Below, piece after piece: positions 1 through 64,000 of a DNA stretch of 64,000 nucleotides. Under the pieces are notes generated by a model. That model did not search any database and had not been told where the DNA came from. It saw only the letters and a list, made by a program, of their open reading frames with translations. Source of the stretch: an uncultured Eubacteriales bacterium (GTDB lineage Bacteria > Bacillota > Clostridia > Christensenellales > CAG-314). The stretch lies in assembly GCA_949289125.1 (NCBI GenBank), contig CASEME010000013.1, positions 7,712 to 71,711 on the forward strand, read 5' to 3'. Position 1 is the stretch's first letter. Every line of letters begins with the position of its first letter. The position numbers were made by a program, and so were the translations under genes.

Positions 1-7613: not shown

Positions 7614-10040
7614 ATGGACAAAATTGCTGTCGAAAAAAAGTGGAACGAATATTGGGAGCAACACAAAACATATAGCTACAATCCCAATAAGGGCAACAAA
7701 TGGTATGTACTTGAGATGTTTTCTTACCCCAGCGGTAGCAGATTGCATATAGGACATTGGTACAACTATGGTTTGACTGACAGTTATGCAAGATACAAGA
7801 TAATGAAAGGCTACAATGTCTTTCAGCCTATGGGCTTTGACGCCTTTGGCTTGCCTGCCGAAAACTTTGCAATAAAGAGCGGTATTCACCCCGAAGATAG
7901 CACGTTGAAGAATATTGCTGTTATGGAACAACAGCTTAAAAACATAGGTGCAATATTTGAGTGGGACGCAGAGATAAAGACATGTATGCCCGATTACTAC
8001 AAGTGGACGCAGTGGATATTCTGCCAGCTGTACAAACGCGGGCTTGCATACAGAAAAAAAGCTCCTGTCAACTGGTGCAATAGTTGCAACACAGTACTTG
8101 CCAACGAGCAGGTAGTAGACGGCTGTTGCGAGCGTTGTCACAACGAAGTAGTCAAAAAGGACCTTACACAGTGGTTTTTCAAAATTACCGACTACGCAGA
8201 ACCCTTGCTTCAAGGTCTTGACAAACTTGATTGGCCGGAAAAGACCAAGGCTATGCAACGTAATTGGATAGGAAGGTCAGAAGGCGGAGAAATAGAGTTT
8301 GCACTTGCTAAAGGTGGCAAATCGTTCAAAGTATTTACAACACGTGCAGATACGTTGTTTGGCTGTACTTATGTGGTATTGGCACCCGAGCACGAGCTTG
8401 TGGACAGCATAACTACTGCTAAGCAAAAGTCCGCTGTGCAAAAATACAAAGAAGAAGTATCCAAAACAAACGAAATAGAACGTCTCTCTACAGCTAAGGA
8501 AAAGACGGGCGTGTTTACGGGAGTATATGCTATCAACCCTGTCAACGGACAAAAAGTGCAGGTATGGATAGGCGACTACGTATTGGCAAGCTATGGCACG
8601 GGCGCAGTTATGGGTGTGCCTGCACACGACGAGCGTGACTACAAATTTGCGCAAAAGCACGGACTTGAGATCAAGCGCGTCATCAAAGGGGCAACAGCGG
8701 ACGAAGACGACAGTTTGCCATACTGCAAAGACGGCGTTATGGTCAATAGTGGCGAGTTTGACGGCAAAAAGTCGGACGAAGGCAGAAAAGCTGTATTGGC
8801 TTACCTTGAGAGTAAGGGCAAAGGCGGTATAAAGGTCAACTACCGTCTGCGCGATTGGTTGGTATCTCGTCAACGCTATTGGGGTGCGCCTATACCCATC
8901 ATTTACTGTCCGCATTGCGGCGAAGTGTTGGACGAAAACTTGCCGGTAAAACTTCCTTACGATGTAGACTTCCGTCCCGATGGCACAAGTCCGCTTGCAC
9001 GTCACGCAACTTTCTCTACAGACGTCAAGTGTCCCAAGTGCGGAGCTCCTGCACGTCGTGAAGTGGATACTTTGGATACGTTTGTATGTAGCAGTTGGTA
9101 CTATTTGAGATATGCAGACGCACACAACGACAAAGAACCATTTAGCAGACAAAAGGTAGACAAGTTGCTACCTGTAGACAAATATGTAGGCGGTGCCGAA
9201 CACGCTTGTATGCACTTGCTGTACGCACGCTTTATCACTAAGGCGTTGAAAGATATGGGCTGTGTCGGTTTTGACGAACCGTTTACCTCTCTTGTGCATC
9301 AGGGCGTCATATTGGGACCGGACGGCAACCGTATGAGCAAGTCACTTGGCAACGTCATCAGTCCCGATGGCTATGTGACAGAGTATGGCGCAGATGTTTT
9401 CCGTTGCTATCTTGCGTTTGGCTTTAAGTACATTGAGGGCGGTCCGTGGTCGGACGACGGTATCAAAGCTATCAACAAGTGGTTGGACAGAGTGGAGCGT
9501 TATGTGCTTCAGGCATTCGGCACTTACGATACAACGGACAAATACGGTAAGGACGAAAGCGAACTTGACAGAGTGCGCCACAATACAATCAAAGCCGTGG
9601 ACAAAGACTATGACGACTTCTCATTCAATACGGCAGTTGCACGTATGATGGAGTTGGTCAATGCTATGAGTAAGTACGATGCCCTTGCGCAAAAAAATGC
9701 TAAGCTGTACAAAGACACGGCAACAGACTTGCTCAAAATGCTGGCACCTTTAGCACCTCACTTTGCAGAAGAACTGTGGCATCAGATAGGCAACAAAGAC
9801 ACAATAGTTACTCAGTCCTTCCCCACCTTTGACAGCAATGCCGCTCAAAAGGGAGAGTGTGAGATACTTGTACAAGTTAACAGTCGTCCCAAAGTGCGTC
9901 TTACAGTACAAAGCGGTATGGACGTTGAGACTACCAAGCAACAAGTATTGAGTGACTCAAAGGTAGTAGAGGCTTTGGAAGGCAAAACGCCCAAAAAAGT
10001 GATAGTAATACCTGACAGACTGGTAAATATCATATTGTAG
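7614..10040 (+). CDS. leuS: leucyl-tRNA synthetase
   Basis: 808 aa. It has the HIGH-type motif (LHIGHWYNY), a KMSKS-type motif (NRMSKSLGN) and the typical LeuS N-terminus [15 protein letters not shown]. Confidence 0.97.
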
Positions 10041-10152
10041 AGTTGATACCAATCAACTTAGCAACTATTGTTGGGGCGAGGCGCAGTTGTGCGCAACGCC
10101 CTTTGCAATCGGCAATTTTTTTGGTTGATAGTAAAGTAAAGGACAACATTGT

Positions 10153-11079
10153 ATGGAAAAATTAAGCACATATCTTACGCAACTTGCACAACAGTTGGGT
10201 ATTGGCAACACTCCGCTTACGCTGTTGTGTCAAAACGATCACGGTACAAAAATATTGGTAAAGGAAGAATACCACAACGCAACGGGCAGTATCAAAGACA
10301 GAGCGGCTTTGTACATGATACTTGAAGCAATGTCGAGAGATGCGCTAAAAAAGGGAGATACGGTAGTAGAAGCTACAAGCGGCAACACAGGCATTGCGTT
10401 GGCGTATGTATGTGGCAAGTTTGGTATCAAAACAGTGCTCACTATGCCCGAAACAATGTCTGTAGAACGTCGACAAATGTTGCAACAGTACGGCGCTACG
10501 TTGGAGCTTACCGAAGGCAAACTTGGTATGAGCGGTGCGGTAGCTCGTGCCAAAAGCCTTGCGCAAAGCGGAGCATTTGAAGTGCGACAATTTGACAACC
10601 CTGCCAATATTACCGCACATTATATGGGTACAGGGCAAGAAATTTTGCGCGATACCGACAATCAGGTAGATGTTTTTGTAGCGGCGGTAGGTACGGGAGG
10701 CACTTTGTGCGGTACTGCACAAAGACTATCCGAAGTAGTGCCAAGCGTGCAGATAATAGCTGTAGAGCCTGCCGAAAGTGCAGTATTGTCGGGCAAAGCC
10801 GCAGGCGCTCACGGTATACAGGGCATAGGCGCAGGTTTTGTGCCAACCATTGTGGACAAAAATCTTATTGACGGCATAATGACTGTTACTACCCAACAAG
10901 CGTATGATATGGCAGTGTGCCTCAACAAGCAGTTTGGCAGACCGTGCGGTATATCCTCAGGTGCTAATGTGTATGCGGCAATGCAGTTGTTCAATGACAA
11001 ACGCTATTATGGCAAAACAATAGTTACTGTGTTGCCCGATAATGTCAACAGATATCTTTCTGTGCTCAAATTGGACTAA
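10153..11079 (+). CDS. cysK: cysteine synthase A (O-acetylserine sulfhydrylase)
   Basis: 308 aa. The PLP lysine motif NATGSIKDRAA and the TSGNTGIALA loop are present. Confidence 0.93.
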   Translation: MEKLSTYLTQLAQQLGIGNTPLTLLCQNDHGTKILVKEEYHNATGSIKDRAALYMILEAMSRDALKKGDTVVEATSGNTGIALAYVCGKFGIKTVLTMPETMSVERRQMLQQYGATLELTEGKLGMSGAVARAKSLAQSGAFEVRQFDNPANITAHYMGTGQEILRDTDNQVDVFVAAVGTGGTLCGTAQRLSEVVPSVQIIAVEPAESAVLSGKAAGAHGIQGIGAGFVPTIVDKNLIDGIMTVTTQQAYDMAVCLNKQFGRPCGISSGANVYAAMQLFNDKRYYGKTIVTVLPDNVNRYLSVLKLD

Positions 11080-11160
11080 TTGCTGTATAACTACAAACAA
11101 CAATTTTATGTCTAATTATTAAACAATTTGCCAAGCTAATACTTGTATTGAAAAATTTAC

Positions 11161-11200
11161 AAAAAAACAGTGGGATGCGTATTTTGCGCATCCCACTTAT
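11161..11200. terminator. bidirectional terminator between cysK and the convergent membrane-protein gene
   Basis: A 10-bp stem GTGGGATGCG/CGCATCCCAC (11170-11196) is flanked by A7 upstream and TTATTAGTT downstream. Confidence 0.75.
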
Positions 11201-11235
11201 TAGTTGTTAGTAAGTACTATATTGTTGTATATGTG

Positions 11236-11814
11236 TTATTCGCTTTTGAGTACAAAAGGTGCAACGCCTGCTACAACACTGCCTACAAATGCAACTATTG
11301 TTGCCCAGCCGATTGCTACGGTGTAACTACCTGTAATAATACCAACAATATCCATACTACCGCTGTAAGCTCCGCCTGTTACAAATCCCATAATAAAGGA
11401 CACAAGTGCAAACAGCAGTGCGGCAGCACCTACAAACTTAACGTATTTGCCAATCTGCTTGAAGAAAATACCAAGCACGCCTACAACAACGCCTACAAAA
11501 GCTACAATTACCGATATCAGCAAAAATACTGTATATACTTTTGCCTCGCTCTTATCTCCTGCAAAAAATGCGGTGTATGCTGTCAAAGCACTGCTCGAAG
11601 CATCGCCCATATTTTCAGAGTTAACACTCATACCTTGCAACATATCTACAAGTGTAAGGGGTGTTTTTTCTGTTTCGCCTTGCAGACCTCCTATGCCACC
11701 GCTTACGTGAATAGTAACAACGGGGCAAAACAGTACAAGTACCATAATCGCGCATGCTACTGCAACTATAAGGCAGGTAAGCGGCGAGCGTTGAACTTTA
11801 GCTTTTTTTGCCAT
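11236..11814 (-). CDS. hypothetical polytopic membrane protein (192 aa)
   Basis: Several hydrophobic helices, AAGGAGA RBS, and the strong terminator above. The overlapping + strand ORF 11170-11871 is a Cys/Tyr/Asn-rich shadow ORF. Confidence 0.75.
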   Translation of the reverse strand: MAKKAKVQRSPLTCLIVAVACAIMVLVLFCPVVTIHVSGGIGGLQGETEKTPLTLVDMLQGMSVNSENMGDASSSALTAYTAFFAGDKSEAKVYTVFLLISVIVAFVGVVVGVLGIFFKQIGKYVKFVGAAALLFALVSFIMGFVTGGAYSGSMDIVGIITGSYTVAIGWATIVAFVGSVVAGVAPFVLKSE

Positions 11815-12184
11815 AACAATACATCTCCTTATCTTTATTGCAATAGCGAAATGCTTTTGCTATTGTACTAATAGTATATCATATAACGTTCTGTTTGTCA
11901 CCACCAAAACAAAATAATGAAAAATACGCCATAGCTATCAACTATTTGCACTTTTTTGCTTGTTGGCAGACATTGTGGTGCACACAATACTTGTTTTGCT
12001 TGTAAGTCAGCTCGCCACCCTTTGGCGTTGCCATTGTCCGCCACCCCCCCCTTGTCATTTTTTTTGCATTAAAAAAGGACGGCTCCGAATAATCGGGCTG
12101 TCCTTACTGTTGTTTGTATTAAGTTGTTACCCTACAAAAGGGTATAAGAAAAGGCAGCAGTTAAACTGCCTTAAAATATTGTGT

Positions 12185-12424
12185 TTAATCTTCGATAATA
12201 AATTCTTGTTCCACAAAGCCACTTATTTCTTTGGCTTTGTTAACATAGTCTTGTTCTTTTAGATTAGGATTGTTTTTGATAAACTCTATCATTTGCGTTG
12301 CGTGTTCGTCGCTTTTACATATCAACCCTATAAATATTGCGTAAGCATCGCAAACAATCGTTTTGTTGAATAGTTTTTCAATTTCTTTGGCTAATTCCAT
12401 TTGCTTTTGCGTTACCTTACTCAT
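12185..12424 (-). CDS. small acidic protein (79 aa), candidate immunity/antitoxin partner
   Basis: Overlaps the upstream gene by 4 nt (ATGA). It is AT-rich relative to its flanks. A weak hairpin plus T-run follows at 12153-12170. Confidence 0.55.
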   Translation of the reverse strand: MSKVTQKQMELAKEIEKLFNKTIVCDAYAIFIGLICKSDEHATQMIEFIKNNPNLKEQDYVNKAKEISGFVEQEFIIED

Positions 12425-12924
12425 TTTTTGCTCCTATCAATGAATTTAAGATAAATATTTATCAATTCTTCATTTCCCTCAATTTCAATTTGTTTGAGTA
12501 CAGAAAAATTATCATATCCACGTGTTTCATAAACATAAAAATTTTCTGCGGTATAAGCATAATTAACAGGTTTAACTTTACCTTTTTGTGACACATTTTT
12601 TTGAATAACCGCCTGTCGCAAAATAGCATACTCTTGCCGTGAAATTTTTACTTTGTCTTTTTCAGTGGTCTGTTTGCTCTCATTTAATGCTTTTTTATAA
12701 GCGTGGTTTACATCAATGTCCTTTTCTTCCAACCCATTCAACGCTTGCAATGCTGTTGCGTCTTTGGGTAACTCTTTACCTTGACTTTTGTATGCTGTCC
12801 GCACCAAATGACTACTGCCAGCACCTTTGTTTGTAAACTTGCCGTCTTTATCTCTTGGGTGCTTGCTTTCGTCAAAGTTAGAATTTTTTCCACCCGTTGT
12901 GCCGTTGTATTTATCCTCTGCCAT
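12421..12924 (-). CDS. hypothetical protein (167 aa) with N-terminal KHPRDKDGKF motif, phage/polymorphic-toxin-like
   Basis: The start was moved to MAEDK (ATG 12924), which is preceded by AAGGTGG 6 nt upstream. The gene is AT-rich and translationally coupled to the 79-aa ORF. Confidence 0.55.
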   Translation of the reverse strand: MAEDKYNGTTGGKNSNFDESKHPRDKDGKFTNKGAGSSHLVRTAYKSQGKELPKDATALQALNGLEEKDIDVNHAYKKALNESKQTTEKDKVKISRQEYAILRQAVIQKNVSQKGKVKPVNYAYTAENFYVYETRGYDNFSVLKQIEIEGNEELINIYLKFIDRSKK

Positions 12925-13001
12925 TATTTTACCACCTTGCTGCAATACTGTCAATATAGGTATGTCAGGGCATCGGGACTATGTGACACTATATAGGTCA
13001 G

Positions 13002-13030
13002 TTGATAGTTGTTGGGCGTTGTGGTATAAT
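13002..13030 (+). promoter_or_regulatory. promoter TTGATA-17-TGgTATAAT (extended -10)
   Basis: TTGATA at 13002-13007 and TATAAT at 13025-13030 preceded by TGg, upstream of the GNAT gene. Confidence 0.6.
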
Positions 13031-13064
13031 GGCAACAAATTGTGATTGCAAGGAGGCATAATAT

Positions 13065-13508
13065 ATGATAACAAAGTATAATGCTCAGTACAGACAAGCC
13101 GTTGTAGATATGATGAAAGACTTTTACCATAGCGAAGCTGTGCTCAAAAGTGTACCCGAACAGTATTTTGACAACACGCTCAATCGTGTTGAGAGCAACA
13201 GCCCCTTTGTCAGTTTGTATGTCATTGACGACGGTCAAGGTGCGGTGGGTTACGGGTTGTTGTCACATACCTATTCCAACGAGGTGGGTGGTGACGTGGT
13301 ATGGATAGAAGAATTGTACATAGACGCTTCGCACAGAGGCAAAGGGCTTGGCGCACAGTTTTTGGACTTTGTGTCCGCACAGTATGCCCATAGTGCGCGC
13401 ATAAGGTTGGAAGTTGAGCCCGCCAACGAGGGCGCTACTAAACTGTACGTCAAAAAAGGCTACAGCGCATTGCCCTATCAACAGTATGTAAAGGATAATT
13501 GTCAATAG
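13065..13508 (+). CDS. GNAT family N-acetyltransferase
   Basis: 147 aa. Motif A region is EELYIDASHRGKGLGAQFLDFV. AGGAGG RBS. Confidence 0.85.
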   Translation: MITKYNAQYRQAVVDMMKDFYHSEAVLKSVPEQYFDNTLNRVESNSPFVSLYVIDDGQGAVGYGLLSHTYSNEVGGDVVWIEELYIDASHRGKGLGAQFLDFVSAQYAHSARIRLEVEPANEGATKLYVKKGYSALPYQQYVKDNCQ

Positions 13509-13640
13509 TAGTAGCAATTTTTTGAGAGAACATTAGCAATAAATTTTCATTTTTATTACTTGTCAGTGTGCACTGTGCTATAATAAGCACAAGATGTGTT
13601 GTGTTATCAGCAATACGTCAATACGATTTGGAGTTTTGTT

Positions 13641-15455
13641 ATGTCTGAAAAAGTTAGCAAACAACCTTTAAGTGCCGAAGACAGACAGTTTCGCAAAAAC
13701 AAGTGGTTTTTCAGCGTAAGCGGCATAGGCAGAGATTTGTCCTACCAGCTTGTAGCCACCTTTTTGTTGACGTACATACAATTCGGCGTTGCATTGACTA
13801 CAGTACAGTTTACCGTATTGTACATACTGATTGCCGTAGGCGGCAAAGTGTGGGACGCAATCAACGATCCCATGATGGGTGCAATTATCGAAGGCACGCA
13901 TATGAAGTGGGGCAAGTTTAAGCCTTGGATAATCGTCGGTGCAGTAAGTTGTGGCGCAGTAATACTTGCCATGTTCAACATACGTCCGCTTGGTTGGGGC
14001 TTTGTAGTGTATATGACCATCATCTATCTGTTGTGGGAAAGTACATTTACTATCAACGATATCAGCTATTGGTCTATGCTTGCCAGCCTTTCGAGCGAAA
14101 CAAAAAAGCGCAACAGCGTAACAATGCTTACCGTATTGTTTGCAGGTGTGGGCGCAATAATAGCTCAGGGCGTTATTCCTATGGTAACTACAGGCAACAT
14201 GGTGCAAGGTTATAGCCTTGTGGCATTGGTAGTGGCAGTAGTGTTCATCGGTTCGCAGTTGATGTGCGGATTGCTTGTTAAGGAACGTCCGCGTGTATTG
14301 CAAGAAAAAGCAGAAAAAATATCTCTCAAAAAGATGTGGAAAACAATCAAAAGCAATGACCAAGTGTTGTGGATGACATTGTCTATGTTGTTTTACAATA
14401 TTGGTAGTGCGTTGCTCATTGCTTTGGCTTCCAACTTTTTGTATCTCGAAGCAGGCTATGACGGCACATTGTACACATACGTTGTTATCTGCTACGGACT
14501 TCCCAACGTCTTGGCCAACGCATTGTACACCAAACTTGCCGCTTGGCTTGGCAGAAAAAAGTTGCAACGTATTGCAATCATTGTAGCAAGCGTGGGTTAT
14601 GGCGTAGTTGCTTTGATGGGTTGGTCGTCCATCTTCCCGTTTAGTATAATTGTAGTTTGTATCTGCGTTGCTTTTATTGCTGTAGGACAAAGTTTGTTCT
14701 ACATGGCAAGTATTGTCAACATGACCAACTGCGTAGAATACAACGAGTACAAAAACGGCGAACGCAACGAAGCTGTTATTTCTACTTTGCGTCCCTTTAT
14801 GGCAAAGTTTGCCGATGCGCTTAAGTACGGTATAATAATAGTAGTGCTTGTAATATCGGGCGTCTATGGTATGAGTCAATCGGTGTCTGCTCTTGAGACG
14901 CAAAAGTCAATGTTTGCTAAGTTTACAACAGAGCAAGCGGCATATTACACAAGCAAAATACAACAGTATGACGCTATGTTGCAAGGCGTAGAAGTGGGAA
15001 GCGAACAGTATACGCAACTTATCAGCCAAATCAACGAAGAATTGCTCAACGACGAGATTATGAAAAACACCATGCTCGACGCGTCGCAAATAACTGCAGT
15101 TGCCAAAGCAGAGATAAGCAACGGCACACAAAGTGTAGTTATTACCGACATTGAGGCAAGTTACTTTGTAGAAGGCACGACATACACGTTGGAAATTACC
15201 GACGCTGCCAATGCGGCATTCAGAGATGCTGCCAAAGGCAACTTGGCTGCAAGATTGTCTTTGCGTATGTCTATCACGGCATTGCCCATACTTATGCTTG
15301 TGGCAGGACTTATCATACAGCGCAAAAAGTTCTTTATTGACGAACAGTACTACGACAATATGTTGCAAGAGCTCGAGGCAAGACACGAGAGCGCTGTGCA
15401 ACAACAAGCGTCGGACAGCGTTGACACGGCAACTACATCTACAGATGCACAATAA
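13641..15455 (+). CDS. glycoside-pentoside-hexuronide (GPH):cation symporter family transporter with a large insertion before the last TM helix
   Basis: The GPH signature KVWDAINDPMMGAIIEGTHMKWGKFKPWI is present. The start was moved to MSEK (GGAG RBS). 11 TM helices are followed by a soluble segment of about 125 aa and then a final TM helix. Confidence 0.85.
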   Translation: MSEKVSKQPLSAEDRQFRKNKWFFSVSGIGRDLSYQLVATFLLTYIQFGVALTTVQFTVLYILIAVGGKVWDAINDPMMGAIIEGTHMKWGKFKPWIIVGAVSCGAVILAMFNIRPLGWGFVVYMTIIYLLWESTFTINDISYWSMLASLSSETKKRNSVTMLTVLFAGVGAIIAQGVIPMVTTGNMVQGYSLVALVVAVVFIGSQLMCGLLVKERPRVLQEKAEKISLKKMWKTIKSNDQVLWMTLSMLFYNIGSALLIALASNFLYLEAGYDGTLYTYVVICYGLPNVLANALYTKLAAWLGRKKLQRIAIIVASVGYGVVALMGWSSIFPFSIIVVCICVAFIAVGQSLFYMASIVNMTNCVEYNEYKNGERNEAVISTLRPFMAKFADALKYGIIIVVLVISGVYGMSQSVSALETQKSMFAKFTTEQAAYYTSKIQQYDAMLQGVEVGSEQYTQLISQINEELLNDEIMKNTMLDASQITAVAKAEISNGTQSVVITDIEASYFVEGTTYTLEITDAANAAFRDAAKGNLAARLSLRMSITALPILMLVAGLIIQRKKFFIDEQYYDNMLQELEARHESAVQQQASDSVDTATTSTDAQ

Positions 15456-15494
15456 AATTGTAGTTACATAGATAGGTAAATACAATAGTTACAT

Positions 15495-15529
15495 CAGCTC
15501 CGCTTGTATAACAGGCGGAGCTGTTTTTT
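15495..15529 (+). terminator. rho-independent terminator
   Basis: CAGCTCCGC...GCGGAGCTG followed by TTTTTT. Confidence 0.85.
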
Positions 15530-15672
15530 GAAGTATGCACAGTGTTACTAACAGTATTGGTGCAATGCGGTTATAGTTACTAAAGTGCAGTTGGAGCTGT
15601 TGTTCATTGTAAAATGCAAAAACAGTTGACAAAGGCAATATAGATGTGGTAGTATTGTGTGCGGTCAACAAA

Positions 15673-15842
15673 CCTATCAAGAGTGTCTGAGAGACGGACT
15701 CTATGACGACACAGCAACCTGACGATACGGGCAGGTGCTAATTTCCGCAAGGTTTACCTTGGAAGATGGGACAAAACAAAGATAAGTGGCGCAAGTAGCG
15801 CACGCGGTCTTGTCCTTTACTGCAAGGGACAAGATTTTTTTT
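15673..15842 (+). promoter_or_regulatory. SAM-I (S-box) riboswitch with terminator, metK leader
   Basis: CCTATCAAGAG...GAGAGACGGACTC..TGACGACACAGCAACC...GGTGCTAATTTCCGCAAGG...GAAGATGGGA, then TCTTGTCC...GGACAAGA plus T8 ending 20 nt before the metK ATG. An upstream TTGACA-18-TAGTAT promoter sits at about 15626. Confidence 0.85.
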
Positions 15843-15862
15843 GCAACAAAGGAGGAACAACA

Positions 15863-17044
15863 ATGGAAAATAAACACAGATATTTTACGTCCGAAAGCGT
15901 TACCGAAGGACACCCCGACAAAATGTGCGACCAGATAAGCGACGCTATATTGGACGCAGTATTGGAGCAGGACGCTGACGCAAGAGTGGCGTGCGAAACA
16001 GTTGTGTGCACAGGCACAGTATTTGTAATGGGACAAATATCTACCAAAGCGGTAGTGGACATACCTACCATAGTAAGAGATACAGTGCGCAACATAGGCT
16101 ATACTCGTGCAAAATTTGGCTTTGACGCCGATAGTTGCGGCGTGCTTATATCGCTTGACAAGCAGTCACCCGATATAGCAATGGGCGTAGACCGTTCGGA
16201 CGAGTACAAAGACAGAGGTGAAATACTCGATATGTACGGCGCAGGCGACCAAGGTATGATGTTTGGCTATGCTTGCAACGAAACACCCGAATACATGCCT
16301 ATGGCAATTACCCTTGCGCAGCGCATTAGCAAACGTCTTGCCGACGTACGCAAAAACAAACTTTTGCCATACTTAAGACCGGACGGTAAATGTCAGGTAA
16401 CCGTAGAGTATGATGAAAACGACAAATCTATAAGAGTAGATACAATAGTACTTTCGGCACAGCACAGCGGCGATGTCACCAGCGAAACAATAGCCGAAGA
16501 CATGATGAACTTTGTTATCCGCGAGGTAGTGCCCTTACACTTGTTGGACGAACGTACAAAGTTTTATATCAACCCCACAGGCAGATTTGAGATAGGCGGA
16601 CCTGCTGCGGACAGCGGATTGACCGGTCGCAAAATAATTGTTGATACTTACGGCGGATACTGTGCGCACGGTGGCGGTGCTTTTTCGGGCAAAGATCCTA
16701 CCAAAGTGGACAGAAGTGCCGCTTATATGGCAAGATATATCTGCAAAAACTTGGTAGCTGCAGGACTTGCCGAAAAAGTACAACTTCAGGTATCGTATGC
16801 AATAGGCAGAGCAAAACCCGTGTCTGTAGACGTCAATACTTACGGCACAGGTGTGTTGACAGACAGCGTATTGTCCGATATCATTACACAAGAGTTTGAT
16901 ATGCGCCCCAAAGCAATTATTACTAAGTTCAAATTGCAAAGACCTATCTATCTCAAAACAGCAAGCTACGGCCACTTTGGTAGAGACGAATTTCCTTGGG
17001 AAAAGACAGATAAAGTAAAGGCTCTCAAAAAATATCTGCCCTAA
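15863..17044 (+). CDS. metK: S-adenosylmethionine synthetase
   Basis: 393 aa. Typical motifs [25 protein letters not shown] and [16 protein letters not shown] are present. Confidence 0.97.
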
Positions 17045-17109
17045 GTGGAGTTGTTGAAAGCAACCTGTAGTGCAAATAAGTTGACTACAACAGCATAAAA
17101 AGGTAAAAT

Positions 17110-17152
17110 ATACACCGTGTGGCAACACTTAAGCCATGCGGTGTATTTGCTT
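17110..17152 (+). terminator. probable terminator after metK
   Basis: ATACACCG...CGGTGTAT stem followed by TTTGCTTGTTG. It lies inside the ORF-track N-terminal extension of the next gene. Confidence 0.55.
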
Positions 17153-17196
17153 GTTGCCGTAAGGCGTCAATAGTATGTGGGGGGGGTAATTGTCTT

Positions 17197-27622: not shown

Positions 27623-28691
27623 ACCAAAACAATACCGCTTTGAAAAATTCACTGATAGCTACATTATGTACCACAAAAAAGTACCCAAATTTTTGTTTGT
27701 AATAATAACAATAATTTGTTTAGCTGTTGTAGGCTTTTTTGTGTGGTCAGCACTTGTACAAAAAACATCTGTCATTAAAGTTCAAGGTGTAGTCACTGTT
27801 GAAGATAAAACGCCGTTAACTGTACTAACTAATGCAAAAGTTACAGAAGTATTTGTGACAGAGGGTGCAACTGTCAGTACAGGTGATAAAATATTGCAAT
27901 TAGACACAACAGAAATTGATTTGCAGATATCACAGTTGCAACCATATATTGATTATTACCAAGAGCATTTAGCTCTATATGACAGGCTAATTACATATAC
28001 AAAGAATAACTATTCCAAAGATGAGGAAGGCAACTGTTTTGACAAAGATGATATAGTGGAACTAGAGTTTTATAATTATATGAGTGCATTTGAAAATGCC
28101 AAGAAAGAAGCTCAAGGTTTGCCCAATCAGGAAGAGTATGTGCAACAGATAATAAGTCAGTATCTTGACAACTATTATACTCAACGCAATTCGTTGAGTG
28201 TGGAGTTGGATAAGTATAATTCACAGCTAGACAGTTATATCAAAAGTAAAGCCAATTATATCGTAACAGCTAATAGTGATGGTATAGTACACTTTGACTC
28301 TACAGTTACACAGGGTACATTTTTGCAAGCGGGTATGTCCATAGGCTCTGTATTTGATCCCAACGATAGTCTGTATGTTGAGTGCTATGTATTATCTCAA
28401 GATAGACCAAACATCAATGTTGGAGATAGTGTTAAAATAGCATTGAACGGAGTTAGTCAAAACGAATATGGCGTTATCAATGGCAAATTGAATACATTAT
28501 CTTCCAATGCTACAATGTCAGAAGATAATTATTACTATATAGGCAAAGTCGATTTAGAGAAGACACTATTAGAGTCTAATCAACAAAATATTAGTCTATC
28601 TGTTGGTATGACTTGTGAGACAAGAATAATATATCACCAAACATCATACTTATATTATTTTTTGGAGCAATTAGGCATAAAAATAAAATAA
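27612..28691 (+). CDS. HlyD-family bacteriocin secretion accessory protein
   Basis: 359 aa. It has an N-terminal TM helix (FLFVIITIICLAVVGFFVW), a lipoyl-like segment VTEVFVTEGATVSTGDKILQLD, a coiled-coil middle region and a beta-barrel C-terminus. Confidence 0.8.
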   Translation: MANKPKQYRFEKFTDSYIMYHKKVPKFLFVIITIICLAVVGFFVWSALVQKTSVIKVQGVVTVEDKTPLTVLTNAKVTEVFVTEGATVSTGDKILQLDTTEIDLQISQLQPYIDYYQEHLALYDRLITYTKNNYSKDEEGNCFDKDDIVELEFYNYMSAFENAKKEAQGLPNQEEYVQQIISQYLDNYYTQRNSLSVELDKYNSQLDSYIKSKANYIVTANSDGIVHFDSTVTQGTFLQAGMSIGSVFDPNDSLYVECYVLSQDRPNINVGDSVKIALNGVSQNEYGVINGKLNTLSSNATMSEDNYYYIGKVDLEKTLLESNQQNISLSVGMTCETRIIYHQTSYLYYFLEQLGIKIK

Positions 28692-28875
28692 ATTTTTTAT
28701 TCATTTACCTATTGACAATAGAAAAATATATGATATAATGCAAGAATATAGGTAATAAGTACCCATATAAATAACGTTCTTAGAGGCAAATTATGGAAGC
28801 AGTAAAAGGTTTGAGATTGCCTACAACTTATGTAGAGGTATCTGACAATGAGATGGAGTACCTTGATGGTGGGAT
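28440..28875 (+). repeat. copy 1 of duplicated cassette (HlyD 3' end + promoter + leader-peptide coding region)
   Basis: Aligns by eye with 29912-30329. Similarity starts at GCATTGAA(C/T)GGAGTTAGTCAAAACGAATATGGCGTTAT and runs to the GG cleavage-site codons. Confidence 0.85.
28712..28739 (+). promoter_or_regulatory. promoter TTGACA-16-TGaTATAAT (extended -10) for peptide 1
   Basis: TTGACA at 28712-28717 and TATAAT at 28734-28739 preceded by TGa. Confidence 0.65.
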
Positions 28876-29053
28876 TGGTCCAGCTACGATAGGGGCTCTT
28901 GCGGCTGTTGTGGTTATCCTTGTTGGTGGTTATTGTGTTCTTAGTCAAACAGAAATCGCACAAACGGGTCCTTGTTCTCCTGGAACAATTGGTGGCTTCG
29001 GCGGTGGTTCATTTGGTCCTGGTACAATAAATATCGCTTATTATTTCAAATAA
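28793..29053 (+). CDS. double-glycine-leader bacteriocin precursor 1 (86 aa; predicted 59-aa mature peptide)
   Basis: The leader is MEAVKGLRLPTTYVEVSDNEMEYLDGG, with hydrophobic residues at -4/-7/-12/-15 and Glu at -8. The core is IGPATIGALAAVVVILVGGYCVL...GGFGGGSFGPGTINIAYYFK. AGAGG RBS. Confidence 0.75.
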   Translation: MEAVKGLRLPTTYVEVSDNEMEYLDGGIGPATIGALAAVVVILVGGYCVLSQTEIAQTGPCSPGTIGGFGGGSFGPGTINIAYYFK

Positions 29054-29127
29054 GTTTTAACAGTTTGGTGATTTGTCACGATTTGCCAAAAATAATTCGA
29101 AAATTTGAGATATGGAGTTTATGTTCG

Positions 29128-29160
29128 TAAACCGAGTTTGACATCGACAAACTCGGTTTA
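29128..29160 (+). terminator. hairpin terminator after peptide 1
   Basis: TAAACCGAGTTTG-ACATCGA-CAAACTCGGTTTA. The T-tract after it is weak. Confidence 0.55.
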
Positions 29161-29225
29161 GTTATATTTTGTCAGCTTATTTTTTTTAAATAATAAGAAG
29201 TCGCTATTTGATTAATGGAGAAAAT

Positions 29226-29843
29226 ATGAAAACAGGTAGGCTTTCGATATTTGAAAGAAAAGAATATTTTAAAAAATTATGTGACGATAAACAAAATCAG
29301 GGGTATTTGCACAAAAAAATAGTTGCTGGTGCACTTGAGGTTAATATTATGGCATTTGTAGTAATGCTACCTTTTGTAGTGCTATTTGGTTGGTTATTCT
29401 ATTTTTTTAATGGGTTCAATGTCAAAGACATTAATGCTGGAGCGTTATCTAGTTGCATATTCGTAATAATATTAGGTGTATTTGTTCATGAATTAATTCA
29501 TGGTTTATTTTTTGCTATGTTTGCAAAAGAACACTTTCAATCGGTGTATTTGGGTTTTCTTTGGAAAGCTTTTGCGCCATATTGTAATTGTATAGAACCT
29601 TTAAAAAAATGGCAATACATTATTGCAATATTGATGCCTACTTTAATTCTAGGGTTTGTGATTAGTATAGTTGCTATAATTATAGGTAATCTTTTATTCG
29701 TCGTGGTTGGTATCACAATGATATTAATAGGGGGAGGGGATTTTTATATTTTAATTAAGTTAGCTTTTTCTCGTATTAAAAGTAGTGATCAGATAATAAT
29801 TGATAATCCTGATGAATGTGGATGTGTTGTTTTTTATAAATAG
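29226..29843 (+). CDS. polytopic membrane protein with HExxH (HELIHG), DUF3267-like putative zincin; immunity candidate
   Basis: The start was moved to MKTGRL (GGAG RBS). 4-5 TM helices. The HELIH motif lies at a helix end. Confidence 0.65.
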   Translation: MKTGRLSIFERKEYFKKLCDDKQNQGYLHKKIVAGALEVNIMAFVVMLPFVVLFGWLFYFFNGFNVKDINAGALSSCIFVIILGVFVHELIHGLFFAMFAKEHFQSVYLGFLWKAFAPYCNCIEPLKKWQYIIAILMPTLILGFVISIVAIIIGNLLFVVVGITMILIGGGDFYILIKLAFSRIKSSDQIIIDNPDECGCVVFYK

Positions 29844-29909
29844 TTCAATAACAGCATATTAATTTTTCAATTTGTAAATTGATATTGTTAAACTTTAAGA
29901 TTTTGTAAA

Positions 29910-30137
29910 ATGGCATTGAATGGAGTTAGTCAAAACGAATATGGCGTTATTAACGGGCAATTAGATAAACTGTCTGTAAATGCTATAGTGTCAGAAAATT
30001 ACTCTTATTACATAGTCAAAGTTGATTTAGAGAAGACACAATTAGAGTCCAACCAACAAAGTATTAAGCTATCGGTGGGTACGACTTGTGAGACAAAGAT
30101 AATTTATCATCAGACATATATTTATATTATTTACTAG
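29910..30137 (+). pseudogene. remnant of a second HlyD-family gene (C-terminal ~75 aa only)
   Basis: ALNGVSQNEYGVINGQLDKLS...KVDLEKTQLESNQQSIKLSVGTTCETKIIYHQT parallels residues ~277-345 of the 27612-28691 protein. The frame decays at the end. Confidence 0.8.
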
Positions 30138-30329
30138 AGCAAATAGGTATAAAAATGAAATGATTTTTTATTGCTTATACATATTGACTCATATAAGATA
30201 TGTGATATAATCTACATAGGCTAATAATTACTCATAATATTAAATTATGGAAGCAGTAAAAGGTTTGAGATTGCCTACAACTTATGTAGAAGTAACTAAC
30301 AATGAAATGGAGTATCTTGAAGGTGGTAA
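29912..30329 (+). repeat. copy 2 of duplicated cassette
   Basis: See 28440-28875. Confidence 0.85.
30184..30211 (+). promoter_or_regulatory. promoter TTGACT-16-TGaTATAAT for peptide 2
   Basis: Homologous to the promoter at 28712-28739. Confidence 0.6.
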
Positions 30330-30510
30330 ATTGCCATGGGGTAAGTTGGGTCGATGGGCCTTAACAACAGTAGGGGCTGTATGTACAGGTGTTGGATCAG
30401 GTTTAGCTACTGGCATGAGTTCTGGTAATGCAGGAGTTGGTATTTGTACTGGTATAGGTGGAGGGGTCGTTGCTCTGGTAGCATGTATGACTTCACTTAA
30501 GCTTTTATAG
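30247..30510 (+). CDS. double-glycine-leader bacteriocin precursor 2 (87 aa; predicted 60-aa Gly-rich mature peptide)
   Basis: The leader is MEAVKGLRLPTTYVEVTNNEMEYLEGG. The core is KLPWGKLGRWALTTVGAVCTGVGSGLATGMSSGNAGVGICTGIGGGVVALVACMTSLKLL, with class II GxxxG-type features. Confidence 0.75.
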   Translation: MEAVKGLRLPTTYVEVTNNEMEYLEGGKLPWGKLGRWALTTVGAVCTGVGSGLATGMSSGNAGVGICTGIGGGVVALVACMTSLKLL

Positions 30511-30520
30511 GAGGTTGAAT

Positions 30521-30730
30521 ATGAAGCTAAAAGTTGCTAACATAATTTTTTTGATATTTCTTGTTTTTGAAATATCAGTATTTCTGTATGCTAGATTGGT
30601 GTTAAATTCAAGTGTTGGTTTTGTTCCAATATTTTTAACAATTATTTTGCCTACGTTACTTATGGTAGTGGCTAATATTAATGCTAGAAGAGACAATCGT
30701 AATAGCGATAAGGTTGATAAAAAATCATAA
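30521..30730 (+). CDS. small 2-TM membrane protein (69 aa), putative immunity protein for peptide 2
   Basis: AGGAGG RBS 6 nt upstream of ATG 30521. It starts 11 nt after the peptide 2 stop. Two hydrophobic helices and a basic tail. Confidence 0.6.
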   Translation: MKLKVANIIFLIFLVFEISVFLYARLVLNSSVGFVPIFLTIILPTLLMVVANINARRDNRNSDKVDKKS

Positions 30731-30816
30731 ATAGTAATAGGAAATACTAGCATTACAATCTTTTATTCTTATACGTTGTTGGTACAAAAGAAGTAATAAT
30801 CTTTTTTTTGGAAATT

Positions 30817-30860
30817 ATTGCCAATATGGGGAATGCTCATATTGGCAATTTTCTTTTTTT
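30817..30860 (+). terminator. rho-independent terminator
   Basis: ATTGCCAATATG...CATATTGGCAAT followed by TTTCTTTTTTT. Confidence 0.85.
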
Positions 30861-30964
30861 CTATACTGAATTTATAAAGTTATTTTTAATTGAATAGAAA
30901 AGACAATAATAATGTTAAATAATAGTGTATTTTAATCAAAAAAAATTAATATGAGGAAGATGTT

Positions 30965-31684
30965 TTGAGTAGAAATAAGTTTCTATTAAGTTTGATAGGG
31001 ATAGTAGCGGTATTTATTTTATCTATAACAGCTATTGTTTTACCTTTTGTTATGTCTAAACAGAAAATAACGGCAAATAAAATATATAAATCGTGCTTAG
31101 ATAATGTTGTTGAGGTCAAAGCCGTAAGCGATGATGTTGGCGAAAGCTTTGGAACTGCTGAAATAATATCTGCTGATGGGACTATGGTTACCAATGCTCA
31201 TGTTGTTACGTACACAAAATTTGGCGAAGTAAATTTGTTTGAAAAATATTTATTCCGTTTTTCCTATGAAGAAGATTACAGACAAGCTCAACTTATAAAG
31301 TACGATAATGAAAAAGATATAGCTGTCTTAAAAATAGTTGATATAACTAATATCAATATTATTCCGATTAAAACTACTAACTCAGATTCAATCGCCGCAG
31401 GTGATAAAGTGTATGCAGTTGGAAATGCGGCAAATTATGGTATAGGTATTTTTGAGGGTATAATCAGCATACCTCTTTTAAATATCGAGGCAGAGGGCAT
31501 AACACGTGCAGTTATTCAGTGTGATTTGACTATAGCAGCTGGTAACAGTGGAGGGGCACTTTTGAATGAAAAAGGTGAATTGATAGGTTTAACAACATTT
31601 AGGACTAAAGATAATTCGGGAAATATTGTGTATGGTATAGTCTACAGTATACCCATAAACTTATTTCTTGAATACATCGGTTAA
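30965..31684 (+). CDS. membrane-anchored trypsin-like (S1C/HtrA-like, no PDZ) serine protease
   Basis: TTG start with GAGGAAG RBS and an N-terminal TM helix. The triad contexts are TNAHVV, DIAVLKI and GNSGGALL. Confidence 0.8.
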   Translation: MSRNKFLLSLIGIVAVFILSITAIVLPFVMSKQKITANKIYKSCLDNVVEVKAVSDDVGESFGTAEIISADGTMVTNAHVVTYTKFGEVNLFEKYLFRFSYEEDYRQAQLIKYDNEKDIAVLKIVDITNINIIPIKTTNSDSIAAGDKVYAVGNAANYGIGIFEGIISIPLLNIEAEGITRAVIQCDLTIAAGNSGGALLNEKGELIGLTTFRTKDNSGNIVYGIVYSIPINLFLEYIG

Positions 31685-32311
31685 TAGAACTAAATGAGAC
31701 AATTGATTAAATTTCTAGCAAAAGTAACTGCTTGTGTTCTTGCATGTATACTCAGTATACAATTGTTTTTTTGAAATAGTGGCTAAAAATATTATGGAAA
31801 AATAAATATTGTAATAATGCCGACCTATACAGTAGTTTATATAATTCTATAATAGATTTGTTAGGAATATTAAATGAATTTGAAAAAACATATTGATTTT
31901 TATGTGACTTTATGTTACAATATTATAAATAAAAGTTTATAAAAGTGGATTTAGAGAATCAATATTTATGATAAAGGCATCGCTAAAAATTTTAGTTGTA
32001 TTTTGAAGTCTATCTTAATCTAGATGCATTGTACAATTATTTTAATAATATTGTAGTTTCAATTCTTTGCACATTGGCAATTTGCTTATTTTTATATTTA
32101 AAATAATTGTTGTAAAGGAAGGTAAATAATCGTTGGAATGTAGTGCATAATGTCAATTAAATTAACTGACATACATTGTGCTCTGAAAATCAATATAATA
32201 TGATCTTTCAGTTGTAAAATATAGTTGTATACTATTTATCAAAGAGTGATAGAAGTTTAGGATAAAGGATTATTTTAATCACTTATGGGGTACCACATTG
32301 TCTGTTTATAA

Positions 32312-33520
32312 ATGATCTTTTTGACTAATTATAAAACAATTTTAGAGGATGCAAATTATGGTTGGAAGGTTAAAAATATTAACAAGTATTTGTCTATTGT
32401 ACTTGTGTTTACACTTGTAGCAATCATTATTTTAAGTAATACTTCTAAATTGGATGCTCAAGATGTAAATAATCCAATAAGAACTGTAAGATTAGCAGGT
32501 TCAGAGGTGGACGTACAAAGTATATTGGCTGAATATGAAGATGTTTCATTGTCTACAGAGCAGAGCGTTACAAAATTCACAGGCTATAGGACTTTGGACG
32601 ATTCCATTCTTAGTAATGTAGACAATGTTTCAGAAACTGATATGGCTAATTTAGTCAATCAAAGAATAAAATTTGAATGCACTTTTGACGCTCAAACTAA
32701 CATTGTAACTATTAATGCATATGCAGAATCTGAGGAAGGAACAATCCTATCTGAAGAATTTTTCGGCATAGCATTCATAAATGACATGGGAGAAGTTGAC
32801 GCAATCATTAAGATTGATAACGATGAAAGTGTTTTGCTGTCTGATCTTATGCAAAACACATTGGTTGACAATATAGGTTGGTTGGGTAATTTATTAAAAG
32901 GTATTGTGACAGTATTTGCTCCTGGTGTAGTTGTTGTAGGCATTGCTGCAGCAACTATAGTAGAAGTAACAACAGCGAAGAAGAATTACAACGAAAACAA
33001 AAAATTAGATTGGCAAGTAAATGGCTTAATTAACAATCAGTGGGCATATGACGGATGGAAATTCGGTTTAAGCACAATGGATTATAATGGATGTGGTGTT
33101 ATAGCAACCTATAATGTGATGTACTTGCTCGGTAGAGAAGAAAAGTTATCTGATGTTGCGTATGAAATAGAAAGAAAATTAGGAACTTTGGTTTTAGGTT
33201 ACTTTGGTACAGATCCTTCTCAAATTAAAGTATACTTCAAAGATAAAGGAATCGCTTGTTCTGGTACATATCTTAATAAATCTTGGTTTGAAAATGCATT
33301 TAAGAATATGAGAACGAATCAGTATGCAATTGTATGCTTTATGAATAACAAATATAATCCCTTTAAAGGAGCACATTTTGTTGCTGTCTCAAGACAATCC
33401 AACGGTAAATATGTTGTGTATAACAGCGGTTATTCAGTAGGTTCGATTACAGTTAATGATTTGAATGGTGTTATCAATGATGGGAAAGGGTTATTTTTGT
33501 CAGGTTTTATAATTAATTGA
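32312..33520 (+). CDS. two-TM membrane protein with C-terminal papain-like (C39-like) cysteine peptidase domain
   Basis: TM helices are LSIVLVFTLVAIIIL and GIVTVFAPGVVVVGIAAATIV. The C-terminal domain has NGCGVIATYNVM...GAHFVAVSRQSNGKYVVYNSG, which parallels the transporter C39 domain (NDCAAACLAM...GAGHFVVL..LDPA). No obvious SD, so the start is uncertain. Confidence 0.65.
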   Translation: MIFLTNYKTILEDANYGWKVKNINKYLSIVLVFTLVAIIILSNTSKLDAQDVNNPIRTVRLAGSEVDVQSILAEYEDVSLSTEQSVTKFTGYRTLDDSILSNVDNVSETDMANLVNQRIKFECTFDAQTNIVTINAYAESEEGTILSEEFFGIAFINDMGEVDAIIKIDNDESVLLSDLMQNTLVDNIGWLGNLLKGIVTVFAPGVVVVGIAAATIVEVTTAKKNYNENKKLDWQVNGLINNQWAYDGWKFGLSTMDYNGCGVIATYNVMYLLGREEKLSDVAYEIERKLGTLVLGYFGTDPSQIKVYFKDKGIACSGTYLNKSWFENAFKNMRTNQYAIVCFMNNKYNPFKGAHFVAVSRQSNGKYVVYNSGYSVGSITVNDLNGVINDGKGLFLSGFIIN

Positions 33521-33549
33521 TGTATTTGATATTAAGGTAGGTGCTTAAA

Positions 33550-34350
33550 ATGACAAAAAAGGACAAAGTAGCCATTACTACAATGACATTGCTTTTGTGT
33601 TTGATATTTGTATTATCGGGTTGTGTGGTTATGCCATGGACGGAAAAACACGACAAGCTTAAATTTGTGGTTTGGCAGTCTCAAGAAAATAACGATGATG
33701 TTTACATGGAAATAAAAGTGTTTGAAAATGATGTAGCACATTTTGGCACTATAGAATTCCAAGACACTCGATATGATTTTTTATTATGTTGGACGAGAGG
33801 TATATTTTCTTTCTATGATATTAATTATTATGGCAAGGCAAACGATATCAGTGATGAGAGGAAATACATATCAGGTAATTACGAAATTATCAAGGATGAC
33901 TGTGTCGAATTGACAATAAGTAAAGATATGTTATTTAATAATGCTCTTGTCGATAAGAAAATTGTTATTAAAGCTACGCCCATTGCTGAGAGTGATTATG
34001 ATGTAGCTTTGCGACAGGATGTGTGTTGGAAGTTAGATGGAGTGGCTAGTCTGTATACCTATGAGCACACCCGTAGATTTTCCACAGGTAATATAAAAAT
34101 TGATGATGACAAATATGATATAGTTATTTATTGGCTCGATAATAACACTTTTAAGGCATATGAATTGACAAATGGTGTACAGAAGGAAAATACTTTGTTT
34201 ACAGGCACTTATAGCAGTAACAAGGAAAATTTGCAGCTTAATTGTACATTTGATAATACTGCACAAACGCAAACATACAACTTAACTGCTTACAGAATAG
34301 ACAATTCGGAGAATATGCCAATAGATGAATTGTGGTACCCTAATGTTTAA
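33550..34350 (+). CDS. lipoprotein, two-domain, unknown function (paralog 1)
   Basis: Signal peptide with lipobox LSGC. AGGTAGGTG RBS. An internal two-fold repeat is visible (GTIEFQDTRYDF.. / GNIKIDDDKYDI..). Confidence 0.75.
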   Translation: MTKKDKVAITTMTLLLCLIFVLSGCVVMPWTEKHDKLKFVVWQSQENNDDVYMEIKVFENDVAHFGTIEFQDTRYDFLLCWTRGIFSFYDINYYGKANDISDERKYISGNYEIIKDDCVELTISKDMLFNNALVDKKIVIKATPIAESDYDVALRQDVCWKLDGVASLYTYEHTRRFSTGNIKIDDDKYDIVIYWLDNNTFKAYELTNGVQKENTLFTGTYSSNKENLQLNCTFDNTAQTQTYNLTAYRIDNSENMPIDELWYPNV

Positions 34351-34463
34351 TTATAAGTAAAGTACTAATTGTTAAATAGTTAGTTAAAATAGGCTATGAA
34401 GAATAATTTGAACAATATTATTACAGATGTTCACATCCTTCCCGACAGCTAAAGACAAAGCAA

Positions 34464-34492
34464 AGAGTCGACCTCATATGTCGACTTTTTGT
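34464..34492 (+). terminator. rho-independent terminator between the paralogs
   Basis: AGTCGAC-CTCATAT-GTCGACT followed by TTTTTG. Confidence 0.8.
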
Positions 34493-34664
34493 TATCTCTT
34501 GATGTGCATATATGATATGATATTAATATCTTGTATATTATTGTGGTTAGTGCAATAATACTGTGTAGCCATTGATTGTAGCAATGTCATTAATAAATAT
34601 AAATGATATTTTGTCGGGTTTTATAATCAATTGATGTATTTGATATGTAAGGTAGGTGATTAGC

Positions 34665-35465
34665 ATGACAAAAAGATTAAAAGTAACTATTCTTACAACA
34701 ACATTACTTTTGTGCTTGATGTTTGTATTATCGGGTTGTATTGTTGTGCCATGGTTCGCAAGACACGACAAGCTCAAATTTGTAGTTTGGCAGTCTCAAG
34801 AAAATAACGACGATATTTATATGGAAATTAAAGTGTTTGAAAATGATGTAATACATTTTGGTACTATAGAATTCCAAGACACTCGATATGATTTTTCCAT
34901 ATGTTGGACGAGGAGTATATTTTCTTTCTATGATGTTAATTATTATGGCGAGCCAAACGATGTAGCCGATGAAAGAAAGTATGTAGACGGTGATTACAAA
35001 ATTATCAAGGATGACTGTGTCGAATTAACAATAAGTAAAGATATGTTATTTAATAATGCTCTTGTTGATAAGAAAATAGTTATCAAGGCTGAGCCGATGA
35101 CTGAGAGTGATTATGATGTAGCTTTGCGACAACGTTTGGGTTGGAAACTAGATGGAGTGGCTAATTTGTATACCTATGAATACACCCGTAGATTTTCCAC
35201 AGGTAATATAAAGATTGATAATGTCAAGTATGATATAATCATTTATTGGCTTGAAGATAACGCTTTTAAGGCTTATGAATTTGCAAATAGTGTACAGCAA
35301 GAGAATACTTTGTTTACAGGCACTTATAGCAGTGACAAAGAAAATTTGCAGCTTAATTGTACATTTGATAATACTGCACAAACGCAAACATACAACTTAA
35401 CTGCTTATAAATTAGATAATTCGGAGAATGTGCCAAAAGATAAGTTGTGGTATCCTGAAGTTTGA
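34665..35465 (+). CDS. lipoprotein, two-domain, unknown function (paralog 2)
   Basis: Lipobox LSGC. Highly similar to paralog 1 along its whole length. Confidence 0.75.
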   Translation: MTKRLKVTILTTTLLLCLMFVLSGCIVVPWFARHDKLKFVVWQSQENNDDIYMEIKVFENDVIHFGTIEFQDTRYDFSICWTRSIFSFYDVNYYGEPNDVADERKYVDGDYKIIKDDCVELTISKDMLFNNALVDKKIVIKAEPMTESDYDVALRQRLGWKLDGVANLYTYEYTRRFSTGNIKIDNVKYDIIIYWLEDNAFKAYEFANSVQQENTLFTGTYSSDKENLQLNCTFDNTAQTQTYNLTAYKLDNSENVPKDKLWYPEV

Positions 35466-46100: not shown

Positions 46101-47369
46101 ACAATGGCTATGACAGCAGGTAACTTTGGCGGTACATTGACCAAAGCGCAAGACGCTACAGGTACAATTTCTTTGACAGGTGGCAATTTCAAACGTCCTT
46201 TGGACGCTTCTTTGCTTGGCGAAGAATCTATGTTTGTATTGTTGGAAGATGGCGAACCCAACTACAACGCAAACTATCCTTACGTTATCTATACGTACGA
46301 TGCAGACGGTGCAGTCAACAGCATTATAGTTACTTGGGGTACGCTACAGTACACCTATGACGGCTTGACGATAGACCAAAAGGCAGGTTTCCAACAGACA
46401 ATTACCGATGGCGAACAACAGGCTATCACACAAAAGTACACTGTAGAATACACCTACGTTGTAGACGGTGTTACCTACTACGGCCTTCCTAAGGATGCTG
46501 GCACTTATGACATCACTGTTACTTTGTACTTCAAAGATACAGTTTTGGGTACTGCTTACACAGCTGTTGGCGCAGTAAGTGGCGTTACCATTGACCAAAG
46601 ACAAGTAACAGTTACTTGGGGCAAAGAGACACAATTTGTTTATGACGGTCAGGCTCACGCACCTATTGCACAAGTAGGCGTTGGCGTAATATACGGCGAC
46701 GACTTAGGTCTTACTGTTACAAGTGCTACAGACGCAGGTACACACAAAGCTGTAGCAACAGCAAGCAATAACAACTACACAATCACCAACCCCGAGTGCG
46801 AATACACAATTAGCAAAAAACAAGTTGCAGTTGTTTGGGGCGACAAGGTAAGTTTTGAATACAACGGTCAGGCACAAGCTCCCACAGCTACAGCAGACAG
46901 TGGTATCGAAGGTGTAGAAGTTGGTGTTACTGTTGCAGGCAATGTCAATGCAGGCGATTACACAGCTACAGCAACAGCAAGTAGCGGCAACTTTGAGTTG
47001 ACCAATACAACACGCGATTATACTATCACCAAAAAGCAAGTTGCAGTTGTTTGGGGCGAAACAGCGTTGACCTACAACGGACAAGCGTTGGTACCTACAG
47101 CAACAGTAGACACAGGTGTAGCAGGCGAAACTCTCACTGTTACAGTTACAGGTGCACAGACAGCTAACGGCACATATTATGCTGCAGCAAGCATAGACAA
47201 CCCCAACTACGAGCTCACTAACTACGGTGTTCAGTTTACAATCGCAGGCGGTCCTCAAGGTGGCGGTATGAGCGGCTTGGCAACAGCAATGCTTATTATT
47301 ACTATTGTATGTGTACTTGGTGCAGGCGGCTTGGTAGGCTTTATGTTTATCAAACGCAAGAAAGGCTAA
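43131..47369 (+). CDS. large surface protein (about 1412 aa): N-terminal signal/anchor, beta-helix-like Gly/Asn/Thr-rich region, tandem MBG-type repeats, C-terminal TM anchor
   Basis: The start was moved to MTTSRK (AAGGAGA RBS). Units of about 75 aa repeat near the C-terminus (VTWGKETQFVYDGQAHAP.., VVWGDKVSFEYNGQAQAP.., VVWGETALTYNGQALVP..). The protein ends with a TM helix plus KRKKG, and there is no LPXTG. Confidence 0.85.
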   Translation: MTTSRKILLPIIIVAMLLALVGVFVVSFAYTGSTPVAQAAEETREHTAEVSTHDHSTGWNELNSGNIGTSLSSGNYMLTENVVVPSTITIAEGQTVTLCLNGYIMEFSVASGFVINGTGKLVIEDCNSTNSTHRFYRSGDDYITGLQGTADMRYVIEGTSLWDEEAYSQALVTGTITGGILTSSNAVLYEGTFLKVSAGTGRFVFNSGSVSGITVYQLFDATSGGIAINGGMIVGNQYAGVFLYSRTAMGATGNEEDIVKMTGGSIIYNLGKVWGGARSNAIGVFSMSGGDISYNYALSGALIRINSYSAAFITGGTVTNNCVAFNYAEFNPEGWTRPYYVEGAIHFQSHIIENAEVRLENVDCRDNRMCEATTMEEVPYYGADFSIQGDMSSGGTLPEGFYDLTKPIFEGKSVYWGVDDYVLEDVELNMNVTFSGNTTFNNVTFNGEMAFGDGQYGSAEDLYTFNGGEYKGTFKMVYGILAINDGYFDGNFVNGGYFECRNQIKGGYFTSYGVASLVDTSAGYGVYYVGERFSNQFRRGYPYAVVENSSEFVSGQWIPYINQMVADHSNVTHDGWLALTEELLTAFEGQLINAPFYLASDVTVSDYFVVSSGYTAIDLNGHTLTGKAGQYNGESAVVGATGELTILDCTGAGKIVNGVTYAYSTNANVAIKLLGGTIDKVTVYAVYGDLSRSIILDGATVGTYHLDYESASMTSGTIKQLDVVNRGTFTVNGGQVDNVNNTDRGSVVFNGELVESIITSTSSITIADNATLNVMGGDIGGTVNTQANSVVNLYNGAMSALVTKGTLNLYGGEYSAQLNIINGLTVNVQSGYIVNSTVNVTGGTLNVEGGVVSNLALNSGTANLHSGGIAEISALQSTLNIFGGDLAMTTLNVDNGGRVNVYEGAAEDIFHGLSLASGAKLTIDSKATIKLDAPTLTDAGCVVVNGNLTVTNIDISDKLTGTGTVTLGTGATLTVADGDTVDYNVVVAEGTMAMTAGNFGGTLTKAQDATGTISLTGGNFKRPLDASLLGEESMFVLLEDGEPNYNANYPYVIYTYDADGAVNSIIVTWGTLQYTYDGLTIDQKAGFQQTITDGEQQAITQKYTVEYTYVVDGVTYYGLPKDAGTYDITVTLYFKDTVLGTAYTAVGAVSGVTIDQRQVTVTWGKETQFVYDGQAHAPIAQVGVGVIYGDDLGLTVTSATDAGTHKAVATASNNNYTITNPECEYTISKKQVAVVWGDKVSFEYNGQAQAPTATADSGIEGVEVGVTVAGNVNAGDYTATATASSGNFELTNTTRDYTITKKQVAVVWGETALTYNGQALVPTATVDTGVAGETLTVTVTGAQTANGTYYAAASIDNPNYELTNYGVQFTIAGGPQGGGMSGLATAMLIITIVCVLGAGGLVGFMFIKRKKG

Positions 47370-47429
47370 CAATTAGCTTTGCAGAGTATATAGCTTAGTT
47401 ATTCAACTCAACTTAATAGTTGATACATC

Positions 47430-47470
47430 AACACCCCGAAAGTTAGTATAGCTTTCGGGGTGTTTGTTGT
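47430..47470 (+). terminator. rho-independent terminator
   Basis: AACACCCCGAAAG...CTTTCGGGGTGTT followed by TGTTGTTTG. Confidence 0.8.
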
Positions 47471-47598
47471 TTGTATAAGTGATGTAGATATTGACATCAG
47501 CACAATGTTGTTGTGTGTCAATCCAACTTAGCAAGTTGACCTATATTTGCGCCCTTGTGCTGTTGGCAACAGTGCATTGTTTGTGTTATAATAGTTAT

Positions 47599-48759
47599 AT
47601 GAATACTTTTGATTTGCTTATACCGTGTGCTACAGGCATTGAGGCGGTGGTCAAACGTCAGCTTGACGCATTGAGTTATCCCGACGCTAAGGCGTACAAT
47701 GGCCGCATACGCCTCACCAATATGAGTTGGCAGGATGTCGCCTTGCTCAACGTGTTTTTGCGTTCGGGCGAAAGGGTGTTTTTGAACGTTGCGCATTTTG
47801 ATTGCCCCGATTTTGACGCACTGTACGACAACATAAAGCAGTTTGATTGGCACCAACTGTTGCAAAAGGACAGCAAGTTTACCGTCATCACTAAGAGCGT
47901 GCATTCCAAGTTGTTTGCACACAACGCCATACAGAGCGTGGCAAAAAAAGCTATTGCCGACAAACTATACTCACATTACGGCACTACGCTTGACGAGTCG
48001 GGCAGTGAGTTTGTAATAGAAGTGGCTTTGTTGGACGACATAGCCGACATCAATATAGACACTTCGGGCGCAGGTCTGCACAAGCGTGGGTATCGCACTT
48101 TGCCTTATTCGGCGCCTCTTAAGGAAACGACGGCTGCGGCACTTATTGACCTATCGTACTACAACGCCGACAAGACGTTTGCCGACGCTTTTTGCGGGAG
48201 CGGTACATTGCCAATAGAGTGTTGCCTTAAGGCATTGAATATTGCCCCAGGGCTTAGTAGAGACTTTTTGTTTAGACATTGGCAGTGTTGCCCCGACAAT
48301 GCCTACAAATACGCTATAGAGCGTGCCAAAGACGTGCAAAAGGTGCGCAAGTTGGACATTGTTGCTTCCGATATAGACAGCCAAGCGGTGGAGCTTGCCA
48401 AGTTTCACGCACGGCAGGCAGGCGTAGAGCAGTACATACGCTTTGCAGTGGGTGACGCGCGCAACTTCTATTGTCCCTCGTCCTATGGCGTACTGATATC
48501 CAATCCGCCCTATGGCGAGCGTTTGGGCGACATACAACAGGTACAGCAGATAGCCAAAGATATGGGCAAAGTGTACAAAAAGTTGGATAATTGGAATTTC
48601 TACTTTCTTTCACCTTTTCAGGGCTTTGAGCGTTGTTTTGGCAGACGTGCCGACAAAAAGCGCAAGTTGTACAATGCCGGCATAGAGTGCAGTTACTATT
48701 CGTTTTGTGGCGCTAAGCCGCCCCGAACGGCTACAAAAGACCTGCCTGACAGTAAATAG
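47599..48759 (+). CDS. THUMP-domain class I SAM-dependent RNA methyltransferase (RlmL/YpsC-like)
   Basis: The start was moved to MNTFDLLIPCATGIE. The catalytic motif LISNPPYGERLG is present, with the SAM-binding DAFCGSGT. Confidence 0.85.
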   Translation: MNTFDLLIPCATGIEAVVKRQLDALSYPDAKAYNGRIRLTNMSWQDVALLNVFLRSGERVFLNVAHFDCPDFDALYDNIKQFDWHQLLQKDSKFTVITKSVHSKLFAHNAIQSVAKKAIADKLYSHYGTTLDESGSEFVIEVALLDDIADINIDTSGAGLHKRGYRTLPYSAPLKETTAAALIDLSYYNADKTFADAFCGSGTLPIECCLKALNIAPGLSRDFLFRHWQCCPDNAYKYAIERAKDVQKVRKLDIVASDIDSQAVELAKFHARQAGVEQYIRFAVGDARNFYCPSSYGVLISNPPYGERLGDIQQVQQIAKDMGKVYKKLDNWNFYFLSPFQGFERCFGRRADKKRKLYNAGIECSYYSFCGAKPPRTATKDLPDSK

Positions 48760-49038
48760 TAGCTATGTGCAGTGTTTTACCAATAGTTGCTTCAACTCCA
48801 TCTATTTGCTGACTTACTGCATTTGTGCAACTGCACTTACCAAGCAAAATTATTGCAATAGTTTATCTTCAAAATTGTTTTGGGTGGCAGTTGTTACAAG
48901 CAAATTTGTATTTAATTTCATACTTCATACAAAAGGCTGTATGCGTTGCACTTTGTAGCTCGCACACAGCCTTTTGTTGACATATTTTTTGGCTTTTGAT
49001 AGTGTCAACTGCGTTGGTGCAAGCATACAATAGTGTGT

Positions 49039-50412
49039 ATGAAGCGGTTACCCATCGACAACAAAATAAAAAACGTGCATTTTATCGGCATAGGCGGTAT
49101 AGGTCTTAGTAGCCTTGCCTTGCACATGCAAAAGTGCGGTTGCAAAGTAAGTGGCAGTGACAGGACGTGTACCGACTTGACAGAGCACCTTGCTTCTGTT
49201 GGTATTGCTGTGCACTACGGACACAGTGCGGACAATATCCCCTCACCTTGCGACCTTGTAGTGTGTACAAGTGCCATACCATTAGGCAATGTAGAGCGGC
49301 AAGAAGCATTGAGGCGAGGTATACCGCTACTATTGCGCGAACAACTGTTGGGTATTGTGTTTGACGGCTTCGAGCGCAAAGTGGCAGTTTCGGGCGTACA
49401 TGGCAAAACAACTGTTACTGCTATGTTAGACACGGTGTTGCGTGCGCTCAAAGTACCGCATACCGCCTTTGTGGGTGGCGTCAATGAAGACAGCGGTAGC
49501 AATTATTCGAGCGGTGGCAATCTTGTTGTTGCAGAGGCGTGCGAGTTTCGCCAAAGTTTTAAGTATCTGCACCCCGACATTGCCGTTGTGCTTAATATCG
49601 AGCTCGACCACCCCGATTGTTACCCTGACGAGGACAGTATGTATGCCGCTTTTGGCAACTTTTTGGACAACGTCACTTCCAACGGCACAGTTGTAGCTTG
49701 TGGCGACAATATCCGACGTCAACTGCTTGTAGGGCGCAGTGTAGTTACTTTTGGTTTGCAGGAGCACAACGATTTTCGCGCGGTCAACTTGTCGTGCGAC
49801 AAAGGTTTGTATTCGTTTGACCTCGTGACAGGGGAGACCACGCTGTGTAGAGTGCATCTTGGTGTGCACGGCAAACACAATGTTTACAATGCGTTGGCTG
49901 TACTTACTGTGCTTGCACGTCTGCGCTACGACATAAGCCGGTGTGCACAAGCATTGTCCACTTTTTGTGGCGCACAACGTCGCTTTATGCCCATAGACTG
50001 CACCTTTTCTCAAGTTGTGGAAGATTATGCACATCACCCAACCGAGATACGTGCAACTATTGCTGCGGCACAAGAGATTGTGGGCAATGGCAGATTGTTT
50101 GTATTTTTCCAACCGCATACATATTCGCGCACACGTGCGTTGTGGCAACAGTTTGTGCGGTGCTTTGACAATGCGCACTTTGTGGGGCTTTTGCCTGTGT
50201 ACTCTGCGCGCGAACAGCCAATAGAGGGCGTCAACAGCGCAAGTTTGGCACAGGACATCAACAAGCGTGACAAAACCTCTTGCGCATACTTTGACACTAT
50301 GGACAGTGCGGCAACATATGCACGCGCCAACGCCACAGCAAGCGATATGGTGCTTGTAGTGGGTGCAGGTGATATTTACCAACTAAGCCATATATTGACC
50401 AATCTGCGCTGA
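49039..50412 (+). CDS. murC: UDP-N-acetylmuramate--L-alanine ligase
   Basis: VHFIGIGGIGLSSLA..VSGSD and GVHGKTTVTAM are present, in a Mur ligase layout. Confidence 0.93.
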   Translation: MKRLPIDNKIKNVHFIGIGGIGLSSLALHMQKCGCKVSGSDRTCTDLTEHLASVGIAVHYGHSADNIPSPCDLVVCTSAIPLGNVERQEALRRGIPLLLREQLLGIVFDGFERKVAVSGVHGKTTVTAMLDTVLRALKVPHTAFVGGVNEDSGSNYSSGGNLVVAEACEFRQSFKYLHPDIAVVLNIELDHPDCYPDEDSMYAAFGNFLDNVTSNGTVVACGDNIRRQLLVGRSVVTFGLQEHNDFRAVNLSCDKGLYSFDLVTGETTLCRVHLGVHGKHNVYNALAVLTVLARLRYDISRCAQALSTFCGAQRRFMPIDCTFSQVVEDYAHHPTEIRATIAAAQEIVGNGRLFVFFQPHTYSRTRALWQQFVRCFDNAHFVGLLPVYSAREQPIEGVNSASLAQDINKRDKTSCAYFDTMDSAATYARANATASDMVLVVGAGDIYQLSHILTNLR

Positions 50413-50643
50413 TACGTGCCGCTAAATGTCATTTGGCACAAAAGTGCGTGACACATATAGCGCAGTGCTTATGGTAATAGTGTGCAAAGAGCCAAGCTGT
50501 TGCATACAAAACAGTTGCTATGGCATCGATAGCCTGCAACATATACATACCACACCCAAAAGCAGTGTATAGCCAAATAGGTACCAACACACAATCTATA
50601 CAATATACAATTAGTTAAGTACTTATTGTATTGTCGCAGTTTA

Positions 50644-50680
50644 TAAAAAAAGCGTCTTTGGTATTCCAAAGACGCTTTGC
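50644..50680. terminator. bidirectional terminator between murC and pyk
   Basis: An 11-bp stem AGCGTCTTTGG-TATT-CCAAAGACGCT is flanked by A6 and TTGCGTT. Confidence 0.85.
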
Positions 50681-50698
50681 GTTAGTTGAAGTTGGTTG

Positions 50699-52138
50699 TT
50701 AGCTTTTCTTTCTGTCTACTTGTGTTTCTATACGTTCAACTTTTATTAGGTTGGTGCCCACGTTTTTGCCAAGAGGTACGCCGGCGGTTATTACGATGTT
50801 GTCGTTGTCGTTGGCAAGTTTGAGGCGGATAGCCGTATCTTCTGCATGCAAAAACATAACGTCAGTATTGTAAAACATACAGCACATAACGGGCGTTACG
50901 CCCCAGCTTGTAGCAAGTTGATGATATACACGTTTGTTGCTTGTCAGTCCCAATATAGGTGCACCTGGGCGGAAGCGAGATATCATACGCGCAGATACGC
51001 CGCTTGCTGTATAAACTACTATTGCTTTGGCATTGATGTCAAACGCCGTACTTACCGTTGCATGGCTTATTGCGTCATTGTTGTTAAGCGGCTGAACGTG
51101 CGTCATCAAAAAGTTTTCTTTGTAATCTATGTTGCGTTCTGCTTCTTCGGCAATACGTGCCATAGTAGCAATAGTGTTGGCAGGATTGATACCTATAGCA
51201 CTTTCTGCCGACAACATTACACAGCTACTGCCGTCATACACAGCGTTAGCTACATCGGCAATTTCTGCACGGGTGGGGCGCAGTTTGGTAATCATACTTT
51301 CCAACATTTCTGTTGCAGTTATTGCAAATTTGCCGTTCATACGGCTTTTGGTCAGCAACATTTTTTGGATAGGAGGCAATTTTTCGTATGCAAGTTCCAC
51401 ACCGAGGTCGCCTCTTGCTACCATTATACCGTCCGATTTGTCTATAATATCGTCAATATTGTTGACGCCTTGTTGACTTTCTATTTTTGCAATGAGTACA
51501 ATGTCGTCAATGCCCTTGTTGTGGAAGTAATCACGTATTTCCTGCATGCAATTACCGTCTTGTACAAAACTTGCGGCAATCATCTCAGCATTGATGGATA
51601 TTGCAAAGTCGAGGTCCTTTTTGTCTACGTCGGACAAGAAAGGTATGTTGAGTTTGGCGTTGGGTACGTACAGTCCTTTGCGGTCGGACAATGTTCCCGA
51701 GTTGGTAGCAACTGCGTATATATCTTTGTCGGCAATTTTGGTAATGGTAAATGCCAACAAGCCGTCGTTGAGTAGCAGTGTGTCACCCTTTTTTACGTCT
51801 TTGTAAAGTTTTTTGTAAGTTACGGATACGTTCTTTTCATCGCCTTCGATGTCGTCGGCGGTAAAGCGCATTTCCATACCTTCTACAACTTCTATTTTTC
51901 CGTTTTTGAAAGTACCAATACGCACTTCCGGACCTTTAAGGTCTACCATTATCGGCAACGGTATGTCCAAATCTTCACGCACACGCTTTACGTTGTTTAC
52001 ACGTTCGAGGTGTTCGGAGTATTCGCCGTGGCTCATATTGATGCGAGCTACATTCATGCCGGCAAGTGCCATTGCTTTTAGTTGCTCGTAAGAGGTACTT
52101 GCAGGGCCGAGAGTACAAACAATTTTTGTCTTTCTCAT
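50699..52138 (-). CDS. pyk: pyruvate kinase
   Basis: 479 aa. MRKTKIVCTLGPAS and MVARGDLGVE are present. AAGGAGA RBS. Confidence 0.96.
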   Translation of the reverse strand: MRKTKIVCTLGPASTSYEQLKAMALAGMNVARINMSHGEYSEHLERVNNVKRVREDLDIPLPIMVDLKGPEVRIGTFKNGKIEVVEGMEMRFTADDIEGDEKNVSVTYKKLYKDVKKGDTLLLNDGLLAFTITKIADKDIYAVATNSGTLSDRKGLYVPNAKLNIPFLSDVDKKDLDFAISINAEMIAASFVQDGNCMQEIRDYFHNKGIDDIVLIAKIESQQGVNNIDDIIDKSDGIMVARGDLGVELAYEKLPPIQKMLLTKSRMNGKFAITATEMLESMITKLRPTRAEIADVANAVYDGSSCVMLSAESAIGINPANTIATMARIAEEAERNIDYKENFLMTHVQPLNNNDAISHATVSTAFDINAKAIVVYTASGVSARMISRFRPGAPILGLTSNKRVYHQLATSWGVTPVMCCMFYNTDVMFLHAEDTAIRLKLANDNDNIVITAGVPLGKNVGTNLIKVERIETQVDRKKS

Positions 52139-52472
52139 AGTGTCATCTCCTTATTGGTGTACATAAGAACACTCGGGTTGATAACGGTTCAACCGTCAAA
52201 CGCCCAAATTACTCATCATATACAATATACAACATTTGCACTTGTTTGTAAATAATTTGTTTGTATTTGCGCCAAAAAAATTGACCAAGCTTTGTTGTTA
52301 GCCATTACTGATAAATGTCGTTAGCAGTAAGATATTCCTGTATATATTATCTTTTATAGCAATGTTTTATTGGCTGTTGCGGTGGCTTTTTGCTCAAAGC
52401 ACGGTCATTTGCCAAAAGATAGTATATGTAGAAAGAGCACCAAAAATTGTCGATATTTTTTCAAAAAAGGTA

Positions 52473-52501
52473 TTGACAATGCCGTGTACCTATTTTATAA
52501 T
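52473..52501 (+). promoter_or_regulatory. promoter TTGACA-17-TATAAT upstream of psuK
   Basis: Perfect consensus hexamers at 52473-52478 and 52496-52501. Confidence 0.65.
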
Positions 52502-52567
52502 ATGTGCTTAAAGTGAATTGACTTCGATTATCAGCAGTGCAACAATACAGTTTTGGGGAGAGTACCT

Positions 52568-53485
52568 ATGAAGTATGTTTGCGTAGTGGGCGGTACTAAT
52601 ATAGACATAACGGGCACACCGCATACGCCCATCAAACAACGGGACAGCAATCCGTCTGTCTGCAAAGTATCTCTTGGCGGTGTGGGGCGCAACATAGCCG
52701 AAAATTTGGCACGTATGGGCATCAAAGTGGTGTTTATCACGGCACTTGGCACAGACAGATATGCCGACAGCGTCAAAGACAATGCAGCTATGCTCAATAT
52801 AGACATTAGTCATAGCCTTGTTGTCAATGGCAACACCTCTACATATCTGTGTATCAACGACCATACAGGCGATATGTACGTTGCCGCATCCGATATGCAC
52901 ATATTAGACGAGCTTACACCCAAGTATCTACAAAGCAAGCTCGATGTGCTCAACAATGCCGCTTGCATTGTTGCCGATGCCAACCTTACGCACTGTCTTA
53001 GCTACATTTTGGATAATGCCAAAGTGCCTGTATTTGTAGATACTGTATCTGCCAAAAAGACGGAAATTATCAAAAGTTGCTTGCACAACGTATTTGCGCT
53101 CAAACCCAATATTTATGAAGCGGAAATATTGTCGGATAGCAAGATAGACGACCAAAAAACGTTGACCACAGCAATGCAAAAGATTGCAAAGTCTGCCGAT
53201 GTCAAGTGGCTGTGCGTGTCTAACGGCGACAAAGGCGTCACTTACCTTACTGATGGAACAATCAATCATTGCCCTGCGTACAAAGTGGACGTAGTCAACA
53301 CCACAGGCGCAGGCGACAGCTTTATGGCAGGGCTTGTGTGCGGATATGTGCGCGGCTTTGATATACACCGTTGCGTAAGCATAGGTTGTGCCGCAAGCAG
53401 CATAACAATAGGCAGTGATGCGACAGTTTCCCCCGATATGTCGTGGGACAAAATAATGACAATCATAGACAAGGAGATACACTGA
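52568..53485 (+). CDS. psuK: PfkB-family kinase, pseudouridine kinase
   Basis: The start was moved to MKYVCVVGG. GGVGRNIAENL and the C-terminal TGAGDSF are present. It is adjacent to psuG. Confidence 0.8.
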   Translation: MKYVCVVGGTNIDITGTPHTPIKQRDSNPSVCKVSLGGVGRNIAENLARMGIKVVFITALGTDRYADSVKDNAAMLNIDISHSLVVNGNTSTYLCINDHTGDMYVAASDMHILDELTPKYLQSKLDVLNNAACIVADANLTHCLSYILDNAKVPVFVDTVSAKKTEIIKSCLHNVFALKPNIYEAEILSDSKIDDQKTLTTAMQKIAKSADVKWLCVSNGDKGVTYLTDGTINHCPAYKVDVVNTTGAGDSFMAGLVCGYVRGFDIHRCVSIGCAASSITIGSDATVSPDMSWDKIMTIIDKEIH

Positions 53486-53486
53486 T

Positions 53487-54401
53487 ATGAACAAGTTTTT
53501 GCAAATTTCACCCGAAGTTAAAAAGGCTTTGAAAGAAAATCGCCCCGTTGTAGCGTTGGAGTCGACCATCATCTCTCACGGTATGCCCTATCCGCAAAAC
53601 GTGGAAACAGCGTTGAAAGTGGAGAGCATTGTGCGTGAACACGGCGCAATACCCGCAACAATAGCAATTATCAACGGCAAGTTGACTGTAGGATGCACCA
53701 AAGAAGAAATTGACCTTTTGGGCAGAGAAGGATTGAAAGTTACCAAAGTATCGAGACGTGACCTTCCATTTATTGTGGCAAAAGGTATCAACGGCGCAAC
53801 AACTGTTGCCGCAACAATGTACATAGCTGCGCTTGCAGGTGTCAAAGTGTTTGCAACAGGCGGTATCGGCGGTGTGCATAGAGGTGCAGCAACAACAATG
53901 GATATCTCGGCAGACCTTGACGAACTTGCACAGACCAACGTTATGGTAGTGTGCGCAGGTGCCAAGTCCATACTTGATATCGGTCTTACTTTGGAGTGCT
54001 TGGAAACACGTGGCGTTGCAGTAGTAGGCTATGGTACCGAAGACTTGCCTGCTTTCTATACACGTAAGAGTGGCTTTAAGGTGGATTACCGCCTTGATAC
54101 CGCAAAAGAAATTGCTTTGGCTTACAAATGCAAAGTAGATTTGGGCTTAAAGAGCGGTATGTTGGTTGCCAATCCTATCCCCGAACAGTATTCTATGGAC
54201 GCAGACTATATCAATAGCAATATAGACGCCGCTTTGAAAGAGTGCGAAACTTTAGGCATACACGGCAAAGCAACAACGCCCTATCTATTGGACAAAGTGC
54301 AGAAGTTGACAGGCGGACAAAGCCTTGACGCCAACATACAGTTGGTATTCAACAATGCAAAATTGGCTTCGGAAATAGCTGTTGAATTGAGCAAAATGTA
54401 A
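53487..54401 (+). CDS. psuG: pseudouridine-5'-phosphate glycosidase
   Basis: 304 aa. ALESTIISHGMPYPQN is typical of the IndA/YeiN family. Confidence 0.92.
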   Translation: MNKFLQISPEVKKALKENRPVVALESTIISHGMPYPQNVETALKVESIVREHGAIPATIAIINGKLTVGCTKEEIDLLGREGLKVTKVSRRDLPFIVAKGINGATTVAATMYIAALAGVKVFATGGIGGVHRGAATTMDISADLDELAQTNVMVVCAGAKSILDIGLTLECLETRGVAVVGYGTEDLPAFYTRKSGFKVDYRLDTAKEIALAYKCKVDLGLKSGMLVANPIPEQYSMDADYINSNIDAALKECETLGIHGKATTPYLLDKVQKLTGGQSLDANIQLVFNNAKLASEIAVELSKM

Positions 54402-54470
54402 CAAACTGCCTACTGATAGCGTAGCTTATCGTGCAGTACTGCAAATTGTGTTTAATTGATACAAACAAAA

Positions 54471-54510
54471 AACGGATACGATGTTAATGTCGTATCCGTT
54501 TTAATTTTTC
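54471..54510 (+). terminator. rho-independent terminator after psuG
   Basis: AACGGATACGA...TCGTATCCGTT followed by TTAATTTTT. Confidence 0.85.
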
Positions 54511-54817
54511 AATTTTGTAGTGACTGTTTGTATTTAGCTAATATAATGTAGCTTAGTTTTGTATTTGCAACACAGTTAGCGGCATATGGCACAACTTATT
54601 GAAATATACCCTTGTTTTAACTCTAAGTTCTAACTCTAAAAATACTTGACTTTAATTAGCTGTAGTCAATATAATATTGATCGGAAAGAGGATTTACCTG
54701 ATTATCGGGTAAGCGTTTTGCGCGAGTATTCGGACAGCAGATGCCCCTTTTTTTGCCACAATTACATGTGAATTTTTTTTCTGCATCAAAACTTTTTCTT
54801 TTTGCTGTTACAACTTT

Positions 54818-55831
54818 TTAGTCTATCACAATTATGTTGCTTCTTGAAGACAGATTGTCGGGCTTGAGCTCGGCAAGTTGTACGTCCAACTTTGCAAAGT
54901 CCAATTTGTCACCTGTCATATCGTCCACGTTGACAGTATTGGTGACAAGCATATTGATTGCACTTGGGAAGTTGCCACAGCCGTTGTACACGCCCATTAT
55001 GTTGAGGTGCTTTTGTGCAATTTGCGCTACGGATATGCGACTATCCTTGTTGCCGTAGCCCGATACGCATATAGTGCCGTTAAATGCAGCAATAGAGTAC
55101 ACATCGTGCATGTTGTATTTGCTGTTGGTAAAGTAGACTATCTCTTTGCACATTCTGCCGCCTGTCATCATCAGCACTTCTTTTTCTACGTCTTTTTCGT
55201 TGGTGTCCACGGTGTAGAATATACCCAATTTTTTGGCTTCGGCAAGCATTTCTGTGCTGTCGCTTATAAGTATAGGTACTGCCTGATAGTACGCCAACAG
55301 TTGCGCAACTATTATGCCTACTTTAGTAGAGCTTAGTACGGCAATATGTCTGCCCTTTTCTACGCGCAGTTTGTCTACTATGTTAAGCCCCATAGCCACG
55401 TAAGATACAAACAATGCTTTTTCGTTTGACAATGCGTCGGGCAGTTTGTGCAGGATAGCACTCGGAAGGTTGACAAAGTTGCCAAGTAGTCCTTGCGAAT
55501 TGATGCCAAGCTCGCGCATGTTTTCGCAGTCCTCATAGCGTTCGGCATTGCAGTCTGCACAAGCGGTGCAAGGTATATATGGCTCTATAACAACTCTGTC
55601 CATCTTTTGTAGCATCGTGCCTTCTGCCGCTTCGGACACAACGCCAACGGCATTTCTGCCCATTACAAAGGGCATTTTGCATTTTGTCTTGCCGCTGTAT
55701 ACATCATAGTCAGATTGCGAAAAAAGCACCTGCTCTATTTTTACCTTTACGTTATTTTCTGTATCTATTGCTTGCGGATCGAAGGTATCCAATCGCAAGG
55801 TTTTTGGTTGAGTTAATACCCATTGTTGCAT
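54818..55831 (-). CDS. medium-chain dehydrogenase/reductase (zinc-ADH-like) family protein with atypical catalytic-zinc site
   Basis: 337 aa. The structural-zinc cluster CTACADCNAERYEDC is present. SQSDYDVYSG and MGRNAVGVV occupy the positions of the canonical C..H and GHE motifs. Confidence 0.8.
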   Translation of the reverse strand: MQQWVLTQPKTLRLDTFDPQAIDTENNVKVKIEQVLFSQSDYDVYSGKTKCKMPFVMGRNAVGVVSEAAEGTMLQKMDRVVIEPYIPCTACADCNAERYEDCENMRELGINSQGLLGNFVNLPSAILHKLPDALSNEKALFVSYVAMGLNIVDKLRVEKGRHIAVLSSTKVGIIVAQLLAYYQAVPILISDSTEMLAEAKKLGIFYTVDTNEKDVEKEVLMMTGGRMCKEIVYFTNSKYNMHDVYSIAAFNGTICVSGYGNKDSRISVAQIAQKHLNIMGVYNGCGNFPSAINMLVTNTVNVDDMTGDKLDFAKLDVQLAELKPDNLSSRSNIIVID

Positions 55832-56055
55832 AGGTCAGTAAATCTCCTTTGTATGCACCAAACTGTAATTGTTTTTGCATATATTGGCATTATACCAAAT
55901 TTTGCCCGTTGTGACTACCATTTACGCATTTTTTGTATTCCACTGATAGTAGAGTAAAAGATTGCCACATATTGCTTGACTTTTGTTGTGTGCTTGTATA
56001 TACTTCACCTTAATTCGTTGCGGACGCACAAGTTGCGTATTCAAAGGTGGTTGAT

Positions 56056-56703
56056 ATGAAAATACAGTATCTTGGTCATTCGTCTTTTCGTCTTATTAGT
56101 GACATAGGCACAACAATAGTTACCGATCCTTACAACAAAGAGTTGGTTGGTTACGCTATGCCCAAAGTGCGTTGCGACGTAGTTACCGTCAGTCATCAAC
56201 ACGACGACCACAACTATGTTGAGGCATTGAACGGCAACCCTGCTGTGGTGGACAAAGTGCTGTCCTGCCCTGCAGATGACGTTGCTTTGGATGGCTTTGT
56301 GGTGTGTCATGATAACAAAGGCGGCTCTTTAAGAGGGCTCAATACTGTGTTTTGCTTTTCTATAGACGGCATCAAATTGGCACACATGGGCGACATAGGC
56401 GAGAAGAAAGAGAGTGTAGTAGACCGTTTGGAAGGCACAGACGTACTGATGATACCTGTAGGTGGCTTTTATACTATAGATGCCGATACTGCCAAATGGT
56501 ATGTGGATAATATCCGCCCCAAAATAGTATTGCCTATGCACTATGCAACACCCGATTGTACGCTCAATATTGCTCCGCTTGCCGACTTTACAGATAAGTT
56601 TGACCAAGAGTACGTCAAGTACCTTGATTGTGACACTTTGAACATTGACCAACAGCCCGATTATCCTACAACAATAGTAGTATTGCCAAGATATCAGGAT
56701 TAG
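56056..56703 (+). CDS. MBL-fold metallo-hydrolase (UPF0173-like)
   Basis: YLGHSSF and VSHQHDDH are present. AGGTGG RBS at the moved start MKIQ. Confidence 0.85.
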   Translation: MKIQYLGHSSFRLISDIGTTIVTDPYNKELVGYAMPKVRCDVVTVSHQHDDHNYVEALNGNPAVVDKVLSCPADDVALDGFVVCHDNKGGSLRGLNTVFCFSIDGIKLAHMGDIGEKKESVVDRLEGTDVLMIPVGGFYTIDADTAKWYVDNIRPKIVLPMHYATPDCTLNIAPLADFTDKFDQEYVKYLDCDTLNIDQQPDYPTTIVVLPRYQD

Positions 56704-56770
56704 AAGTGTAGCTTGCTCAACTTTGTTCAATAATTTGTACTAAATTTCTTTATTTTAAGTCGATTATTTG

Positions 56771-56799
56771 TTGACAACTGCCAAAAAATTTGCTACAAT
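56771..56799 (+). promoter_or_regulatory. promoter TTGACA-17-TACAAT for the tRNA cluster
   Basis: TTGACA at 56771-56776 and TACAAT at 56794-56799. Confidence 0.65.
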
Positions 56800-56850
56800 A
56801 ACTAAGCTTTGACAGTAAAGGCGATAGTCCTGCTGTAAGAGGTACAAAAT

Positions 56851-56927
56851 GGCGGCGTAGCTTAGTTGGTTATAGCGGCCGGTTCATACCCGGCAGGTCG
56901 TTGGTTCGAGTCCGACCGCCGCTACCA
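56851..56927 (+). tRNA. tRNA-Met (CAT), elongator type, CCA encoded
   Basis: GGCGGCGTAGCTTAGTTGG...CCGGTTCATACCCGG...GGTTCGAGTCCGACCGCCGCTACCA. Confidence 0.88.
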
Positions 56928-56930
56928 TAC

Positions 56931-57006
56931 GGCTCCTTGGTCAAGCGGTCCAAGACATCGCCCTTTCACGGCGGTAACACGGGTTCGATTCCCGTAGGAG
57001 TCACCA
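56931..57006 (+). tRNA. tRNA-Glu (TTC), CCA encoded
   Basis: GGCTCCTTGGTCAAGCGG...CGCCCTTTCACGGCG...GGTTCGATTCCCGTAGGAGTCACCA. Confidence 0.9.
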
Positions 57007-57009
57007 TAT

Positions 57010-57085
57010 GGGGAGTTAGCTCAGTTGGGAGAGCATCTGCCTTACAAGCAGAGGGTCACAGGTTCGAGCCCTGTACTCCCCACCA
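57010..57085 (+). tRNA. tRNA-Val (TAC), CCA encoded
   Basis: GGGGAGTTAGCTCAGTTGGGAGAGC..TCTGCCTTACAAGCAGA..GGTTCGAGCCCTGTACTCCCCACCA. Confidence 0.9.
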
Positions 57086-57095
57086 AAACAAAGAG

Positions 57096-57121
57096 AACAC
57101 CGAGTATATCGGTGTTTTTTT
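57096..57121 (+). terminator. terminator of the tRNA cluster
   Basis: AACACCGA-GTATA-TCGGTGTT followed by TTTTTT. Confidence 0.85.
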
Positions 57122-57364
57122 GTTGTCTTTTTTGGGACAATAATCCACCGTTTATTTTGTAGGATTTGCAGTATTTTAGGTGTTTAGCAATATACAGTTT
57201 GCATTGTAGTATAATCGTATTTCAACTTTTGTGGGCGCAGATATTGACTTTTTTGTGTCACATGGTACAATACAATTAGTTTTGTCGTTTGCAAATTGAT
57301 ATAAAAGGTTGCAGCTTTTTGCAAAACAAATACATTTTGCGCTTGTGCGCAACAAGGAGAAGTT

Positions 57365-57574
57365 ATGAAACATTTGCCGTTGATACTTTTTGTGATGGGC
57401 TTAGTATTTGCAGTAATAACAGTAGTATTTTATTGTGTGGGCTTTTTTGCATATGGTCAGGGGACATTTGTCATTTTGGGTTTGGTGTTCCAAGTGTTGA
57501 CCTGTGCTGTAGGTGTTGTACGTTTGGTATTGCAACGCCGTTTTGCTTTAAGCCCCCAATCTGTCAAGCAATAA
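57365..57574 (+). CDS. small 2-TM membrane protein (69 aa)
   Basis: AAGGAGA RBS. Upstream promoter TTGACT-16-TGgTACAAT at about 57244. Two hydrophobic helices. Confidence 0.6.
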   Translation: MKHLPLILFVMGLVFAVITVVFYCVGFFAYGQGTFVILGLVFQVLTCAVGVVRLVLQRRFALSPQSVKQ

Positions 57575-57591
57575 TATTTGTATTTACATAT

Positions 57592-57624
57592 AAACAGCCG
57601 TCGCACATAGTGCAACGGCTGTTT
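57592..57624. terminator. bidirectional hairpin terminator
   Basis: AAACAGCCGTCGCAC-ATA-GTGCAACGGCTGTTT. Confidence 0.75.
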
Positions 57625-57642
57625 GTTATGTAGTCAACAATT

Positions 57643-58083
57643 CTATTGGGCAGTATCTTGTTGTTTGTTGGTGTACATATTTGTTTTTAACAACATTACA
57701 AACAACAATACTATAGCCGTACCAAAGGCTGCGTGTCCTACACCGGCCAAGCCAGATATTGCTGCGTCTGCGCCCGCAGAAACAGGTGTTTGCAAAGTTT
57801 GCAATATGCCTCTTACAATAAACATCACTACCATATACGGCAAAGCAACATTGTAAAGTATCATTGTGGGTTTGTACAACTTGTGTTGTTCAAGGTTGCT
57901 GTGTGTTGCTATCATGCCTATTATCAGCATCATTATTGTGCCCATCACAAAGAAGTGCAGGTGAGCAACTGCAAGCGATGTTTAGCCCGTAAAACCGTTC
58001 CATTTGGTAAATTCGCGGTAAAACACTCCGCATACCATTGCCGCAATAGCATATCCAAAAGCTATTTTGAAGTATTTTTTCAT
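57643..58083 (-). pseudogene. DUF2871-like membrane protein gene interrupted by an in-frame TAA (codon 34)
   Basis: ATG 58083 (AAGGAGA RBS) reads MKKYFKIAFGYAIAAMVCGVFYREFTKWNGFTG*TSLAVAHLHFFVMGTIMM... in a single frame. The stop is at 57984-57982. Confidence 0.7.
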
Positions 58084-58247
58084 TTGTTTCTCCTTTTTAT
58101 TTGGTGTACAAGCAATACGCAACAGCTTTTTCGTTTTGTATTACTATTGGTAGTATACAGTAAGTTAATTTATTTTGCAACTTATTGCAAGGCGTACAAT
58201 GTCTTTTGTAAGTAAGTTACTTGGCACGTCAAAGTGTTGGGTAAAAT

Positions 58248-58277
58248 TTGACAGCAACAAACCAATTATGATATAAT
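58248..58277 (+). promoter_or_regulatory. promoter TTGACA-18-TGaTATAAT
   Basis: TTGACA at 58248-58253 and an extended -10 with TATAAT at 58272-58277, driving the TIR-like gene. Confidence 0.6.
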
Positions 58278-58297
58278 ACACAAAAAAGGAAGATACT

Positions 58298-59163
58298 ATG
58301 AAAATATTTGCTGTACATCGCGGTAAAGACGCTGAGAAAATAAAACAGATAAGCGACAAAATAGTAGACTATCGTACAGGCTTTTTGCAACTCAATTCCA
58401 ACGACAAACATTGGCATCGTTCGGCAAAGCGCATGATAGAAATGCCGATATAGTAATATATTTTGTAGGCAACGAGTTTACGGAAAATATAGATTGGGAA
58501 ATAAAAACTGCCAACAAACTAAACAAAACTATATATTTGTACAAGTTGTCACAATGCGACCAAAAAATAATTGACCGCTTCAAACATACCGATGACTACG
58601 GTTTGGTGCAAGATAAATATAATGAGCTAAGTTTGCAAGCCATCATTGATATGAAGCAAAAACAGGAGCCGAGCGTGTCCGAAAACTTGTACAATAGTGG
58701 CGTTAGCAACGGCGATTATATGTTGGAGCAGTACAAGTTGATGATATAAACTACCGAAAGCTCCATAGAACGCCGTCAAAAAGTATCCAATACATACATA
58801 ACAATAAGCAGTATTTTTATGCCCATCATATCTGCTATGATTGCAAGTAGCGACAAGTGGCTCAATTTGTCCAGCATAATAGTGTCGCTTATATCTATAG
58901 TGCTGTGTTGCTCGTGGCTCAATACTATTCATTCGTACTGCTTAACTAACAGCGCAAAGTTTGAAATAATAGAAAATATCGAAAAGTCTTTGCCCCTGTC
59001 TATGTTTAGAGCAGAGTGGTATGTGCGTTCGGCTCGCAACAAAAAGATAGTGTCATTTACTTCAAGGGAGAAAAACATCCCCATTATATTTATTGGTGTT
59101 AACATTGGGTTTATTGCTTTGGCAATAGTGCTTTTTTGTCTGCGTCATTTTGCAATAATATAG
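58298..59163 (+). pseudogene. TIR-like (DUF1863-type) domain fused to a 3-TM C-terminal module; disrupted by a 1-nt deletion (about 58440) and an in-frame TAA (58747-58749)
   Basis: Three fragments (58298-58453, 58411-58749 and 58750-59163) join into about 288 aa: MKIFAVHRGKD...HWHRSAKRMIE/NADIVIYFVGNEFTENIDWEIKTANKLNKTIYLY...EQYKLMI*TTESSIERRQKVSNTY... followed by TM helices. AAGGAAG RBS. Confidence 0.6.
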
Positions 59164-59184
59164 AGAGCTATATCAAGGTGTTGT

Positions 59185-60150
59185 ATGAACAAACCGATAG
59201 ATATTTCCAAAGTAATAATCCATACCGAACGACTAACTTTGCGTGCGTTTACACAAAACGACCTCAACGATTTGTACCAATACGCCAAGGTTGATGGCGT
59301 AGGGCAAATGGCAGGCTGGACGCCGCACAAAAACATTGCCGAAAGTCAACAAATACTCGATATGTTTATCAGTGGCAACAAAACGTTTGCTATAGAGTAT
59401 CAAGGCAAAGTTATCGGTTCGGTAGGCGTAGAGCAATACGACGAAGCGTTGTTGCCGCAACTGCAACAGCTTAGCGGCAGAGAGATAGGCTACGTTTTGT
59501 CCAAAGAGTATTGGGGCAACGGATTGATGACTGAGGCTGTTAAGGCAGTTATACAATACCTGTTTGAGTGTCAGCAGTTGGATTTTATTGCAATTACTCA
59601 TTACAGCTACAACACACGGTCACAACGCGTCATACAAAAGTGCGGATTTCAATATGTCAAAGACGTGCAACTTTCAACACGTTACAACACCGTGGAGCAA
59701 TCCAAGCTGTATATATTGTACAACAATGCCACATCGCAAAAGGAAAGTGGGCAAGTAGATGTTGGTAAGCCAAATTGTATGCACACTATGCAGTTACACG
59801 CCTCGCCTTTTGACAAAATAGCAGATGGTAGCAAGACAATAGAGTTGCGTCTGTACGACGCAAAACGCAAGGCAATCAACGTGGGCGACAAAATATTGTT
59901 TTGGTGCAAAGAAAGGAAAGGCACATTAGTTGCAACAGTGAAAGCAATGGATGTGTTTGACAGCTTTGAAAGTCTGTATAAAGTGTTGCCGTTGGACAAG
60001 TGCGGTTACAGTATAGGAGAGCTTGCAACGGCAAGCGCACAAGATATGTTGCGGTATTACACAAAAGAGGACATTGCTCAATACGGTGTAGTGGCAATAC
60101 ATTTAACTGATGTTGCTTGGACACAAAATTATGGCACCATACGTGCGTGA
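59185..60150 (+). CDS. GNAT (RimJ/RimL-like) N-acetyltransferase fused to a C-terminal ASCH domain
   Basis: N-terminal part: RLTLRAF..DL..LY.., GREIGYVLSKEYWGNGLMTEA. C-terminal part: MQLHASPFDKIADGSKTIELRLYD..INVGDKILF. Confidence 0.8.
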   Translation: MNKPIDISKVIIHTERLTLRAFTQNDLNDLYQYAKVDGVGQMAGWTPHKNIAESQQILDMFISGNKTFAIEYQGKVIGSVGVEQYDEALLPQLQQLSGREIGYVLSKEYWGNGLMTEAVKAVIQYLFECQQLDFIAITHYSYNTRSQRVIQKCGFQYVKDVQLSTRYNTVEQSKLYILYNNATSQKESGQVDVGKPNCMHTMQLHASPFDKIADGSKTIELRLYDAKRKAINVGDKILFWCKERKGTLVATVKAMDVFDSFESLYKVLPLDKCGYSIGELATASAQDMLRYYTKEDIAQYGVVAIHLTDVAWTQNYGTIRA

Positions 60151-60221
60151 GCCAATAACAAAAAATTGACAAAGTAATCACTATATGCCACCATTGGCAA
60201 TTTGTTGGTGAGAGGACAACT

Positions 60222-61133
60222 ATGGATATTATACAAATACGCAATCTCAAAAAGTCATTTGGCACAGTAAAAGCTGTGGATGATATCAGTTTCAACGTGC
60301 AAGAGGGTAGTTTGTTTGCTTTTTTGGGCATCAACGGTGCGGGCAAAAGCACAACAATCAACATTATCAGTACGCTACTCAATAAGGACAGCGGCGAAGT
60401 GTTGGTAGACGGTTTGGACGTAACAAAAGACGCTGAAGCCGTGCGCAATCGCATAGGTATGGTGTTTCAGGGCAGCGTATTGGACAAAAGACTGTCGGTA
60501 AAAGATAATCTCAAAATACGTGCGTCTTTTTACGGCATTTACGGAGAACAGTGGAAACAGCGCTATTTGGAGCTTAGCAGTATGTTTCAGCTCGAAGAAA
60601 TACAAAAGCGTCCTTATGGCAAACTGAGTGGCGGACAGCGCAGAAGGGTAGACATTGCAAGAGCATTGATCAACCGTCCCAAAATACTTATTTTGGACGA
60701 ACCGACAACAGGCCTTGATCCGCAGACAAGAAAAAGTGTGTGGCAAACTATCAGTGAGGTGCGCAAAACCACCAATATGACGGTGTTTTTGACAACGCAT
60801 TATATGGAAGAATCTGCCAATGCCGACATGGTGGTGATTATTGACAATGGCAAAATTGTTGCGCAGGATACGCCTGTGCGCCTCAAAGATAAATATTCGG
60901 GCGACTATGTAAAGATATATCGCGCTCGCAACGAGCAGACAGACGCTTTGTTGGTAAATAATAACTACCGTTATGTGGACAATCATTACGCAGTCAAAGT
61001 TGGCTCGGGTAAGGCGGCAATAGAGTTTGTCAAAAAGCATCAGGATATCTTGGATGACTTTGAAATTGTCAAAGGCGATATGGATGACGTTTTTCTTAAC
61101 GTTACAGGCAAAAATTTGAGGGAACAACAATGA
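60222..61133 (+). CDS. ABC transporter ATP-binding protein (ABC-2/DrrA-like)
   Basis: GINGAGKSTT, LSGGQRRRVDIARAL and ILILDEPTTGLD are present. Confidence 0.92.
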   Translation: MDIIQIRNLKKSFGTVKAVDDISFNVQEGSLFAFLGINGAGKSTTINIISTLLNKDSGEVLVDGLDVTKDAEAVRNRIGMVFQGSVLDKRLSVKDNLKIRASFYGIYGEQWKQRYLELSSMFQLEEIQKRPYGKLSGGQRRRVDIARALINRPKILILDEPTTGLDPQTRKSVWQTISEVRKTTNMTVFLTTHYMEESANADMVVIIDNGKIVAQDTPVRLKDKYSGDYVKIYRARNEQTDALLVNNNYRYVDNHYAVKVGSGKAAIEFVKKHQDILDDFEIVKGDMDDVFLNVTGKNLREQQ

Positions 61134-62062
61134 GAACAGATATTATTTGTTTGGGCAATCTTGTCAAGCGTGAGCTCAAACTGTTTTTGAAAGATAAAGC
61201 GGCGGTGTTTTTCTCACTGCTTGCGCCGCTAATTATTTTGATGTTGTATGTGCTGTTTTTGGGTGACTTGCAGGTTAGTGCGGTGGAGCAGGCGTTTGAG
61301 GGTACAACGGTATCGCACTCACTTATCAAGTCGTTTATTGACGGTTGGATGCTTGCAGGCGTTGTGTCGGTGTCTTGCATTACGGTGGCGTTTTCGGCGT
61401 ACAACGTTGTACTCAATGATAAAGAAAACGGCACTTTGGACGACATACTTGCAAGCCCTGTCAAACGTTGGGTAATTACTGCAAGCTACTATTTTTACAA
61501 CTTTGTAGTAACTTCCGTTATATGCGGATTGTTGTTGGTGGTAGTGTTTGTCTACCTTGCAATAAGCGGTTGGTATCTTACTGTAGGGCATACCTTTGCA
61601 ATAGTGGGTGTTACCGTACTGTCTATTGTTTCGTCTACACTGTTTGCAACGGCAATTTGCGGTTTTCTCAAAACAACCAACGCACATTCGGCGTGCGTGG
61701 GCATATTGAGTGCAATTATCGGCTTTTTGATTGGTGCATATATGCCTGTAGATATGTTCCCCAAAGCCGTGCAATATATAATATTGTTTGTGCCCGGTAC
61801 GTACAGTGCAGGCGTGTTGCGCAACTTGTTTATGAGCGGAGTACTCAACGAGATAGGCAAAGACGCACCTTACCATGTCGAACCGCTAAAAGACAGCTAT
61901 TCTATGAATATGGACTTTTTCGGACACACAATAGGTCAGGACTTTATGCTGTACGCTTTACTTGTAACCATTGTGTTGCTTGTGGCAATCAACGTTGGCA
62001 TCTTTTTTATACGCAAAGCAACAGCCAAAAAGCCGCACATCAAGCGTAAAAGTGTGCAATAA
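61130..62062 (+). CDS. ABC-2 type transporter permease
   Basis: ATGA overlap with the ATPase gene. 6 TM helices. Confidence 0.85.
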   Translation: MRTDIICLGNLVKRELKLFLKDKAAVFFSLLAPLIILMLYVLFLGDLQVSAVEQAFEGTTVSHSLIKSFIDGWMLAGVVSVSCITVAFSAYNVVLNDKENGTLDDILASPVKRWVITASYYFYNFVVTSVICGLLLVVVFVYLAISGWYLTVGHTFAIVGVTVLSIVSSTLFATAICGFLKTTNAHSACVGILSAIIGFLIGAYMPVDMFPKAVQYIILFVPGTYSAGVLRNLFMSGVLNEIGKDAPYHVEPLKDSYSMNMDFFGHTIGQDFMLYALLVTIVLLVAINVGIFFIRKATAKKPHIKRKSVQ

Positions 62063-62158
62063 GTAATTTGTATCAATAATAGACAAAACGCCTATACATG
62101 CGCCACGTGCTTGTTGACAAACAGGTGTGGCGCATTATACATAAATTTACATATAGTG

Positions 62159-62812
62159 ATGGGTATTATGACAAGAAAAAGCGAAATTTTGCGCACAATC
62201 AACCGAGTTATGGCAGCTATCAACATTGTGATAGCCATAGTAGTTACTATTATTTATTTGCGAGTATCTTTTTGGTATTTGTTTGCAGGGCTGTGGGCTA
62301 TTTTTTGCATAGTCGTATCTGCTACTTTTATCGACCTTATTTTTGATATAGCAGACGAAGTGGTCGCCAACGGTAGTCAAGTGCGCAAAACAACTTCTGT
62401 TGTGTTGGTAGAAAGCAATGTGCAAAAGAAAATACTGCAGGAGTTGCAACAACTTAGAGCGCAACTTGGCAGTGCAAGTGGCGGCACATTGACCTCGAAA
62501 CCTACAAAAATTGACAATACAACTGTATCGTCCAACGAACAACAGCAAGAGAGCAATATGCAAACAATAAGTGAAGATGAATACAAACACTTTTTGGGGG
62601 AAATAGACTCGGCGACAAAGGCTGAGCAACAAAGTAAGTTGCGTAATGATGAGCAAATGGAAGTGGAAACAATATTGACCACCATAGGTTATGATACAGC
62701 AATGAGTTTGCAACAAAAGACAAATTGTCTGCACAAGCTACAGAGGCTAAAGGAACAAGGCAAAATAAGCAACAATGTCTTTGAAGAAGTCAAACAACGT
62801 TTGTTTGAATAG
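62159..62812 (+). CDS. membrane protein (2 TM) with coiled-coil region and C-terminal SHOCT-like motif
   Basis: TM helices are VMAAINIVIAIVVTIIYL and LFAGLWAIFCIVVSATFI. The C-terminus LHKLQRLKEQGKISNNVFEEVKQRLFE resembles SHOCT. The start is uncertain (62111/62159/62168). Confidence 0.6.
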   Translation: MGIMTRKSEILRTINRVMAAINIVIAIVVTIIYLRVSFWYLFAGLWAIFCIVVSATFIDLIFDIADEVVANGSQVRKTTSVVLVESNVQKKILQELQQLRAQLGSASGGTLTSKPTKIDNTTVSSNEQQQESNMQTISEDEYKHFLGEIDSATKAEQQSKLRNDEQMEVETILTTIGYDTAMSLQQKTNCLHKLQRLKEQGKISNNVFEEVKQRLFE

Positions 62813-62821
62813 TACAAAGCA

Positions 62822-62860
62822 AAACGAGGTACAAGCAGTACCTCGTTTGTTTGTTTTTAT
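62822..62860. terminator. bidirectional terminator
   Basis: AAACGAGGTAC-AAGCA-GTACCTCGTTT followed by GTTTGTTTTT. Confidence 0.85.
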
Positions 62861-62903
62861 ATTATTGTTTGACAACATGGTCAATTTTTTGTGTAACAGC
62901 CAA

Positions 62904-64000
62904 CTATTTGCTTGCTTCATGTTTGGTGGCGGTCACGTTGATGCCTTTGCCTTCTCCGTCCGTCGACTGCATTTGTTCAACTTCAACAAAGGTAGGACGG
63001 TGTGCGTCGGTATCGGTCACCTTGATGTTGAGATTCAAAAAGCTGTATTTGTCGCCTTGCGCAGGTATTTTGTCTAATTGTTCAGATATCCAGCCGTTCA
63101 AAGTGCTGCTTTTCGAAGTGACGTCGATGTCGAAGTAACGGCAAAAGTCGTCCATATTCATATCGCAATTAACTCTGTATGTGTTGTCGCCTATAGCCTT
63201 GATATCTTCCAATACGTCATCGTGTTCGTCCCATATGTCGCCCACAAGTTCTTCCAAAATATCTTCCATAGTTACAATGCCCAACGTTCCGCCGTATTCG
63301 TCCAAAACAACAGCTATGTGCGATTTTGTGGTCTGCAACGTGCGCAACAGGTCGCTTATTTTTTCCGTGCGGTGAATAAACAACGGAGGTGTTATCACGT
63401 CTTCGAGCGGTTGGGTGGTGATGCCGTGCGCTCCAAAAAAGTCTTTCAGATGCAACACGCCCACAATGTGGTCTATGTCTTCTTTGTACACAAGCAGTCG
63501 GCTAAATTTGGTGGTCTCAAATAACCGTGCTATATCTGCTTTGGGAGTAGATAGCGGCAGAGCTTCTATATCCACTCTGTGCGTCAGTATATCTTCGGCT
63601 TTGAGGTCGCAAAACTCTATGGCGTTGCGCAACAGATGTCCTTCGTTGGTGTCAATAGTGCCGTCTTCCTGCACTTCTTCTACAAACATCAACAATTCTT
63701 CTTGCGACAATTTGCCCGAATCTTTGTTTTTTACAAACAGTGACAAAAACTTTTTGAGTAGCCAAAACAAAAAGTTGAGCGGGGATAATATCCATATCAA
63801 AAACTGTATCAGCGGTGCAGAAAACATAGCAAATTTTTCGGGGAAGTCCTTGGCAAGACTTTTGGGGGATACTTCGCCGAAAATAAGTACTACAATGGTA
63901 ATAATTACCGTAGACAGTGTTGCGCCAATGTCCTGACCGTACAACTGCACAAACATTACCGTACCCAACGAGGCAACTGCAATGTTGACAATATTGTTGC
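62904..64000 (-). CDS. CNNM/HlyC-CorC family protein (DUF21-CBS pair-CorC_HlyC), 5' end outside the window
   Basis: The frame stays open to nt 64000 (..[18 protein letters not shown]..). It has a DUF21 TM region with GEVSPKS, CBS pairs and a C-terminal transporter-associated domain. Confidence 0.88.

Follow-up and report, generated by a model that had tools for sequence, protein, structure and literature searches.

The window, by which we mean the whole 64,000-nucleotide stretch analysed here, contains a low-GC island of about 11.4–11.8 kb, in which GC falls from 0.46 to 0.32. The island is bounded by a 55-nt direct repeat, the left copy of which duplicates the final 16 codons of cls while the right copy is that gene's true 3′ end; no integrase is left inside. 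Within it lie a frameshifted C39-ABC exporter gene (PCAT), a DUF5085-like gene and an HlyD/LcnD-like gene and, downstream of all three, two peptide genes, pep1 and pep2 (Table 1).

Table 1. Features of the peptide locus and of the island that holds it, in window coordinates.
Feature	Position	Strand	Details
Left copy of 55-nt direct repeat bounding the island	24681-24735	.	Minus strand encodes ...LQRIFCRLLMLFTPLL*
PCAT exporter, 5′ fragment	24905-25927	+	340 aa; Peptidase_C39 1.3e-32; ABC_membrane profile 1-173
PCAT frameshift site	25900-25908	+	Reads agc aaa tgg
PCAT exporter, 3′ fragment	25906-27144	+	412 aa; ABC_membrane profile 173-273; ABC_tran 1.6e-32
DUF5085-like protein	27134-27622	+	162 aa; Pfam DUF5085 (PF16895) sole match
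HlyD/LcnD-like accessory (adaptor) protein	27612-28691	+	359 aa; Pfam HlyD_3 8.6e-14
pep1 promoter	28712-28739	+	TTGACA, 16-nt spacer, TG-n-TATAAT; score 12/12 with TG extension
pep1 precursor	28793-29053	+	86 aa; leader 28793-28873, core 28874-29050
Intrinsic terminator after pep1	29128-29170	+	13-pair stem (29128-29160) plus T tail
DUF3267 membrane zincin (S2P-like)	29226-29843	+	205 aa; Pfam DUF3267 (PF11667) 1.3e-20
Relic of HlyD gene 3′ end	29906-30137	+	75 codons; 82% nt identity to 28433-28644
pep2 promoter	30184-30211	+	TTGACT, 16-nt spacer, TG-n-TATAAT; score 11/12 with TG
pep2 precursor	30247-30510	+	87 aa; leader 30247-30327, core 30328-30507
imm69, two hydrophobic segments	30521-30730	+	69 aa; SD AGGAGG overlaps pep2 stop codon
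Intrinsic terminator closing pep2-imm69 unit	30817-30859	+	Terminator prediction
Right copy of 55-nt direct repeat	36104-36158	.	True 3′ end of cls
cls	36107-37645	-	

Both peptide ORFs proposed in an initial annotation of this DNA are present, at exactly the positions that it gave, and each opens with a 27-aa leader, MEAVKGLRLPTTYVEV(S/T)(D/N)NEMEYL(D/E)GG. The leaders are near-identical, as had been claimed, with 24 of 27 residues the same; at the DNA level 79 of 85 nt agree, and the 27 codons show 7 differences, 4 of them synonymous. Counted back from the double glycine, direct reading gives L(−4), M(−7), E(−8), V(−12) and Y(−15), the spacing originally reported and one that is conserved in 75 relatives; hydrophobic residues at −4/−7/−12/−15, an acidic residue at −8 and a GG end, which together mark a GG leader, occur in both ORFs. 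The designation of double-glycine precursors in a bacteriocin-type locus is likewise upheld by their surroundings: a C39-ABC exporter, an HlyD/LcnD-like adaptor, individual promoters and downstream membrane proteins. Against NCBIfam TIGR03949 (class IIb lactobin A/cerein 7B family; cutoff 21.5 bits), pep1 scores 24.9 bits and pep2, under the cutoff, 14.8 bits, in an alignment that spans mainly the leader and first core residues. Neither peptide reaches any model in a Pfam search, and PF10439 (Bacteriocin_IIc) is matched by neither even at E up to 10. No RNA runs holding sequence of the locus were found.

The cores, 59 aa in pep1 and 60 aa in pep2, are hydrophobic, Gly-rich and mutually unrelated, in agreement with the first description. 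Hydropathy analysis of core 1 bears out a TM-like helix followed by a Gly/Pro-rich tail with 2 Cys: the hydrophobic segment covers core residues 1–23 (Kyte–Doolittle 19-residue maximum 2.43), the helix ends in an aromatic residue and a Cys (GGYC; Cys at core 21), and the second Cys lies 13 residues on (core 34), followed by 25 more residues; the net charge of core 1 is 0. Core 2, of net charge +4, has the expected cationic N-terminus (KLPWGKLGRW) and then a Gly-rich stretch with GxxxG-type spacing and 3 Cys, which includes an extended glycine zipper, A17-G21-G25-G29-G33 followed by G38-G42-G46. Neither core had been recognised as a named bacteriocin, and we too found no specific homologue of either among 5.8 billion proteins, and no match there to a named bacteriocin or to any other protein. 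The cores are conserved only inside one near-clonal lineage (contigs 100% and 99.985% identical), so that purifying selection on them cannot be demonstrated.

Each peptide forms its own cassette of promoter, conserved leader, variable core and downstream membrane protein. The strong individual promoters noted earlier are the island's two top-scoring sigma-70-like sites, that of pep1 being its highest-scoring promoter-like site overall. The membrane protein encoded after pep1 belongs to DUF3267 (74 bits against a PF11667 cutoff of 27.1); its gene is preceded by a good Shine–Dalgarno sequence (SD; GGAG), and the protein has hydrophobic segments, an intact HExxH (HELIH) and a distal GGGD motif with Asp. 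It is 36% identical (121 aa, E 2e-23) to the copy in a Bacillus cerein-7B-type PCAT/GG-leader locus, and less close to a TMcin-cluster copy (31% over 77 aa); in the Bacillus cerein-7B-type GG-bacteriocin loci, DUF3267 genes occupy the immunity position. For pep1 we regard this protein as a candidate factor in immunity or in processing; imm69, translationally coupled to pep2, is the candidate immunity protein for the latter; analogous small membrane ORFs follow the relatives in three other loci (L001, L002 and L012). The initial proposal that downstream membrane proteins fit an immunity role holds in that both are present, but the neighbour of pep1 turns out to be an S2P-like protease behind a terminator (29128–29160), and since the DUF3267 member TmcP is the leader peptidase of TMcins (PMC13252029), it can be read in either of two ways, of which immunity is one.

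The likeness of the two leaders belongs to a 440-nt duplication (28433–28872 versus 29906–30326; blastn E about 1e-84), and is therefore not due to chance. On the pep2 side this segment includes the relic of the HlyD gene's 3′ end, the reading frame of which is broken at its end and which, judged from its sequence, is a scar that recombination left in the pep2 cassette. No recognisable SD lies upstream of pep2, unlike pep1 and all relatives, which carry AGAGG or GGAGG.

The initial annotation had missed a frameshift (a 1-nt deletion) in the dedicated PCAT gene. The two resulting ORFs, the first with a frame-shifted tail (...KSKWSRGLG*), align to residues 1–330 and 334–698 of an intact 755-aa homologue; at the site of the break intact relatives have K-(K/R/Q)-M-E, consistent with one A dropped from an A-run and a −1 change of frame. 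PCAT is intact in four related loci (L011, L012, L019 and L020), and that of L012 reads through the site, whereas the same break is present in all assemblies of this locus that cover it (metagenome assemblies L009 and L010 and a Logan contig of run X1). The internal ATG has no SD before it, and no slippery heptamer was found. With PCAT frameshifted, the strain is probably no producer through this pump, which would make it a natural example, outside streptococci, of a probable immune non-producer. The product of the adaptor gene has precomputed BSH_LcnD and Beta-barrel_AprE matches and is 32% identical to its homologue in L011.

A conserved member of the export operon, the DUF5085-like gene, had also been overlooked. 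Its reading frame runs into both neighbours, across the ABC stop codon on one side and the HlyD start on the other, and synteny in five related loci (L011, L012, L019, L020 and L007) shows it conserved in this position. The protein has no hydrophobic segment, and its Pfam match scores 23.7 bits against a gathering cutoff of 30 (profile positions 4–127 of 141); of 6 homologues, 4 match DUF5085, and no other family, at E<0.01, and scores of 18–26 bits lie beneath the gathering score of 30. In an AF2 model with a mean pLDDT of 55.7, the N-terminal half alone is confident and shows a strand-helix-strand-strand arrangement, the unit that, duplicated and with a hydrophobic groove, defines the GyrI-like fold of DUF5085. 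Foldseek with this low-confidence model gave no match at E≤0.001; its weak best matches include a CTR107-derived Rho-tag, CTR107 entries and EcmrR, and we take these to be GyrI-like.

An exhaustive profile search returned 83 cluster representatives, 75 of which carry the leader motif L-(R/Q/K)-(L/M)-P-x-x-(Y/F)-V-(E/D)-(V/I)-x-x-x-E-M-E-Y-(V/L/I)-D-G-G, with P(−18), E(−8) and G(−2) invariant and the cores all variable. By their sequence, these leaders make up a distinct, unnamed family, whose signature joins an N-terminal extension to a canonical GG leader. None of the curated Pfam or NCBIfam models captures most of the family, PF10439 being matched by 16 of 81 relatives at E<0.01. Besides G/A/S, position −1 can be E, K, N or L, which is unusual for C39 substrates.

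All loci in which export genes can be seen carry one four-gene module, PCAT–DUF5085-like–HlyD–leader-family peptide. The order is present in a Clostridium MAG (L011), which also carries a Peptidase_M50 (S2P-clan) protein and is adjoined by an agr-like and LytTR regulatory module; in a metagenome contig (L012) with three cassettes of peptide and small membrane protein, the middle one a fragment; on Clostridium estertheticum plasmid pCF007-D; and on Bacillus thuringiensis plasmid pBTHD521-5. These last two carriers are cultured organisms. Searches by tblastn with the DUF5085-like protein and, separately, with pep1 matched the same four plasmids, in three of which the two matches lie about 1.3–1.5 kb apart; the two plasmid records that we examined closely give ‘hypothetical protein’ as the annotation of the peptide and of the DUF5085-like protein alike. 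Leader family and module together make a clear search signature that annotation overlooks, taking in at least about 75 diverse cargo peptides from Bacillus, Clostridium and uncultured Bacillota.

Among known systems, the locus resembles the PCAT + LcnD/HlyD class II bacteriocins (lactococcin A with LcnC/LcnD) in its GG-leader spacing, its C39-ABC exporter, split here by the deletion, its HlyD-like accessory protein, its small hydrophobic Gly-rich cores and the membrane protein gene directly downstream. It departs from them in the conserved N-terminal extension LRLPxxYVEV, which ordinary GG leaders do not have; in the DUF5085-like gene between ABC and HlyD, absent from Bacillus cerein-7B-type loci; in cores that have no homologues; and in peptides that do not reach PF10439 and, for pep2, fall under the TIGR03949 cutoff. 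With the pneumococcal blp locus it shares one exporter (there BlpAB) for several leader-sharing peptides, peptide and immunity cassettes that are reshuffled when conserved leader or promoter sequences recombine, and an exporter frameshift in natural strains (blpA ‘cheaters’, PMC3171984); by contrast, the island has no quorum-sensing module and another leader family, and blp lacks the DUF5085-like and DUF3267 components.

We consider it fairly probable (about 0.62) that each of the two genes encodes the precursor of its own ribosomal, probably unmodified, class II-type GG-leader membrane-active peptide; the gene for their exporter is broken. By analogy with characterised PCAT systems, each precursor would be synthesised in the cytoplasm, here from cassette promoters that are strong and, by their appearance, constitutive; the exporter's C39 domain would cleave it after GG, the core would leave the cell through the pump, aided by the HlyD/LcnD-like adaptor, and it would enter target membranes via its TM helix (pep1) or glycine zipper (pep2). 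The DUF5085-like cytoplasmic protein may keep the hydrophobic precursors soluble and harmless before export, and the DUF3267 S2P-like protease and the 69-aa two-helix protein could protect the membrane against pep1 and pep2, respectively. The pep2 cassette was probably imported by recombination within HlyD-3′/promoter/leader homology. Barring a substitute PCAT encoded elsewhere in the genome, the strain is most likely an immune non-producer. If the cores are active, they add two new 59/60-aa membrane-targeting peptides without relatives.

Whether the peptides act as separate toxins or as a pair had been left undecided; our results favour the former. Separate cassettes argue for two one-peptide toxins, whereas the halves of a single class IIb bacteriocin, active only jointly, are improbable here even though pep1 exceeds the threshold of the class IIb lactobin A/cerein 7B model, both cores contain the GxxxG motifs typical of IIb peptides, and leader and export machinery are common to the two. 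The model match lies mostly in the leader and first core residues; the genes, separated by 1.2 kb, belong to different transcription units and share no promoter, terminator or candidate immunity gene; pep2 came as a separate cassette bearing its own HlyD relic; and relatives occur singly (L001, L002, L008, L011, L019 and L020) or arrayed with their own small membrane protein (L012). The class IIb operon layout (adjacent structural genes in one operon with a single immunity gene) is not seen here: there are two promoters, two terminators and two different downstream membrane proteins. That the peptides are instead secreted pheromones or membrane-anchored proteins is very improbable. GG leaders are also used by ComC/BlpC-type pheromones, and the regulatory module beside L011 would suit a signal; yet cores of 59–60 aa, strongly hydrophobic and glycine-zipper-rich, are unlike short amphiphilic pheromones, the island has neither sensor kinase nor response regulator, the promoters look constitutive, and a dedicated downstream membrane protein for each peptide is toxin-like.

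More weight attaches to pep1 being akin to the TMcins, RiPPs (TmcA/TmcP/TmcBC/TmcE/TmcD) with an N-terminal TM helix and a C-terminal loop pinned by a pair of Cys (PMC13252029, PMC12328743). Its precursor would then insert in the producer membrane via the helix, with DUF3267 as maturation protease and the Cys pair as a loop-closing disulfide. TmcP has been shown experimentally to be the intramembrane leader peptidase of TMcins (PMC13252029, PMC12328743), and a DUF3267 gene, HExxH and distal Asp intact, is encoded directly beside pep1, in which a full TM helix ending GGYC precedes a Cys-containing C-terminal part; TMcin-type clusters with W-helix-WC...C peptides are present on C. perfringens and P. 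bifermentans plasmids. We nevertheless find this quite unlikely, because TmcA is defined by a helix flanked by two conserved Trp and then a hairpin of ~25–28 residues pinned by two conserved Cys, whereas pep1 lacks both flanking Trp, spaces its Cys by 13 residues rather than about 25 and runs on for 25 residues beyond the second. Its BLASTP comparison with a clostridial TmcA-like peptide gave E 6.8, with no sequence similarity; its leader and exporter are of GG and C39 type; the island holds no TmcBC-type transporter (separate ATPase and 12-helix permease), TmcE escort, TmcD or DsbA gene, its only transporter being PCAT; and a terminator stands between pep1 and the DUF3267 gene, itself nearer to the PCAT/GG-leader Bacillus copy. 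The recurrence of DUF3267 beside helix-bearing GG-leader peptides gives a wider setting to these proteases, whose action on TMcins was demonstrated only recently. The remaining alternative is a decaying relic whose peptides are no longer made or secreted and of which, at most, immunity is still useful. Three features newly seen here, the 1-nt deletion in PCAT, the SD-less pep2 and the HlyD 3′ relic in its cassette, bear on this, and a locus with a broken exporter and an SD-less pep2 may indeed be decaying; the internal ATG without SD, the missing slippery heptamer, the lack of an integrase and the blpA frameshifts that make pneumococcal non-producing ‘cheater’ strains (PMC3171984) add to the case. 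Against it, both peptide ORFs, both consensus promoters and the DUF5085-like, HlyD, DUF3267 and imm69 genes are all intact, the lone 1-nt lesion suggests a recent event, and export could be taken over by a PCAT encoded beyond the 64-kb window, a role that ComAB plays for pneumocins (PMC4739728); we judge a relic unlikely.

Alongside the reading of two separate membrane-active peptides, the DUF5085-like gene raises a wider question. The cytoplasmic DUF5085 proteins ExiAB (for EsxX) and TipE (for TelE) neutralise glycine-zipper membrane toxins, and ExiB has been shown to bind the glycine zipper before secretion (PMC12744356, PMC10434224). Like them, the protein here is small and soluble (about 150–165 aa), has DUF5085 as its sole Pfam match and is encoded with a glycine-zipper-type, putatively membrane-depolarising cargo that would need cytoplasmic restraint before secretion; unlike them, it matches below the Pfam gathering score, has as partners a PCAT/HlyD exporter and short peptides with GG leaders rather than T7SS LXG toxins, is single-copy rather than a heterodimer pair, and is encoded with the transporter rather than with each toxin. 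We tentatively suggest, while thinking it somewhat doubtful, that the locus belongs to an undescribed PCAT export system with an unusual cytoplasmic helper, a probably GyrI-like chaperone or immunity factor, and with S2P-clan proteases as immunity factors. The helper, co-translated with PCAT and HlyD, would bind either the leader extension LRLPxxYVEV or the glycine-zipper/TM core of every cargo and in this way serve, before export, as a chaperone or as an immunity factor inside the cell, so that the task of ExiAB/TipE would have been transferred to the double-glycine/ABC route. The conserved gene suggests a means by which very hydrophobic glycine-zipper peptides are kept from harming their producers until they are exported, a mechanism that would connect bacteriocins exported by ABC transporters with the cytoplasmic immunity proteins lately described for type VII toxins. 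The proteases in such a system, DUF3267 here and in the Bacillus loci and Peptidase_M50 in L011, would cut helix-bearing bacteriocins that insert into the producer membrane.

Both double-glycine (GG) precursors picked out by the initial annotation are present where it placed them, as ORFs of 86 aa (pep1) and 87 aa (pep2), and their 27-aa leaders, MEAVKGLRLPTTYVEV(S/T)(D/N)NEMEYL(D/E)GG, are indeed near-identical, with 24 of 27 residues the same and the canonical GG-leader residues L(-4), M(-7), E(-8), V(-12) and Y(-15), counted from the GG, in place. Only 7 nucleotides differ across the 27 leader codons, 4 of them synonymously; because the leader sits inside a 440-nt duplication, this resemblance is not a product of chance. 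The cores, the mature parts that follow the GG, show no similarity to each other, as the initial annotation had also held. Core 1 (59 aa) is strongly hydrophobic over residues 1-23, with a Gly/Pro-rich tail behind, two cysteines at core positions 21 and 34, and a net charge of zero. Core 2 (60 aa) opens with the cationic stretch KLPWGKLGRW, bears a net charge of +4 and three cysteines, and forms an extended glycine zipper (A17-G21-G25-G29-G33 and G38-G42-G46). Both cores were found in one near-clonal lineage only. The central idea, that these are candidate new class II-type bacteriocins, stands as a statement about candidates: judged from sequence, pep1 and pep2 would join the double-glycine class II peptides as new members.

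The leaders belong to a larger family, visible only by exhaustive profile search, since word-index searches of 5.8 billion proteins returned just two peptide relatives, alike in the leader alone. Exhaustive searching recovered 83 cluster representatives, 75 of which follow the consensus L-(R/Q/K)-(L/M)-P-x-x-(Y/F)-V-(E/D)-(V/I)-x-x-x-E-M-E-Y-(V/L/I)-D-G-G, with P(-18), E(-8) and G(-2) invariant among these 75. The family's cores are variable and Gly/Ala-rich (32% G+A; median 80 aa), with a glycine zipper in 41 of 75; the pep1 and pep2 cores share only a compositional likeness with them, and phmmer matched neither to any member. The family as a whole is not covered by any curated model: Pfam PF10439 touches 16 of 81 relatives and TIGR03949 touches four of 81, and at the latter's cutoff of 21.5 bits pep1 passes (24.9) whereas pep2 falls below (14.8). 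Among the papers listed by a literature search for the three leader strings EMEY(V/L/I)DGG, none contained any of them. Among species-representative genomes, a scan with a 4-peptide alignment found nothing and one with an 18-sequence alignment a single locus, in an uncultured Clostridium (L011); the 81-sequence alignment is too diverse for such a scan. Residue -1 is glycine in 50 of the 75 members; among the other residues seen there are E, frequently within DGEG-W/L/F, and S, K, N and L. A non-glycine, variable residue at this position (E, K, N, L) is unusual among C39 substrates, and may reflect a shifted or relaxed cleavage rule.

Both peptides are encoded on an island with a GC content of ~0.32, against 0.46 in its flanks, which carry housekeeping genes (metK, recD2-like, comF-like, secA and prfB to the left; cls, tsaD and a P-type ATPase to the right). 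The direct repeat that bounds it is a copy of the final 16 codons and stop of cls; the two repeats resemble att sites of site-specific insertion. We found no integrase, tRNA or visible mobility gene within the island, and a search of 23000-37000 yielded zero matches to Rfam families. As to the host, an uncultured organism, no rRNA is present, the tRNAs are uninformative and the housekeeping proteins fall into clusters of 1-2 members; gene content and the island's relatives suggest that it probably belongs to Bacillota.

Features of the island and its boundaries (window positions)
Feature	Position	Remark
55-nt direct repeat	24681-24735 and 36104-36158	96% identical; bounds the 11.4-kb island (24.7-36.1 kb)
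C39-peptidase ABC exporter, two pieces	24905-25927 and 25906-27144	
162-aa soluble protein	27134-27622	sole Pfam match DUF5085
HlyD/LcnD-like adaptor	27612-28691	
Duplication containing the leaders, 440 nt	28433-28872 and 29906-30326	
pep1	28793-29053	
Terminator after pep1	29128-29160	
DUF3267 membrane zincin	29226-29843	
HlyD 3'-end relic	29906-30137	75 codons
pep2	30247-30510	
69-aa two-helix protein	30521-30730	AGGAGG overlapping pep2 stop codon
Terminator after pep2 unit	30817-30849	
Membrane-anchored trypsin-like protease	30965-31684	
402-aa protein	32312-33520	
Paralogous 269-aa lipoprotein-like genes, two	33541-34350 and 34656-35465	

Wherever the neighbourhood of related peptides is visible, one gene order recurs: an ABC exporter with a C39 peptidase domain (PCAT), a DUF5085-like protein, HlyD, a leader-family peptide and a membrane protein. 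Its carriers are L011, the metagenome contig L012, a partial locus (L007), the C. estertheticum plasmid pCF007-D and the B. thuringiensis plasmid pBTHD521-5. When the DUF5085-like protein and pep1 were queried separately by tblastn, they hit the same four plasmids, with the two matches ~1.3-1.5 kb apart in three of the four. By contrast, the DUF5085-like gene is missing from between ABC and HlyD in Bacillus loci whose GG leaders are of the ordinary type (annotation: cerein 7B family); there the two genes overlap directly. In this small sample, five to six loci with both features against two with neither, the DUF5085-like gene accompanies the extended leader. The system, consisting of extended leader, PCAT, DUF5085-like protein, HlyD and swappable cassettes, would count as a variant of the double-glycine class II kind; it occurs widely across Bacillota and so far lacks annotation. 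An agr-like/LytTR regulatory set adjoins the exporter in L011 (241-3204); the window island has none.

The 162-aa protein and its homologues match DUF5085 at 18-26 bits, below the Pfam threshold of 30, but this is its sole Pfam match, spans nearly the full profile length and recurs in four of six homologues. A word-index search returned only two relatives, and PDB sequence searches came back empty. An AF2 model built from a 3-sequence alignment was poor (pLDDT 55.7), with only the N-terminal half, a strand-helix-strand-strand arrangement, confident; Foldseek gave no significant match, the weak top matches including a CTR107-derived Rho-tag, CTR107 entries and EcmrR, all of which we take to be GyrI-like proteins. 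The gene is translationally coupled to those for ABC and HlyD, and the cargo peptides encoded beside it are of glycine-zipper or transmembrane type. ExiAB and TipE, which are DUF5085 proteins called GyrI-like, confer immunity as soluble proteins of the cytoplasm: ExiB binds the type VII toxin EsxX at its glycine zipper ahead of secretion, and TelE is neutralised by TipE (PMC12744356, PMC10434224). From this coupling, cargo and precedent we infer, and only infer, that the DUF5085-like protein may act as a pre-export chaperone or as an intracellular immunity factor.

Whether the two peptides work separately or as a two-peptide pair had been left undecided, and a pair now appears unlikely. Each has its own strong promoter, as first proposed: the island's two top sigma-70-like sites precede pep1 (12/12) and pep2 (11/12), both with an extended -10. 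Each also has its own terminator and is accompanied by a different membrane protein. Related loci show such units behaving as cassettes. L012 carries one export module followed by an array of peptide units, each with a 63-66-aa membrane protein, and the promoter and 5' regions of two of its peptides are near-identical. Another leader-family peptide, P0004, is present in six metagenome contigs, preceded in five of the six by a truncated HlyD 3' relic and followed by a small membrane-protein ORF in the two contigs where this was read (L001 and L002); in L002 the cassette adjoins recombinase fragments. Within the window, the duplicated copies are 82% identical over the HlyD relic, 76% over the promoter region and 93% over the leader. 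A single relic breakpoint shared by the window and the P0004 loci was ruled out, the relic of L002 and L005 extending ~20 codons further upstream, and the differing breakpoints therefore point to independent recombination events in one homology region. Together, the cassette data, the separate promoters and terminators, and the distinct membrane protein of each peptide argue for pep1 and pep2 as two putative independent one-peptide toxins.

The membrane protein downstream of pep1, first seen as fitting an immunity role, is a DUF3267 protein and also has a rival reading. It is a clear family member (Pfam 74 bits), with HELIH and distal GGGD motifs intact, and TmcP, of the same family, was shown in 2026 to be an S2P-like intramembrane protease that removes the leader of TMcins, bacteriocins in which a Cys-pinned loop accompanies a full transmembrane helix (PMC13252029, PMC12328743). 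Pep1 bears a loose likeness to these, its helix ending in GGYC with a second Cys 13 residues further on, and the DUF3267 protein could accordingly be read as its maturation protease. BLASTP, however, ruled out pep1 as a homologue of the TMcin precursor TmcA, and the other members of the TMcin gene set are missing from the window locus. The DUF3267 protein has a nearer copy in the immunity position of Bacillus cerein-7B-type PCAT loci (36% identity, E 2e-23). In L011, two membrane proteins of the Peptidase_M50 (S2P) type, absent from the window island, lie 3' of the peptide (11097-14226). On these comparisons we favour an immunity factor, which might cleave peptide inserted in the producer's own membrane, and keep maturation as the rival. 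Two plasmid loci, L017 (C. perfringens pJIR3844; 501-5363) and L018 (P. bifermentans; 389-5366), hold clusters that look TMcin-type: alongside a W-helix-WC...C peptide and a DUF3267 protein they encode an ABC ATPase, a large permease and a protein with a thioredoxin domain; their records tag peptide and permease as hypothetical and give no label of a bacteriocin cluster.

The exporter itself is broken. A frameshift splits the C39-ABC gene into ORFs of 340 aa and 412 aa, which align with residues 1-330 and 334-698 of the intact 755-aa Clostridium MAG homologue, and the Pfam ABC_membrane match is interrupted between them at profile position 173. At the lesion (25900-25908) the window has agc aaa tgg agc in place of an expected agc aaa atg gag, one A having been lost from an A-run; in L012, a closer relative, the exporter is uninterrupted here (...YKRLNKKQMEQNARLN). 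Because the lesion is common to two independent metagenome assemblies (island 100% and 99.985% identical) and to a Logan contig from sequencing run X1 covering this position, it is real for a near-clonal lineage rather than a one-off sequencing error; none of the contigs listed for run X2 reaches it. The N-terminal fragment keeps the catalytic Cys and His of its C39 domain. A programmed frameshift or a split transporter is considered unlikely, there being no slippery heptamer, long A-run or Shine-Dalgarno sequence upstream of the internal ATG at the site. The dedicated pump of the window strain is thus predicted to be inactivated, and its likeliest phenotype would be that of an immune non-producer, as in pneumococci with a blpA frameshift (PMC3171984).

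In addition to the frameshift, the locus shows a second possible sign of decay: a Shine-Dalgarno sequence is absent before the pep2 ATG (30212-30246, ctcataatattaaattATG); AGAGG or GGAGG stands at the usual distance in pep1 and in all eight related peptide genes inspected. No RNA run contains island sequence, which is confined to three DNA metagenome runs that hold it or are related to such runs. In one Logan contig of run X2, sequence upstream of pep2 (30241) is joined to the pep1 start (28788) via 49 identical leader bases, probably an assembly-graph artefact, though it may alternatively represent a recombinant variant.

Three further kinds of gene complete the island. Just 3' of the pep2 unit lies a serine protease of trypsin/HtrA-like type without a PDZ domain. 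The 402-aa protein, with no match in Pfam, PHROGs or the PDB and an unusable single-sequence AF2 model (pLDDT 39.7), has two hydrophobic segments and a C-terminal NGCGVIAT...GAHFVAV that recalls a papain/C39-like Cys...His pair. The tandem 269-aa paralogues, without a family match, share an N-terminal ...LSGC and ~87% nucleotide identity over their first 300 nt.
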